Shown one piece after another: positions 1 through 64,000 of a DNA stretch of 64,000 nucleotides. Within the stretch, counting starts at the first letter, position 1, and the number at the start of each line of letters is the position of its first letter. Made by a program: the position numbers and the translations under genes. Source of the DNA: Hahella sp. CCB-MM4 (GTDB lineage: Bacteria > Pseudomonadota > Gammaproteobacteria > Pseudomonadales > Oleiphilaceae); assembly GCF_002260525.1 (NCBI RefSeq), contig NZ_MRYI01000012.1, positions 117,395-181,394 of the forward strand. The letters are read 5' to 3'. The notes beneath the pieces were generated by a model. The model saw only the letters and a list, made by a program, of their open reading frames with translations. It did not search any database and was not told the DNA's origin.

Positions 1-431
1 GTTTCTGTACCAAAATCTGATTAGATGCCCACTTTGGTGACCTGCGTGGACGCTATGTGGACATGTGCGTCTAATCTTCGAGCTTGTGATATTTTTATGT
101 TTTTTAAGTTGTTGAAAATAAAAGAAAAAAATTAACCGCATATTATGTGTGAATGTAAAGGGGCCGGATTAGCAATCCGAGTATTGCGATTCTGACTAGG
201 CCTCCACTTTCCAAACCTGCGTATTACTCCGATCGGAAAGCTACCTCTTTGTAATTTTACGATGTCAAATTTTCAGGCAAGGTATTCTGCAAGGGAACTC
301 ATGCTAATGAAGGGGGCAAGGAGAAAGTATACGAATACCTTGCTACGCTAGGGCACGATAAATTCTTCGATGCTATGGCGGTCGATGATTTAGATTAGTG
401 AGTTGATAAACACGCTAATTTTGGATGAATC

Positions 432-1262
432 CTACATCGAAGTGCAGTATGAAATAGTTGATGTCAGGATCATTTTTGCTTGATCGCGGCTATAGCTTTC
501 TGATTGTGCACTATGGTGCGGAGGATGAGTTAACATATATAAAGCATCTCTAAGTAATATCCAGCGTTCTTTAACGGTCATTGACTCCCTATCTGATTTG
601 TTAGACAGCTTTCCTCTAATAGTACCTAGCTGACTTTGATCTGCGGGAGGTAGTGGGTAGTGTTCAAACACTTTTCTGCACTCGCCTACACAGAGATCGT
701 ATTCACCTTGATGCAAATACCTTTCGGCATTTTCTATAAATTTGAACGAAGAACCGCCAGTGCCCGTAATATCTCTTGGTAGCCGAAACTCGTAGAGTAA
801 TGTATTGGCATACCCCATTTTATTGAGCGCAGATAACCAGTCAGACTGTTTTATCTTGTAAGTCCCATGATCAGTATATGGTTGAGACGTTGAGCCTTGG
901 CAAACCTCTCCACTCAACCAAAGGGTGAGATTAAAACCTTGCCCTAAGCGCATTTTTTCGATTGCTTCAACCTGGTTAGGTGTGAGGGAAAAGCGAAAAT
1001 AAATTGTCAGACTGCGATGATTCGGTATGGATATGGGCTGACCTCCGTCAGGCGGAGCAACCCCGATCATGCTTTGAGTGTTTTCCCCCCATTCGAGTCT
1101 CAGGTTAAGGTTTCTCAAGACTGTTTCCGAAAGGGGTTTGGCAACAGCAAATTCAAGCTGAGCGCATAGAGTGTAGCTACCAATGCCAGGGAGGCCGTAT
1201 GTCTTTACATCTGTGCACTCAGCGAGTGTGTATCCTTCGAGGGAACTGATTGTTATTGTCAC
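432..1262 (-). CDS. hypothetical protein, no assignable domain; sits in the tRNA-Phe-proximal segment
   Basis: 276-aa ORF with no recognisable motif; lies next to tRNA-Phe and tRNA fragments. Confidence 0.45.
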   Translation of the reverse strand: MTITISSLEGYTLAECTDVKTYGLPGIGSYTLCAQLEFAVAKPLSETVLRNLNLRLEWGENTQSMIGVAPPDGGQPISIPNHRSLTIYFRFSLTPNQVEAIEKMRLGQGFNLTLWLSGEVCQGSTSQPYTDHGTYKIKQSDWLSALNKMGYANTLLYEFRLPRDITGTGGSSFKFIENAERYLHQGEYDLCVGECRKVFEHYPLPPADQSQLGTIRGKLSNKSDRESMTVKERWILLRDALYMLTHPPHHSAQSESYSRDQAKMILTSTISYCTSM

Positions 1263-1434
1263 TCTTACAGACTCCTTTCCAAAAAATATTAGTTGTTGCT
1301 ATTAATAGCACAAAACGATCTGGTTTCCAGAGTGGGGGATGCCGCGCCAAAATATTGCGTTGACACTTCGGCCAGTCCTTTAAGTTTTTTGAAAAGTGGC
1401 AGTTCTATAACAGCTGTTTTTTTAAGGAGAAAGT

Positions 1435-1462
1435 TGGTGGGCACACCTGGACTCGAACCAGG
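1435..1462 (-). other. orphan tRNA 3'-end fragment: T-arm, acceptor 3' strand and CCA, with no matching 5' half
   Basis: reverse complement reads CCTGG-TTCGAGT-CCAGG-TGTGCCC-A-CCA; no complementary GGGCACA 5' strand within ~90 nt. Confidence 0.4.
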
Positions 1463-1650
1463 GAGTAACGGAATCACATCTCCTTTCTGTGAGAGATTTC
1501 TTACGTGCGATTGGTGATGTTTGGCTACTTTTAGGTGAGTGAAGTAAGGCAATGAATATTGCGTTGACACTTTGTTGACACATTTGAAGCAGGCATAAAA
1601 AAACAGGAACTTCGATTTCTCGTAAGTTCCTGTTTTTTAAGGAATTTAAG

Positions 1651-1726
1651 TGGTGCCCAGAGGCGGAATCGAACCACCGACACGGGGATTTTCAATCCCC
1701 TGCTCTACCGACTGAGCTATCTGGGC
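1651..1726 (-). tRNA. pheV-like: tRNA-Phe (anticodon GAA)
   Basis: reverse complement GCCCAGATAGCTCAGTCGGTAGAGCAGGGGATTGAAAATCCCCGTGTCGGTGGTTCGATTCCGCCTCTGGGCACCA; canonical cloverleaf; anticodon loop TTGAAAA. Confidence 0.93.
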
Positions 1727-1746
1727 ACTAATGTCATGTATTTAAA

Positions 1747-1885
1747 TGGTGCTTGACGATACACCAGCAAGCTTGCGCTTGCCCCTGCTCATTCCAGTCA
1801 GAAATCGTAGATTTCTGCCGTTCCGCAAACTCGAAGCAGTGCTTCGAAAAAATGTTTGCTACACCCAACTGAGCTTTCTGGGCAC
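1747..1885 (-). pseudogene. degenerate tRNA-Phe-like remnant: 5' part GCCCAGAAAGCTCAGTTGGGTAG..., an internal ~65-nt insertion, then AGCAGGGG...CACCA
   Basis: the reverse complement shares blocks with the intact tRNA-Phe 190 bp away but cannot fold as a tRNA. Confidence 0.3.
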
Positions 1886-1980
1886 ATACGTCACATATTT
1901 AATTGGTGTCTGACTGAACACCAGATGCCTTGACCGGCAACGGGTGCGTATTAAACCTACTTCCCGTTTTAGTGTCAAGC

Positions 1981-2256
1981 TTATTTTTCAGAAGGTGGAA
2001 TATATCCTTCTGCTTTGTCCACTGACTCATTGCTGAGGAACTTGTCCATCTGCTCTGTCAGGTAAGTTCGGGTGTCCGGATCCATCAGGTTCAGGCGTTT
2101 TTCGTTGATCAGCATCGTCTGGTGGTTGAGCCATTCTTGCCAGGCTTTCTTGGATACCGTGTCAAAAAGCTCTTTACCTTTGGCTCCCGGCATGGGGGGA
2201 AGGTCCAAACCTTCGAGTTCTTGCTGGTATTTTTTACAGAAAACGGTACGTGCCAT
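1981..2256 (-). CDS. yggX: Fe(II)-trafficking / oxidative-damage protection protein YggX
   Basis: [11 protein letters not shown]...[23 protein letters not shown] matches the YggX family; AGGTAA RBS before the internal ATG at 2256; conserved mutY-yggX pairing. Confidence 0.85.
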
Positions 2257-2390
2257 GAATTTTACCTGCTGTGTAATGAATGGGTTCTGCATGAGCTGGC
2301 CGGGTGAGGAGTATATCAGATAGGGAAAGAGCATCCAGATCATGCTGCCTGAAAGCTCTTTCCTGCAGATTCCTCACACCTACAGATTCT

Positions 2391-3482
2391 TCACAATAAC
2401 TGGTGTTGGGACAGATTGCCTGACGCAAGCCACTGGGAGATGGGGGCGGGCAGGGCGAGGTCGTTCTGTTCCAGATGCATCCAGGCCAAGCCTTCTTCAC
2501 GAATCGCAGGAAGCGTTCCGTCGATATTCATCAAAACCGGTTTCAGTATGACGTGGTAGTGAGAGAAGGTGTGCTTGAATGGTTCGGCCAGATCAAAGTG
2601 TTTGCTGATCGGGAAATGAGGCTTCCAGCTCTCCAGGGCGGTATCCAGGTCGCTATCCTTTTCGCTTTCGGGAAAACACCATAACCCGCCCCAGATTCCT
2701 GTGGCCGGGCGTCGCTCCATCAGAAAGCGACCATCCGCATCCTGTAGCACCAACAAATATCTCTCAACAGTGGGAGTTTGCTTCTTGGGTTTGCGGGTGG
2801 GTAGATCGCTGGTTTCGTTGTTCAGGTGAGCCTGGCAGCCTGACTGGAAGGGGCACTCCACGCAGCGAGGTTTGCTTCTGGTGCAAAGAGTCGCACCCAG
2901 ATCCATGATCGCCTGGGTGTAGTCCACCACTCGCTCTTCGGGTGTATAAGCTTCTGCGATCTGCCAGAGATTTTTTTCAATGGCAGGCAGACCCGGCCAG
3001 CCATGAATGCCTTCCACCCGGGTGAGTACTCGCTTGACGTTTCCGTCCAGAATGGGTTCTCTCAGATTGAAGGCTTGGGCCAAAATCGCTCCTGCGGTAG
3101 AGCGGCCAATTCCCGGGAGGGTCTGGAGTTGTTCGGTTTGTTTTGGAAACTCGCCTTCAAACTCCTGCATGACTTTGATGGCGGCCTTGTGAAGGTTTCG
3201 CGCCCGGGCGTAGTAACCAAGCCCGGCCCAGTAAACGAGAACATCATCAATCGGCGCAGCCGCCAGGTCGGCCACTTGGGGGAAGCGTTCCACAAACTTA
3301 TTGAAGTAACCTATGACCGTGGATACCTGGGTTTGTTGCAGCATGATCTCGGACAGCCAGACACGATAAGGTGATCTGGGATGCTGCCAGGGGAGATCGT
3401 GGCGGCCGTGCTGATCAAACCAAGACAGCAGTTTTTGGGAAAATTCTTCTGGAATGAATGTGGTAGATAAGACTTCAGTCAT
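2391..3482 (-). CDS. mutY: A/G-specific adenine DNA glycosylase MutY
   Basis: HhH-GPD glycosylase motifs, a C-terminal Cys cluster for the 4Fe-4S site and a NUDIX-like C-terminal domain; start taken at MTEVLST. Confidence 0.9.
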   Translation of the reverse strand: MTEVLSTTFIPEEFSQKLLSWFDQHGRHDLPWQHPRSPYRVWLSEIMLQQTQVSTVIGYFNKFVERFPQVADLAAAPIDDVLVYWAGLGYYARARNLHKAAIKVMQEFEGEFPKQTEQLQTLPGIGRSTAGAILAQAFNLREPILDGNVKRVLTRVEGIHGWPGLPAIEKNLWQIAEAYTPEERVVDYTQAIMDLGATLCTRSKPRCVECPFQSGCQAHLNNETSDLPTRKPKKQTPTVERYLLVLQDADGRFLMERRPATGIWGGLWCFPESEKDSDLDTALESWKPHFPISKHFDLAEPFKHTFSHYHVILKPVLMNIDGTLPAIREEGLAWMHLEQNDLALPAPISQWLASGNLSQHQLL

Positions 3483-3728
3483 GCTCTTTCTGGACTTCAC
3501 AGGGTGTGCGTAGCAAACTATCCGCACCGGCATTAAGGATGGTGCTTATCGGTAATGGATGTACCGGAAGTATTTCCATCCGACAGGGCTGTGCTACTCT
3601 GAAGAAAAATGAACCGTAGCGCAACCGGCCGGTGACACAACAGGCCCTATCAAAAGGCCTACTCTGACGAGCATCTGCGTCAGAATTGATCAATGCAGAA
3701 TAATAATTGAAGTTTGAAGGAGCAATCC

Positions 3729-4193
3729 GTGGCCGTCAGTATCACCATCGAAATCAGCCGTACATTTGACGTTGCGGCAGACTATGACACCGTCTTTGAT
3801 TTACTTGCCGACGTTCCCAAATCCGCCAGTTTTTTCCCGCGCGTAGACAAGCTGGAAGATCTGGGGGATGACATATACCGCTGGGAAATGAAGAAAATCG
3901 GCGTTGACAAACATGCCATCCAGACCATTTATGCCAGCCGCTATAGTTCAGATAAAGGCAAAGGCATCATTACCTGGACGCCGGTAAAAGGGGAAGGGAA
4001 CGGCGTTGTTCAGGGCTCCTGGGCAATCCAGAAAAAAGGGGATGGAACCGAATGTAAGTTCCAGACCAAAGGGGAACTGACGTTGCCTTTGCCGGGGCTG
4101 TTAAAGCTCGCCATCAGCCCGGTCGTGAAGCACGAGTTCAATTCCCTGGTGGACACATATGTCGATAATCTGAAAAAAGAATTCGGCAGCTGA
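3729..4193 (+). CDS. SRPBCC (START / polyketide cyclase-like) family protein
   Basis: ~155-aa protein of SRPBCC type; GTG start at 3729 with AAGGAG RBS 7 nt upstream. Confidence 0.55.
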   Translation: MAVSITIEISRTFDVAADYDTVFDLLADVPKSASFFPRVDKLEDLGDDIYRWEMKKIGVDKHAIQTIYASRYSSDKGKGIITWTPVKGEGNGVVQGSWAIQKKGDGTECKFQTKGELTLPLPGLLKLAISPVVKHEFNSLVDTYVDNLKKEFGS

Positions 4194-4373
4194 TCTACCC
4201 CATCCAGATAAAACCTCATTGTTGAATGCTGCCGGGCAACGGCCTGGCGGTGTTCAATAATGAGAATTCATGACCGTCATAGACGTTTTCATGCTGTCCA
4301 TACGTGCTTCCATGTAGGCTACAGGCGTCGAAACGGGTATAATGCGCCTTTTTTACTGTGCCCGGAGCGATGA

Positions 4374-4967
4374 ATGACTGAGCGCAAGGCGGAAGTAACC
4401 CGCAACACGCTGGAAACGCAAATCACCTGTTCTGTTAATTTGGATGGAACTGGTAAAGCCCGGTTTGAAACCGGTGTCCCTTTTCTGGACCACATGATGG
4501 ACCAGATCGCCCGCCATGGCTTGATTGACATGGATATCGTGGCCAAGGGCGATTTGCATATTGACGCTCACCACACAGTGGAAGACATCGGAATTACCTT
4601 GGGACAAGCCGTTGCCAAAGCGATTGGTGACAAGAAAGGCATCTGCCGTTACGGCCATGCTTATGTGCCTTTGGATGAGGCTTTGTCTCGTGTGGTTATC
4701 GACTTTTCCGGCCGTCCCGGCCTTGAAATGCATGTGGACTTCACCCGTGCCATGATCGGCAACTTCGATGTGGATCTCTTCTACGAGTTCTTTCAGGGGT
4801 TTGTAAACCACGCCCAGGTGAGTCTGCACATCGACAATCTGCGTGGTCGTAATTCGCATCACCAGATTGAAACCATCTTCAAGGCTTTTGGCCGCGCTCT
4901 GCGCATGGCTATTGAGCACGATCCAAGAATGAGCGGCATCATGCCCTCAACCAAGGGCACTCTTTAA
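4374..4967 (+). CDS. hisB: imidazoleglycerol-phosphate dehydratase
   Basis: 197 aa; motifs [11 protein letters not shown] and RNSHHQIET. Confidence 0.93.
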
Positions 4968-5082
4968 CCCAAAGGGATGCAAGAGAATCTTGGATACTAG
5001 AAGCGACCGGGTTTCCTGGAAGAAACAGGGAACCGGTTTTCTGGATCTTCGCTAATTTGCTGAATCAGGACTGCGACTCAAA

Positions 5083-5772
5083 ATGAGCACTTCTTCAAAC
5101 GCTTCGTCCAATACCATTGCTGTCATCGATTATGGGATGGGAAATCTTCATTCTGTCTCCAAGGCGCTGGAACATGTGGCGCCGGATGCGCGTGTCATTG
5201 TGACAGCGGATACTCGAATCATCTCAGAAGCGGATCGGGTTCTCCTTCCTGGAGTAGGGGCCATGCGGGATTGCATGGGTGAGATCCGTCGTCTCGGCTT
5301 TGATCAACTGGTGAAAGAGATTGCCGAATCCGGGCGTCCTTTGCTGGGAGTCTGCGTTGGTATGCAGGCGATGCTTGATCATAGCGAGGAAAATAATGGG
5401 GTGGATGGCCTGGGGCTATTCAAGGGCGAAGTACGTTTCTTCGGTACTGATCTGCATGAAGCGGATCCGCAGCAAAACAATGCTGGCGAGCGTCTGAAGG
5501 TGCCTCACATGGGCTGGAATGAGGTATTCCACAGTCATGAGCATCCCCTCTGGCACAACATTACCGATGGCGACCGTTTTTACTTCGTGCATTCTTATTA
5601 TGTGGATGCGGCCAACTTTGATTCTGTTGCCGGTACCTGTCACTACGGTGTGGACTTTGCAGCCGCTATTGCCAGGAATAACATTTTTGCTGCTCAGTTC
5701 CATCCGGAGAAGAGCCAGCATGCAGGCCTCCAGTTGTTGAAAAATTTTGCCGGCTGGGATGGCCGTCCCTAA
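5083..5772 (+). CDS. hisH: imidazole glycerol phosphate synthase, glutamine amidotransferase subunit
   Basis: [14 protein letters not shown], a GVCVGMQ catalytic Cys and the HPEKS motif. Confidence 0.92.
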
Positions 5773-5811
5773 CGAATTTGAATTTAAACCCGGGTTAAAG
5801 CCCCCCGGACA

Positions 5812-6570
5812 ATGACCAAACAGAGTGATTTTATGCTGATTATTCCCGCAATCGACCTGAAAGATGGAAAGTGTGTGCGCTTGAAGCAGGGCCGTATGGA
5901 TGACTCCACGGTGTTCTCTGATGATCCTGTAGCGATGGCATCAAAATGGGTAGAAGCCGGTTGTCGCAGACTTCACCTGGTTGATCTCAACGGCGCATTT
6001 GCCGGCGAGCCGGTGAACGGTGAAATCGTTGCAGCCATTGCGAAGAAGTACCCTGATCTGCCAATCCAGATCGGTGGCGGTATCCGGGATTTCGACACCA
6101 TTGAACATTATCTCAAGGCCGGTGTGCAGTATGTCATTATTGGCACCAAGGCGGTGAAAGAGCCTGAATTCGTCAAGCAGGCCTGTCAGCAGTTTCCTGG
6201 CCATATTATTGTCGGTATCGACGCCAAAGACGGTTGGGTGGCGACAGAAGGCTGGGCTGATATCAGCACCATCCAGGCGACAGATCTTGCACTCAAATTC
6301 AAGGACGCAGGCGTATCCTCCATCGTATACACCGATATTGCCCGTGACGGCATGATGCAAGGCGTGAACGTGGAAGCCACGGCGCTTCTGGCCAAGGTCT
6401 CCGGACTGCCGATTATTGCCTCTGGTGGCGTCACTGATATGAACGACATTAAGCGCCTTCGGGAAGTTTCAGATGCCGGTATCGTCGGTGCCATCACCGG
6501 CCGCGCGATCTATGAAGGGACTCTGGATGTTAAAGAGGCCCAGGATTATTGTGATTCACAGGCGTCCTAA
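5812..6570 (+). CDS. hisA: ProFAR isomerase HisA (probable true start at 5833, [10 protein letters not shown])
   Basis: [15 protein letters not shown]...GG motifs characteristic of HisA. Confidence 0.9.
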
Positions 6571-6599
6571 TCTTCGCAGCAGGCAGTGAGGTAAATTTT

Positions 6600-7373
6600 A
6601 TGTCTTTAGCCAAACGCATCATTCCCTGCCTCGACGTGGACAAAGGTCGCGTGGTGAAAGGGGTGCAATTTGTTGATATCCGTGACGCAGGCGATCCGGT
6701 GGAAGTGGCCAAGCGCTATGACGAGCAGGGCGCTGACGAAATCACGTTTCTGGATATCACGGCCAGTCATGAAGATCGTGGTACCACTGTTCATACCGTT
6801 GAGCGCATGGCCAGCCAGGTGTTCATTCCACTGACGGTGGGTGGCGGCATTCGTAAGCTTGAAGATATCCGCACAATGCTAAACGCGGGTGCGGACAAAG
6901 TGAGTATCAATACGGCTGCCGTATTTAACCCTGAGTTTGTAGGGGAGGCGGCCGCTAAATTTGGTAATCAGTGTATCGTTGTTGCCATTGATGCCAAGAA
7001 AGTTTCGGCAGAAGGAGAGCCGGACCGTTGGGAAATTTTTACTCATGGCGGACGCAAGCCCACAGGTTTGGAAGCAGTGGAATGGGCTCAAAGGATGGTG
7101 GGCTATGGAGCCGGTGAGATCCTTCTGACCAGTATGGATCGCGACGGTACCAAAAACGGTTTCGATTTAGCGCTCACCCGTGCCATCAGCGATGCGGTTT
7201 CGGTTCCTGTTATTGCCTCAGGTGGCGTTGGGAATCTTCAGCACTTGGTTGATGGTGTCAAACAAGGTGGTGCCGACGCGGTTCTCGCCGCCAGCATATT
7301 CCATTTTGGTGAATACAGCATTCCTGAAGCCAAGAAATTTATGGCGGAACAAGGAGTTGAGGTGCGCTTATAG
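6600..7373 (+). CDS. hisF: imidazole glycerol phosphate synthase, cyclase subunit
   Basis: [16 protein letters not shown]...ASGG motifs of HisF. Confidence 0.93.
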
Positions 7374-7383
7374 CGCGCCTTTT

Positions 7384-7525
7384 CTCTGCATATTTACCTG
7401 TCTATTTCTCTTTCTATCCATATTCCGTCACACCTCACTTAATCTCTCCACTCATTATCCAATTTCCTACTATTCACCATTCAAATTCCTACTATTCTTC
7501 ACCCAAAATCCTACTACTCTTAAAG
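7384..7525. repeat. degenerate tandem direct repeats (units ~18 bp, e.g. AATTTCCTACTATTC / AAATTCCTACTATTCTTC / AAATCCTACTACTCTT) just 3' of hisF
   Basis: read directly from the sequence. Confidence 0.7.
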
Positions 7526-7639
7526 TATTGCCGCTTAGACTTGAATAGGGGCTGGCAATAATCGTAGCCGTTGATGTAGATGGCTGGTGGAGCTAATAGA
7601 GCAAGTGGCAGGTGAATTGGTGATGCTGGTGACACTGTC

Positions 7640-8128
7640 ATGTTAAAAGTAACGCCGGGCGAAGACGAAGCCTGTGCTCGTATCGTGCTAACGCCGAATA
7701 ATTCGGCTGGGTGGCGAGGAAACCGGGTGTTTCTGATGTTGGCTGGGGGCGTTACCGCAATTGTCGCGACCATGTCATTGCTGGTGGGGGCTGCGTTGGT
7801 GGTCTTCTTTTGCGGTGCGGAGATAACGCTCCTGTTTATTGCCTTGCGCTATGTAAGCCGTCAGTGCGCATCGCAGGAAGTGGTGCAGCTGAGCCCCTAT
7901 GAAGTCCTGATTCAGCGAGGCGTCAAAGCACCGGAGCAGCAATGGTCCTTTCCCAGACTCCATACCCGAATACTGATAGAAACTGATGATTCAAAAAGCC
8001 AGCAGATAAGCGTTCAGTGTCAGGATGTTTCTGTTCCGATAGGTCGATTTTTAAATGAGCGGGAACGCCAGCAACTCATTTCCAACCTTAAAGGGTTGGT
8101 TTCTCATTATCGGCATCTTTATCTTTGA
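7640..8128 (+). CDS. DUF2244-like integral membrane protein
   Basis: two TM helices and 162 aa; resembles the COG5488/DUF2244 family. Confidence 0.5.
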   Translation: MLKVTPGEDEACARIVLTPNNSAGWRGNRVFLMLAGGVTAIVATMSLLVGAALVVFFCGAEITLLFIALRYVSRQCASQEVVQLSPYEVLIQRGVKAPEQQWSFPRLHTRILIETDDSKSQQISVQCQDVSVPIGRFLNERERQQLISNLKGLVSHYRHLYL

Positions 8129-8951
8129 TGTGATTGGTTGATACGGCTATCAGACGGGCGCCGGAGTCCTTGTCGTCGGAATCAAACATGGCCACGGCAT
8201 TATGGCGCATCGCCCAGAGACCCTTAACCGTAGCGATAGCAACACCTTCCTGGCCGAGGAGGGGGATCGCTCTTTCAAGGTACTCAATGGTTTCTTTATG
8301 AGGATGTCCAATAGCGATGGCAGAGCCTTTTTTCTTGGCAATGGAGAGCAGGCGTTTGAACTGAAAGTCGATGGCCTCTGTAGTGATCTCGTGATCCAGG
8401 AATACGTCCCGGCCCAGAGACGGAATGGCATTTTCGACGGCGACATCATAGGCCACTGACATGGCGGTCGTTCGACTGTCAACAAAATACAACGGATATG
8501 AACTAAGCTCCCGCATCAGCAGGCCCATGGCCTGGCGATTCTGCGTCAATGCGCTGCCCATGTGGTTGTTCATGCCGCTGACATAGGGGATTGAGCGCAA
8601 TGCGCGACGAAAGGTGATGACCATTTGCAGGCTTCCCATGTCACTGGTCAGACCTGACGCCCCCAACGGCAGGCTCTTGGTGTTTTCCATGGGGGCATGA
8701 AGCATGATTTCTTTGCCGCTGGCATGGGCGAGGCGTGCCTGATCTTCCGTATAGGGGCGAAAAGGTAAAAAGGCGAGAGTCAGAGGTGCAGGGATATTAA
8801 TCGCCCGTTGCCCCATTTCCCTATAGTTGCCCATGTCATCAATGATGATGGCAATCGTTGGAGGAGGGCGATCCTCTTCGATCGCTGCGGCTGAAGTGTG
8901 GGCCGCCACAAGGAGGAGGCCCATGCCGCCGAGGATGGATCGCCAGCTCAA
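8088..8951 (-). CDS. yibQ: divergent polysaccharide deacetylase family protein YibQ
   Basis: IAIIIDDMGN...LTLAFLPF...MLHAPME motifs of the YibQ family; signal peptide; envC-yibQ synteny. Confidence 0.85.
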   Translation of the reverse strand: MSWRSILGGMGLLLVAAHTSAAAIEEDRPPPTIAIIIDDMGNYREMGQRAINIPAPLTLAFLPFRPYTEDQARLAHASGKEIMLHAPMENTKSLPLGASGLTSDMGSLQMVITFRRALRSIPYVSGMNNHMGSALTQNRQAMGLLMRELSSYPLYFVDSRTTAMSVAYDVAVENAIPSLGRDVFLDHEITTEAIDFQFKRLLSIAKKKGSAIAIGHPHKETIEYLERAIPLLGQEGVAIATVKGLWAMRHNAVAMFDSDDKDSGARLIAVSTNHIKDKDADNEKPTL

Positions 8952-8957
8952 ACGTGC

Positions 8958-10355
8958 TTATCCCTTTGCAGTATTCTGAGGTTTGATAATGCTCAGCCCT
9001 TTGAGCAGGTTGAGTGCTTCCCGAAGTTGAAAGTCTTTGGCGATGATTTCTTTCGTCGCGGGATTTTCTGCGCCTTCAGACTTTGATTCATCGCTGTTAC
9101 CGTTAAGCAGGTGCCCGGAAAGGTCAGCTTCCTTAAACACGGGTTGTGATTCCATTTCGGTGATCGTTGCGCGTTGAACCTTGATGTCCGGAACGATACC
9201 CAGTGCCTGGATAGATCGGCCGCTTGGAGTGTAGTAGCGCGCGGTGGTCAGCTTCAGGCCATACTCTTCGTCCAGAGGAAGAACGGTCTGCACGCTACCT
9301 TTGCCGAAACTTTCGGTACCGAGAATAACGGCTCTGTGATGATCCTGCAGCGCACCGGCGACGATCTCTGACGCAGAAGCGGAGCCGCCGTTTACCAACA
9401 CAACCACCGGGGCGCCATCAATTTTGTCCCCGGGAGTGGCGGTAAAGCGTAGTTTGGAACTTTTGATGCGTCCGTCGGTGTACACAATCAGTCCATCGTC
9501 CAGCAGGGCATCAGATACTTCCACCGCTGCCTGGAGAACACCTCCGGGGTTGTTTCGGAGGTCGAGTATGACACCTTTGAGTCCGTCAGGACTATCCTCC
9601 TTCAGCTTATCCAACGCTTTAGCGAACTCAGAGCCGGTCTGAGCCTGGAATTGGGTGATTCGTACATAACCATAACCCGGCTCCAACGTCATATTCTTTA
9701 CACTGGTAACCCGGATGATGTCGCGCAGGACTTCTATGTCTGTGGGGCCGTCAGAGTTCCGCTTGACCACGGTCAGTTTGATCGGTGTTCCTGGCTTGCC
9801 GCGCATTTTGTTTACGGCTTCTTCCAGTGACATACCTTTGACTGACTGGTCATCGAGCTTGATGATCAAGTCTCCGGCTTCAATGCCGGCTTTTTGGGCT
9901 GGAGTATCGTCAATTGGCGCGATTACTTTAATGAATCCGTCTTCCATGCCGACTTCTATGCCCAAACCGCCGAATTCGCCAGTGGTGGATTCCTGCAGGT
10001 CATCAAAAGCGCTGGGTTCCAGATATGAGGAGTGGGGGTCCAGGCCCGAGAGCATTCCGCGGATCGCATTGTTCAGGAGGGTGGTGTCGTCCACGTCTTC
10101 CACGTAGGCTTTTTTAATACGATCGAAGACTTCTGCAAATTTACGTAGATCATCCAGTGGGAGTTGTGCTGACGGGGCCTGATCCGCTTGTTTCATGCCG
10201 TCAGTTTGACCGGTATCGGTTGTGTCCGCAGGTTCATCTGCCCACACTCCAAAAGGCAAAGCCAAGGCCAGTACAGCGCCTGCGATTGTAAGTCTTTTCA
10301 CTCTAGACACCACTCTATCGTTGTATTCCTGCTGCATCGCGTTTACGCGAAACAT
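8958..10355 (-). CDS. ctpA: S41 family carboxy-terminal processing protease (CtpA/Prc-like)
   Basis: PDZ domain plus S41 catalytic region (GGSASASEI..., ...K); N-terminal signal peptide. Confidence 0.85.
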   Translation of the reverse strand: MFRVNAMQQEYNDRVVSRVKRLTIAGAVLALALPFGVWADEPADTTDTGQTDGMKQADQAPSAQLPLDDLRKFAEVFDRIKKAYVEDVDDTTLLNNAIRGMLSGLDPHSSYLEPSAFDDLQESTTGEFGGLGIEVGMEDGFIKVIAPIDDTPAQKAGIEAGDLIIKLDDQSVKGMSLEEAVNKMRGKPGTPIKLTVVKRNSDGPTDIEVLRDIIRVTSVKNMTLEPGYGYVRITQFQAQTGSEFAKALDKLKEDSPDGLKGVILDLRNNPGGVLQAAVEVSDALLDDGLIVYTDGRIKSSKLRFTATPGDKIDGAPVVVLVNGGSASASEIVAGALQDHHRAVILGTESFGKGSVQTVLPLDEEYGLKLTTARYYTPSGRSIQALGIVPDIKVQRATITEMESQPVFKEADLSGHLLNGNSDESKSEGAENPATKEIIAKDFQLREALNLLKGLSIIKPQNTAKG

Positions 10356-11510
10356 TTATTTAAGCCACTTTGCGGGGTTGTCTGGTTTTCCTTTATGACG
10401 TATTTCAAAGTATAGCCCGCTTTCCTGTTGTCCACCGCTATTGCCGGCGCTGGCTATCAACTCCCCACTGTTGACCCAGTCCCCCGTATCTTTCAACAGA
10501 GCCTGGTTGAAGCCATAGAGGCTCATGTAGCCGTCACCGTGATCGATGATCATTAACAGGCCGAAGCCCCTTAGCCAGTCAGAAAACACGACTCGTCCAT
10601 GATGAACCGCTTTTACAGGGGTGTTAACCGGCACGGAAAAAAAGACCCCAGGCATTCTGAAGTTTTTACCGCCGGCAGAGCGACCGAAATTCCGTTGCAT
10701 TTTTCCAGACGTCGGCCAGGGTAATTTAGCACGGAGTTTGGCAAAAGGCACCGAATCCTGCGTTAACTCTAGGTTAGATATGGTTTTTTCGACTTCCTGG
10801 ACAAGGGTTTCCAACTGCTGTTGGTCCTTTTCCATGCGGACAAGTTCGTTTTTCTTATAATTCAAGCTTTTGGTGAGCTTGGCCAGTGTGACAGCGCGTT
10901 CTTTTCGCTGGCCTTCAAGGTTTTCCCTGGCGCGGGCCAGATTGTTGCGGAAGCTGATTAACTCCTGATTACGCTCAAGGATTCCGGCCCGGGTCTGTTT
11001 AAGTTGATCTATGGTGTCCCGATATTCTTCTATCTGGTCGCCGCGGGCTCTGTTCAGGTAACCGTAGTAGTTCATTAGTCGCTGTAGTTTGAGAGGATCT
11101 TCGGCATTGAGCAGCAGCTTGATACCCTGTTCCTGTCCCATGGCGTAAGCGGCCCTGATCTGTTTACCCAATAACGCTTGTTGCTGGTTGAGAGAGGCCA
11201 GATGTTCCTTTTCTTCGGATTCCAGCTCTCGTATCTGCGCCTCGGTGTCATGAATATCCGATTCAATGGCATTGATTTCACGTACTTTGGCCTGAATCTT
11301 TTCTTCGGTGGCCCTCAAGTCCTTTTCCAGCTGACTTTGTTCCCCACGTGCCCCGTCAATCCAGGTACGTAGTTTGGAAATATTCTGCTTCAGTGCATCC
11401 AGCTTTTGTTGCTGCAGCTCATGATCCTCCCACTGCTCTGAACCGGAAAGGACCGGTTGGCTAAAGCACAGGCATAGAAAAATAATGAGGTAGCGAAAAG
11501 GCGACTGCAT
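10356..11510 (-). CDS. envC: murein hydrolase activator EnvC (coiled coil + M23/LytM domain)
   Basis: long Q/E/L-rich coiled coil followed by a C-terminal M23 peptidase-like domain; sits next to gpmI as in E. coli gpmM-envC-yibQ. Confidence 0.85.
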   Translation of the reverse strand: MQSPFRYLIIFLCLCFSQPVLSGSEQWEDHELQQQKLDALKQNISKLRTWIDGARGEQSQLEKDLRATEEKIQAKVREINAIESDIHDTEAQIRELESEEKEHLASLNQQQALLGKQIRAAYAMGQEQGIKLLLNAEDPLKLQRLMNYYGYLNRARGDQIEEYRDTIDQLKQTRAGILERNQELISFRNNLARARENLEGQRKERAVTLAKLTKSLNYKKNELVRMEKDQQQLETLVQEVEKTISNLELTQDSVPFAKLRAKLPWPTSGKMQRNFGRSAGGKNFRMPGVFFSVPVNTPVKAVHHGRVVFSDWLRGFGLLMIIDHGDGYMSLYGFNQALLKDTGDWVNSGELIASAGNSGGQQESGLYFEIRHKGKPDNPAKWLK

Positions 11511-11676
11511 AAAGGCGTAATAACGTCAGTGTTTATCGTTAGTTTGGATCAAAAGATCGTCAGTATGGTTTACAAATTGTTGCCATGGATCTAGCGGCGA
11601 AACCGAGTTCTGTCCGTGTTAATCCGGTGGGAGTATAGAGGAGATTACAGGTGTTGGGCAAAAGGGTAATAGAGGA

Positions 11677-11706
11677 CCACTTTCCCTGAGGAGCCAGGGA
11701 AAGTGG
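11677..11706 (-). terminator. perfect 12-bp stem / 6-nt loop hairpin downstream of gpmI (CCACTTTCCCTG-aggagc-CAGGGAAAGTGG)
   Basis: read from the sequence; only a weak U-tract follows. Confidence 0.4.
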
Positions 11707-11719
11707 TTTGGAAAAACGA

Positions 11720-13264
11720 TCAGGAAGCCTGAATCAGGGATTCGCCGGTCATTTCTGCAGGTTTCTCAATGTTCATTAACGCCAGCAGGGAAGGCGAAAT
11801 GTCACAAAGTCTGCCGTCGGCTTTCAGGGAAATCTGTCGTGGACCGATATACACCAGTGGAACAGGGCCTGTCGTATGCTGAGTATGCGGGTGACCGTTC
11901 TCATCCAGCATTTGCTCTGCGTTGCCGTGGTCAGCCGTAATCAGGCACTGGCCGCCGACTTCATTCAGAGCGTCAGACACTCTTTGCAGGCATTGGTCGA
12001 GCGCTTCCGCTGCTTTGACCGCGGCATCATAGTTACCGGTGTGGCCGACCATATCGCCGTTCGCAAAGTTGCAGACAATCAGGTCGTAGCGTCCGGACTT
12101 GATGGCTTCTACCAGTTTATCGGTGACTTCAGGCGCACTCATCTCCGGCTTGAGGTCGTAGGTGGCGACATCAGGAGATGGGATCAATACGCGTTCTTCG
12201 CCTGCGTATTCTTCTTCCTGTCCACCGCTGAAGAAAAAGGTCACATGGGCATATTTTTCGGTTTCAGCGATACGAAGCTGGGTCTTTCCGAGCTTGGAGA
12301 GGTACTCTCCCATGCCGTTCACCAGGGTGGAGGGAGGGTAGGCGCAGGTGGTTTTGATGCTTGCCGCATATTCCGTCAGCATGACAAAGTCAGTTAACTT
12401 GGGAGTGGCGGTGCGTTCGAAACCACTGAAGTCGGTGTCCACGAAGGCGCGGGTGAGTTCTCTTGCCCGATCCGGACGAAAGTTCATGAAAATCACACTG
12501 TCGCCGTCTTTTATCGCCGCGTCTGCCTCGCCTTCAGCCTGAATGCGGGTGGCTTTGACAAACTCATCGTCCTCACCGCGTTCATAAGCTGCTTCCAGTG
12601 CCTGCGCGGCGCTTTGGGCAGTAAACTCGCTTTTCCCCAGAGTCAGCAGGTCATAGGCTTGTTGTACCCGATCCCAGCGGTTGTCGCGGTCCATGGCGAA
12701 GTAGCGTCCAACGATAGAGGCAACCCTTCCACAACCGAGTTCGGACATCAGGCTGGAAGCTTTCTCCAGTGAAGGGCCGGCGCTCCTGGGCGGAGTATCG
12801 CGACCGTCGAGAAATGCGTGGATGTAAACTTCTTTGGCTCCCCGGGCTTTGGCGATCCGGCAGATTTCAAAAATATGCTCTTCGTGGCTGTGTACGCCGC
12901 CCGGAGATAACAGCCCAAGAATGTGGACGGCTTTTCCTGCATCGGTGGCCTTGTCGATGGCGTTGGTCAGTGCCGGTAGCTCGGCGAAGGTGCCGTCGGC
13001 GATGTCTTTATTGATGCGGGTATAGTTCTGGTAAACGATGCGTCCTGCTCCAAGGTTCATGTGGCCTACCTCGGAATTACCCATCTGGCCGTCCGGCAGG
13101 CCTACAGCCATGCCTGAAGTTTGGATCAGAGTATGTGGCAGATCTTTCCAGATCTTGTCCCAGAACGGGGTGTTGGCGTGGGCAATGGCGTTGTTGTCTT
13201 GTTCTTCTCTGTAGCCCCAGCCATCCAGTATAAAGAGTGCAGTTGGTATGCGTTTGTCTGTCAT
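11720..13264 (-). CDS. gpmI: 2,3-bisphosphoglycerate-independent phosphoglycerate mutase
   Basis: 514 aa with iPGM metal-binding motifs (ILDGWG, DGRD, ADHGN). Confidence 0.95.
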
Positions 13265-13477
13265 GGTCGGTCTTACTCCTAGAATTCCCGAGTATTTTAC
13301 CCAGATTAAGACCTAATGTCCTGATTCGGGCAATTGTCTCTTTGTATGAGGCCAATAGGCGGGCTGGTTATTTCGATAGCAAACTGGGGAAAGTGAACCG
13401 AAATGGTGCAAAGCAGGCGCTTCTGAAACCTGTCTGTGATGTGTATAATGCCCGAGTTTTTTACGGTGGAAGAGGTT

Positions 13478-13894
13478 ATGGAGAAGTTTCTATTTTTTGC
13501 GATGGATCATTGGATCCTAAGCTCGCTATTCGTAGCGCTCTTGGTGGCGTTGCTGTTGACTGAGCGTAAGCGCGGCGGCAAAGCCGTGACTCCCCAACAG
13601 GCAGTTATGCTGTTGAACAAAGAGCAGGCCGTGGTGGTGGATGTCCGGGATAAGAAGGAAACTTCCGAAGGCGTTATCCGTGGCTCCATTCTCATTCCTT
13701 TCAGCTCACTGAAGGACAGAGCCTCGGAACTGGAGAAGCATAAGGAAAAGATCATTATTGTGGCGGACAAGATGGGACAGCACTCCAGTATGGCGGTGCG
13801 TACACTTTCCGGTGCAGGCTTTAGCAACGTGCAGCGTCTTTCCGGCGGTGTGGTTGAGTGGAAAAACGCCAATCTTCCCCTGGCGAAAAAATAG
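13478..13894 (+). CDS. yibN: rhodanese-like domain protein (YibN-like); membrane-anchored
   Basis: N-terminal TM helix plus a rhodanese fold; GGAAGAGG RBS before ATG 13478; yibN-grxC-secB synteny. Confidence 0.75.
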   Translation: MEKFLFFAMDHWILSSLFVALLVALLLTERKRGGKAVTPQQAVMLLNKEQAVVVDVRDKKETSEGVIRGSILIPFSSLKDRASELEKHKEKIIIVADKMGQHSSMAVRTLSGAGFSNVQRLSGGVVEWKNANLPLAKK

Positions 13895-13957
13895 TGTATT
13901 CGGCACTCTTCAGCGAGTGCCTCCTCTAAGGCCATTTTGGCCGGAATCGTAATAGAT

Positions 13958-14221
13958 ATGTCTCAGAATAAACCGGTAACCATTTACACTACACAGTTCT
14001 GTCCTTATTGTATTCGGGCCAAGCGATTGCTGGAGTCCAAGGAAGTTGGCTTTGATGAGATCAAGGTCGACTTTGATGCAGCGAAACGTGGTGAAATGAC
14101 GGAACGGAGTGGAAGACGCACCGTTCCCCAGATTTGGATAGGCGATCAGCATATCGGTGGCTGTGACGAATTGTACGCACTGGAGAGAGCCGGAAGTCTG
14201 GATGGTTTTCTGGCGGAATAG
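13958..14221 (+). CDS. grxC: glutaredoxin 3
   Basis: CPYC active site; TVPQIWIGDQHIGGCDELYALERAG is near-identical to the GrxC motif. Confidence 0.92.
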   Translation: MSQNKPVTIYTTQFCPYCIRAKRLLESKEVGFDEIKVDFDAAKRGEMTERSGRRTVPQIWIGDQHIGGCDELYALERAGSLDGFLAE

Positions 14222-14365
14222 TCGGGGGCCGAAGTTACATTGGGCGAAACATCTATTCGGTGTCTTGTTCATTAAATTTGCACATTGATCTGTTAGTACC
14301 TGTTCCCTGTAAGCTTTGTGCGAATTGCATTACTCGTTATAAATATTGAAACCTAAGGTAAGCTC

Positions 14366-14848
14366 ATGGCTGAAGAACAAAATCCACAACAACCCAAATT
14401 TGCATTGCAGCGTATTTACTTGAAAGACCTGTCATTCGAATCTCCGAATGCGCCTGCAACTTTCCAACAGGAATGGAAACCTCAGGTCAATATGGATCTG
14501 AATACAGAAAACAACCAGCTCAGTGAAAACCAGTGGGAAGTGACTTTGACACTGACAATCACTGCGAAGGTTGGCGATAAGTCTGCGTTCCTGGTGGAAA
14601 TTCAACAGGCAGGTGTTTTCCTGATTGAAGGTCTGAACCCGCAGCAACTGGCGCAGACGCTTGGCGCATTTTGTCCAAACCTTTTGTTCCCTTATGCTCG
14701 TGAAACTGTAGACACAATGGTTGTTAAAGGCAGTTTCCCTGCACTGATGCTGCAACCGGTCAACTTCGACGCTATTTACGCTGAAGCCGTCCGTCGCAAG
14801 CAACAAGCTGCAGCGAGCGAAGAAGCTGCTGAAGCACCTAAGCATTAA
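14366..14848 (+). CDS. secB: protein-export chaperone SecB
   Basis: FALQRIYLKDLSFESPNAP...LFPYARE motifs of SecB. Confidence 0.95.
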   Translation: MAEEQNPQQPKFALQRIYLKDLSFESPNAPATFQQEWKPQVNMDLNTENNQLSENQWEVTLTLTITAKVGDKSAFLVEIQQAGVFLIEGLNPQQLAQTLGAFCPNLLFPYARETVDTMVVKGSFPALMLQPVNFDAIYAEAVRRKQQAAASEEAAEAPKH

Positions 14849-14854
14849 TTTGCT

Positions 14855-14892
14855 GAGGGCGGTTCTGTCCAGGATCGCCCTTTCTATTTTTC
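14855..14892 (+). terminator. putative intrinsic terminator after secB (GAGGGCG...CGCCC stem followed by a TTTCTATTTTT tract)
   Basis: hairpin plus T-rich tract, read from the sequence. Confidence 0.4.
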
Positions 14893-14965
14893 CATTACCC
14901 TATTTTCCACTATCCAATTTTTCCGCGTTTCTATTCAGCGCGATTCTATTTCACTTCTATATATA
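14881..14965. repeat. degenerate short tandem repeats (TTCTATTT-type units) 3' of secB
   Basis: read from the sequence. Confidence 0.55.
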
Positions 14966-15111
14966 GCCCTTCGCCATAGACCCCCTGCCACTTCAGAACT
15001 CCTTTAACCTCTATATATCCGCCATCGGTTTTTCCACATTCATGTTTCGCTGCTAATCTGTCTAAAGCCCGGAGCTGATTCCGTGCTGAAGATTTTGAGG
15101 TTGGTGTCTGT

Positions 15112-15369
15112 ATGGAAAATTTAAGCCCGGTAACGATTGGGATTATTGTTGTGGCTGTGATTCTGGTACTTGTTGCGATCAAATCACGTGGCAAGGAAGG
15201 GGGAACAATTAATAGCATACCGGTTCCGCCGGCGGATCAGGCGACGGATGAAGACATCCGTAAACTGGCCGGGTCCGGTAAGAAAATTCAGGCTATTAAG
15301 TTGTATCGCGAGAAATATGGCGTGGGCCTGAAGGAAGCGAAGGAGGCTGTTGAGGCTCTAGTGGAATAA
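15112..15369 (+). CDS. small membrane-anchored protein with a ribosomal L7/L12 C-terminal-like domain
   Basis: N-terminal TM helix; KIQAIKLYREKYGVGLKEAKEAVEAL resembles the L7/L12 CTD [26 protein letters not shown]. Confidence 0.55.
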   Translation: MENLSPVTIGIIVVAVILVLVAIKSRGKEGGTINSIPVPPADQATDEDIRKLAGSGKKIQAIKLYREKYGVGLKEAKEAVEALVE

Positions 15370-15481
15370 ATGAGGCGATTGCAGATGAAGAGATTTTGAT
15401 GCCGGGATCCGCCGTAGACGACGGATTGGGTCTACGGCAGTACGATCAATCTCTGGAACAAGGGGCAAGTCTCTGGGGCTC

Positions 15482-16027
15482 TCAACCCTCAGGAAATAGG
15501 GTCTTTAACTCAAAGCTCAGGTTGTTCGTTGCATCGCTGAGCCATAGCTGACCATCCTGAATTGTGCATTGTAAATCCATTGTTCGTGCGGCCATGACCG
15601 CCATACTCGCCAGAGTTTCCTGATCTATGCTATAGATCCTCAGGTTGTCGAACCGAACCAGATCCTTCTGATTTTTCTGCCACCACACGGGGGTTGCCCT
15701 GTCACCGTAGGCGACAATCACAACCTGGTCTGCTCGTCCACAGGCCTTTCTGATCCGACTCTCTTCCGGCAGGCCGAGATCAATCCATAATTCAATCTCA
15801 TCACTCAGGGATTTTGTCCATAAGTCCGGTTCGTCCTGAGTAGACAGCCCTTTGGTGAATTGAAGTCTTTCATCAGCAAACAGCGCAAAAACGGCCAGCC
15901 GCAGCATCATGCGCTCGTCGGTTTCAGAAGGGTGGCGGGCAACGGTCAGCGGGAAATCGCCGTAAACGTTGCGGTCCATATCAGCAATATGCAGGGTGGC
16001 TTTAAAAATAGTGGACTTCAGGGCCAT
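15482..16027 (-). CDS. yaeQ: YaeQ family protein
   Basis: MALKSTIFKATLHIADMDRNVY... start matches the YaeQ N-terminus. Confidence 0.8.
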   Translation of the reverse strand: MALKSTIFKATLHIADMDRNVYGDFPLTVARHPSETDERMMLRLAVFALFADERLQFTKGLSTQDEPDLWTKSLSDEIELWIDLGLPEESRIRKACGRADQVVIVAYGDRATPVWWQKNQKDLVRFDNLRIYSIDQETLASMAVMAARTMDLQCTIQDGQLWLSDATNNLSFELKTLFPEG

Positions 16028-16186
16028 TGATTTGAGCACTCAGGGTTCGATTTGCATGAAATTTGTGGCGAGTCTGCCATAATATGCGCCGTTTATACCA
16101 GTCGCATGATTCAGATGATGAACTGACAGGTCTCTGGACATGACATCAATGAACTTTACTTATCGCAGGTGAGTCGAGACAGCAGC

Positions 16187-17128
16187 ATGAAAGACGTACT
16201 CAGAATATTCTCCGGTAATTCCAACCCTTCCCTGGCCAAAGAAATTTGTAGCAACCTGGGAATGGAGTTAAGTCCAATGGAAGTTTCCCGATTCTCCAAT
16301 GACAACCTGCATGTGCAGATTCAGGATAACGTACGGGAAAGGGATGTCTTCATCGTGCAGTCTTTCACTCAGCCGGTAAGTGACCATATCATGGAGCTGA
16401 TGATCGCGATCGATGCGCTGCGCAGTGCCTCTGCCCGTCGTATTACTGTCGTGATTCCGTACTACTCTTACGCTCGCTCAGACAAGAAAGACGCTCCCAG
16501 AATCTCTATTACCGGCCGTCTGATTGCAGATTTGCTGCAGACTGCCGGTGCTAACCGGGTGCTGACAATGGACCTGCATGCGGATCAGGTGCACGGTTTC
16601 TTTAATATTCCTGTGGACCATCTGACAGCTCTTCCTCCCATGGCGCAATATATTCAGGAGCACCACGATACTTCCAATATGGTCGCGGTGGCCACTGATG
16701 CCGGCGGAGCCAAAAGGGTGGGGAAATTCTCTTCTCGCCTGAATGTTCCCATGGCGATTATCGACAAACGTCGTGTCAGTGATACCCAGGTTAAGCAAGG
16801 TGTTGTGGTTGGTGATGTTAAAGGAAAAGACGCCATCATCTTCGAGGATGAAATCTCGACTGCCGGCACCCTGATTTCGACGGTTGAAACCCTGCTGGCC
16901 GCCGGAGTGAAAAGTGTCCACGCTGCCGCCACTCATGGGGTATTGTGCGGCCCGGCCATTGAGCGTATTCAGAATTCGGGTATTGAATCTGTCATCGTGA
17001 CCAATACCGTGGATATTCCTGAAGAAAAGCGCATCAGCAAAATTACCCCGCTGTCGGTTGCCCCTTTGTTTGCAGAGGCCATCAAGCGTATTCACACCGG
17101 TGAAAGCGTGGGTGCATTGTTTACCTGA
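16187..17128 (+). CDS. prs: ribose-phosphate pyrophosphokinase (PRPP synthetase)
   Basis: RIFSGNSNPSLAKEI...; a PRPP-binding loop (VVGDVKGKDAIIFEDEISTAGT). Confidence 0.92.
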   Translation: MKDVLRIFSGNSNPSLAKEICSNLGMELSPMEVSRFSNDNLHVQIQDNVRERDVFIVQSFTQPVSDHIMELMIAIDALRSASARRITVVIPYYSYARSDKKDAPRISITGRLIADLLQTAGANRVLTMDLHADQVHGFFNIPVDHLTALPPMAQYIQEHHDTSNMVAVATDAGGAKRVGKFSSRLNVPMAIIDKRRVSDTQVKQGVVVGDVKGKDAIIFEDEISTAGTLISTVETLLAAGVKSVHAAATHGVLCGPAIERIQNSGIESVIVTNTVDIPEEKRISKITPLSVAPLFAEAIKRIHTGESVGALFT

Positions 17129-17336
17129 GGCTGTAGAGTCTAGGTGCCTAAGGTAGTAGAACCTGTTACCTGAAGCGGCAGAACCTGATTCAGGTATTAC
17201 ATATCTGATTTGGTAGTGCTGAAACTGATACAGTGCAGCTTAATTGAACCAGCACGACGCTTTTACTCTATTCCAATAGGGCTCACCTGAATGTGGTGTG
17301 CCCTGCCGGATTTCCCAGAAGATGATGAGGGATTTT

Positions 17337-18461
17337 ATGACGAAGAAACTGGAAGACGGATCATTCCTGATCCTTTTGGTCGCCGTATCGATTGGATTTG
17401 GCATGATGATTATGCCTTTCTTTTCCGCCATTTTCTGGGCAGCGGTGCTGGTCATACTTTTTAGTCCGTTACACCGTTTTTTAACCAGTAAGCTCAACCA
17501 GGGGCCTAGTGTCAGTGCGCTGATTTCCCTGGTTGCCAGTCTGTTGATTGTTGTTATTCCCGTGTCATTGATCGTTGCCATGCTGGGAGTTGAGCTAGCA
17601 GATCTATACCAGGGAATTAAGTCCGGCGATATTCCTGTTCAGGTTTGGGTCGATAAATTGAAGTCGGCTATTCCTGTAGTGCAGGAGTTGGCTGAACGTT
17701 TTGATATTGATCTGGCGAACATCAATAAACAGCTTTCCTCTGCTGCTCTTGCCGCAAGTAAGGTTTTTGCCTCCCAGGCGGTCAGCGTCGGCCAGGAGTA
17801 TGTGAACTTCCTGATCAATTTTGTGTTGATGTTATACCTGACATTTTTCTTCCTGCGTGATGGGGACTCTCTGATCCAGCTGATGATTCGGGCGCTGCCT
17901 TTGGGGGATGATCGTGAGCGTCACCTGCTTGGGAAATTTGCCGAGGTTTCCAGGGCTGTGGTGAAAGGCAATCTGGTGGTTGCTACCGTTCAAGGGGCAC
18001 TTGGCGGAATCATCTTTGGCATCCTGGGGCTGCCCGGAGCTGTGCTTTGGGGGGTGGTCATGGTGATTCTGTCCTTGCTCCCGGCGGTAGGGTCAGCGCT
18101 TGTCTGGGGACCTGCAGCGGCCTTTCTGTTAATTAGCGGCCAATACGTTTCAGGTATCATTCTGGTGTTGTTCGGCATATTTGTTATTGGGCTGGTCGAT
18201 AATGTGTTGAGGCCGATACTGGTGGGCCGAGACACTAAAATGCCGGACTTTATGGTCTTGCTCTCCACGCTGGGCGGCATTGGACTATTCGGATTGAATG
18301 GATTTGTTATTGGTCCGATTCTGGCTGCATTATTCCTGGCGTTCTGGCAGATTTTTATGGACGAATTCAACCCGGCCTCTGATGAGGATGGAGCGGCGGA
18401 GCTGCTGATAACCGGCGACAAAAAGCCGACAGCAGCCGAGTCTGATGGGGCCGAATCGTAA
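17337..18461 (+). CDS. AI-2E family transporter (PerM/TqsA-like)
   Basis: ~8 TM helices in the AI-2E/UPF0118 pattern; GAGGGA RBS before ATG 17337. Confidence 0.75.
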   Translation: MTKKLEDGSFLILLVAVSIGFGMMIMPFFSAIFWAAVLVILFSPLHRFLTSKLNQGPSVSALISLVASLLIVVIPVSLIVAMLGVELADLYQGIKSGDIPVQVWVDKLKSAIPVVQELAERFDIDLANINKQLSSAALAASKVFASQAVSVGQEYVNFLINFVLMLYLTFFFLRDGDSLIQLMIRALPLGDDRERHLLGKFAEVSRAVVKGNLVVATVQGALGGIIFGILGLPGAVLWGVVMVILSLLPAVGSALVWGPAAAFLLISGQYVSGIILVLFGIFVIGLVDNVLRPILVGRDTKMPDFMVLLSTLGGIGLFGLNGFVIGPILAALFLAFWQIFMDEFNPASDEDGAAELLITGDKKPTAAESDGAES

Positions 18462-18630
18462 AACTGAGTAAAGTCTCGATATATAAATGTGATGCAGATT
18501 CCGACCGGGAGCTACACTTAATAATAAGCAGTGCAGGGATGGGAATATTTCTGCAGCGCCGCAGGATAACCTGATACCGGCGCTTTCATGGGGCTGGAAA
18601 GGGACCTCCGGCGGGAGGAATCTGAAAGCA

Positions 18631-20532
18631 TTGAATATGTGTTGTGGTACCCGTCAATCTAGACTGAGCCTTGCCTTCACGGTCGGTATGATGGGCTTGT
18701 GTACAGGCCTTTTTCCCTATACGGCATTCGCCGAAGAGCTATCTGTTAATCGTCAGGGGGCCAGTAACCAGGGGGTCAATAGCCAGGATGCCAATAGCCT
18801 GGACCAAAGTGGCCAAGATCAATTTAGCCTGGAGCAAGATAGCCAAGTCCAAAATAATAATAACCAAGGCGCAAATCGCCAAAGCCAGGACAACCTTGAG
18901 CCCTCTGCACAGGAAGGCAATGAGTGTGTGGAGGCCACGGCCAATCCTGCCAACCTGGATCTCGATAATCTGGAAAACGGCGTCGGTTCATTCCCGGAAG
19001 TCCCAGAAGGGGCTGTCATTCGCAACATTGAAATCTATCCTCAGGATATTTATCACGACTATGGTGAGGAAGAAAATCTTCGGTGGTATGAGCGCACAGT
19101 CAATGCTTTGCATCCGGTCACTTTCGAATCCGCCATAAAGTCTCAGCTGCTTTTTTCCCGCGGCGACACTTACGACAAAGATTTGATCGATGAATCGGAG
19201 CGTAGTCTTCGGCGCAGTTCTTATCTCTACAATGCTCAGATCGTAGCCTCCCGTGTATGTGGCAATGTTGTCGACCTTGCTGTAGTTACCCGTGATCTCT
19301 GGACGCTGTTGCCCACCGTTGGACTTTCCCGCTCAGGTGGACAAAACCGCACCATTTTGGGGTTGAGCGATCAGAACTTTTTCGGCACCGGTAAAAAAGT
19401 ATCCTTTAGCCGTGAAGAAGAGGAGGGCAAGGTGGAATACAGCGTTGACTACTTTGATCCCAATCTCTTTGGGAGTCGCTGGCAAGCAGGTTTCCAGCTT
19501 GCAGACAGTGATGATGGCGAGCGGCAGAGTGGTCAGGTCGGGTATCCGTTTTATCGCGCAGGGGCCCCCTGGTCATTTAAAGCTGCAGGCTTTCACGAGA
19601 TCAGGAACGACGAGCGATTCTTCCGGGATGAGAGCATTAATGAGTTTCAACACAACATCGAGCTGTACGATGTCAGTTATGGTCTGTCCACATTCTTTGA
19701 TGGCAGCCGGGAAGAGAGGCTGTATTTTGGGGCGGCGGTAGAAAACCACCAGTTTAGTGTGGTGCCTGAAACCACAGGAGAAATTCCTGCCGACCGTAAG
19801 CTGAGATATCCATGGGTTGGGTATGAGTGGCGAGATAATGAATATCTAAAGGCATTTAATATCAGCCAGATTCAACAGGTGGAAGATATTTCGCTGGGAT
19901 GGCGAAATGCTGTCAACCTGGGGTGGTCGGATCGATCGTTTGGAGCAACATCAGATCAATTGGTGGTGAAAGGTGAAAGTCGCTACCGGCATGGTGACAC
20001 TTTCCATTTAGGGACACTGGCATTGAAGGGTGAAGGCTACTGGGACTTTGATGACAAAACCAGTGAAAATGCAACGTTAACCCTGGCGGGTGATTTCACT
20101 CAGTTGAATGATGAGCGTGACCGAGCCTGGTTTACCTCACTCACTTTCAACTACGTTCATAACCTCACTCTGGATAACCAGTTGTTATTGGGGGGCAGTA
20201 GCGGATTAAGAGGTTACCCCTCTAATTATCAGACTGGTTCCCATAGTTTTCTGTTTTCCGCGGAACGGCGTTTCTTTTGGGATTGGTATCCGCTGAAGAC
20301 ATTTCATGTTGCGGGTGTGACCTTCTTTGATGCGGGGCGGGCCTGGTTTCCCGGCCGGGATAACGGGGTGAATGGAAAGGTCTTAAAGGATGTGGGGGTT
20401 GGTATTCGGGTGACATCCAGCAGGATCAGGGTAACCCGGGTGTTGCATATGGATCTGGCATTTCCTTTGGACCGGGATGACGATGATATAGATAAGATGC
20501 AATTAGTGTTAAGGGGGCAGCAGACATTCTAG
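18631..20532 (+). CDS. Omp85-superfamily outer-membrane beta-barrel protein (surface antigen D15-type) with an N-terminal Q/N/S-rich low-complexity region
   Basis: signal peptide; C-terminal Phe; LRGY, a VRG(F/Y)-like loop-6 motif; alternating beta-strand pattern in the C-terminal ~300 aa. Confidence 0.5.
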   Translation: MNMCCGTRQSRLSLAFTVGMMGLCTGLFPYTAFAEELSVNRQGASNQGVNSQDANSLDQSGQDQFSLEQDSQVQNNNNQGANRQSQDNLEPSAQEGNECVEATANPANLDLDNLENGVGSFPEVPEGAVIRNIEIYPQDIYHDYGEEENLRWYERTVNALHPVTFESAIKSQLLFSRGDTYDKDLIDESERSLRRSSYLYNAQIVASRVCGNVVDLAVVTRDLWTLLPTVGLSRSGGQNRTILGLSDQNFFGTGKKVSFSREEEEGKVEYSVDYFDPNLFGSRWQAGFQLADSDDGERQSGQVGYPFYRAGAPWSFKAAGFHEIRNDERFFRDESINEFQHNIELYDVSYGLSTFFDGSREERLYFGAAVENHQFSVVPETTGEIPADRKLRYPWVGYEWRDNEYLKAFNISQIQQVEDISLGWRNAVNLGWSDRSFGATSDQLVVKGESRYRHGDTFHLGTLALKGEGYWDFDDKTSENATLTLAGDFTQLNDERDRAWFTSLTFNYVHNLTLDNQLLLGGSSGLRGYPSNYQTGSHSFLFSAERRFFWDWYPLKTFHVAGVTFFDAGRAWFPGRDNGVNGKVLKDVGVGIRVTSSRIRVTRVLHMDLAFPLDRDDDDIDKMQLVLRGQQTF

Positions 20533-20670
20533 AAAACTTCTGAAAAACCACCTGTGTTGTCATTGCTGTGTCAAAGTTGGCTTTGGTGGCCCCGCCAACG
20601 TTTTTCAGAGGCTCTCTGGGAGCAGGTAAGTCGGATGGGGACGCGGTATCAGCGTCCCCTTATTCCCCCG

Positions 20671-21234
20671 TTATTCGCCGCTTGACGAAAACTTCAGATA
20701 ACCGTCTTTCCTTAGAGTCATATTGTTATTGCCGAAGTTTTTGGTTCCCGGGCAATTATAGACAATAACGGACAGCTTGAGTTGCCCGCCTTCCAGGTTG
20801 GCATATTCACCAGTTCCCTGTACCGGATTAATAGTTTCTATCGCTCTCATCGGTTCGCCTGTGCTGCAGAACATATCTCCACTGATAGGAACGATGGAGT
20901 CGTCCTGGGTATATACAGTTCCTGTACGTTCATCATTGACCAGCACATGTTGAGCCAGGAATGTGGATGTATCAACTTTACCGCGAACCAACCCATATAC
21001 CAGCATATATCGACGAATACGGACTCGCTCCTCATCGGGAAGTTTGGTCCAGTTTTCTCTCTCCAGGAAAACGGTGAATCTGCCCAGCTGTTCGGGTTGG
21101 GTGATGCCGATTTCCGTGGTGGTAATACTTCCGAGCATTGGCCGGTAAGTGCCGTCCAGCTCGCCGCTTAGATACCCTGCATTGGTGATGGTCGCAAATG
21201 CAGTCAGGCCGACTGCTAGAATTGTTTTTTTCAT
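20671..21234 (-). CDS. hypothetical secreted protein
   Basis: signal peptide MKKTILAVGLTAFATITNA; AAGGA RBS; no known domain. Confidence 0.5.
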   Translation of the reverse strand: MKKTILAVGLTAFATITNAGYLSGELDGTYRPMLGSITTTEIGITQPEQLGRFTVFLERENWTKLPDEERVRIRRYMLVYGLVRGKVDTSTFLAQHVLVNDERTGTVYTQDDSIVPISGDMFCSTGEPMRAIETINPVQGTGEYANLEGGQLKLSVIVYNCPGTKNFGNNNMTLRKDGYLKFSSSGE

Positions 21235-21546
21235 CTCGTTAAATCCTTGATTTTTAGTTCTTCCAAATTGATCAACTGACTTGTTGATAGTCACCTTAAG
21301 CTTAGGATGCTAATCCCATTCCGAACATCGGCTTTTTGGATGATCAAGAGGTTAGTGGCATGCCTGATTGAGTTGGGTCAAATGGGATAGGACTGGGTTT
21401 TGGGCAAGCGATTACTCAGTGCGGTCGGTTACTAAAAACAAACACAATAATACATTATGTTTTTGGTTGTTTTGTATCCAGGGGAGGTTCGTTGTCTATA
21501 CTGAAATGGGAGCGAGGGGGCGCGGTAAATCGAGAGGTACACTCCT

Positions 21547-23184
21547 GTGTTGGACTATTTCAGAAAAATAAGTATCACCAACCGATTCAATCTGATCTTC
21601 GGCCTTGTCATTGTCAGCATGCTGATCATGATCTGGATGGCGAGATTGAATACGGCTGATACGCTCATGGCTGGAAAACAGCATACCACCCGAAGTGTGA
21701 TAGACACTTCGATCAGTATTATTGAATACTTCTACGCCAAGTCCCAGGAAGGAGCCCTGTCAGAAGAGGATGCTAAAAAGCAGGCTCTGGAAGCAATCAA
21801 AGCGATTCGCTATGCAGGAGAGGAATATGTCTGGATCAATGATTATCAACATGTGGTGCTCATGCATCCGATCAAGCCGGCACTGGATGGCAAAAATCTT
21901 TATGATCTGAAAGACCCGAATGGCGTTCAGATATTTCGTGAATTTGTGAAAGTGGTGAAGAAAGACGGGGCAGGCTATGTCGCCTATGACTGGCCGAAGC
22001 CGGGACATGAGGATCCGGTTCCGAAAATCAGTTATGTCAAAGGGTTTGCGCCTTGGCAGTGGATTGCAGGAACGGGAGTATATGTTGACGACGTCAATGC
22101 CGAACTGAATGCCCAGACATTTGGGCTGATGAAAACCATGGGGTCAGTTTTATTGGTATTAGTGGCTGTCATGGTGGTTGTGTTGAGAAGTATTTCTATT
22201 CCTCTGAGGGACACACTGGAAAGAATGCGCGACATCGCTTCGGGTGAGGGGGATTTGACCAAGGAACTCAAAGCGGAGGGTAACGATGAGTTGGCCAGCC
22301 TGTCAGAGCAATTTAATACCTTCATCGAGAAAATCCGTGCCTTGGTGTTGAATGTCGGGGAGTCTATCGGGCAGCTATCGACAGCAGCTGAAACTCTGGG
22401 GAGTGCATCTGAGTCCAGTGCGGAAAGCGTCAAACTCCAACAGGGAGAAACTGATCAGGTCGCCAGTGCAATGAATGAAATGACGGCGTCTGCCGCTGAA
22501 ATTGCGCAAAGCGCAGAGAAGGCTTCCTCCAGTGCCGAAGAGGCGCGGCAGGAATCGGAGAGAGGCCGGCAGGTTGTGACTCGTACCCTTTCCATGGTGG
22601 AAGAGCTGGCAGATGCCATGAGTGCGACGACGGAGACTATTGCGAATCTCAAATCGGAAACACTGAATATCGGGTCTGTACTGACAGTGATCCAGGGAAT
22701 TGCAGAGCAAACCAATCTGTTGGCATTAAATGCTGCAATTGAGGCCGCCAGGGCTGGTGAGCAGGGACGTGGGTTTGCGGTTGTGGCGGATGAAGTCCGG
22801 GCGCTGGCGAGTAAAACCCAGCAGTCGACCGAAGAGATCAATGAGATGATTGCCAAGCTTCAGCAAAGGGCTTCTTCTGCTGTGGAAGCGATGGAGCAAA
22901 GCCAGAATAAAACCAAGTCTTCACTTGAACAGGCCGGAGAGGCGGATCAGATGCTCCAGAGGGTCGCCGAGGCTATTGGCATGATCAATGATATGAGCGC
23001 TCAAATTGCGACCGCCTCAGAAGAGCAAAGCCTGGTGGCGGATGAAATCAACAAAAATGTCTCCAACATCGTCCATTCTACTGAGGATACAGCGAGTTCT
23101 ACCAAGCGGGTTCTGGAATCCAGTCAGGATATTCGGCTGGTGGGGGAAACTCTTCAGCAGCAGGTTGGGCAATTCCGGGTTTGA
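21547..23184 (+). CDS. methyl-accepting chemotaxis protein with a single-Cache-type periplasmic sensor, HAMP and MA domains
   Basis: TM helix, Cache-like region, TM helix, HAMP, then the highly conserved MCP signalling domain ([30 protein letters not shown]). Confidence 0.92.
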
Positions 23185-23256
23185 GTGACAATTTCGGGCT
23201 TGAGTGACAATTCTGGGTTTGATTGACAGTCCCCGGGGATAAGTGACTCCCGGGGT
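23167..23256. repeat. degenerate ~19-bp tandem repeats (TGAGTGACAATTTCGGG-type) overlapping the MCP stop, ending in a CCCCGGGG...CCCGGGG hairpin
   Basis: read from the sequence. Confidence 0.65.
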
Positions 23257-23402
23257 AAAATTCATCTGGCGTAGCACTGACTTTCTGTATATCCTTCCGG
23301 CGGCTTTACTGGTGTGGTAAAGCCGTCATATTCTTATCTCATGATGGACACTCCGTGAGAGTGTTCATCGTCGCTTTGATCAGGCATCCCGGGAAATCTT
23401 TA

Positions 23403-23624
23403 ATGATGAAAAGCAAAAAATACGATTTCAGAATCGTCCAGGACGATATGAGCTGGACCGGAGAGATTTTACGTAAAGTCACCAGCAGCAAGACGGTTGT
23501 ATCCAAGCGTCGTGAGGGCTTTGCCACAGAGGCGGAAGCACAGAAATGGTGTGAAGATGAACTGAAAGTCTTTCTGCAAAAGCTGACTGAGCACAATAAA
23601 AGGCATGCCGACCGCAGAGGCTAG
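23403..23624 (+). CDS. DUF3622-like small protein
   Basis: MKSKKYDFRIVQDDMSWTGEILRKVTSSKTVVSKRREGF pattern. Confidence 0.5.
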   Translation: MMKSKKYDFRIVQDDMSWTGEILRKVTSSKTVVSKRREGFATEAEAQKWCEDELKVFLQKLTEHNKRHADRRG

Positions 23625-23656
23625 AACAACTGTTCCTCTTGGTCGGCAGGCTCGAA

Positions 23657-24262
23657 TTAGCCTTGGGTGAAGGGCTGGTCTCCAACAAATACCATAAATA
23701 GCCCCAGGAAGATTAATACCCAGAACAATGCACCAATAATCAGCCAGATGATATTGGCGACGGTGAACTGGCTATTACTCTGGCCTTCGGGATCGTTACA
23801 GGCAACGTTGATTACCTGCTGAGCTTTGCAGAGTAGCCAGGCGCTCACCGGAAGGAGCGCCAGGGATACGAGGTCCGTAATTGGTGAACCGACGTCATTA
23901 TAGGAAAGACGATCGCATATACTGCCCACTATTGCTGCCAGGACGAAACCGGTAGCCAACGTTTGAGGGCTCCATAGTGCCTTTGAGCGTTCTCCAAGTG
24001 TTTCGTCTACTTTTCGAAACAGGGTATGAGTAAAGAATATGTAAAAGATCGATCTTGGTACCGGCCAAATACTAAGATTATTGGTGCGCTTGTATTGGGC
24101 CCAGTTCTTGTAAAACCAGATAAATCCATACAGACCCACTGTCCCAATATACAAAAATAAGAATTTCCGTATAGAAACGATGTAGAACTGGCTATTTGAG
24201 GACTTCTTTTCCTCACTGGTCAGGAGGTCTGTTTTTGGGGCTTCGTAAACATTGGTTTCCAC
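23657..24262 (-). CDS. hypothetical integral membrane protein (4 predicted TM helices)
   Basis: hydrophobic segments; no known motif; 99 bp downstream of the zinc-ribbon gene on the same strand. Confidence 0.5.
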   Translation of the reverse strand: METNVYEAPKTDLLTSEEKKSSNSQFYIVSIRKFLFLYIGTVGLYGFIWFYKNWAQYKRTNNLSIWPVPRSIFYIFFTHTLFRKVDETLGERSKALWSPQTLATGFVLAAIVGSICDRLSYNDVGSPITDLVSLALLPVSAWLLCKAQQVINVACNDPEGQSNSQFTVANIIWLIIGALFWVLIFLGLFMVFVGDQPFTQG

Positions 24263-24361
24263 AATCTATTCCTTGCAAGTCCTCCGACACAGCTTTTGGC
24301 TGTAAGTCGGCGATGTTTCCATAACTTAACTTTCTGGCTGTTAGGCACCAGTTGTTAAATG

Positions 24362-24892
24362 CTAGCTATTTAGTAAAAGATACTGCCGTATCTCAACCTG
24401 TTTTTCGTGCTGTAACATCCAGCTTTTAAATTCCCGGACCTTTTCAAAATCCTCTTCACCGATACTCTCCTGGTAACGCTGGTTAACCCGGTTGATCTGT
24501 TGCTGTCTGCGCAACTCCCGTTGCCATTCCTCAGTGAAAATTTTGGGTAACTGACCCGCAAGTTCCAATTGCTTCAATAGTTTCCATTCGCCTTTGTCCA
24601 GCCATGCTTCATCACAATGGGTGCAAAGATCCAGTTTGTTCTGGGTGCTCAGGTCTATACGGAACTTGGTCATCAAACGTGAGCACTTCGGGCAGACCTT
24701 GGCGTGGTCGCTGTCTTCAGGGAGCACTTCCACTTCGACTTTTTCAACAGGTTCGTTCTGTTGCTGCACCCAATGGCGGTAATTCAGCAATGGCAGCAGA
24801 GCGCCTTCGCACTTCGGGCAACTGGCGGCCAGAAGATTCTCTTCCAATAAACGGGGTTCCAGGGTATAGCCTGGGCATTGTGGGCAGTGCAT
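24362..24892 (-). CDS. double zinc-ribbon protein (two CxxC...CxxC modules, zf-TFIIB-like) with a charged C-terminal helical tail
   Basis: CPQC...CPKC and CPKC...CTHC pairs; last gene of the minus-strand cluster. Confidence 0.6.
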   Translation of the reverse strand: MHCPQCPGYTLEPRLLEENLLAASCPKCEGALLPLLNYRHWVQQQNEPVEKVEVEVLPEDSDHAKVCPKCSRLMTKFRIDLSTQNKLDLCTHCDEAWLDKGEWKLLKQLELAGQLPKIFTEEWQRELRRQQQINRVNQRYQESIGEEDFEKVREFKSWMLQHEKQVEIRQYLLLNS

Positions 24893-24909
24893 TTTGATTA
24901 CTCCTGTTG

Positions 24910-25476
24910 CTATCTGATTCTGGCAGATTGTTTTCTAAATACGGTTGTCAGCCATGCGGCACCTATACCTGAAAGTGCTCCGAATAAATGGGCTTCAAAA
25001 GAAACCCGGGGATCATTGGGGAGAACCCCATAAATCATCCCTCCATAGAGAAACACAACGATCAGGGCGATAAATATATTCAATGCGCTACGGTCAAACC
25101 AGGCTAACGCGATACTCAGGCTCCAGAGGCCAAAAATCCAGCCGCTGGCACCAATGTGGATTGAGGGGCGGCCGAAAAACCATATCAGCAGGCCGCTGAA
25201 GGTAATGATAAAGAAGCTGCTCCAGATATAAAGCTTCAATGACCTGAGCAGGCAGAGCCAGCTGAAAATCGCAAAGCCCACCAGGTTGTTGAATAGATGA
25301 TCGAACCCACCATGCAGGAATGGTGCGGCATATATACCTGGAAGACTGCTCAGCACATGAGGCCTGATGCCGTATCGCAACAACTGGTAGTTCATCAGTA
25401 TGTTGGTCAAATGTACCACGATCATGAGAACGGCCAGCCACAGGATGATTTTGGTGCGATACCATAACTTATTCAT
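24910..25476 (-). CDS. rhomboid family intramembrane serine protease
   Basis: 6 TM helices; GASGWIFGL catalytic Ser motif and a downstream His (AHLFGALSG). Confidence 0.85.
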   Translation of the reverse strand: MNKLWYRTKIILWLAVLMIVVHLTNILMNYQLLRYGIRPHVLSSLPGIYAAPFLHGGFDHLFNNLVGFAIFSWLCLLRSLKLYIWSSFFIITFSGLLIWFFGRPSIHIGASGWIFGLWSLSIALAWFDRSALNIFIALIVVFLYGGMIYGVLPNDPRVSFEAHLFGALSGIGAAWLTTVFRKQSARIR

Positions 25477-25527
25477 CGGAGTCGCCGGCCTGTTCTTCTC
25501 TCTATTTCTTCTCTATCTGGCTTTACT

Positions 25528-28500
25528 TCAATCATGTTTCCTGGTGCGTTTGATTTCCTCTTCCAGATTCTTTAGCTGTCGTGAAATATCCTGCATTTTT
25601 TCCTGGGTTCGCAGATCGATATCAATCTTCTTATCCATGCTATGTACCAACGGATAGAGGCTGTTCTGCCAAGTATCGGCCAGGACCCGCAGGATGTTTT
25701 CCAAGCCGGGAATTGGAGGACTGTTTACTTCCACTTTAGGCTCTACCTTCAGCTTTGGTGTGCTCTTGCTGATGGTTTGCCCCAGGTTGTTAAGGGACTC
25801 AAGCAGTCCGCTCTGGAACTGTTGATTCGCCTGCCGGCTTTCCTGCTCACGTTGCTGTTGGAACTCAGCTGTAGCGGCCCGGTTTTCGGCCACGCTGTGA
25901 TTCAGATGCTGGATACCTTCGACGAGATCGGTCAGCTGGGCAACCACGCGGCCACCTACGTCTGCGTCACTGCCACCCATGGCTTTGTTGCGCAGGAAGT
26001 CCTTCTTGATTTGCTCCCACCGCTGCTGTTCTTCGGACGTCATGTTGCCCCGAAGTGCCGCCAGTTTGAGCAGGTTTTCTTCCGCTCCAGTGGTCAGTAG
26101 CTGGGCCTCACCAAGATAATGGTCGGAGATGAGCTGCATCAATTCATCGTCGTTCATCACCGACGAGACTTTCTCCGCCATCTTGTTCATGTTCCGGTAG
26201 CTGCCCTGCAGCTTGAAGGAAGGCTCGTTTCGATATCGGTCGTCCTGTGCGGCGGAGGCAATATACTGCTGGTTGATCTTGAGAATGACATCCTGGATCA
26301 CAAACAGTTTTTGTAATACGGACTTCATTTCATTCAACTCTGCACCACTGTATTGATGCTTGAGATCTGTCGCGGCAACCGGTTCACCTTTCGCCATGGC
26401 GATGATTTTGTATACATCGTCCATTTCCCTGGTTGCCAGAGGTGCCAATACAGAATTGGAGGTAAGGCTATTCTCGATATAACTCAGGCTGAACTGCTCG
26501 TCCATGCCGCCGAGTATATCGCCCAGGTTGTAGATATCTGCCCGGTTGGCCAGCATGTCGGGGACCTTGAAGGCTTCACCGGACTCCGTATACGGGTTAC
26601 CAGCCATGACCACACAGAACTTGCGTCCGCGCATATCGTAGGTTTTGGTCTTGCCTTTCCAGACCCCCTCTATGCGACGGGTGCCGTCACACAATGAGAT
26701 GAATTTCTGCAGGAATTCCGGGTGCGTATGCTGGATGTCATCCAGGTACAGCATGACATTGTTCCCCATTTCCAGTGCCAGATTGAGCTTTTGCAGCTCC
26801 TGGCGTGCCGTGGCGTTGGGGGCTTGGGCCGGATCCAGGGATAAAACGTCATGGCCGAGGGATGGACAGTTAATCTTCATGAAGATCAACCCAAGCCGGT
26901 TAGCCACATATTCCATCAGGGTGGTTTTACCGTAACCTGGAGGAGAGATCATCATGAGGAGGCCCATCAGGTCGGTTCGTTTGGACTCTCCAACGGTTCC
27001 CATCTGTTTAGCCAGGTTGTCACCGATAATCGGCAGATAAGATTCATTAATCAGGCGGTTGCGGACAAACGAACTCAGCGGACGAGGTTTGAACTCCTCC
27101 AATCGTAGGGCTGAACGTTCCTCTTCAATGATCGTCTGACGAAGGCGCAGATAGTTGTGGTAGCTGGGAACAACTTCCTGCTGATGTCGCTGAAGACGTA
27201 ACATGAATCCGTCCAGGGAGAAACGCAGTGCTTGCTGCTCCATTCCCGGATGATCGCCGAGCAGGCCGCTGACTTCCAGCTCCAGGTCTGTCTGGCTGAG
27301 GCGTCTCTCGATTCTTTGGCCTGCATTCATGAGCGCGACAGCTTCAGGAATATAGTGTTCCAAATGCCCAAGGTTCTTTTTTCCCACCATCGCTGACAGC
27401 CAGGCTTCGCCCAGTTTCCAGCGTTCTGCCACCTGGCCGTGCAGCTGCTCCTGTGCGGTCTGGTAGGTACGCCAGCTTTCTTCATCCAGTGAGCGTTTGA
27501 ACTCCTCTGCAAGATCCTGTGCGTATTTGCTGCTGATAAACTCCAGCCGTTCACGTCCCATTTCTGCCACAAGATAAGAGGCAGCCTGTTGTTGCTCCAG
27601 GTCTGAGAAGGGCAGGGGATAGCATTCCAGGAAACGTTGCAGATGTTCCAGGACTTCCTGTTCAAGGTGCTTGATAGCCCGAGTATCGGCAAAGGTGTTC
27701 TTAAGCAGCTGAGCAGACTGTGCTCTTTGCTGCCAGGTCGCCGCTTTTCCAGTGAGTTCTTCAATATTGCTGCGGCCGGGCAGGGCGGATTGAGTGCCCA
27801 GGGGCTTGATCAGGTTTGCCCAATAAATCTGGGCCAGGCCACGGGATTTTGGATTGAAGATCAATAGATCCGCACTGTCCATGGCCGGCAGTAATTGTTT
27901 CAGAATGAGGGCTGCATCATGATCATGAACACCCTTTTGATAACCCTCTTTGTAACGGGGAGCCGAAAAGGTTCGGATCAGCTTCAGGAGCTCCTCATCA
28001 TCAAGCAATGCCTGATTCAGGGTGTCCATATTAAAGTCATGTTGACCGGAATCTGCTGCCTCTATCAGTTGCATGGCAAGGTATTCCGAACGGTATACTT
28101 CACTGGTTTCGGACTCGAGAGTCATATCCCAGTATGGTTTCAGTGCTAAAAGCTCCGGCCGTTCAATCGATTCGAAGAAGTTGGTCCCGGTAAGGTGAAT
28201 GCTGAGTTTGTCTTCCCGGGGCAAAATGGTCAGGTCAAGTTCCTGGGTGTTCACACTGAATTTGTGTCTTGGCCCCAGCTTGATGACATTGCCACCCGCC
28301 TCGTAAATGTCGGATTTGTCCCGTAGCGAACGGGTGGACTGTTCACGGACAGACTTCAGACGGGATTCAACATCGTCTGCTTTAACATTACTGTCGAGCT
28401 CCCGTAGTTTTTCCACGGATTCACGAACTTTCTGAACCAGGGCATCCGAAGCAAAGAAGGTATTGAGTTCGTCTGCTTCGTTAAACTTCATTGCCCGGCG

Positions 28501-30873
28501 TTCAATGCTCGCCAGTATCCGGTTGGCGCCGTCAAGAATGGTCTGCGCCTTGCGCTGACGCTCATCCAGCAGCTGTTGCTTATGGGTCTCGAAAGTCTCA
28601 TAGACCTCCTCCCGTTTCTCCATGATATCGGTTAGAAACTGGTCGAAGTCACTGAACTGGCTTTCCAGCTCTTCCAGCTGGATTAACAGACGGGAGAGTT
28701 GCTCGTCACAACGCTCTGGCGTCGAGGCCATACTTAGAGCATTGGTAATGCTCTGGGAGAACAGCTTGAACTGCGCTCCAAACTGTGCGGTTGCCTCTTC
28801 AGAACCAAGGTTCTTACCTTTGTTGGACGCCTTGGCTTTGCTCTGGTTAAGCCGGGAGTAAATGTCAGATATGGAGTCAACAATCTGGGTGCGGACATTG
28901 GCGTCTGCTACCTTGAGAGTGGCCATCAACTCCGACAGCAGATCAAGACCCGAAGCCATGTTGTTGAATGTGTCGATCAGTGGGGACAACGTTGCCATGG
29001 AGGTTGCCGCTTCAACCTCACCATTGAGCTGGTCAATGCGTTCCAGGTAAGGATTAAAAGCATCTTCACCCTGGAGGAATTCCACGGTACGTTCACTCAG
29101 GTTCTCCTGGGCTTTCACCAATTGACCGTCGAGCTCGCTAATGCGGGTCGTGTCTATGTAACGGAGTTCCTTGATCGTGGTCAGATGGCCGCGTTGATGA
29201 CGAATCTTGTCCAGTGCGGCAACATACTCTTCTGCCGACTCCCAGTTTTCCGGGCGAATGGCAGTAAGTATCGACTTCTGTTCTTCCTCCGCTTTGGCCA
29301 TGGTTTTGGCCGATTGCTGGCGGATGGACTGAACCTTTTCAAACTCATCGATGACCAGCTCTGCGGTTGCAGAGATTTCCTTCAGCAAAGTGGCAATACT
29401 TGCCACTTCCTCTTCTTCTATCCAGAAGTGATGATCGAAGAATTTATTGGCATTGACACTGAGTTCTTCGTAAAGCCTGGCTGATACGGATTGGTTTTTG
29501 ATGATCCGGACCAGGCTGAACAGATCGGAAACCCCTCTGACCAGTTCGGAGTTGCCAATACGCCCGTAGAACGTCTTGGATGGCGGGATCTTGCTGGCAA
29601 ACTCTTCACTGACAAAAGGCGTTTGCCAGATTTGCATGGGATGAACCCGGGTCGGTTCTTCCTCCGCCGTGAAGATGACCAATGTGCCGTCGTCTGCCAA
29701 CGCATAACCGTGACCATAGATAGGGTTCTGAATCGCCTTCTCGATCAGGTTGTAGGCTAACAGGCAAACAACACCTTCTTCAGGCTGATAGAAAGAATAG
29801 AGAACATCCTCGCCATTGGGGGAGCGCATTTGCCGCTTAAATTTCAGACCCTTTACATCGCCGTCAAAGGTTTTGAATTCACCGGTCTGGAGATAGTAAC
29901 CACCGGGGAAAATGATGCCGTGGTCCTCTGGCAGCTGTACGCAGGATTGACCGATGGCATCGATACGTAGCACGTCCTGGGTCAGGGTGTTGAATATCAG
30001 ATAGCGCCACTGTTCTTCGCGGTAAGGGCGGATTTTCAGAAGTATCAGATCGCCCAGATGAGCGTAAAAAATACTGGCATCGTCGATGGATTGAGTATCA
30101 TCTTCTACGTCTTCGCGGTAGATACCAAGACCGTCATCGGTGTTGTTCTCCACCTTGATGGTCAGGTCCCCGTTAATGGTTTCCACAAAGACTTTGTCGA
30201 GAATATTGATGTGGGGATGCCGGCCATGCACGGTGTCTTCACGCACAGTGGCGGTCCACTCGAAATCGAAAGCGGGAGGTAGTTGAATGTCCCGCTCACC
30301 CCGATTATCGATATATTTGACCTGTTTTCCGTCCGGTGAGATTGACCAGCGGAATACGCGGATATCTTCCAGTCTTTCACCGATCTGGAAGCCGGCCAGA
30401 AGCTTTCCATCCTTGACGGTTAGCTCTACCAGCCGGGTATGTTTGTAATAGCGATAGAGTTCGTCGAAGTCGTTAACAAAACTTCGCTCAGACAGGAAGG
30501 AGTTGTCCAATACAACTTCTTCCATGGCTTGTTCTGCGCCTTCTCCCTGAAGGCGAAACAATGCGAAAACGTCCTCAACCTTGGTTTCCTTTTTAAGGCC
30601 CAGGTAGACATTGAAGCCGAATACAAGAAGCTCACCAACCTGCACCATATCCCTGGGGATACAGTTGTTTTCCGTGCGGACTCTCACCCGGGTAGTCACG
30701 CTCATTTCTGAGGTGCCAAACTCTTCAAGGCGTGCGTTGTTTAGGGTTTTTGCCTGGTCCTCAAGCTGTTTTCCCTGGTCGATCAAACGTTTTCGGATGA
30801 CTTCATAAGCACCACCTTCAGCTACCGCCGATTCGGTCAGGTCGGTGTCTTTGGTTTGATCCTGCTGTGCCAT
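25528..30873 (-). CDS. giant (~1780 aa) soluble protein with an embedded MoxR/AAA_5-type AAA+ ATPase module near residues 1300-1480; unknown N-terminal domain and a long alpha-helical middle region
   Basis: Walker A SPPGYGKTT (nt ~26920-26943), Walker B VMLYLDDIQ, sensor-1 VVMAGNP, then the GEAFKVPDMLANRADI signature of the NP..G..LP..L.DRF type; no TM helix; start taken at the AGGA-preceded ATG at 30873, with an alternative GTG at 30918. Confidence 0.7.
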   Translation of the reverse strand: MAQQDQTKDTDLTESAVAEGGAYEVIRKRLIDQGKQLEDQAKTLNNARLEEFGTSEMSVTTRVRVRTENNCIPRDMVQVGELLVFGFNVYLGLKKETKVEDVFALFRLQGEGAEQAMEEVVLDNSFLSERSFVNDFDELYRYYKHTRLVELTVKDGKLLAGFQIGERLEDIRVFRWSISPDGKQVKYIDNRGERDIQLPPAFDFEWTATVREDTVHGRHPHINILDKVFVETINGDLTIKVENNTDDGLGIYREDVEDDTQSIDDASIFYAHLGDLILLKIRPYREEQWRYLIFNTLTQDVLRIDAIGQSCVQLPEDHGIIFPGGYYLQTGEFKTFDGDVKGLKFKRQMRSPNGEDVLYSFYQPEEGVVCLLAYNLIEKAIQNPIYGHGYALADDGTLVIFTAEEEPTRVHPMQIWQTPFVSEEFASKIPPSKTFYGRIGNSELVRGVSDLFSLVRIIKNQSVSARLYEELSVNANKFFDHHFWIEEEEVASIATLLKEISATAELVIDEFEKVQSIRQQSAKTMAKAEEEQKSILTAIRPENWESAEEYVAALDKIRHQRGHLTTIKELRYIDTTRISELDGQLVKAQENLSERTVEFLQGEDAFNPYLERIDQLNGEVEAATSMATLSPLIDTFNNMASGLDLLSELMATLKVADANVRTQIVDSISDIYSRLNQSKAKASNKGKNLGSEEATAQFGAQFKLFSQSITNALSMASTPERCDEQLSRLLIQLEELESQFSDFDQFLTDIMEKREEVYETFETHKQQLLDERQRKAQTILDGANRILASIERRAMKFNEADELNTFFASDALVQKVRESVEKLRELDSNVKADDVESRLKSVREQSTRSLRDKSDIYEAGGNVIKLGPRHKFSVNTQELDLTILPREDKLSIHLTGTNFFESIERPELLALKPYWDMTLESETSEVYRSEYLAMQLIEAADSGQHDFNMDTLNQALLDDEELLKLIRTFSAPRYKEGYQKGVHDHDAALILKQLLPAMDSADLLIFNPKSRGLAQIYWANLIKPLGTQSALPGRSNIEELTGKAATWQQRAQSAQLLKNTFADTRAIKHLEQEVLEHLQRFLECYPLPFSDLEQQQAASYLVAEMGRERLEFISSKYAQDLAEEFKRSLDEESWRTYQTAQEQLHGQVAERWKLGEAWLSAMVGKKNLGHLEHYIPEAVALMNAGQRIERRLSQTDLELEVSGLLGDHPGMEQQALRFSLDGFMLRLQRHQQEVVPSYHNYLRLRQTIIEEERSALRLEEFKPRPLSSFVRNRLINESYLPIIGDNLAKQMGTVGESKRTDLMGLLMMISPPGYGKTTLMEYVANRLGLIFMKINCPSLGHDVLSLDPAQAPNATARQELQKLNLALEMGNNVMLYLDDIQHTHPEFLQKFISLCDGTRRIEGVWKGKTKTYDMRGRKFCVVMAGNPYTESGEAFKVPDMLANRADIYNLGDILGGMDEQFSLSYIENSLTSNSVLAPLATREMDDVYKIIAMAKGEPVAATDLKHQYSGAELNEMKSVLQKLFVIQDVILKINQQYIASAAQDDRYRNEPSFKLQGSYRNMNKMAEKVSSVMNDDELMQLISDHYLGEAQLLTTGAEENLLKLAALRGNMTSEEQQRWEQIKKDFLRNKAMGGSDADVGGRVVAQLTDLVEGIQHLNHSVAENRAATAEFQQQREQESRQANQQFQSGLLESLNNLGQTISKSTPKLKVEPKVEVNSPPIPGLENILRVLADTWQNSLYPLVHSMDKKIDIDLRTQEKMQDISRQLKNLEEEIKRTRKHD

Positions 30874-30981
30874 ATTGTTTTCCTGTAACCTGTCTTTACT
30901 CGAAAGCTTTTTACGCACCCGCTCACAACTGTTGTCAGCGAATCATCTTTACCCATTGCGATGGTTAAAGGTGGGATTAGG

Positions 30982-31004
30982 GGAGGCGAGCTGTACCCGC
31001 CTCC
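30982..31004 (-). other. intra-operon GC hairpin (GGAGGCG-N9-CGCCTCC) between the flotillin and giant ATPase genes
   Basis: read from the sequence; no U-tract. Confidence 0.35.
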
Positions 31005-31019
31005 GTATGCAACGATCTG

Positions 31020-32981
31020 TTAGTTCAGTGTTGCATCATCAGGTTTGGTGATATCGGCGGTTTTGGCTTGCAGGAATTTGTCCAGCAGCGCACTTACCGT
31101 ACCACTCTTGGATGCCAATCCATCAACGGCTTTACCGAGTGACAGAGACTTGGCAAATGTATCGAAGAAGTGCTCTTCTCCGCCCACGATGTCGATATGG
31201 GCTTTCTCAAGGGCTTTGCCGAGTACGTCAGCATTTTCGCGCGCGATTTCCTTACCTGCTTCAATAGAGGCCAGGGCTTCTTTGAAGGCAGTTTCCAGAG
31301 TCATACGGAATTCCTCGTGGTCGCGTGCCTTGTCGCTCATGCTGCCCATCGCCTGGAATTTGTCCACCAGACCGTCGGCTTCGGCTTTGAACTTCTCGCG
31401 GATAACATCGGCTTCGGCCATACCCACATCTTTCTGGGCTTTGGCTTCTGCGGTACCTTTGGCACTGATGACTTCTGCATCCACCAGACCGGTATCGCGC
31501 TGTGCTTTGGCACTGGCTTCGCCTTTAGCGGCGATGACTTTGGCTTCTGCAAGACCTTCTTTCTCCATGGCGTCAGCTTTGGCTTCCTGAACTTTCGCTT
31601 CTGCAAGGCCGTGTGCAGCTTCTTCGGCCTGAATACCTTCAGCCAGCTTCTTCTTACCATCAGCTTCTTTCGCAGCCGCTTCCAGTTCGGCTTGTGCCAT
31701 GGTGGTGATTTCAAGCGCCTTGAATTTCGCAGCCTGTTCTTGGGCTTCAGCGGCTTTCACCTGCTTGACTTTATCCTCTTCAGCCTGTGCTTCGGCAGAC
31801 AGTACCTGTACTTGCTTCAGGCGGTCAGCTTCAGATACTTCGCGTACTTCCTTGATGCGTTCTTCTTCGATCGCCACGGTTTTATCCACTGCAACACGTT
31901 CGCGGATAACGTTGGCAATCTCTTTCTTCTCAACTTCGACAGCTTTTTCAGCCTCGATCTTCTGAATATCAACCTCACGCTCACGCGAAACGATTTCCAG
32001 CTCGCGGGCACGAATGACTTTTTCTTCTTCAATCGCTACAGCACGAAGTCTGTTTTGCGCTGCCACTTCAACTTCACGTTGTTGGTTCTCACGCTGAACC
32101 GCCAGGTCCTGCTCAACGGTGATGGTGGTCGCTTCGGCCTTCTTGCGTTCTTCTTCCTGAACCTTCTTGGTTTCCGCTTCTTCCCGTGCGCGGATTGTCG
32201 CGATTTCACGCTCCTGGCGCGCTTCGGCATCAGCCTGCTGGCGATCCAACTCAAGCATGGCTTCAACGGTTTCCACGTTTTTCTTCTTGATCGCCAGCTC
32301 TTCGTCCCGCTCAAGAATATTGGTGCGAACGTTTTGTGCGGCCGTCAATTCTGTGATTTTCTTGATACCTTCGGAGTCCAGAATGTTGCTGGCATCGAGG
32401 GAAGCTTTTGGAGTTTGCTCCAGGTAATCAATTGCGACGTCTTCCAGTACATATCCGCTTAGATCGTCGCCAATGACTTCAATAATTTTCTCACGGAACT
32501 GAATGCGGTTTTCGAAAAGCTGCACGAAATCGATTTGCTTGCCGACCGTTTTCAAGGCCTCGGAGAACTTGGCAGCAAACAGATCGTGGACTGCTTCGCG
32601 ATCGGAAGCACGTGTAGCTCCTACTGTTTTGGCAACCCGTAGTACATCTGTCGCTGTTTCGTTAACTCGAAGATAGAAAGCAACGGTAATATCTGCACGC
32701 ATATTGTCTTTACAGATCAGCCCTTCCTTGCCGCGACGGTCCACTTCCAAGGTGATTAATGATATTTTCATTAATTCCTTTTTGTAGATAATCGGATAAA
32801 CCAAAGCACCCGTGAAATGTACTTTCGGTGTGGAACTCATGTCATTGACAATAAGAGCTGTGCCTTGCTCCACCTTGTAATAGAAGGCTTTAAACAGGCC
32901 AGCCAGGCCCATGATGACGACAAATACGATGCCAATGCCAAGTAATATTGGCACTATTACCGATAAGTCTGCTATGCCCAT
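31020..32981 (-). CDS. yqiK-like: flotillin family protein (SPFH/band-7 domain, YqiK-like) with a long Ala/Glu/Lys-rich repetitive coiled-coil C-terminal region
   Basis: N-terminal TM helix, SPFH domain, EA-rich flotillin repeats; adjacent NfeD-like gene as in E. coli yqiJK. Confidence 0.85.
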   Translation of the reverse strand: MGIADLSVIVPILLGIGIVFVVIMGLAGLFKAFYYKVEQGTALIVNDMSSTPKVHFTGALVYPIIYKKELMKISLITLEVDRRGKEGLICKDNMRADITVAFYLRVNETATDVLRVAKTVGATRASDREAVHDLFAAKFSEALKTVGKQIDFVQLFENRIQFREKIIEVIGDDLSGYVLEDVAIDYLEQTPKASLDASNILDSEGIKKITELTAAQNVRTNILERDEELAIKKKNVETVEAMLELDRQQADAEARQEREIATIRAREEAETKKVQEEERKKAEATTITVEQDLAVQRENQQREVEVAAQNRLRAVAIEEEKVIRARELEIVSREREVDIQKIEAEKAVEVEKKEIANVIRERVAVDKTVAIEEERIKEVREVSEADRLKQVQVLSAEAQAEEDKVKQVKAAEAQEQAAKFKALEITTMAQAELEAAAKEADGKKKLAEGIQAEEAAHGLAEAKVQEAKADAMEKEGLAEAKVIAAKGEASAKAQRDTGLVDAEVISAKGTAEAKAQKDVGMAEADVIREKFKAEADGLVDKFQAMGSMSDKARDHEEFRMTLETAFKEALASIEAGKEIARENADVLGKALEKAHIDIVGGEEHFFDTFAKSLSLGKAVDGLASKSGTVSALLDKFLQAKTADITKPDDATLN

Positions 32982-33058
32982 GATAAATACTCCTTTTTAA
33001 AAGACGGATGTCTTATTTTTTAGTTAATCGTTGATGGTTTGTTTGTAGTAGGCTCTTA

Positions 33059-33745
33059 TCAACCTTTGAACTCTTCTTCTGATATAACTCTGTAGACGTG
33101 TTGTTCCGATAGGTATTCCAGCAGGACCACCCGGTCACCTTTCTTGAATATGTCTTTGCCGGTTGAGCGAACTTTGAATATCAGGCCTGCACCTCCATCA
33201 TCAAGGGTGGCTTCACCGAAGTTATTATCTACCCGGGAGGTTCTTACTATTGCTGTTTGACCTAACACCTGCTTTAACGTGTCCTGATTTGCCCGGCGAA
33301 AGAGTGGGCGCAATGGGCGAATCACCACTCCTGTTATATAAGCGGAAATGTACAGTGCTCCGAATAGTACCGGGATTCCGGCTAAATAATGTAGTAGCCC
33401 ATCAGGTATCAGGCCAAATAAAAAATGAACGACAAAATAGCTGATGAACCAGCCGAATAGCGATAAAAAGGAAACGATAATAGTGACAGGCACACCAAAG
33501 AGACCGAACTTCAGCATAAGGCCAGCCAGTACATCGGGTCCTGTGAACTGAGTGTCATTCACTCCTAAGTCGCCATCAGGGTCGGGTATATCAAAATCAA
33601 GTATATCGAGATCTATCAAGCCCAGGATGGCAACAAGCCAAAAAAGTACGCATAGAGTAAGGAAAAAGGTAAAGATTACCGTCGGAAAAGAACTGATGTT
33701 CTGATAAAACGGATCCATTTTGTCGCTGAGTAAGATGGCAAACAC
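33059..33745 (-). CDS. yqiJ-like: NfeD-like / YqiJ family inner-membrane protein (TM helices plus a C-terminal OB-fold)
   Basis: multiple TM helices, then the C-terminal beta-rich tail GQTAIVRT...KGDRVVLLEY typical of NfeD; immediately upstream of the flotillin gene. Confidence 0.7.
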   Translation of the reverse strand: MFAILLSDKMDPFYQNISSFPTVIFTFFLTLCVLFWLVAILGLIDLDILDFDIPDPDGDLGVNDTQFTGPDVLAGLMLKFGLFGVPVTIIVSFLSLFGWFISYFVVHFLFGLIPDGLLHYLAGIPVLFGALYISAYITGVVIRPLRPLFRRANQDTLKQVLGQTAIVRTSRVDNNFGEATLDDGGAGLIFKVRSTGKDIFKKGDRVVLLEYLSEQHVYRVISEEEFKG

Positions 33746-33859
33746 TTAATATCTCCTCTACGAAGTGTGTCGTCCCATTCCTTTGGTGGTGGTCCAGGTT
33801 GCCAAATTCGAGTACTGCTCAAACTCCCCGTAATCCGGGGAGTTAACTACTCTCAGGAA

Positions 33860-34099
33860 TTACAAGCCAATCTCATTTTTGATTTCATTGAGCTTTTCAA
33901 GCATTGCTGCATCGATTTCGTGTGGTTTGACTTTCGAAATGATGTTGCGCAATACACGAATTTCATTCTGATCCACAACGCCATCCCGTTTGGCAATATC
34001 AAAGATAGCTCCTAATTCGGAGGCATCCAGTTTTCCGTCATTGGAAAAACAGTTGATCGACCGGAAGGTCATTTCCAGATAGTCGCGGCTTTCCGCCAT
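33860..34099 (-). CDS. small (79 aa) TerB-like / tellurite-resistance-type domain protein
   Basis: DGKLDASELGAIFDIAKRDGVVDQNEIRVL resembles the TerB-family helical motif; low certainty. Confidence 0.35.
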   Translation of the reverse strand: MAESRDYLEMTFRSINCFSNDGKLDASELGAIFDIAKRDGVVDQNEIRVLRNIISKVKPHEIDAAMLEKLNEIKNEIGL

Positions 34100-34162
34100 A
34101 AAGTATCTCCTATTTGTATAATTGGCCTGCCGGGTTATGTTGTTGGCCTGGCAGGCCGGGTG

Positions 34163-34855
34163 TTACTTACTCGATTTCTGCTTCAGGCGAGCCAGAACAT
34201 CATTGGCGCTGTGGGGGTTGCTCACAATGCCTGCTTTCTCCAGTTTGGTTTTCAGGTCGTCCTCAGTTGTCTCTTTGGATAGCTCTTCTGCGGCCGACAT
34301 TTTTGCAGCTGTATGCGTTTGTTTCTCTTTAATGCGCTCCAGTGAATCCATGGCTGTTCTCAGCTTGGAGTTAGAGCCGGCATATCGAGCAGCGACGGCC
34401 TTTTGCGCCCGCTGGACACTTTCAGTCGCTTTCACCGTATCCACCTGTTGCTTCAGGCGCTTGATATTGCCCTCTGCCTGCTGAATTGAGGCACGTAGTT
34501 TGTCTGCGTTTTCTTTGAAGCCTGCTGCGCTGTCTTCTTCCGTTTGTAGCTGGTTTTCAAAGGTCGCAATTTTTTCTGCGATTTCCAGGGCCAGGGTTTC
34601 ATCTTCCTTGTTCAGAGCTTGGACGGCATAACCTTCATACTCCCCGATCTGCTCCTTGAGCTTGCTGCATTTTTCCTCTGCCACTTTCTGCTGAGCAATT
34701 ATGGCTACCAGGCTTTCCTTTGATTGCTTCAGCTCTTCTGAGGCGTCGCGCACTTCCTGGTCGAGAATGCGTAGTGCCTGACTATCTACTATTGCTTCAC
34801 CAGCTTCATTAACTCCGCCACGTAGAGCGGTCATCATCTTGGCCCAAACGTTCAT
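34163..34855 (-). CDS. PspA/IM30 family protein (YjfJ-like; ESCRT-III superfamily)
   Basis: the N-terminus MNVWAKMMTALRGGVNEAGEAIVDSQALRILDQEVRDA follows the PspA pattern; ~225-aa all-helical coiled-coil protein. Confidence 0.75.
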   Translation of the reverse strand: MNVWAKMMTALRGGVNEAGEAIVDSQALRILDQEVRDASEELKQSKESLVAIIAQQKVAEEKCSKLKEQIGEYEGYAVQALNKEDETLALEIAEKIATFENQLQTEEDSAAGFKENADKLRASIQQAEGNIKRLKQQVDTVKATESVQRAQKAVAARYAGSNSKLRTAMDSLERIKEKQTHTAAKMSAAEELSKETTEDDLKTKLEKAGIVSNPHSANDVLARLKQKSSK

Positions 34856-34858
34856 TGC

Positions 34859-35518
34859 TTAAACCTCCTCGGTAACGGCTACAGACAGGTATTCGCTATA
34901 TGCCTCTGCTGCCTGGATAACATTGGATGCTAGAACTTCAATCTCAAACACAATGTTCGACAAAATTGATGTGGAGCTCAGTGCACCAAACATGTGGTAG
35001 TAGTCTTCGTCATCTTCCACCTTGTCCAGGCTGATGGTGGAAAGGGGAAAGTATTTATGTGTTCTGAGCACGGCTTCGTTGAAGCCTGCAACGTCGACAA
35101 CTTCCGACAACGGCCAGAGAACGGATTCCGCAATGATCTGTTCGCCGGCAACAGTTACAAATATCGGCAGCTCGCCATACTCTCTCATCAGTATCAGGAG
35201 GGAAGGCTCCGCTCCTTCAATCAGCTCAATCGTGGCTCTTTCGGATTTAAACAGTTCTTCTTCGGAAAGCGCCTTGAATAGGCTTTGTGTAGTCCACAAT
35301 GTGACGTTTTCCATAATCACTTCTCCTTCGCTTAGCAGCTTGATCTGGTTGGAAAAATCACCGGACTGGCGTAACAGCCTTTCGATTGTTGCCAGTTTTT
35401 TTGAGTTTTCCGGAAGTATCCAGATCTCTTTTTTAATCAGCCCTTGTTCGCGCATGCGACGGCGATATTCGCGCTGATAGTGTGCGGATGTTTTCTTGTT
35501 CATGAGGTGACTATGCAT
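34859..35518 (-). CDS. DUF2170 (YjfI)-like protein with a ~65-aa Arg/Lys-rich N-terminal extension
   Basis: the C-terminal ~150 aa (PIFVTVAGEQIIAESVLWP...FGALSS...EIEVL) fits DUF2170, partner of YjfJ/PspA-like proteins; N-terminus MNKKTSAHYQREYRRRMREQG is basic. Confidence 0.45.
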   Translation of the reverse strand: MHSHLMNKKTSAHYQREYRRRMREQGLIKKEIWILPENSKKLATIERLLRQSGDFSNQIKLLSEGEVIMENVTLWTTQSLFKALSEEELFKSERATIELIEGAEPSLLILMREYGELPIFVTVAGEQIIAESVLWPLSEVVDVAGFNEAVLRTHKYFPLSTISLDKVEDDEDYYHMFGALSSTSILSNIVFEIEVLASNVIQAAEAYSEYLSVAVTEEV

Positions 35519-35541
35519 CAGATTTGTGAGGGTGTCAATAA

Positions 35542-35576
35542 ATTACATGTAACATTGGATTCGTGTTACATGTAAT
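35542..35576. promoter_or_regulatory. perfect 13-bp inverted repeat ATTACATGTAACA-N9-TGTTACATGTAAT 24-58 bp upstream of the cluster's first start codon; candidate operator
   Basis: read from the sequence; each half contains the self-palindrome TTACATGTAA. Confidence 0.5.
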
Positions 35577-35844
35577 GCTTCCTTTTGACTTAAACTCCAG
35601 ACATTCTTGCTCTGGTGCTGGTATCCAGAGTAGGCCAATCAGATGGAGCCGGGAGAGAAAGCAGAGTGTGAACAAGCTAATGATTTTTATCGGTAAGCGG
35701 TATCGACCATTCGTTTAGGCCAACAGTGGCAGATAGGTGTTTCGAAACAATGAAACTGGTCGGTATCGGGGGTGGAATATGGTAGAAAAGCTCAGAGCGT
35801 GGTGGTCACTCTGAGCTTCGTTAAAGCGATAGTCAGGTCAAAAG

Positions 35845-36219
35845 TCAGCAATTCGACCATTCCGGGGTGTAGATGCAGCCATCGCCGGTCCCACCAACAC
35901 CCCAGCGGCTGTAGCTATCATAATGGTTCCAGTTACCTTGGTTGTCGTAGGAGCCGCCGCCTCTGGTTGTTTGATAAGAGGTGCTTCTGTCTCCAATGCA
36001 TCCGCTGGTGCCTGTGGACTGGTTGTACCAGCAGCCGGTGTTTTCATCTACCAGATATTGGCCTGGGGCTATGGCTGTGCCGATTTTTTGTTGAAGTGCG
36101 TAAGCCTCGGTCATGGTCAGTTGGCGACCATTAATGGCGACGTTTGAGTATCGCTCGGCAAAAGCAAGAGAGCTGAATGTTAGAAGTGTGCATACCAGTG
36201 TGATCAAGGGGGTTTTCAT
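35845..36219 (-). CDS. small secreted Cys-containing protein (hypothetical)
   Basis: signal peptide MKTPLITLVCTLLTFSSLAFA; four Cys residues; no known domain. Confidence 0.5.
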   Translation of the reverse strand: MKTPLITLVCTLLTFSSLAFAERYSNVAINGRQLTMTEAYALQQKIGTAIAPGQYLVDENTGCWYNQSTGTSGCIGDRSTSYQTTRGGGSYDNQGNWNHYDSYSRWGVGGTGDGCIYTPEWSNC

Positions 36220-36565
36220 CAAGTGCTCCTCCCTTTTCTAGTCCTCTGAGTTTAGGTCGCATTCTAGTCCTGAGTCGAATGTGCCACGTAAACCAGGGTA
36301 TATGGTCCAGTTCGGTGGAGAACCATACGAGGTCTGTTAATGAAAGCGATCTTCGGTGTCTGGCTCCTTCAAATAAATAACTATCGCTAAATTGATCGTT
36401 ATATACGGGGGCTATCCATGGTGTGAGTAGATAAACTTAAAGATTGAGGATTGGAGGCTATACTGGTTTTTATCGTGTTGCTTTGTCTTGAGTTGTGGTT
36501 CGAGCGGACTGCACCAAAGACCCAGGTGTAAAACTGAAAGTCATGACGAGAAGGTTGATGTCTTG

Positions 36566-36608
36566 CAGGGTGAGGGGGCTAGGGTGAGAGTGCTAGGGTG
36601 AGAGTACG
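36566..36608. repeat. 3 x 14-bp tandem repeat (AGGGTGAGAGTRCN) overlapping the start of the SBP gene
   Basis: read from the sequence. Confidence 0.6.
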
Positions 36609-37374
36609 AAAGCGTTTTCTGGTCTTGATGATCGCCTTGGTTGTGTCGATGGGCTGTCATAGTCGGGATCTATTGATTGCTGGGCCTCCGTGGCCGCCAT
36701 TTTTAATTCCGGATCATCCTCGGAAAGGGGTGGCCACTGAAATTGTTGTGACCTGTCTGGAGCGTGCGGGATACTCTGCCAAAGTGGTTATCAAGCCGTG
36801 GCCAAGGGTGTTGGCTGAGGCCCGCCGGGGAGATATCGATGCGCTGGTCGGGCTTTGGTATAACCCTGAGCGTGCTGAGCAGTTCTATTACACCAATCCG
36901 TATTATGTTAATGAGATTTACCTGTTTCGATTGCGTGATCATCCTATTCATTATTCAAGCTTGGAAGACCTAGTCGGAATCAGTATCGGGGTAAGACAAA
37001 ATGCCTGGTATGGCGGAGAGTTCGACAAAGCTGATTTTCTGCAGAAAGTGGAATTGAATGAGTTGGTGAGTATATTGAGAATGGTTTCGATCGGTCGTCT
37101 GGATGCGGGGGTCGGGGACCGTCTGATTATTCAGGGGCTTATTGAATCGGAGCCCCAGTTAGGTGATCGCCTGGCATTCAGTGAGCCGGCTGTGTCTTTA
37201 TTGCCGCTACATATGGGGATGAGTCGCAAGCATCCTGATCATCGTGAAATAGTGAGTAGGTTCAATCAGGCATTAAAAGAACTATTGGATGACGGGACGC
37301 TGAGCAATATCTATAAAGACTGGAATATTGTTCAGTCGCCTGAGTTAGCCTCTCAATTTGCCAATAAAAAATAA
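36598..37374 (+). CDS. periplasmic substrate-binding protein, family 3 (amino-acid-type SBP)
   Basis: signal peptide; SBP_bac_3-like pattern (GYSAKVVIKPWPRVL..., DALVG...). Confidence 0.7.
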   Translation: MRVRKRFLVLMIALVVSMGCHSRDLLIAGPPWPPFLIPDHPRKGVATEIVVTCLERAGYSAKVVIKPWPRVLAEARRGDIDALVGLWYNPERAEQFYYTNPYYVNEIYLFRLRDHPIHYSSLEDLVGISIGVRQNAWYGGEFDKADFLQKVELNELVSILRMVSIGRLDAGVGDRLIIQGLIESEPQLGDRLAFSEPAVSLLPLHMGMSRKHPDHREIVSRFNQALKELLDDGTLSNIYKDWNIVQSPELASQFANKK

Positions 37375-37457
37375 GTTGTAAGCAAACATCAGTTTGTCGG
37401 TATGTGTTCAGTGACTGGGGTGTAAATCGGATTCCTTTTGATTCACGTGTCTTTTTG

Positions 37458-38342
37458 TCAAGCGCCCAGCAATGGCATCACTTCTCCGCTCATCTGCTCT
37501 GACTCCGCAATAAACTGCACAAAACCGGAAACGGCCTCGGGTGTATGCTGGCGGTTGTAGAAGAGTCGCATTTGAACGGCTGACAGTTCAGGTAAAAGCT
37601 CTGCCGATTTTAGTTGTCTTAACCCTTCGGGCACGATGCTTTCGCCAAGCGCAGTGACCCCTAGGCCTGCCAGGACGCCTGCTCTGATCCCGCTGTAACT
37701 TGCGCAAGTGTAAGCGATGCGCCAGGGAATTTCGGCACGATTGAGCGCCTGGATGATGCGGTGGCGATAAACGCAGCCCTCAGGAGCGACAATCAGTGGG
37801 AGCGGGTTGCGGGTGTGGCAGGTGTGATTTTGACTGGTAACCCAGACCAGATTCTCCGACCAGCCATCTGTGGCGGCGATAGGCTCAAAGCTGGTGCTTA
37901 AGGCAAATACCAGATCCAATGCTCGCTGGCGGAAACTCTCCATCAGATTGACGCTGAGGTCGCAGGTGACTTTTAGGGCGACATTCGGGTGAGTCTGTGC
38001 AAATTTCCCAAGTATTTCCGGCAGGAAGGAGCTGGCGTATTCATTGGGGATGCCCAGTCGCAGGCAGCCCTCCAGTTTGGGGCCTGACAGTTTGGCCATG
38101 ACCTCTTTGTTGAGTGACATGATGTCTCTGGCGTATTGCAGCAGCATAGTCCCTTGTGTTGTAAGCTCAAGGTTCTTATTGCTCCGGTTGAATAACGCTG
38201 TGCCGACGATTTCTTCAAGGCGCTTGATCTGCAGGCTTACGGCGGGCTGGGAACGGCCTACGATATCGCCCGCCTGGGTGAATCCACCTTGTTCGGCAAC
38301 CGCAATAAAAGTGTGCAGTAGTTCTGTGGGTATGTAGTTCAT
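37458..38342 (-). CDS. LysR family transcriptional regulator (GcvA-like by position)
   Basis: N-terminal HTH FIAVAEQGGFTQAGDIVGRSQPAVSLQIKRLEE; divergent from gcvH. Confidence 0.85.
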   Translation of the reverse strand: MNYIPTELLHTFIAVAEQGGFTQAGDIVGRSQPAVSLQIKRLEEIVGTALFNRSNKNLELTTQGTMLLQYARDIMSLNKEVMAKLSGPKLEGCLRLGIPNEYASSFLPEILGKFAQTHPNVALKVTCDLSVNLMESFRQRALDLVFALSTSFEPIAATDGWSENLVWVTSQNHTCHTRNPLPLIVAPEGCVYRHRIIQALNRAEIPWRIAYTCASYSGIRAGVLAGLGVTALGESIVPEGLRQLKSAELLPELSAVQMRLFYNRQHTPEAVSGFVQFIAESEQMSGEVMPLLGA

Positions 38343-38543
38343 AGCGGCCTATTAAGATTTTAAATCACTATATTTTAACTATTAATTTAACAAATCCAAA
38401 GTGCAAGAGTATCTTGCGTTGCTAAGTTTGAGTAATAGTTTTTAAAAATGACGGTCAACTGCTGGCTCGGTATATACGTTTAAAAGTGCCGTAACCGACC
38501 ACTCTGGCCGTTGAAGTCTTTCCATCATATTGGGAGTTTTTCT

Positions 38544-38918
38544 ATGAGTCGCACCTACTACACCAAAGATCATGAGTGGCTAACCCTGGAAAGCGATAAC
38601 GTTGGCGTTGTCGGAATCACAAATTATGCACAGGAGCAGTTGGGTGATCTGGTTTTCGTCGAGTTACCTGAAATTGATCGTGAAGTAGGTGCCGGAGAAG
38701 AAGTGGGTGTGGTTGAGTCCGTCAAGACCGCGGCTGATGTGAAATCACCAGTAAGCGGTAAGGTGGTTGCCCAGAATGAGGCTTTGGCAGATGCACCTGA
38801 GTCTGTTAATGAATCCCCTATGAATGAAGGCTGGATGTTCAAGGTTGAACTGTCAGATGTATCAGAGCTGGAAGGATTGCTGAGCGAAGAGCAATATCAG
38901 GAACTGATTGGAGGCTGA
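38544..38918 (+). CDS. gcvH: glycine cleavage system H protein
   Basis: YTKDHEWL...ESVKTAADV contains the lipoyl-lysine motif; GGGAG RBS. Confidence 0.93.
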
Positions 38919-38923
38919 TAGCG

Positions 38924-41794
38924 ATGAGCAAGATCCCTTCATATGCGGAGCTGGCGCAGAATGATGCGTTCGTGGCCAGGCATATCGGTCCGAATGCAGC
39001 TGAAGTTCAGTCCATGCTGGAAGTCCTGGGCGTTGACAGTGTTGATACCCTGATCGACAAAACAGTACCCGCGACGATTCGCAACCCTGATCCCTTGAAT
39101 CTGGCTCCGGCAGTGACAGAAGAAAAGGTTCTGGAAGAACTGAAAGGTTACGCCGACCGCAATAAAGTCTATAAGAGCTTTATCGGGGCGGGCTACTACC
39201 GCACTATTACGCCAGCTGTTATCCAGCGCAACATTCTGGAAAATCCTGCCTGGTATACCGCTTATACTCCTTATCAGCCTGAAATTTCCCAAGGTCGTCT
39301 GGAAGCTCTGTTAAATTTCCAGACGATGGTCGCTGACCTGACCGGCATGGAAATCGCGAATGCGTCTTTGCTGGATGAAGCAACCGCTGCTGCTGAAGCG
39401 ATGGCACTTTGCCGCCGCATGAACAGCAAGAATAAGAGTATGAGTTTCTTCGTTGCCGAAGACTGTCACCCTCAAACCATTGAGGTGGTCAAAGGCCGTG
39501 CAGCTCCCCTCGATATCAATGTTATTGTAGCCAGTGCAGATGAAGCTGCTCAGCATGACTGTTTTGCGGTGTTGCTGCAGTATCCGGGAACCTTCGGTGA
39601 TGTTCGTGACTACAAAGATTTGATCAAGCAATGTCACGATAAGAATACCCAAGTCGTTATGGCGGCAGATATCCTGGCGCTGACCCTGCTGACTTCACCG
39701 GGTGAACTCGGCGCTGATGTGGCAGTCGGATCAAGCCAGCGTTTTGGTGTTCCCCTGTTCTTTGGTGGTCCACATGCGGCTTATATGGCAACCAAGGATC
39801 AGTTCCGTCGCTCTCTGCCTGGCCGTCTGGTCGGTGTGTCCATCGACAGTAACGGCGATTCTGCATACCGTCTCGCGCTGCAAACCCGTGAGCAGCACAT
39901 CCGTCGTCAGAATGCGACGTCTAACATCTGTACCGCTCAGGCTTTGCTGGCGGTTATTGCTTCCATGTACGCCTGTTATCACGGTCCTGAAGGTCTTAAG
40001 CGCATTGCCCAGCGAGTTCATCGTCTGGCGTGCAGCCTTAAGGAAGGTCTTCAGGCTGCCGGATTTGGCGGTATGCCGGAGTTCTTCTTCGATACTCTGA
40101 CCGTATCTACCGGTGATAAGACCGATGCTATTTATTCTGCAGCGCTTGCGGCAGAGATGAATCTGCGTCGTGTTGACAATGACCGTCTGGGTATTTCGTT
40201 GGATGAAACAACCACGGCTGAAGATATTGTCACGTTGTTGAAAGTATTCGGCCAGGATCAGGCATCTCTGGATGGTTTGAATCTGGACGGGGCTGCCAGC
40301 TGCATTCCGGCATCCTTGGAGCGGACTTCATCTTATTTGGAGCATCCTGTGTTCAGTCAGCATCACTCAGAGACTGCGATGCTGCGTTATCTGCGTAAGC
40401 TGGCGGACAAGGATCTGGCATTGGATCGCACCATGATCCCGCTGGGGTCCTGCACCATGAAACTGAACGCCACCACCGAAATGATGCCGGTGAGCTGGCC
40501 AGAGTTCTGTGACATTCACCCCTTCGTTCCGCTGGATCAGTCCGAAGGCTATCGCGATATGATCGCAAGCCTGGAAAATATGCTGTGCGAAGCAACCGGA
40601 TATGCTGCTTGTTCTTTGCAGCCGAACGCCGGTTCCCAGGGGGAATACGCTGGCCTGCTGGCCATCCGTGCCTATCATGTCAGCCGTGGCGAAGGACAGC
40701 GTAATGTCTGTCTGATCCCGAGCTCTGCTCATGGAACCAATCCTGCTTCCGCCCAGATGGTTGGAATGAAGGTCGTGGTGGTTGCCTGTGACAACAAGGG
40801 TAACGTTGATCTGAATGATCTGCGTGAAAAAGCCGAGAAGCACAGCGAAGATCTCGCCGCCATTATGGTGACCTATCCGTCCACTCATGGTGTGTTTGAA
40901 GAAGGGATTCGTGAAGTTTGCGATATCATCCATCATCATGGTGGCCAGGTATACATCGACGGCGCCAACCTAAATGCGATGGTCGGTCTGTGCCAGCCCG
41001 GCAAGTTCGGCGGTGATGTTTCTCACTTGAACCTGCACAAAACCTTCTGTATCCCGCATGGCGGCGGTGGTCCCGGTGTTGGACCGGTTGCTGTTGCTGA
41101 GCACCTGGCGCCATTCCTGCCCGGACATCCATTGCTGGAGTCCCAGAGCAAGGAGCGTATCAGTGCGGTTTCCGCTGCGCCTTACGGCAGTGCCGGTATT
41201 CTTCCTATTTCCTGGACCTATATGCGCATGATGGGCCCTCAGGGTCTGAAGGATGCATCGCGTATTGCGATTCTTAATGCCAACTACATCAGCAAGCGTC
41301 TTTCTGAGCATTATCCGATTCTGTATACCGGAACCCACGGTTATGTTGCTCATGAATGTATCGTGGATATGCGTGGATTCAAGGATACTGTAGGAGTGAC
41401 CGTTGACGATTTCGCCAAGCGTCTGATCGACTTCGGCTTCCATGCCCCCACCATGTCTTTCCCGGTTCCGGGAACTTTGATGATCGAGCCGACAGAAAGT
41501 GAGTCTCTTGAGGAACTGGATCGCTTCTGTGACGCCATGATTGCCATTCGTGAAGAAATTCGCGCAGTGGAGCGAGGCGAGTACAGCGTTGAAAACAGTC
41601 CTCTGCGGATGGCACCACACACGACCCGTGATCTGGTAGGCGAGTGGAACCGCCCATACAGCCGTGAACAGGGTGTGTTTCCGGTAGCGGCATTGCCTGC
41701 CGACAAATACTGGTGTCCTGTTGGCCGTATCGACAACGTCTATGGTGACCGGAACCTGATTTGTTCCTGTCCTTCGATGAGTGACTACGAGTAG
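38924..41794 (+). CDS. gcvP: glycine dehydrogenase (decarboxylating), P protein
   Basis: 956 aa; GcvP N- and C-terminal PLP-dependent halves. Confidence 0.95.
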
Positions 41795-41844
41795 CCGACG
41801 GCTCTCAATCAGTCTTTAGTTAAAAATAATACCGGAGACTCCGG

Positions 41845-41877
41845 TGCTCCCTTGCTGATTATCCGGCAGGGAGCACT
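41845..41877 (+). other. perfect 9-bp stem / 15-nt loop (GTGCTCCCT...AGGGAGCAC) between gcvP and glyA; no U-tract
   Basis: read from the sequence. Confidence 0.4.
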
Positions 41878-41942
41878 GTGCCTGAAAACAGGCTGTTCAG
41901 CAGGCGTATGGAGCTTCCATAGAACCCGAGAGGTGCTACACC

Positions 41943-43208
41943 ATGTTCAATGAAGATATGAAAATTGCCGATTTCGATCCTCAGCTTGCTGCTGCGATTC
42001 AATCCGAGCGTCGCCGCCAGGAAGAGCACATCGAACTTATTGCATCGGAAAACTACGTCAGCCCTCGCGTGATGGAAGCCCAGGGAAGTGAACTCACCAA
42101 TAAGTACGCGGAAGGTTACCCCAGCAAGCGTTATTACGGTGGGTGTGAGTTTGTGGATATCGCAGAACAGCTGGCCATTGATCGGGCCAAGGAGCTGTTC
42201 GGTGCCGATTATGCCAACGTTCAGCCGCATTCAGGCTCCCAGGCCAATGCGGGCGTTTATATGGCATTGATCAAACCTGGCGATACTATTCTGGGCATGA
42301 GCCTGGACCATGGTGGTCATCTTACCCACGGAGCCAAACCCAACTTTTCCGGTAAGATCTATAACGCTATTCAGTACGGCTTGAAGCCGGAAACCGGTGA
42401 GATCGACTACGAGCAGGTCGAAGCACTGGCTCTGGAACATAAACCCAAGCTGATTATCGCAGGCTTTTCCGCATACTCCCGCGTCGTTGACTGGCAGCGT
42501 TTCCGCGAAATTGCAGACATGGTTGGTGCCTATCTCGTTGTTGATATGGCACACATTGCCGGCCTCGTGGCCGCCGGACTGTATCCAAGCCCGGTCCAGA
42601 TTGCTGATGTCACCACCACAACCACCCATAAAACCCTGCGTGGACCACGTGGTGGACTGATTCTGGCCAAGTCCAATCCTGAGATTGAAAAGAAACTGCA
42701 GTCACTGATCTTCCCTGGTATCCAGGGTGGACCATTGATGCATGTTATCGCGGCAAAGGCGGTGGCCTTCAAAGAAGCTCTGGAGCCTGAATTCAAGGAT
42801 TACCAGAAGCAGGTGATTGCCAATGCCAAGGCGATGGCGACGACCATGATCACTCGTGGCTACAAGATTGTCAGTGGCGGAACCGATGATCATTTGTTCC
42901 TGGTCGATCTGATCGACAAAGGGATTACCGGTAAAGATGCGGATGCTGCACTTGAAAAAGCTCACATCACCGTGAATAAAAACACCGTGCCGAATGATCC
43001 ACAGTCTCCTTTTGTGACATCCGGATTGAGAATCGGAACTCCCTGTATCACCACGCGTGGTTTTAAAGAAGCAGAAGCCACAGAGCTGGCCAACTGGATC
43101 TGCGATGTTCTGGAAGACATCAGCGATGAGTCCGTGATTGCGACCGTCCGGGAAAAAGTGGCGGATATCTGCCGTCGTTTTCCTGTGTATGGCCGCAAAG
43201 TGTCCTGA
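41943..43208 (+). CDS. glyA: serine hydroxymethyltransferase
   Basis: [10 protein letters not shown]; PLP-lysine motif [14 protein letters not shown]. Confidence 0.96.
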
Positions 43209-43295
43209 AACGTTTAACGGTTATCCGATAAATCCAATGAGTGTGAGTGTTAAAATAATGACAATACTTCATTCCAAGCCTGCTAAAGGGAGAGG

Positions 43296-44681
43296 ATGAT
43301 CATGGCCGTTAGCGTATTTGATCTGTTCAAAGTCGGTATCGGACCATCCAGTTCGCATACTGTGGGGCCGATGAAAGCTGTTTTTCTGTTTCTTCAGGGG
43401 TTGAAGAACGAAGGAAAGCTTGATGAGGTTGTCACCCTGAAAGCCGAACTATTCGGCTCTCTGGCGGCTACCGGTAAGGGGCATGGCTCCGATAAAGCCG
43501 TGATGCTGGGGATTGAGGGAGATACTCCTGAGGATGTCGATACTTCCTCGGTCGAGGCCCGCATAGAGGAAATCAGAAGCAGTAAAAAGATCACTCTCCT
43601 GGGGGAGCGTGAGATTGACTTTATCGAGTCTGAACACCTGATCATGAATAAGCGGGCGAGCCTGCCATATCACCCAAATGGGATGCGCTTTACTGCGTTT
43701 GGCCAGGAGGGGATCGCTTTACGTACCCGTTTGTACTATTCGGTAGGAGGCGGTTTCGTTCTTGATGAACAGGCGGTGGGTGAGAACAAGATTGTTGCTG
43801 ACCGGACGCCTTTGCCCTACGAATTCACCAATGCGGTCCAGCTGCTCAAACACTGCCATGACAATGGCATGAGCATCAGCCAGGTGATGATGGAAAATGA
43901 GAAAGTCTGGCGCAGTGAAGAAGAAGTCCGTGCAGGCCTGTTGAATATCTGGAATGTCATGCAGGAATGCGTGGAGCGAGGCTGTAAAACGGAAGGTATT
44001 CTGCCGGGCGGATTGAAGGTGAAGCGCCGTGCTGCCGAGTTATACCGGAAGCTGGTCCAGCGACCCGAGGCAGCGATGCGTGATCCTTTGAATGTCATGG
44101 ATTGGGTGAACCTCTATGCCCTGGCTGTGAACGAAGAGAATGCGGCTGGAGGGCGGGTAGTTACCGCCCCTACTAATGGTGCCGCCGGTATTATTCCGGC
44201 AGTAATGCATTATTACGACCGCTTTGTATCCAGTGCCTCCGAAGATGGCATTGTGCGATTTTTGCTGACGGCAGGAGCGATCGGCGTCCTCTATAAGGAA
44301 GGTGCTTCCATTTCCGGTGCGGAAGTGGGTTGTCAGGGAGAAGTTGGCGTGGCCTGCTCCATGGCTGCCGGCGCATTGGCGGAAGTTACCGGGGGTACTC
44401 CAGATCAGGTTGAAAATGCCGCTGAAATCGGTATGGAACACAATCTGGGGTTAACCTGCGATCCGATTGGTGGCCTGGTTCAGATTCCCTGTATCGAACG
44501 TAATGCGATGGGGGCCATCAAAGCGGTCAACGCATCCCGTATGGCGCTGCGTGGGGACGGGCACCACTTCGTATCTCTCGATAAGGTCATCAAGACCATG
44601 AAGGCCACCGGGGCAGATATGAAGACGAAGTACAAAGAAACTGCCAGAGGTGGTCTGGCGGTTAACGTTATTGAATGTTAA
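43296..44681 (+). CDS. sdaA: L-serine ammonia-lyase (4Fe-4S L-serine dehydratase)
   Basis: [20 protein letters not shown]-terminus; 461 aa. Confidence 0.92.
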
Positions 44682-44697
44682 GCCGAAGGAGCTGACG

Positions 44698-45819
44698 ATG
44701 GCTGAATCCAGCACTGCACTAAAAACACCACTGTATGACCTGCATGTGGAACTGGGCGCTAAGATGGTTGAGTTTGCCGGGTACATGATGCCGGTGTCTT
44801 ATCCTGCAGGCATTATCAAAGAACATACCCATACCCGGGAAAAAGCCGGTTTGTTTGATGTTTCACACATGGGGCAGGTGAGGTTGATCGGTCCTGACGC
44901 GGCAGCGGCGCTTGAAACGCTGGTGCCCGGTGATATTCTCGGGCTGGCTGAAGGTGAGCAGCGCTACACTCTGTTTACCAACGATCAGGGTGGAATCCTC
45001 GATGACCTGATGGTGACCAATGATGGCAGCTCGCTGTTCCTGGTCGTGAATGCCGCCTGTAAGGAGCAGGATATTGCTCACCTGAAACAGCATTTGAGTG
45101 ACCGTTGTGAAATGCAGATCCTGGAAGATCGGGCGTTGTTGGCTTTACAAGGACCGACAGCAGCGAAGGTTATGGAATCCTTTGCACCGGAATTGAACAA
45201 GCTGACTTTCATGAAGGGGGCTTTCGCGACCCTGAATGGTGCAGAATGCTTTGTGACCCGTTCAGGATACACCGGTGAAGACGGGTTTGAGATTTCCGTT
45301 CCTGCTGACCAGTGTGAAGCTTTGGCGAAAGCGTTACTGGCCCATGAAGATGTGGAGCCTATTGGTCTTGGGGCTCGTGATTCTTTACGCCTGGAAGCTG
45401 GTCTGTGTCTCTATGGACATGATCTGAATACGGACACCAATTTGGTAGAAGCCAATCTGAAATGGGTATTGTCCAAACCTCGTCGTAGTGGCGAAGCCCG
45501 GGAAGGTGGTTTCCCAGGAGCTGAAGCGACACTGAAAGAGTTTGCTGATGGCAGCAGCCGTAAGCGTGTGGGCATTCAGCCCGAAGGCCGTGCTCCGGTC
45601 CGCGAAGGTGCTGAAGTCCTGACGCTTGAAGGCGAAAAAATTGGTGAAATCACCAGTGGTGGTTTCGGTCCGACGGTTGGTAAGCCTGTTGCAATGGGAT
45701 ATGTGGCGACTGAGCATGCGGCTGTTGGTACCAAATTGAAAGTACTGTTGCGTGGTCGGGAAATTGCGGCAGAAGTTGTGCCCGCGATTTTCGTTGAACA
45801 TCGCTACTTTCGGGGTTAA
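44698..45819 (+). CDS. gcvT: glycine cleavage system aminomethyltransferase T
   Basis: TPLYDLHVELGAKMVEFAGYMMPVSY...; AAGGAG RBS before ATG 44698. Confidence 0.93.
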   Translation: MAESSTALKTPLYDLHVELGAKMVEFAGYMMPVSYPAGIIKEHTHTREKAGLFDVSHMGQVRLIGPDAAAALETLVPGDILGLAEGEQRYTLFTNDQGGILDDLMVTNDGSSLFLVVNAACKEQDIAHLKQHLSDRCEMQILEDRALLALQGPTAAKVMESFAPELNKLTFMKGAFATLNGAECFVTRSGYTGEDGFEISVPADQCEALAKALLAHEDVEPIGLGARDSLRLEAGLCLYGHDLNTDTNLVEANLKWVLSKPRRSGEAREGGFPGAEATLKEFADGSSRKRVGIQPEGRAPVREGAEVLTLEGEKIGEITSGGFGPTVGKPVAMGYVATEHAAVGTKLKVLLRGREIAAEVVPAIFVEHRYFRG

Positions 45820-45821
45820 TC

Positions 45822-45896
45822 ATTTCTGCCGCGGCTGATTAATCCTCCTGTGATTAGTTATTTCTCCCGTGGTTAGTTATTTTCCCTGTGATTAAA
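45822..45896. repeat. degenerate ~20-bp tandem repeats (GATTAGTTATTTCTCCCGTG-type) 3' of gcvT
   Basis: read from the sequence. Confidence 0.65.
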
Positions 45897-45916
45897 AGTT
45901 CCTGAAAAGTGTGAGG

Positions 45917-45948
45917 CAGGACGGAAGAATGTTCCGTCCTGTTTTTTC
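45917..45948 (+). terminator. intrinsic terminator: CAGGACGGAA-gaatg-TTCCGTCCTG followed by TTTTTT
   Basis: 10-bp perfect stem plus a U-tract. Confidence 0.8.
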
Positions 45949-46060
45949 GGTGTCTTGCTTCATTAAATCTCGCTTATATGGCGGTCTTCCGCTTGTTCTT
46001 CCTTCTCAAGCCTGTCAGTATGTCTCGCAGTTACATATCAGTTGTTGATGGATTGTCTGG

Positions 46061-47029
46061 ATGGAGACTATAAAAATCCGACTACTTGCAATTTTCTGCC
46101 TATTTTTCGCTTCTGTTGTCCATGCGGAAGCTCCTGACTCCCCGGCTCAAAAACTATCTTCCAGCCAGATCACTATGACGGCCAGGCCAGATCCTGCCAA
46201 TATTCAGCTTGCATCGGTAAAGGCGGCTGTATTTGATCTGGAGAAACGCAAGACGCTCTACAGTAAAAACGCGGATTGGGTTGTGCCGATTGCGTCAATC
46301 ACCAAAGTGATGACATCCATGGTCGTTCTGGATTCCGGCGAGTCCCTGAAAGAAATTATCACGATTTCCGAACCTGACCGTGAAACGCATAAGAATGCTT
46401 ATTCCCGAATTCGGGTGGGTTCTGAAATCAGTCGCGGAGACCTCATGCTGCTGGCACTGATGTCATCAGAAAACCTTGCCGCGAATGTCCTGGCCCAGGC
46501 GCATCCTGGCGGGATAGAAGCCTTTGTTACTGCGATGAATGCGAAAGCCAAGAAACTTGGTATGAGCAACTCTCATTTCACTGATCCCAGCGGATTATCA
46601 GTCACCAATGTATCGACGGCAGCTGATCTGGTTAAAATGATCCAGGCAGCGCTGACCTATGATAAAATTCGCGAATTCACTACCACGACCAGGTATGATG
46701 CCCGATTCAGGAACCCCAGATACACGCTGGCATACGGCAATACTAACCTGCTGGTTCGTCGGGACAGCTGGGATGTGAAATTCAGCAAGACCGGCTATAT
46801 CACTGAGGCTGGGCGTTGTCTGATCATGGTGAGTAATATTGCCGGCAATGATGTTGCCATGGTATTCCTGGATTCATTTGGCAAGCGCAGCCCTATCGGG
46901 GATGCCGGTCGAGTGAAGCGTTGGCTTACTACCGGGCAGAGTGGTTCTGTGGCAAAGGCGGCGCGCCAGTATGAACGTGAAAGGATCGCTGAATACGAGC
47001 AGAAAACGGCACTAGCCAGCGACTCCTGA
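46061..47029 (+). CDS. pbpG: D-alanyl-D-alanine endopeptidase / carboxypeptidase (PBP7, S11 peptidase)
   Basis: signal peptide; SITK active-site motif, SSEN and KTG triads. Confidence 0.85.
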   Translation: METIKIRLLAIFCLFFASVVHAEAPDSPAQKLSSSQITMTARPDPANIQLASVKAAVFDLEKRKTLYSKNADWVVPIASITKVMTSMVVLDSGESLKEIITISEPDRETHKNAYSRIRVGSEISRGDLMLLALMSSENLAANVLAQAHPGGIEAFVTAMNAKAKKLGMSNSHFTDPSGLSVTNVSTAADLVKMIQAALTYDKIREFTTTTRYDARFRNPRYTLAYGNTNLLVRRDSWDVKFSKTGYITEAGRCLIMVSNIAGNDVAMVFLDSFGKRSPIGDAGRVKRWLTTGQSGSVAKAARQYERERIAEYEQKTALASDS

Positions 47030-47045
47030 ACAGGGTGACGGCGGA

Positions 47046-47083
47046 AGGGACTATCCGAAACAATCCCTGGCTCTTCTTTTTTC
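47046..47083 (+). terminator. weak hairpin plus a T-tract after pbpG
   Basis: AGGGA...TCCCT stem followed by CTTCTTTTTTCC. Confidence 0.3.
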
Positions 47084-47102
47084 CTTTGAGGTACATCGAT
47101 TA

Positions 47103-47450
47103 ATGAAACTCTATATGCTGGTTGACACCATGGACTGGGATGATGTGGATGAATCTATGACAGCTGCCATTACGGAATGGGCAGGTAAGCAGGGAGAGGA
47201 AGTAGAGTTGGTAAACCTGACGGATGATGACACCGGCGAGCGTCATCTGGGAATTAACATCCATGCCAGTAAAGCCGCTCAATTAAGAGAACCTTTGAAC
47301 TTTCTTTATGGACTGGCCAAAAGCCACAAGCTGGAATTTGTCGTCGGAATATATGATCCGGATAGCCGGGCCATGGAGGATATCTGCTATTTTGGTCATG
47401 AAGAAGGCAAACCCGATGCGTTCGAGGTTGCAAACTATTTGTTCATGTGA
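47103..47450 (+). CDS. hypothetical acidic protein
   Basis: 115-aa ORF with no domain assigned. Confidence 0.45.
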   Translation: MKLYMLVDTMDWDDVDESMTAAITEWAGKQGEEVELVNLTDDDTGERHLGINIHASKAAQLREPLNFLYGLAKSHKLEFVVGIYDPDSRAMEDICYFGHEEGKPDAFEVANYLFM

Positions 47451-47503
47451 TGGTTCCTATCTATTTATGTGGTAGTTCTGTCTATTCATGTGACGTTTCT
47501 GTC
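47436..47503. repeat. degenerate ~21-bp tandem repeats (GGTTCCTATCTATTTATGTG-type) overlapping the stop of the 47103..47450 ORF
   Basis: read from the sequence. Confidence 0.6.
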
Positions 47504-47540
47504 GGGCGCGCCGGCCCCGGTAAGTCTGCATAGCGCGTTT

Positions 47541-47978
47541 TCATCTGGCTATGGCGTAAGAGCCTTCGAATAGCATGGCTTGGTTGTCATCCGCAGTCAC
47601 GGTGGTATTCAAATGAAAACGTGCGAGCCCTTTGCGCGAAAACAAGCGTAACGCCCTGTCGATTTGTTCCTCTGAGTTAAAAACACAAGTAGCCTCGATA
47701 TCGCCGTTTACCGGGCGCATAAATCGGGTATGGCTCTCATGAATCATGATGTCCGCCTGTATGTGGCGTTCTTTTGTCATTAAGAACAGAAGCCCCCACC
47801 CAGCCAGCACTGCCGTCGAATAAAGACTTCCTCCAAATGCGGTACCTTTATCATTGCGATTGGGAACCAGTGGCGACCGTAGTGTCAGCGACATGCCGTC
47901 ATATTTCAGGACTTGCAGATTCATGGCCCGGGTAATGGGGATATCGCTGTAAAAGGTATTTTGCAGAAGCTCTATCAT
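47541..47978 (-). CDS. hotdog-fold thioesterase family protein (YiiD C-terminal-like)
   Basis: 145 aa; pattern consistent with the DUF4442/YiiD_C thioesterase fold. Confidence 0.5.
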   Translation of the reverse strand: MIELLQNTFYSDIPITRAMNLQVLKYDGMSLTLRSPLVPNRNDKGTAFGGSLYSTAVLAGWGLLFLMTKERHIQADIMIHESHTRFMRPVNGDIEATCVFNSEEQIDRALRLFSRKGLARFHLNTTVTADDNQAMLFEGSYAIAR

Positions 47979-48066
47979 AGGTACGGCTCATTACAGATCC
48001 AAACGTAGGCAGACCATAAAGGGTTTCCGTGTAACATGAAATAGGAAGAAAGAACGAGTCAGGAGG

Positions 48067-48480
48067 TTAATCTTCTATCTTTCGCCGCATTGATTTGATC
48101 TGGCCACGTTTGGTTTTACTGTCCATGCGCCTGTTCTGAGAAGCGCGAGTCGGTTTGGTGGCTTTACGTTTTTTTTGGACTCTGGTGGCGTCCTGAATCA
48201 ATCCGATCAGGCGTTGTTCGGCAGCCTGGCGGTTCAGCTCCTGGCTCTTATGCTCCTGGGATTTGATGACGATGACGCCGTCTTGGGTGATACGGTGATC
48301 GCTGTATGCCAGAAGCTTTTCTTTGTAAAACTCCGGTAGCGAGGAGGCCTTGATGTCAAATCTCAGGTGAATGGCGCTGGACACCTTGTTGACGTTTTGC
48401 CCCCCGGAACCCTGGGCCCGGATGGCGGTGAACTCAAGCTCGCTGTCGGGAATTGAGACGGAATTTGAAATAATCAACAT
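48067..48480 (-). CDS. arfB: alternative ribosome-rescue factor ArfB (peptidyl-tRNA hydrolase)
   Basis: GGQ motif in [25 protein letters not shown]; basic C-terminal tail; start taken at MLIISNS. Confidence 0.88.
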
Positions 48481-48653
48481 TTTATAGGTTTTGCTATCTT
48501 CGGCTAGTTCATTCATTCTCATTATGTCATGAATTGACGCAATGGCTTGACTAATTTTCTGTATATAAATACAGTGTTTGGGCTCGCAACCAATTGAACA
48601 TCACTTTCAATCAAACCAATGTTGAACAGATTTCATTATGAGGAAAACTAAGT

Positions 48654-48932
48654 ATGGGCGTTGGAGTACTTTACTATTCAGAGCGCGATGCGTTAGAGGA
48701 TGTCATGGCTGATCCCGAAAACCTCCTGTTTGCATCCAAGAAAGACGCTGATGAGCGTGACAAAATGCTCGAATATTCCGAGGCCGTGCTGATGTTTTTG
48801 CAGCGGGAAGTTCCGGATCTTACAGACGATATGGCAGAACAGGTTGCCATGAAGATTGCAGAAAACCGTCACTTGTTTGCCAGGGCAGCCAAAACTCCAG
48901 ATGTATTGTACGGCGAGTCTGACGACGAATAG
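48654..48932 (+). CDS. yebG: YebG family (DNA damage-inducible) protein
   Basis: VLYYSERD...LLFASKKDADERDKMLE parallels E. coli YebG (VKYVVIREGEEKMSFTSKKEAEAYDKML). Confidence 0.7.
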   Translation: MGVGVLYYSERDALEDVMADPENLLFASKKDADERDKMLEYSEAVLMFLQREVPDLTDDMAEQVAMKIAENRHLFARAAKTPDVLYGESDDE

Positions 48933-49017
48933 TCTCGGTGGAAAATCAGCCGGCAGGTGTTTGTTCTGGTCCCTATCTCGGTCCTGGTCACAAAAACATT
49001 GAGGGAACGACACTCAA

Positions 49018-49608
49018 TTGTCTCATTCTATAGATAGCCAAATCTCACCTATTGCCGGTTTAGGTGAGCCTGAGGCGTTTCTGCGGGTTTATATCGCTAA
49101 TCGGCCGCCACTGTCTCCCTATGATCAGTTGGACCATCTCCGTGTATTGGAATCAGGTGAAATCGCGGATATCGTCGCGAAAACCGGCAATCATTGGCGA
49201 AAGATCTTTAACTTGTATGCCAAGCTGGCATTTTTCCTGGATTCTCTCGCAGCCAAAAGCAAAGTCGGTCAGCTTCCTGATAACGGACAGATCGGTTCTG
49301 GACAAAACCGCCGTTCGCAAGACAGTACTTGGCAGAACTATCGGGATCATACGCTGCTGCAAAGGGGGAGTGGGCAGGCACTGCTTTTTTCCGCCCCGGT
49401 CCTATCGACGCATGCTGTCCACATCATTATGGGCAAACAGCATGCGCAATCGCTCTCAGTGATGACATGGTTTGATGACTGGGAAATCATCAACCCGGAT
49501 TTCAGTGTCAGTCGCCAGGGACGCATGGTGCTCTGTCCCTATTTTGATTATCGCCAGTTAAGCAACCAGAAACTCGATCTCCTGGTTCAATTGGTGACCT
49601 CTCTTTAA
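49018..49608 (+). CDS. hypothetical protein
   Basis: 196-aa ORF with no assignable domain. Confidence 0.4.
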   Translation: MSHSIDSQISPIAGLGEPEAFLRVYIANRPPLSPYDQLDHLRVLESGEIADIVAKTGNHWRKIFNLYAKLAFFLDSLAAKSKVGQLPDNGQIGSGQNRRSQDSTWQNYRDHTLLQRGSGQALLFSAPVLSTHAVHIIMGKQHAQSLSVMTWFDDWEIINPDFSVSRQGRMVLCPYFDYRQLSNQKLDLLVQLVTSL

Positions 49609-49639
49609 CCTGACTGAAGTCTGCCCGATTATTGCCGAA

Positions 49640-51685
49640 TTACTCCTCGTGTTTGAACTGACTTACCAGCTTCTGCTGAAGGGGAGGAGGAACAATATCG
49701 TAATGGCTGAACTCCATGGTAAATAGACCTTCCCCTCCCGTCATCGATTTCAATTTGGATTGGTAATCCTCAAGTTCTCCCATTGGCACCAGGGCCGTCA
49801 CAGCGACGCGGTTGCGGGGCAGGGAAGTGCTGCCGTTGATCATGCCTCTGGATGAAGAAAGGTGTCCGGTGATGTCCCCCAGGCTGCTGGCTGGAGCAGT
49901 AATTCTAAGGTGAACTACGGGCTCAAGGACTACAGGGTGGGCGGATCTTACCGCTTCCAGGAAGGCTTTTTTTCCTGCGGTTAAGAACGCAATTTCTTTT
50001 GAATCCACTGAGTGATGCTTGCCATCATATACCGTGACCCTGATGTCCTGCAGGGGATAGCCGGCAATCGCCCCGGAATCCAACACCTGCCGAATTCCTT
50101 TTTCAACACCTGGAATAAACTGAGAAGGAATAGCGCCACCGACAACTTTGTTCTCGAATTCGAATCCTTTGCCTCTATCCAACGGTGCAATCCGCAGGAA
50201 GACTTCGCCAAACTGACCGGCACCGCCGGTTTGCTTCTTGTGGCGATGATGCCCGTCCGCCGGTTTGGTGATGGTTTCTCTATAGGCGATGGACGGCGGA
50301 TGGGTTTTCACTTCTACATTAAACTGCTCCTTCATTCTCTCAAGGACCACTTTCAGGTGCATATCCCCCATTCCATACATCACGGTTTCATTGAGAGAAG
50401 CACGGTGTTCAATTTGAAGGCTGGGATCCTCAGCGGACAGTTTTTGCAGCGCCTCAGAAAGTTTCTGTTCATCGCCGCGACGGGTCGGCTCTATGGCAAT
50501 ACCGTAAAGGGGAGGCGGGAACTCGACGGATTTGAGGTGATAGTGATCCTCTTCATTGGAATCATGAAGAACCGCATCAAATTCTATGTCTTCTACCTTT
50601 GATACTGCGCAGATGTCGCCAGGTATGCCGAGACTGACTTCCCAGGTCTTCTTGCCCTGTAGTTTTAAAAGATGGGAAACCTTGAACGGTTTTCGTGAAT
50701 GCCCGATATACAGTTGGGTATTCGGTGAAATAGTCCCTTGGTGAATTCTAAAAATTCCCAACCGACCCACATAGGGATCGACGGTTACTTTGAAAACATG
50801 TGCAACCGCGTGTTTTTCAGGGTCAGCCTCGACGATGGCCTTCACGGCATCTTGCCCCTCGCCTTTCAGGAACAACGGCGGATTGCTTTCCAGCGGGGTG
50901 GGCATCAGACGGGCAAACACCTGCAGAAGTTCATCGATACCTGCGCCGGTCTGGGCGGAGACAAAGCACACCGGAATCAGGTGTCCTTCCCGCAATGCTT
51001 CTTCAAAGGGCTCATGTAGCTGTTCTGGAGTCAGTGCCTGTCCCTGTTCAAGATAGATCTCCATCAATTCTTCATCGACTTCCACGACCTGGTCCACCAT
51101 CGCATCGTGAGCTTCTTTGACGGATGAAAAGTCAGTGGCAAGAGATTCGTCAGGAGAAAAGAAACAATCCACCACACGGTTGCCGTTATCCGTGGGGAGG
51201 TTAATCGGCAGGCATTCAGAACCGAAGGTTTCCTGGATATTGTCCAACAGCTCCGTAAAATTCAGGTCATTGGTATCGATCTTATTGACGATAATCATGC
51301 GACAGAGGTTGCGTTGTCTGGCAGCGGTCATGACCCGTTCGGTGACCATTTCCACTCCGGCCTGAGCATTGATGACGATGGCTGCGGAGTCGGCCGCGGG
51401 CAGGACGCATAGCGCTCTTCCAATAAAATCCGGATACCCCGGAGTGTCCAGAAAATTAATATGCGCGCTTTCAAAATCGAGGCTGCATACGGAGCTGTAT
51501 AGAGAATGTCCCAGTTCTTTTTCCTGGGGATCGAAGTCAGTCAGTGTGGTGCCTTTATCCACACTGCCCGCGGAGGGAATCTCGCCCGATCGCGCCAGCA
51601 GAGCTTCAAGAAGGGTAGTCTTTCCTGAGCCGACATGGCCGAGAAGTGCAATGTTGCGTATGTTGTCGGTATGGTATTGTGCCAT
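49640..51685 (-). CDS. fusA2: elongation factor G paralog (EF-G2-like translational GTPase)
   Basis: G-domain motifs GHVGSGKTT, DTPGYPDF, NKID; 681 aa with EF-G domains II-V. Confidence 0.85.
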   Translation of the reverse strand: MAQYHTDNIRNIALLGHVGSGKTTLLEALLARSGEIPSAGSVDKGTTLTDFDPQEKELGHSLYSSVCSLDFESAHINFLDTPGYPDFIGRALCVLPAADSAAIVINAQAGVEMVTERVMTAARQRNLCRMIIVNKIDTNDLNFTELLDNIQETFGSECLPINLPTDNGNRVVDCFFSPDESLATDFSSVKEAHDAMVDQVVEVDEELMEIYLEQGQALTPEQLHEPFEEALREGHLIPVCFVSAQTGAGIDELLQVFARLMPTPLESNPPLFLKGEGQDAVKAIVEADPEKHAVAHVFKVTVDPYVGRLGIFRIHQGTISPNTQLYIGHSRKPFKVSHLLKLQGKKTWEVSLGIPGDICAVSKVEDIEFDAVLHDSNEEDHYHLKSVEFPPPLYGIAIEPTRRGDEQKLSEALQKLSAEDPSLQIEHRASLNETVMYGMGDMHLKVVLERMKEQFNVEVKTHPPSIAYRETITKPADGHHRHKKQTGGAGQFGEVFLRIAPLDRGKGFEFENKVVGGAIPSQFIPGVEKGIRQVLDSGAIAGYPLQDIRVTVYDGKHHSVDSKEIAFLTAGKKAFLEAVRSAHPVVLEPVVHLRITAPASSLGDITGHLSSSRGMINGSTSLPRNRVAVTALVPMGELEDYQSKLKSMTGGEGLFTMEFSHYDIVPPPLQQKLVSQFKHEE

Positions 51686-51923
51686 TACGCTGCCCCTTGT
51701 TTATTGTCAGGTGTGAGGTCGCAAAGACCCATTGGAGCTTCGGCCAGTCGCCGGACTACTCGCAACTTCTGACTATCTCAACTACAGCGTACTGGCATTT
51801 TTAGCTGGATAACTCGTGCTTATATAGTCATTAAAGCAAAAAAGTGCAGTAAGGTGAAAATCGCCAGTGAGTTTTTCGATACTGAAAAGTCTGATAAATT
51901 CTGCCGCCGGTGACTGAAGTTAG

Positions 51924-52709
51924 ATGTTGTACAGGCGAATAATGAAAAAAATCATTGGCATAATCTTTTTACTATTTATTACTTTGACCTCGGTAGCTTT
52001 GTTTGCCGGCGCTCTTGTCCTCTGGTTGCTCACCCGCTGGTTTGATCATCGTCTGGTCTATCTGCATCGCTATACCTGCTTCTGGGCATATTTGTATGTC
52101 TGGTCAATGCCGGCCTGGCAGGTGAGTTTTATCGACAGGCATAAAATTAATCCCCGACGCACTTATGTGGTGGTCTCCAATCACCAATCCCTGCTGGATA
52201 TATTGGTCGTTTTCGGGCTGTTCTTTCATTTTAAGTGGGTATCTAAAGCAGAAATTTTCCAGGTGCCGTTGATCGGCTGGAATATGGTCCTCAACCGCTA
52301 TGTCAAATTGAAGCGGGGAGATGCCGAGAGTATCGGACAGATGATGAGTGCTGCGGAGACCCATTTGAAAGGGCAGAGTTCTGTTTATCTGTTCCCTGAA
52401 GGCACTCGGTCATTTGACGGTCGATTGAAGAGCTTCAAGCCCGGAGCGTTTATCCTGGCGAAGAAGCTTGGCCTGCCAATATTGCCGATAGTGATCGAAG
52501 GAACCACTCACGCCCTGCCCAAACACAGTCTTGAGTTTCACGGGCGTCACCCCATCTGCGTAAAGGTGATGGATACAATTGAACCGGAATCCTTTGCCCA
52601 GATGAGTGATACTGAACTGGCTGAATATACCCGTCGGAAATTTGCCGAGGAACTGGCCCGGTTACGTCATACATCGGTGGATCAGGTCGTCGCCCCATGT
52701 AATGGGTAA
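51924..52709 (+). CDS. lysophospholipid acyltransferase (PlsC family)
   Basis: HQSLLD (HX4D) and FPEGTRS motifs; N-terminal TM helix. Confidence 0.85.
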   Translation: MLYRRIMKKIIGIIFLLFITLTSVALFAGALVLWLLTRWFDHRLVYLHRYTCFWAYLYVWSMPAWQVSFIDRHKINPRRTYVVVSNHQSLLDILVVFGLFFHFKWVSKAEIFQVPLIGWNMVLNRYVKLKRGDAESIGQMMSAAETHLKGQSSVYLFPEGTRSFDGRLKSFKPGAFILAKKLGLPILPIVIEGTTHALPKHSLEFHGRHPICVKVMDTIEPESFAQMSDTELAEYTRRKFAEELARLRHTSVDQVVAPCNG

Positions 52710-52787
52710 AAGCCAGTCATTCGGGATCAGTCATCGCTTTATCCAGAATCAGTCGTCGCTTTACCCTGAATCAGTCATCGCTGAGTG
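52681..52787. repeat. degenerate ~22-bp tandem repeats (GAATCAGTCATCGCTTTACCC-type); the first copy lies inside the plsC 3' coding end
   Basis: read from the sequence. Confidence 0.65.
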
Positions 52788-53058
52788 CTACCCGGTCATA
52801 GATTCCCGTGACATTGGAAAAGTGCAGGACCACCGTATGGGCGTAACGCTTTTCTGAATCATGCAGGTGATATTTAAAGCGACTCTGTTTACCGGTTTGA
52901 AGAAACGTATCATAGTCCTTCACCAGCTCCCGGACATCGCTGGTCAGTTCAGTGCTCCAGGTTGCTTTAAACGGCCCCAGGACAGCTCCCCCGTCCAGGC
53001 AAATAGTCACTTCGTGGTTGGTTAGTGCTTTGTGTCCAGTCATAGGCATTTCCCTCAA
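52771..53058 (-). CDS. hypothetical small protein
   Basis: 95-aa ORF with no domain assigned. Confidence 0.4.
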   Translation of the reverse strand: MREMPMTGHKALTNHEVTICLDGGAVLGPFKATWSTELTSDVRELVKDYDTFLQTGKQSRFKYHLHDSEKRYAHTVVLHFSNVTGIYDRVALSDD

Positions 53059-53380
53059 GACGATAAAGGTCTTCCTTATTAGTTTAGTGAAACTTTAATT
53101 GGTCGGCTGCATATTCCCAGGTTTTGGAAACAAATATTCTTTCTTTAATGTTGCCATTTTGAAACCTGTAACTCTCTGATTTATTTCCGTATTTGCCTGA
53201 GGGGGATAGGTATGTTGCGAGTTTGCGACATTTCTCGGGTGAACGGTATAGATAGATATTCATAACCTTATGAAAATAAAGAGAAAATGTTAGTTGGCAT
53301 CAATGTTGATATGGTCAGCCTGAAATTCGCAGATGGCTTGAGATGGTATCTGTGACAGAAATTTAGAATAGAAGAAGGTA

Positions 53381-53857
53381 ATGACTATGCAAAAGGCGAT
53401 GAAAAACACCAGTGCCATGATTTTGGCCGGTTCTTTAATGGTAGGCGGTCTGCTAGCCTGTACCGACGAATCTCCAGTCCAGGAAGGAAACCCTCAAGCC
53501 GAGGCAGAGCAACAACCTTCTATGACTGAGGAAACTCAATCCTATACTGACACCGGTTCGACGATGAGTCAGGAAGCCATTTCTGCCGAACCTACCGATA
53601 TGGAGCGCCCTGTAATGGATGATTCCATGTCACCTTCAGAGCGTGCATTTACTGCCCTGGACGCAAACAGTGACTCCATGCTGGACGAAAATGAAGTCAC
53701 CGTTAATGCCACCATTCATCAGGATTTTGAAGCCATTGATCTGGACCAGAATGGCCTGGTTTCTCTCAATGAATTCATGGTCTATGCCGGTGACGCAACT
53801 GCCGCTGGTGCAGAAACTCCTGATCCTGCGGCAGACGCAGCGGTTCCAACTGAGTAA
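53381..53857 (+). CDS. secreted/lipoprotein-type acidic protein with two EF-hand-like calcium-binding loops
   Basis: signal peptide with Cys (LLAC); DANSDSMLDENEV and DLDQNGLVSLNEF loops. Confidence 0.6.
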   Translation: MTMQKAMKNTSAMILAGSLMVGGLLACTDESPVQEGNPQAEAEQQPSMTEETQSYTDTGSTMSQEAISAEPTDMERPVMDDSMSPSERAFTALDANSDSMLDENEVTVNATIHQDFEAIDLDQNGLVSLNEFMVYAGDATAAGAETPDPAADAAVPTE

Positions 53858-53870
53858 TTGACGGCTTAAA

Positions 53871-53922
53871 GGTCAGGTATTCAGGGATCTAGCCGGAAAT
53901 CTAGAGTACGAAATACCTGACC
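53871..53922. terminator. 11-bp perfect stem (GGTCAGGTATT...AATACCTGACC) with a 30-nt loop between the convergent genes; possible bidirectional terminator
   Basis: read from the sequence; U-tracts are poor. Confidence 0.35.
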
Positions 53923-53943
53923 AACGCTTCCTCACGGCCGGGT

Positions 53944-56900
53944 TTATGCGGCCTTTGTCTTTTTGAGCTCCTGGTCCAAATCCTTAATCGCTTGCTCGAA
54001 AGCTGTATACCACGTTGTGACGGATTCCTGCTCCTCGTTGGTTGCAAAGGTTTCAATCTGCAGGCAGATATATTGCACCCGGTTACCGCCAATGGTTCCT
54101 GTCAGGCCCTTTAACGAATGAGCAAGACGCCTGATCTCTTCGAAATCCATAGAGCCGTAGGCCTCCTGCAGCTTTGCAACTCGTTGGGGTGCTTCCTGCA
54201 GGAATAGGCCAATCATTTTGTTTAACACTGCTTCCTTATTGTCCATTCGGTGAAGGGCTCCCTTACTGTCCCAAACCGGCAGAGTACTCAACGATGGGTC
54301 GCCTTCATCAGACTCTTGAGTGGACTTTGCTGCTTCCTCCTCCAAGGGAAACGGGGAGGATGTATGCTGGTTTTCAATACCTGGAACCGGCGGCAGCCAG
54401 TTGATCAGCTTGGATTTTAATTCGGCCGGATCAATAGGCTTGGTGATGTAGTCATTCATTCCCGCCGCAAGACAACTGTCCCGGTCACCTGACATAGCAC
54501 CAGCCGTCAGTGCCAGAATGGGAATGTTTTTTAAATGGGAACCAGCCTGCCCCACTCTTATTTTTTTGGTGGCAGTGAAGCCATCCATTTTTGGCATTTG
54601 GCAGTCCATGAGAATTAACGAAGGAAGGTTATGCTCATTGCAATCTTTAAGGCGTTCCATGAGCTCCTGACCATTGCAGGCCAGGGTGATGTCAAAGCCG
54701 TATTCTTCCAAAAGGTCTTTGACGACTTCCCGATTGATCATGACGTCATCGGCAATCATCAGCCTGACACCCTTATATTCGTAGAGCTTGCTTTCCAGGT
54801 GTGAATTCCGCACTTTCTGGCTATTGAAAGGAATTGCCTCCTGATATTGGGCTGGGTAGAACTCCTGAATCATTTGTATCAGATCATAGGGAGATACAGG
54901 CTTCATCAGGATGTAAAGACTATCTGAAGTGGCGGGAAGGTCCACTTCATGAACTTGATCACTCATAACGGTGAGCTTTAGCTCTATTCCAATTTCCTGT
55001 AGCCGGGTAAGCGGATTTTGATGGCTGGAGCCTTGACTGACGAACTTGTTGTCAATCAGCACAATATCCGGTTTCTGATCACCGTCCTTCAGCTCATTCA
55101 AAGCATGTTCAAAAGAGTCTGTATGCCAGGTATGTGCCCGCCATAAGCCAAACTGTTGTTGAAGCGAAGAGGCCAATGTCTGGTTGTCTTCGATGATCCA
55201 GATATACTTATCCTCAAGTGAAATAGCCTCCTCCCATGCGGCCTCGTTTTGTTGCCCTCTGCCCAACTGAATCTCTACTTTAAACACCGATCCGGTTGAG
55301 GGTGTGCTGTCAACTGAGGCGCTTCCGTTCATCAGGTGGCATAAGTGTCGAGTAATGGAGAGACCCAGTCCTGTGCCGCCAAATTCTCTCGTGGTGCTGT
55401 TGTCTGCCTGGGTAAAGGCATGAAAAAGTTTGCGCTGTTTTTCCGGTTTGATGCCAATGCCGGTATCTCTGACGACGATACTGACAGACACCTCCGAATC
55501 ACCGAGTTGTCTGGTCGATACCGTGACTTCAATTTCACCTTTGGACGTAAACTTGATGGCATTCCCCAATAGATTCATGAGGATTTGTTTTAGCCGATGA
55601 GGGTCACCAATGACAAAAGGTTGCTGAACCCCACTGAAGTCGGTAATCAGTTCCAGCCCCTTTTCCTGAGCCTTGAGCGCGACAGATGAGATTAGGGTGC
55701 AAGTCGTATCAATCAGGTTGAATTCGATGTACTCAAGATCAAGTTTTCCAGCTTCGATCTTGGAGAGGTCCAGTATGTCATTAATCAGGGCCGACAACGT
55801 TTCACAGCTGGCCTCAGCCATGGCCAGATATTTTTCCTGCTGCTCTGAAAGCGTTCCCCGTTTCAAGAGGTTGAGCATGCCGAATATGCCGTTCATGGGA
55901 GTGCGAATTTCGTGGCTCATGTTGGCGACGAAATCGCTCTTTAACTTGCTGGCTGTTAATGCCTGATTGCGGGCTTCCTCCAGTTCTGAGGTGCGTTCTT
56001 TTACCTGTGATTCAAGAGATGTGTTCAGTTCTAAAATCCGATCTTCAAAGTCTTTACGCTCTGAAATGTCCCTTACCACAATAGCGGCCCCTAGTATTTC
56101 CTGATTTGGGCTTTTAATCGGGGAAATGGTTAAAGCGACAACAAATTCAGACTGTTGATCACTGGTCAAAATTTTAGTCTCCACAGGAGGAAGACTCTCG
56201 CCCGCCAGAACGCGTTGAATATGATTGAGGTTGAACATTTCAGGATTCTTTACCCTGATAAAGTCAAAGACTCCTCTACCAATGACATCCTGCTCAGATA
56301 AGTTGAGCATGTTGGTGGCAGACCGGTTCCAACTGGTGACGGTGCCTTTTTCATCCACCCCGATAATGGCATCGCTCGAACCATTGATCATCGCCTCATA
56401 CTGTGTCTGTGTTTTACTCAACTCAAGACGGCTGTTCATAAATCGCTGGTAAAAGAAAAGAATGATGGATACGACAATCAGAATTATTGAGACAAGCGCA
56501 ATGGATGACAGCCGGCGTTGTATTAATGCACTGCCGATAACCTCATTGGACACCATGGAAATCAGAGTGAGGTGCCGATCTTCATCCGGGCGTGATAGCC
56601 AGATTTTCCGTTTGAGGTAAAACACGGAGATGTTGTCAGAGGATTTGGCTGTCAGGAGTTTGCCATCCTCGGGAGACTGTTCCTGCTTCTGGGTAAATAC
56701 ATCCTTCCATTTTTGATCTGATCCCAGGTCAAAGCCAAAGTCTTTATCCGGATCCAGGTGCAGCATGAAATGGTCGTGATCGTTCAACAAGATCAGTTGG
56801 ATATGATTGCCAATATTGTTTTTGAGTTCTTTAAACAGGGGGCGGGCATCAATGTTGATCACGACCATGCCGAACATTTTATCGGGTCCGGAAAATACAG

Positions 56901-57507
56901 GCACTGTGACACGAAAGGCCGGCACTGGGGGAAATTGAATTTTTCCATACTCCCGGTTGAGTGTAATGTCTGAAACGTAGATCTCACCGGGCTTAAGCTG
57001 AAGGGTATCCTGAAAGTAAGGTTCGTTTTGTTTTTCCTGGAGATAGATGCCTTCAACAAGATTGATGTTGCCGAGGTCTCTCTGGGCTCTCACCAGCTCT
57101 TTGCCGTTGTCGTCAACTCCGATATAGCGCACCTGAAAGATATTGGGATTATTCTCCAGTAAAGCAACGAAGATAATTTGTAACCGCTTGATCCAGATGT
57201 CATATGGCGTTTGATCGTTCGGATCTATACCTCCGTTAGCCTGTGCCCTGACAATGCCTTGAATCGGCGGAGTGGAGTATATGAATCTGGTCTGTCTTTT
57301 GGCCCGTTCGATGGCAGAGGACAACTGGTTCGCAGTTGTGGATGTCTGGACGGAGATCAGGTCATTGAATTCTTCCAGGGTTTGTCGTCGGGCGTTCTGC
57401 TCAGACAGAACAACCAGAATAATTCCGACAATAATCAGGAAGGAGAAAGAGATCAGAAGAAAGCGTCGAGAGCCGGTATCCTTGAGTTGACGATTTTGGC
57501 TAACCAT
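53944..57507 (-). CDS. hybrid sensor histidine kinase: periplasmic sensor, PAS, HisKA, HATPase, two REC domains and a C-terminal Hpt
   Basis: H-box MSHEIRTPMNG; G-box DTGIGI...GGTGLGL; two D-containing REC domains; Hpt with AHSLKG. Confidence 0.9.
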   Translation of the reverse strand: MVSQNRQLKDTGSRRFLLISFSFLIIVGIILVVLSEQNARRQTLEEFNDLISVQTSTTANQLSSAIERAKRQTRFIYSTPPIQGIVRAQANGGIDPNDQTPYDIWIKRLQIIFVALLENNPNIFQVRYIGVDDNGKELVRAQRDLGNINLVEGIYLQEKQNEPYFQDTLQLKPGEIYVSDITLNREYGKIQFPPVPAFRVTVPVFSGPDKMFGMVVINIDARPLFKELKNNIGNHIQLILLNDHDHFMLHLDPDKDFGFDLGSDQKWKDVFTQKQEQSPEDGKLLTAKSSDNISVFYLKRKIWLSRPDEDRHLTLISMVSNEVIGSALIQRRLSSIALVSIILIVVSIILFFYQRFMNSRLELSKTQTQYEAMINGSSDAIIGVDEKGTVTSWNRSATNMLNLSEQDVIGRGVFDFIRVKNPEMFNLNHIQRVLAGESLPPVETKILTSDQQSEFVVALTISPIKSPNQEILGAAIVVRDISERKDFEDRILELNTSLESQVKERTSELEEARNQALTASKLKSDFVANMSHEIRTPMNGIFGMLNLLKRGTLSEQQEKYLAMAEASCETLSALINDILDLSKIEAGKLDLEYIEFNLIDTTCTLISSVALKAQEKGLELITDFSGVQQPFVIGDPHRLKQILMNLLGNAIKFTSKGEIEVTVSTRQLGDSEVSVSIVVRDTGIGIKPEKQRKLFHAFTQADNSTTREFGGTGLGLSITRHLCHLMNGSASVDSTPSTGSVFKVEIQLGRGQQNEAAWEEAISLEDKYIWIIEDNQTLASSLQQQFGLWRAHTWHTDSFEHALNELKDGDQKPDIVLIDNKFVSQGSSHQNPLTRLQEIGIELKLTVMSDQVHEVDLPATSDSLYILMKPVSPYDLIQMIQEFYPAQYQEAIPFNSQKVRNSHLESKLYEYKGVRLMIADDVMINREVVKDLLEEYGFDITLACNGQELMERLKDCNEHNLPSLILMDCQMPKMDGFTATKKIRVGQAGSHLKNIPILALTAGAMSGDRDSCLAAGMNDYITKPIDPAELKSKLINWLPPVPGIENQHTSSPFPLEEEAAKSTQESDEGDPSLSTLPVWDSKGALHRMDNKEAVLNKMIGLFLQEAPQRVAKLQEAYGSMDFEEIRRLAHSLKGLTGTIGGNRVQYICLQIETFATNEEQESVTTWYTAFEQAIKDLDQELKKTKAA

Positions 57508-57690
57508 ATCGTTTCCCTACCTGAGCTACCTACTGAGGTAGCAGGTTTCCGTTCAAAGAGTGATCAAATAGGCTGGTAACAAAGAGCATAGCAGCAAATA
57601 GTCTATTTGCTATGTGGGGCCTTCGAATTTGCCGCAAGTGCAATATTCGACGCACGAAAGTTGATTGAGGTTTCCACTGTCCGGAACGGA

Positions 57691-58644
57691 TCAAGCGGCC
57701 ATTCTAAAACAGTTTCTTCCGCCTTCTTTCGCTTGATAAAGTTTCTGGTCTGCAATGGCGAGCAGCTCATCTACCTGGAGTGTTGTGGAGTCTGTAATTG
57801 CCACTCCAATACTGATGGTGATGTGTCCAAAAGACGAAAGTCCGTGTGGCAAAGACAGATTTCTGATTTCTGCAAGAATATTGCCTGCGAGGTGCGTGGC
57901 TCCTTTGGGGTCTGTGTCCGGTAGTACACAGGCGAACTCTTCCCCTCCATAGCGTGCCACAATATCCAAAGGCCGCATCAAAGAACCTTTCAATGTTTGC
58001 GCAATCGTTCTCAGGCAGTCATCCCCTGCAAGGTGACCATAGTGGTCATTGAATTTCTTGAACCAATCCACGTCTATCAGCATCAGCGAAAGTGGGGTTT
58101 GGTTACGTCGAGACTGACTTAACTGCCTGGATAGGTAATCATCAAAATAGCGTCTGTTATATACACTGGTCAGGCCATCCAGGTAAGCCATCTCCCGTAG
58201 TGCGTCTCCCTGGAGTTTTAGTGTCAGCAGTGCCTTGGCTTTATGGATGAGGGTGGGAGCGTTGATGGGTTTGGCAAGGATGTCCATGCCACCCGACTGC
58301 CAACATTTGTTTTCTTCCTCCGGGCTTGAGATTGCGGTGACGAAAATGACGGGTATATGGTGAGTATCAGGATGTTGCTTTAGTTTCTGACAGGCATCGT
58401 AACCACTCATGTCCTCCATCATGACATCCATCAGGACCAAATCGGGGGGATTCGTCAGGCAAATATCGAGTGCAGTCTTTCCCCCACTGGCTTCCACTAC
58501 ACGAAAGTGGCCTTCCAGGGTAAGTCTGAGCAGGGTCCGGTTAAACTCTTCATCGTCCACAATCAGAACAGTAGTCTGGCTGAATGGCCGGAGGGGATGA
58601 TGAAAAATACCGCCGCTGGCGTCTGTCGATTTTTCGAGAGTCAT
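57691..58644 (-). CDS. response regulator with a diguanylate cyclase (GGDEF) output domain
   Basis: REC (LIVDDEEF...DLVLMD) followed by a GGDEF domain with the GGEEF active site. Confidence 0.9.
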   Translation of the reverse strand: MTLEKSTDASGGIFHHPLRPFSQTTVLIVDDEEFNRTLLRLTLEGHFRVVEASGGKTALDICLTNPPDLVLMDVMMEDMSGYDACQKLKQHPDTHHIPVIFVTAISSPEEENKCWQSGGMDILAKPINAPTLIHKAKALLTLKLQGDALREMAYLDGLTSVYNRRYFDDYLSRQLSQSRRNQTPLSLMLIDVDWFKKFNDHYGHLAGDDCLRTIAQTLKGSLMRPLDIVARYGGEEFACVLPDTDPKGATHLAGNILAEIRNLSLPHGLSSFGHITISIGVAITDSTTLQVDELLAIADQKLYQAKEGGRNCFRMAA

Positions 58645-58680
58645 CCATGGTCCTTTTGGAAGTCGGTCCTAATTAGCCAC

Positions 58681-58800
58681 AGTATTCCGGTTAAACAAAG
58701 AGTATTCCGATTAAACAAAGAATACACCGGTTAAGCAAAGAGTATAACGGTTAACCAGAGAGTATGATTGTTAATCATAGAGTATAGCTGATAACCATAG
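58681..58800. repeat. six perfectly phased 20-bp direct repeats (consensus AGTATnCCGGTTAAACAAAG) in the divergent intergenic region between the two c-di-GMP genes
   Basis: units at 58681, 58701, 58721, 58741, 58761 and 58781, each with a GTTAA-type core. Confidence 0.8.
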
Positions 58801-58937
58801 TACAACTGGAATGTAAGGCAACTCTGCTTATCGTGAATGCGGCAATTTGTCCTTGAAATCTAGGGGATCTCAACAATACTCAATCCATCGGGAGTCGGAT
58901 TTCGTAGTCTGTTTACAGAATAATATGGAAATTCATC

Positions 58938-61403
58938 ATGCTGTTCAGTAATCGCATTGAAAGTACCCCTCGCATTCTGCTTGTTGACGATGAACCTTCA
59001 AATTTGATGCTGTTGGAGGAAGCGCTCAGTGAACTAGGCTCCATATACTGTGCCCGTAATGGTAGTGAAGCCATTACCATGGCCAAGGAGCTGTCTCCGG
59101 ATATCGTCTTATTGGACATCGACATGCCTGACATGAGCGGATTTGAGGTATGTCAGCAATTAAAGAACGATTCCCGCACCGTTAATATTTCCATTATCTT
59201 TGTCACCTCTTATCAGGGCGATGAGGTTGAAGCGGCTTCTCTCGAAAATGGGGGAGTCGATTTCATCACCAAGCCGGTCAACTTCAATACGTGCCGCCTG
59301 CGAGTCAAAAACCAGTTATTGATACAACAGCATGCCAAGTCACTGAATCAGGCCAAGGAAGAATTGCAGCGGCTGGTGACTCAGGTCCCTGTGCAAATTA
59401 CCTACTGGGGAGCCGATTGGAAGAATCAGTTCAGCAATGATTACAAGGGATCCTGGTTTGGTGTCCCGTCTGCGAAAATGGCCGGAAAGCATATTGCTGA
59501 GGCATTCCCCGAGTCCCTCAGCGAAGTGATTCTCAGCTTTATGCAAAAATCTGATGCCGAGTCAGAACAGTTTCAAGGTTCATACGTCAGAGAAGGGCAA
59601 TCCACAAAGTTTGTTCAAATCAGTGTGTCTAAAAGTATTCAAGACGATGAGGTGATCGGCTATCTGCTGACAATGGTGGATATCACTTCCATCAAGTTGA
59701 CAAAAGCAGCTCTCTACAATGAAAAGGAGCGTCTCAGAATTACGCTTAATTCTATTGGGGACGCCGTGATTGCGACTGACACACAGGGAATTATCACATT
59801 TATCAATCCGATTGCTGAGAGGATGACCGGCTGGCATTCAAGAGATGCGATTGGCAGGCCGGTGGAAGATGTCATGAATCTGATGGATGCGAATACACAT
59901 CAGATCAGCCTGAATCCGATACGGCTGGCTCTTGATGAAGAACGTATCGTTGGAATGGCCATGAATTGTCAGTTGCTCAGCCAGGCGGGGGATTCATATC
60001 GGGTGGAAGATTCTGCGGCGCCGATCCGCGATAGCGACGGCAGTATCACTGGAGCCATCATCGTTTTCCACGATGTCAGTGAAGCGATTGCCATGTCCGT
60101 CAAGATGAGTCATCTGGCGAACCACGATCAACTGACGGACTTACCCAATCGTATCCTGCTGCATGATCGTCTTGAATACGCCTGCAAGTTGGCAAAATAC
60201 ACCAACAAGAAAGTCGCGACTTTTCTCATTGATATTGACCATTTTAAATATATCAACGACACACTCGGCCACTCTATCGGCGATCAGCTGATTAAGCAGG
60301 TTGCCGGCAGAATCAGCAGAATGATTCACGCGAATTGCACGCTGGCGCGGGTGGGGGGCGATGAGTTTCTGTTGTTGGTGCCCAATTTTGAACACCTGGA
60401 AGACGTGCAGACTGTGGCCAGCAATGTGACGGGGGCAATGCACAAGCCGTTCACTTTGGGAGGCCATGAATACAATGTCTCGGTCAGTGTCGGTGTGAGC
60501 GTTTTCCCTGATGATGCGACAGATCAGGAAACCATCATGCGTCACGCTGACGTCGCCATGTATCGCGCCAAGCAGGAAGGGCGCAATCGATACTGCTTTT
60601 TCTCTGATGAGTTGGAACAACAACTCATGGAACGCCATCATCTGGAAATCCAGTTGCGCGAAATTATCGCTAAGAACCGAATAGAGGTCTTTTTCCAATC
60701 GAAGGTAAGACTGTCTGATGGTGCGGTGGTCGGTGTCGAGGCTCTGGCGCGAATGCCGGCGGAAGGTGGAGGATATATTTCCCCTTTGGAATTTATTCCT
60801 CTGGCAGAAGAAACCAAGCTGATTGTTCCTTTGGGGCAACAGATTCTCTTAAAGGCATGCCGTTATGCTGTGCGCTGGAAAGAGATCGGTAAAGAAATAC
60901 CGGTATCTGTGAATGTGGCTTCCGCACAGTTTGCTGAAAGCAACTTTGTTGAAACGGTCGAGAACGCGCTGAAGGAATCGACACTCGCCCCTCATCTTCT
61001 GGAGCTGGAAGTCACCGAAACTGCGTTGATGGATGATACCGAGAAAGCGCAGAGCACTCTGGCAATTCTCAGTGATCGAGGTATAAAAGTGGCGCTGGAT
61101 GACTTTGGAACCGGGTATTCCAGTTTGTCTTACCTGAAGAAATTCAGAATGGATGTTCTGAAGATCGATCAGTCTTTTGTGCGGGACATGCTAACGGATA
61201 ATAACGACTACGATATCGTGAAGACCATTGTCTCTCTGGCCAGTTCGATGGACCTGGAACTGGTTGCCGAAGGCGTTGAGACAGAAGGTCATGTGAAAGC
61301 GCTGATGGCTCTGGGGTGCCCTGTTGGCCAGGGCTACCTGTTCAGCAAACCAATACCGGCGGATGAATTTGAGAAGTATCTTCTGGATACTCCCAATTCC
61401 TAG
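58938..61403 (+). CDS. REC-PAS-GGDEF-EAL protein (c-di-GMP turnover response regulator)
   Basis: REC (LLVDDEPSN...DIVLLD), PAS, GGDEF with a degenerate GGDEF (RVGGDEFLL), EAL (EALAR...DDFGTGYSS). Confidence 0.9.
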   Translation: MLFSNRIESTPRILLVDDEPSNLMLLEEALSELGSIYCARNGSEAITMAKELSPDIVLLDIDMPDMSGFEVCQQLKNDSRTVNISIIFVTSYQGDEVEAASLENGGVDFITKPVNFNTCRLRVKNQLLIQQHAKSLNQAKEELQRLVTQVPVQITYWGADWKNQFSNDYKGSWFGVPSAKMAGKHIAEAFPESLSEVILSFMQKSDAESEQFQGSYVREGQSTKFVQISVSKSIQDDEVIGYLLTMVDITSIKLTKAALYNEKERLRITLNSIGDAVIATDTQGIITFINPIAERMTGWHSRDAIGRPVEDVMNLMDANTHQISLNPIRLALDEERIVGMAMNCQLLSQAGDSYRVEDSAAPIRDSDGSITGAIIVFHDVSEAIAMSVKMSHLANHDQLTDLPNRILLHDRLEYACKLAKYTNKKVATFLIDIDHFKYINDTLGHSIGDQLIKQVAGRISRMIHANCTLARVGGDEFLLLVPNFEHLEDVQTVASNVTGAMHKPFTLGGHEYNVSVSVGVSVFPDDATDQETIMRHADVAMYRAKQEGRNRYCFFSDELEQQLMERHHLEIQLREIIAKNRIEVFFQSKVRLSDGAVVGVEALARMPAEGGGYISPLEFIPLAEETKLIVPLGQQILLKACRYAVRWKEIGKEIPVSVNVASAQFAESNFVETVENALKESTLAPHLLELEVTETALMDDTEKAQSTLAILSDRGIKVALDDFGTGYSSLSYLKKFRMDVLKIDQSFVRDMLTDNNDYDIVKTIVSLASSMDLELVAEGVETEGHVKALMALGCPVGQGYLFSKPIPADEFEKYLLDTPNS

Positions 61404-62074
61404 TGCGAGCCCGCCCTGACCGCTGAAAAACTCTGTATTAAGCGATTCAACTCCCTCATGTCGTCAAACGTTGCCGCGGCACCTGCAGCGATCTGGTGTT
61501 CAGCAATCATATCTGCGCTGTAGGCGAAGACGGTCATTCCGGCGGCGGTCGCTGCTTTGATGCCGGCGGGGGAATCCTCAACCACCGCACACATTGACGC
61601 AGGAACTCCCAGCAGCTCAGCTGTATAAAGGTAAATATCCGGCGCGGGTTTAGGACGTTCAACATCCTCCACACAAACATAATGGTGAAAGTATTGATTG
61701 AGCCCGGTCTGTTCCAGCTTGTACATCAACTCCCTGCGCATTGCGTTAGTGGCGGTTGCTTTCGGCAGGGTGAGGGCGTCCAGGGCTTCCTGGATATAGG
61801 GAATCATCGGCATTCCCTGTGATACCTCTTCCAAAAAACCTTGCCGCAGGTTGTCGTGGAATCCGTCAGGAAGCGGAGCGCCCAAAAGTTTGCTGGCAGT
61901 AACTAGGTTGGCGGCAGTTGTATGACCGGTAAAGTGAAAATGCAGTTCCTGGTCGTCCAGGTGCAGGTCCAACCCGGCCAGCATGCGTTTCCATACCCGG
62001 TTGGCCAGGCGTTCGGTATCAACGAGAACACCATCGCAGTCAAAAATGACAGCTTCAAAAGGATATTGCGACAT
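61400..62074 (-). CDS. HAD family hydrolase (HAD-IA phosphatase)
   Basis: DxD motif FDCDGVLVDTE; C-terminal hhhhDS/GxxD motifs. Confidence 0.8.
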   Translation of the reverse strand: MSQYPFEAVIFDCDGVLVDTERLANRVWKRMLAGLDLHLDDQELHFHFTGHTTAANLVTASKLLGAPLPDGFHDNLRQGFLEEVSQGMPMIPYIQEALDALTLPKATATNAMRRELMYKLEQTGLNQYFHHYVCVEDVERPKPAPDIYLYTAELLGVPASMCAVVEDSPAGIKAATAAGMTVFAYSADMIAEHQIAAGAAATFDDMRELNRLIQSFSAVRAGSH

Positions 62075-62236
62075 GGTGAAACCTTCTCTGGTGAATAGCT
62101 TTCTTTGGTAAACAACTTTCTTTGCTAAACAACTTATCTGGGATAAATTGAAAAGCAGAGGGCCTGATATAGGCTCCGATAAGCAGGCTATTGTACACGG
62201 ACTTGCGTGGGAGTGATGGGGTGTTCGCCTAAAGAG

Positions 62237-62935
62237 TTAGAGGGCATTAACACTGTGGAATCTTCCATACTGAAGAAAATTCAGAACTTCGTTGATAACT
62301 TTTGGATGGTTCATTATCAGGGGGTGGGTTACCGGAAGCGTCATATGCTCCTTCATGCCAGACAATTTTGTGCTGGCCACGGTGACCTTGCCGTCGTTTT
62401 CGCCCGGTAAAAGCGTGGAAAGTAAAAAATTTATGCTCCTGTTTCCTGCGATGATGGCTGTTTCATAAGACACTCCCGGCAAACAGTTCGGAATGCTTTC
62501 TGCTTGGGTTCCAAGCTGCTGGCCGGCCGGGCCATTGATGTATTTAAACGCAGGCATCCATCCGAGCTTATCCACCACCTGACTTCCCTGATTGGGTGGT
62601 GCGAGCATGACAACTCTTCCTACATTCTGCAGTGGGTGATGGTGCAGATACTGCCTGACAAGGATGCCTCCCATAGAGTGGGTGACAAAGTGAATGCGTG
62701 AGCAGTCCCGGCACTGGGAAACCGCGTGACCAACATAGGTTTCGGCAAGTTCCGGAATGGGAAAATGCCTTGATGGGTAACCCTGATTAAGGACAATGTA
62801 GCCGCTTTGGCTCAGTGCATTTTCAAGCTTTCTCATCGAACGCGGTGTTCTGGCAAGACCGTGTAATAGAATCACGGCTTCTCTTAGTGGCAGGCTATGG
62901 GGGATACGGTTCTTGTCGATCACAGGTTTTCCCAT
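62237..62935 (-). CDS. alpha/beta-fold hydrolase (esterase/lipase-like)
   Basis: HGL oxyanion region; GHSMGG nucleophile elbow. Confidence 0.75.
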   Translation of the reverse strand: MGKPVIDKNRIPHSLPLREAVILLHGLARTPRSMRKLENALSQSGYIVLNQGYPSRHFPIPELAETYVGHAVSQCRDCSRIHFVTHSMGGILVRQYLHHHPLQNVGRVVMLAPPNQGSQVVDKLGWMPAFKYINGPAGQQLGTQAESIPNCLPGVSYETAIIAGNRSINFLLSTLLPGENDGKVTVASTKLSGMKEHMTLPVTHPLIMNHPKVINEVLNFLQYGRFHSVNAL

Positions 62936-62971
62936 TTTGTAGAATTGTTAAGACGAAGTCTCTTGCAATCA

Positions 62972-63000
62972 GGGGGCTGAGGAGCCCCCGTATTTTCTTT
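62972..63000. terminator. GC-rich hairpin GGGGGCT-gagg-AGCCCCC followed by GTATTTTCTTTATT on the + strand; lies between two minus-strand genes
   Basis: read from the sequence. Confidence 0.4.
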
Positions 63001-63005
63001 ATTGA

Positions 63006-63848
63006 TTAGCGATCCCCAAAGACGGTCGTCCAGTAGTGGGGGTAGTCAGCTTGCGATGTGCTGATTTTCTCAGCACCGATTTCGGTATAGCCGGATCTCA
63101 TAATGTTGGAACAGTGTCCCGGGCTTTTGAGCCATCCTTCCATCACCTGCTGCACGGACGAATATCCGGCGGCGATATTTTCTCCTACCAGGCGATAGTT
63201 GTAGCCCTGTGCTCGAACACGGTCGCTCACCTGGGAACCATCTGAACCGGTATGACTGAAGAAGTTGTTATCCACCATATCCTGGGTATGCTTGGTCGCA
63301 GCGGCTCCCAATTTACAATTCCAAGTTAAGGCCGGAGCGGCTTCGTAATAGGTTCCGCCACAGCTTCGCCCCTGGCTACGGGCGTTATTATGTGCAGTAA
63401 GCAACTCCTTCTGGACATCGGATAGGGTGCAGTCACCGGGTGGATCTCCGCCATCATCGTCGTCTGTCACATAAGTTGCTTTAAGCTGCATGCCCCCGTA
63501 GTCGTCATAGCCGCGTAGCATGATGTGGTATTTCCCTGCCTTGGGAGGCTTGAAGGTACAGGTTTCCTGGTTGCCCCATTCATAAGGGCGACAATCAAAT
63601 ACGCTGGTATTGGGAGTACGGTTGTAGGCCACATAGAGATCCGCGTCTCCAGAGCCACCTGAAATCTGCACTACCAGACTGATAGATTTATCCGGAACCT
63701 CAATGTAGTAAAACGTTTCGCTTCCTCTGGAGCCGGAAAGATCCTCAAGTGGAACGCCGTTTTCTAATGGAGTATCAGCCTGTGCCTGAAAAGACATGCT
63801 GAGTGAGAGAGTGGTGATGGTCATAAACAGCCATGGATAGTGGTTCAT
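63006..63848 (-). CDS. secreted CAP/SCP/PR1-like domain protein with an N-terminal pre-peptidase C-terminal (PPC) domain
   Basis: signal peptide; PPC-like region (GDADLYV...); CAP motifs HNNARS..., GHCSNIM, HYWTTVFG. Confidence 0.7.
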   Translation of the reverse strand: MNHYPWLFMTITTLSLSMSFQAQADTPLENGVPLEDLSGSRGSETFYYIEVPDKSISLVVQISGGSGDADLYVAYNRTPNTSVFDCRPYEWGNQETCTFKPPKAGKYHIMLRGYDDYGGMQLKATYVTDDDDGGDPPGDCTLSDVQKELLTAHNNARSQGRSCGGTYYEAAPALTWNCKLGAAATKHTQDMVDNNFFSHTGSDGSQVSDRVRAQGYNYRLVGENIAAGYSSVQQVMEGWLKSPGHCSNIMRSGYTEIGAEKISTSQADYPHYWTTVFGDR

Positions 63849-63940
63849 ATGCTAAATCCTTTTTTGCTCGTGACACTCATGTTGGTGGTTTGTAACCACT
63901 CACCATCATTGTAATTCAAATAATAAAAGGATTCGAAAAT

Positions 63941-64000
63941 GACAAAAGTTATCTATTGGAATGGAAAAAGCTATCTATTGGAATGACAAAAGCTATCTAC
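63941..64000. repeat. at least 3 x 22-bp direct repeats (GACAAAAGYTATCTATTGGAAT) upstream of the CAP gene, truncated by the window end
   Basis: read from the sequence. Confidence 0.7.

Follow-up and report, generated by a model that had tools for sequence, protein, structure and literature searches.

Paired palindromic boxes ahead of a BacA-PspA-flotillin-AAA+ operon in Hahella: a conserved candidate operator, probably read by BacA

Introduction

Operons that combine a CesT-like gene with a PspA homologue, a flotillin-like gene and an AAA+ ATPase form a widespread class, and the representative in Pseudomonas aeruginosa, the bac operon, influences biofilm formation and virulence as well as rhamnolipid secretion and swarming. 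How is such an operon controlled, and by which protein? The question is raised by a locus of Hahella sp. CCB-MM4, where a perfect inverted repeat precedes an operon of this type within the 64-kb stretch of DNA that we analysed (the window, to which all positions refer). Comparative evidence points to an operator, (A)TTACATGTAA(T), that is conserved and recurs with a period of 22-23 bp, and likewise to a sigma-70-type leaderless promoter and an overlooked DNA-binding domain on BacA, the product of the first gene. We consider it probable (roughly 0.7) that the repeat consists of two adjacent operator sites that control the BacA-PspA-flotillin-AAA+ operon, autoregulated by BacA and probably by repression.

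Published work already covers the operon and describes BacA as a 'possible regulator'. What we add by comparative analysis is a proposed operator, a DNA-binding domain proposed for BacA and a proposed sigma-70/leaderless promoter. The literature searched, outside of which lie most subscription journals, contained no description that we could find of a bac operator, of a sigma-70/leaderless bac promoter or of DNA binding by BacA, and its searchable part yielded no published operator for the PF11455 antitoxin family discussed below. The 10-mer TTACATGTAA turned up there in a primer and in an Ehrlichia promoter insert, both irrelevant. With the elements proposed here the 'possible regulator' would become a specific mechanism open to simple experiments.

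Results

The operon and its first gene

The genes concerned all lie on the minus strand. The first (34859-35503) encodes a BacA-like protein of 214 aa that consists of an N-terminal domain (residues 1-45), a linker (about 46-69) and a DUF2170/CesT-like domain (about 70-206). The second is a PspA/IM30-family gene (BacB/YjfJ-like; 34163-34855; Pfam PF04012, E 1e-47), and the rest of the putative operon comprises an ORF of 79 aa (33860-34099), a membrane protein of 228 aa (33059-33745), a coiled-coil membrane protein of 653 aa (31020-32981), which stands where P. aeruginosa has the flotillin-like PaFlo3, and a DUF3686/AAA+ protein of 1796 aa (25528-30918; PF12458, E 1e-204). The longest ORF of the first gene (34859-35518) has 219 aa, with an N-terminal extension of about 65 residues ahead of DUF2170 (PF09938, E 1e-52). 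Against the NCBIfam equivalog NF050185 ('biofilm formation regulator BacA') it scores 315.8 bits with a cutoff of 300, and the match runs from residue 6 to residue 213 of that ORF and takes in the N-terminal 66 positions of the profile. The first gene is, by sequence, an orthologue of P. aeruginosa BacA.

The cluster shows the composition that marks a bac-type operon, namely a DUF2170/CesT-like gene followed by PspA/IM30, a membrane protein, a flotillin-like protein and a DUF3686 AAA+ protein, and its gene order is that of the P. aeruginosa bacA-bacB operon. It also fits the operon class 'CesT/Tir-PspA + band-7/flotillin + AAA+ + YqiJ-like' of Ravi et al. (PMC11237479). We take the Hahella cluster to be co-transcribed as a putative operon.

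The inverted repeat and its rarity

The repeat at 35542-35576 reads ATTACATGTAACA-ttggattcg-TGTTACATGTAAT, with two arms of 13 nt that are 100% complementary and a 9-nt spacer between them, and each arm contains the perfect 10-bp self-palindrome TTACATGTAA. This agrees with the first-pass annotation of this DNA on the repeat and on the palindrome in each half; the centre-to-centre spacing of about 24 bp given there has to be corrected to 23 bp, measured from start to start of the two TTACATGTAA copies. The repeat is better viewed as two direct copies of the self-palindrome than as one inverted repeat. The distal box (arm TGTTACATGTAAT, 35564-35576) has its core at 35566-35575 and its centre at -67.5 from the A of the ATG at 35503; the proximal box (arm ATTACATGTAACA, 35542-35554) has its core at 35543-35552 and its centre at -44.5.

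Allowing up to one mismatch, TTACATGTAA occurs in the 64-kb window in just these two copies; occurrence of the palindrome at many unrelated loci, which had been named as an argument against an operator, is thus not seen within the window, where there are zero further copies. Weaker matches of the 12-mer elsewhere in the window show no excess over shuffled sequence. Chance was estimated from 300 first-order Markov simulations of the window, in which perfect 13-nt inverted repeats with a loop of at most 20 nt arose with a mean of 0.013 per simulated window, compared with three in the real one. The other two, at about 1598-1640 and 11676-11708, are stems followed by T runs and are read as terminators. 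The repeat at 35542-35576 is a non-random, real element. To our knowledge, the motifs of CRP/Vfr, TyrR, LexA, Fur/Zur and HexR all misfit it in half-site spacing or sequence.

Promoter and start codon

A consensus scan of the minus strand gave a single sigma-70-like promoter, with 10 of 12 matches: the -35 hexamer TTGACA (35533-35538), a 17-nt spacer and the -10 hexamer CATAGT (35510-35515), which we presume to be functional. The proximal box lies 3 bp upstream of the -35 hexamer. We took as marks of a sigma-70 leaderless promoter a spacer of 16-18 nt and a start codon about 7 nt past the -10 without a Shine-Dalgarno sequence; the locus has TTGACA, 17 nt, CATAGT, 6 nt and the ATG at 35501-35503. 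A Shine-Dalgarno sequence at this 5' ATG is found neither in the window locus nor in most orthologues. The orthologues carry TTGACA/TTGCGT-type -35 hexamers equally far from the ATG, and TAnnnT-type -10 hexamers precede it by 6-7 nt in nearly all loci. Since the -10 ends 6 nt before ATG 35503 and no Shine-Dalgarno sequence is present, the bacA mRNA is probably leaderless from this codon.

The first-pass annotation had placed the start codon at 35518 and the repeat 24-58 bp upstream of it. The true start is probably the ATG at 35503, which puts the repeat 39-73 bp upstream, because the N-terminus is conserved (orthologues all open with M-x-x-K-(S/T)-S-A-H-Y-Q, a register that fits ATG 35503 and its product MNKKTSAHYQ...), because the 214-aa NCBI protein of Hahella sp. 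CCB-MM4 is 100% identical and starts there, and because the -10 lies across the 35518 region. The ATG at 35518 is moreover absent from a second Hahella genome.

The upstream limit of the bacA control region is set by the probable terminator of the preceding 125-aa gene on the minus strand (35788-35818), a GC-rich hairpin of AAGCTCAGAG/CTCTGAGCTT followed by TTTTCT; it is missing from the list of the consensus scan because its loop is 11 nt. A sigma-54 promoter was considered and rejected: the region 35503-35845 contains no -24/-12 element, that is, no match to TGGCAC-N5-TTGCW with fewer than 3 mismatches, and none of the cluster proteins scanned has a sigma-54 activator domain. The earlier reading of the locus as devoid of a -24/-12 element is borne out in the intergenic region, and its suggestion of a control logic other than sigma-54 gains comparative support from the sigma-70-type promoter and the conserved operator boxes.

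Conservation of the boxes ahead of bacA

A protein-based scan with one genome per species gave 26 orthologous loci (45-90% identity) from Hahella, Cellvibrionaceae, Saccharospirillaceae, Methylococcales, Woeseiaceae, Pseudomonas, Neisseriaceae and Lampropedia; eight metagenome loci, and P. aeruginosa as well, have the same layout. All 35 orthologous loci examined, P. aeruginosa included, carry one to three boxes (A)TYACATGTRA(T) upstream of the gene, and 34 of the 35 have them near -22, -45 and -68, counted from the ATG. For the window and the 26 other genome loci, 27 in all, the box centres are quantised at -22/-23, -44/-46 and -66/-70, with a period of 22-23 bp. The 130-bp stretches ahead of bacA in these loci, together 3.5 kb, contain 57 copies of the core YACATGTR as against three in the remaining 172 kb, an enrichment of about 900-fold.

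Most of the 35 loci, P. aeruginosa among them, have a box with its centre between -43 and -46; the other Hahella loci, like the three-box orthologues, also have one at -66 to -70. Most orthologues have boxes on both sides of the -35, one of them inside the 17-nt promoter spacer; P. aeruginosa reads ATTACATGTGAG-ctg-TTGAAA-tc-TTACATGTGAT-ctcg-TAGTGT-gagtcc-ATG. Three Hahella loci retain the -45 and -68 boxes and have none at -22. When three Hahella genomes were compared, the intergenic region had diverged, and the boxes, the -35, the -10, the ATG and one further block were retained. A single genome served as negative control: around E. coli yjfI, which encodes DUF2170 without the N-terminal domain, there is no box in 15 kb.

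The first-pass annotation had proposed an operator ahead of the cluster, and this proposal is strengthened by the presence of the palindrome at quantised positions in every orthologous locus examined, in both gamma- and betaproteobacteria. Its suggestion of two dimer sites is likewise favoured by comparison, in that the same palindrome recurs at these positions upstream of orthologues. By eye, the TCACA variant of the box (as opposed to TTACA) is commoner with Pseudomonas-type proteins; its covariation with residue 12 of the domain is confounded by phylogeny and GC content.

A candidate DNA-binding domain on BacA

Residues 1-45 of BacA (35369-35503, minus strand) form the proposed DNA-binding domain, with a basic helix, a GL(I/V)KKE(I/V)W segment and a second helix. 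They are the most conserved part of the protein, with Y9, Q10, R14, R16, R18, G21, K25 and R45 invariant in BacA orthologues. Pairwise nucleotide differences in this part amount to 0.28/0.14/0.56 by codon position, a pattern which indicates that the domain is translated and under purifying selection. AlphaFold2 models this part, as a monomer and at moderate confidence (pLDDT 72), with a basic helix (6-19), an extended stretch (20-30) and another helix (31-45); this helix-extended-helix order differs from the strand-helix-helix of a canonical ribbon-helix-helix. In the same model pLDDT exceeds 85 over most of the DUF2170 part (71-200) and is low in the linker. Relatives of solved structure were sought by a profile search of the PDB sequences, with nothing below E 0.4, and by Foldseek of the AlphaFold2 model against the PDB, with no match (best E 8.8). 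The 64-kb window encodes no second copy of the domain.

The sole recurrent Pfam match of the domain is PF11455 ('MazE-like'), found below threshold in 23 of 38 sequences; the window protein scores 15.3-16.2 bits (E 0.011-0.019) and stays under the gathering cutoff of 22 bits. An hhalign comparison of the BacA domain with the box-associated antitoxins introduced below gave a probability of 73% and E 3e-5 over just 30 columns, in the helix-strand region. These matches suggest that the N-terminal domain of BacA resembles the PF11455 'MazE-like' DNA-binding domains as a distant relative.

The boxes lead to the same family. A metagenome scan for TTACATGTAA-N8-18-TTACATGTAA returned at least 120 loci. 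In at least eight of these bacA lies directly downstream; in at least seven the boxes are 11-22 bp upstream of an antitoxin of about 70 aa that matches PF11455 with E 1e-22 to 1e-30 and is followed by a PemK/MazF toxin; and in at least one a similar N-terminal motif is fused to a nucleotidyltransferase. About 105 of the matches listed (at least 120) stand next to neither gene family, most of their contigs having 23-45% GC, and clustering of the flanking ORFs revealed no other box-adjacent family that recurs at more than three loci among the matches listed.

As an unbiased check we took 37 PF11455 antitoxin loci from viral contigs, picked by protein similarity alone. The core lies within 160 bp upstream in 30 of the 37, mostly as GTTACATGTAAC, with 31 occurrences in 7.1 kb of upstream sequence versus one in 102 kb. 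Counted by antitoxin sequence clusters, 12 of 16 have the box and the remainder have close variants such as GTTACATGAAAC. GTTACATGTAAC is thus a probable operator of the PF11455 (DUF3018) antitoxin family. At position 6 of the half-site the BacA loci have A and the antitoxin loci G, a difference that suggests family-specific readers.

The N-terminal domain is, as far as these comparisons reach, the common feature of two otherwise unrelated box-associated gene families. The boxes ahead of bacA are most likely read by the antitoxin-like domain on BacA. The first-pass annotation had already named the N-terminal domain as a candidate binder, and the occurrence of the palindrome in the promoters of a domain-sharing antitoxin family lends comparative support to that choice.

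A possible short form of BacA

Just before DUF2170, on the minus strand, the gene contains an internal Shine-Dalgarno sequence AAGGAG (35328-35323) followed after 8 nt by an ATG (35314-35312, Met64), together spanning 35312-35328. This pairing of Shine-Dalgarno sequence and internal ATG is kept in 17 loci despite variable linker residues, and the Shine-Dalgarno core motif is present in 11 of the 17, against a background of 8.4% (p ~1e-8). Gene callers often annotate BacA forms of 145-165 aa, and the P. aeruginosa structure 8Q8O begins right after the equivalent Met60. The P. aeruginosa ATG that corresponds to 35503 precedes the annotated start of PA14_16140 by 59 codons. Because the internal Shine-Dalgarno/ATG is conserved, bacA may yield two products, the leaderless AUG giving a long form with the candidate DNA-binding domain, and Met64 a short one confined to the chaperone-like domain.

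Discussion

Proposed regulation of the operon

What has to be accounted for is the sequence element itself, how it is conserved and placed, and that it occurs together with the domain in two protein families. We infer from this that protein binds the boxes, that transcription starts at the leaderless AUG and is repressed, and that the PspA-like protein modulates this repression. A BacA dimer would bind each palindrome through the conserved 45-residue N-terminal domain; in P. aeruginosa BacA elutes as a dimer (PMC10948618). Neighbouring dimers would probably be coupled by the DUF2170/CesT-like C-terminal domain, itself dimeric, and this coupling would explain the fixed period of 22-23 bp between boxes. 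Occupied boxes would adjoin the -35 of the sigma-70-type promoter and would block RNA polymerase there. As boxes flank the -35 in most orthologues, binding most likely represses the operon, amounting to autoregulation. In P. aeruginosa the loss of BacA raises the other operon proteins: BacB-F build up in a bacA mutant, which points to negative control (PMC10948618). For Hahella the sign of regulation is less certain because both boxes lie upstream of the -35; their centres at -44.5 and -67.5 would also suit an activator, and the spacer box is absent. The signal input is likely, as a speculation, to be the PspA-like second protein, a predicted binder of the DUF2170 domain (a BacA-BacB interaction is predicted in PMC13092808), by analogy with antitoxin-toxin co-repression and with PspA-PspF.

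A more elaborate version of this scheme, which we offer tentatively and believe more likely to be wrong than right, makes BacA a two-part, antitoxin-like autorepressor of a PspA/flotillin membrane-repair operon, with BacB as co-repressor and with a role for the short form. Its antitoxin-type domain would read the arrays of TTACATGTAA boxes, and its CesT-like domain would hold the PspA-like BacB where an antitoxin holds a toxin. While free, BacB would serve as co-repressor on the model of the 'conditional cooperativity' of toxin-antitoxin systems; once drawn to damaged membrane it would leave the operon derepressed. The short form of BacA could mix into the dimers and so tune repression. If true, this autorepressor loop would parallel the PspA-PspF feedback without any dependence on sigma-54. 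More generally, the comparison suggests that a membrane-stress system has come under the control of a DNA-binding module taken over from antitoxins.

Other readings of the boxes

Autoregulation by BacA, probably by repression, has to be weighed against four other readings. BacA might bind the boxes but activate the Hahella operon, in the manner of a class II/class I activator, which we think rather unlikely. All three Hahella loci have their boxes upstream of the -35 and none inside the promoter, and the Hahella -10, CATAGT, is imperfect; yet a promoter with a perfect TTGACA at -35 and a 17-nt spacer has no obvious need of an activator, most orthologues show repressor geometry, with a box within the promoter spacer, the boxes of the PF11455 antitoxins overlap their own promoters as is typical of autorepression, and operon products over-accumulate in the P. 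aeruginosa bacA mutant (PMC10948618). Slightly less probable again is that the boxes are operators of an unlinked regulator, either a stand-alone PF11455-type antitoxin or a global factor, and that the BacA domain is otherwise employed. Cross-talk is conceivable, given that PF11455 antitoxins evidently use a nearly identical palindrome. What argues for BacA as the reader is that the boxes accompany bacA through gamma- and betaproteobacteria, that the N-terminal domain alone is common to both box-associated gene families, that a second copy of the domain is missing from the 64-kb window, and that the preference for A or G at half-site position 6 suggests readers specific to each family.

The two remaining readings deny that the repeat is a protein site, and we give both very little weight. 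A hairpin in RNA or DNA, be it the terminator of an upstream gene or an attenuator, is suggested by the terminator scan, which lists 35542-35576 on the plus strand with 14 pairs, 3 of them G-C, followed by GCTTCCTTTT. No plus-strand gene ends at the repeat, however, and the preceding minus-strand gene already comes with a hairpin of its own (35788-35818). The stem of the repeat is AT-rich and lacks a T run on the minus strand, and Rfam gives no match to the repeat. With 3 G-C pairs, no minus-strand T run and no plus-strand gene upstream it was rejected as an intrinsic terminator. The orthologues, moreover, conserve each box and its distance to the ATG rather than the pairing between boxes, and some loci have one box or three. 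Least probable of all is a chance pair of AT-rich palindromes, or the remnant of a mobile element, devoid of function. Many double-box matches do lie in AT-rich metagenome contigs beside no recognisable partner gene; against this stand the expectation of 0.013 such repeats per window and the roughly 900-fold enrichment upstream of bacA at fixed positions in 27 loci, and we regard this reading as effectively refuted by the comparative data.

Comparison with known systems

The closest system is the bac (biofilm-associated cluster) operon of P. aeruginosa (Wallart et al. 2024, PMC10948618), whose first gene, BacA (PA3732/PA14_16140), is orthologous and 53% identical in alignment to that of Hahella. 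Both clusters share the order BacA, PspA-like, membrane protein, flotillin-like and DUF3686 AAA+, and the two promoters are laid out alike, P. aeruginosa having two TTACATGTGA boxes on either side of the -35 and a -10 at 6 nt from the ATG. The Hahella locus differs in having no box in the promoter spacer and in its additional 79-aa ORF. A sigma-54 promoter has been proposed for P. aeruginosa bac from sequence inspection alone, and BacA was studied there as a short form of 146 residues, with no DNA-binding domain or operator described (PMC10948618). The structure 8Q8O covers residues 61-206 of the 206-aa P. aeruginosa protein; as it starts past the internal Met, the N-terminal domain is missing from the sole structural study.

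ExsC, a type III secretion chaperone-regulator from the ExsA/D/C/E partner-switching cascade, resembles BacA in the CesT/Tir-like fold of its C-terminal part and in a regulation thought to work via partner exchange (PMC10948618). ExsC itself does not bind DNA, whereas BacA appears to carry its own DNA-binding domain. E. coli yjfI-yjfJ is similar in its DUF2170 (37% identical over 111 residues) and in the PspA-family gene that comes next; unlike BacA, YjfI has neither an N-terminal domain nor upstream boxes, and its operon partners are different, polyamine-related genes.

In the classical Psp system of E. coli, transcription depends on a sigma-54 promoter and on the activator PspF, which is kept inactive by PspA. 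The Hahella locus is alike in being an operon with a PspA/IM30 effector and in its probable feedback through binding of the PspA-like protein to a regulator encoded by the system. It differs from E. coli Psp in having no sigma-54 -24/-12 element, no enhancer-binding protein and a sigma-70-like leaderless promoter, and the proposed regulator is a small repressor-type protein.

For the proposed DNA reading the nearest relatives are the PF11455 (DUF3018) antitoxin/PemK-MazF modules. They share with BacA a basic helix, a G-L-x-x-x-x-(I/V)-W motif and the next helix, and with the BacA loci a nearly identical operator core, TTACATGTAA, beside their own promoter. The logic is also shared, with an N-terminal DNA-binding part, a C-terminal partner-binding part and autoregulation, the last being proposed for BacA. 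BacA stands apart in that it falls below the Pfam threshold, in that a CesT/Tir-like DUF2170 fusion replaces the toxin-binding tail, and in that its partner would be a PspA-family protein rather than a toxin. Antitoxin loci mostly have one GTTACATGTAAC box, whereas BacA loci have two or three ATTACATGTAAT boxes with a period of 22-23 bp.

Translation of bacA

The start codon of bacA, the first gene of the operon, lies only 6 to 7 nucleotides from the end of the -10 hexamer in the window (35503-35515), at the orthologous loci of other species (L001-L026), at the P. aeruginosa bac locus (L186), and at the eight metagenome loci with bacA downstream of a double box. In most of these same loci the 5' ATG has no Shine-Dalgarno sequence. 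Together, the short distance and the usual lack of a ribosome-binding site imply a putative leaderless bacA mRNA that is conserved across the loci. A possible second start lies within the gene, where a Shine-Dalgarno sequence and an ATG (Met64; window 35312-35328, minus strand) directly precede the DUF2170 domain. Both elements are kept despite the variable linker in the window, in P. aeruginosa (L186 6160-6180), and at 15 other loci; this conservation suggests a second, shorter form of BacA that would lack the predicted DNA-binding domain. The crystal structure 8Q8O from P. aeruginosa matches this short form exactly, and in many annotations the short ORF alone is called for BacA. In Ectopseudomonas oleovorans SDU_PSEU1 (L023 3001-3165) the two upstream boxes are intact, but bacA has a frameshift in the N-terminal domain, past residue 22 or so; either the gene is a pseudogene or the frameshift is a sequencing error.

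Boxes at other genes

The sequence GTTACATGTAAC is also present just upstream of the start codon in genes for PF11455 (DUF3018, 'MazE-like') antitoxins that are paired with PemK/MazF toxins, namely at the metagenome loci L028, L029, L058, L092, L094, L104, and L145 and at most of the viral-contig loci L148-L184. It is probably a family-wide operator of these antitoxins, and we found no description of such an operator in the literature searched. At another metagenome locus, a double TTACATGTAA box immediately precedes the gene for a 156-aa protein (L070 3353-3867). The N-terminal motif of this protein, ERQRKRRARLKADGYVDVTVTVP, similar to the box-associated domain, is fused to a nucleotidyltransferase-like region (GSTARGD), and the protein is possibly a third architecture with the same predicted DNA-binding module. 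Among the matches listed, about 105 of the 120 metagenomic double-box loci (L028-L147) adjoin neither a BacA nor a PF11455 gene; these listed loci lie on contigs with mostly 23 to 45% GC, and their box spacing peaks at 20 to 22 bp. They may represent chance occurrences, repeats, or the sites of other regulators.

Other features of the Hahella window

About 200 bp upstream of bacA, a 21-nt block (CTAAACGAATGGTCGATACCG; 35698-35718, minus strand) is almost invariant among the three Hahella genomes compared, with diverged flanks. Part of it, TCGACCATTC, recurs at 35853-35862 within the final codons of the upstream 125-aa gene, and the block could be a relic of a gene-end duplication or an additional regulatory site. 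Besides the operator repeat, the only perfect inverted repeats of at least 13 nt with short loops in the window are those at 1598-1640 and 11676-11708. Both stems run into T runs and look like intrinsic terminators; the former may work in both directions, as A and T runs flank it on both sides.

Following the DUF3686/AAA+ gene on the minus strand are genes for a rhomboid-family protease (24910-25476) and a zinc-ribbon protein (24362-24892); both may be co-transcribed with the DUF3686/AAA+ gene. Between the genes for the PspA-like and membrane proteins lies a 79-aa ORF (33860-34099, minus strand) with weak EF-hand-like matches (E ~0.007); the P. aeruginosa operon, in contrast, has no gene at this place.
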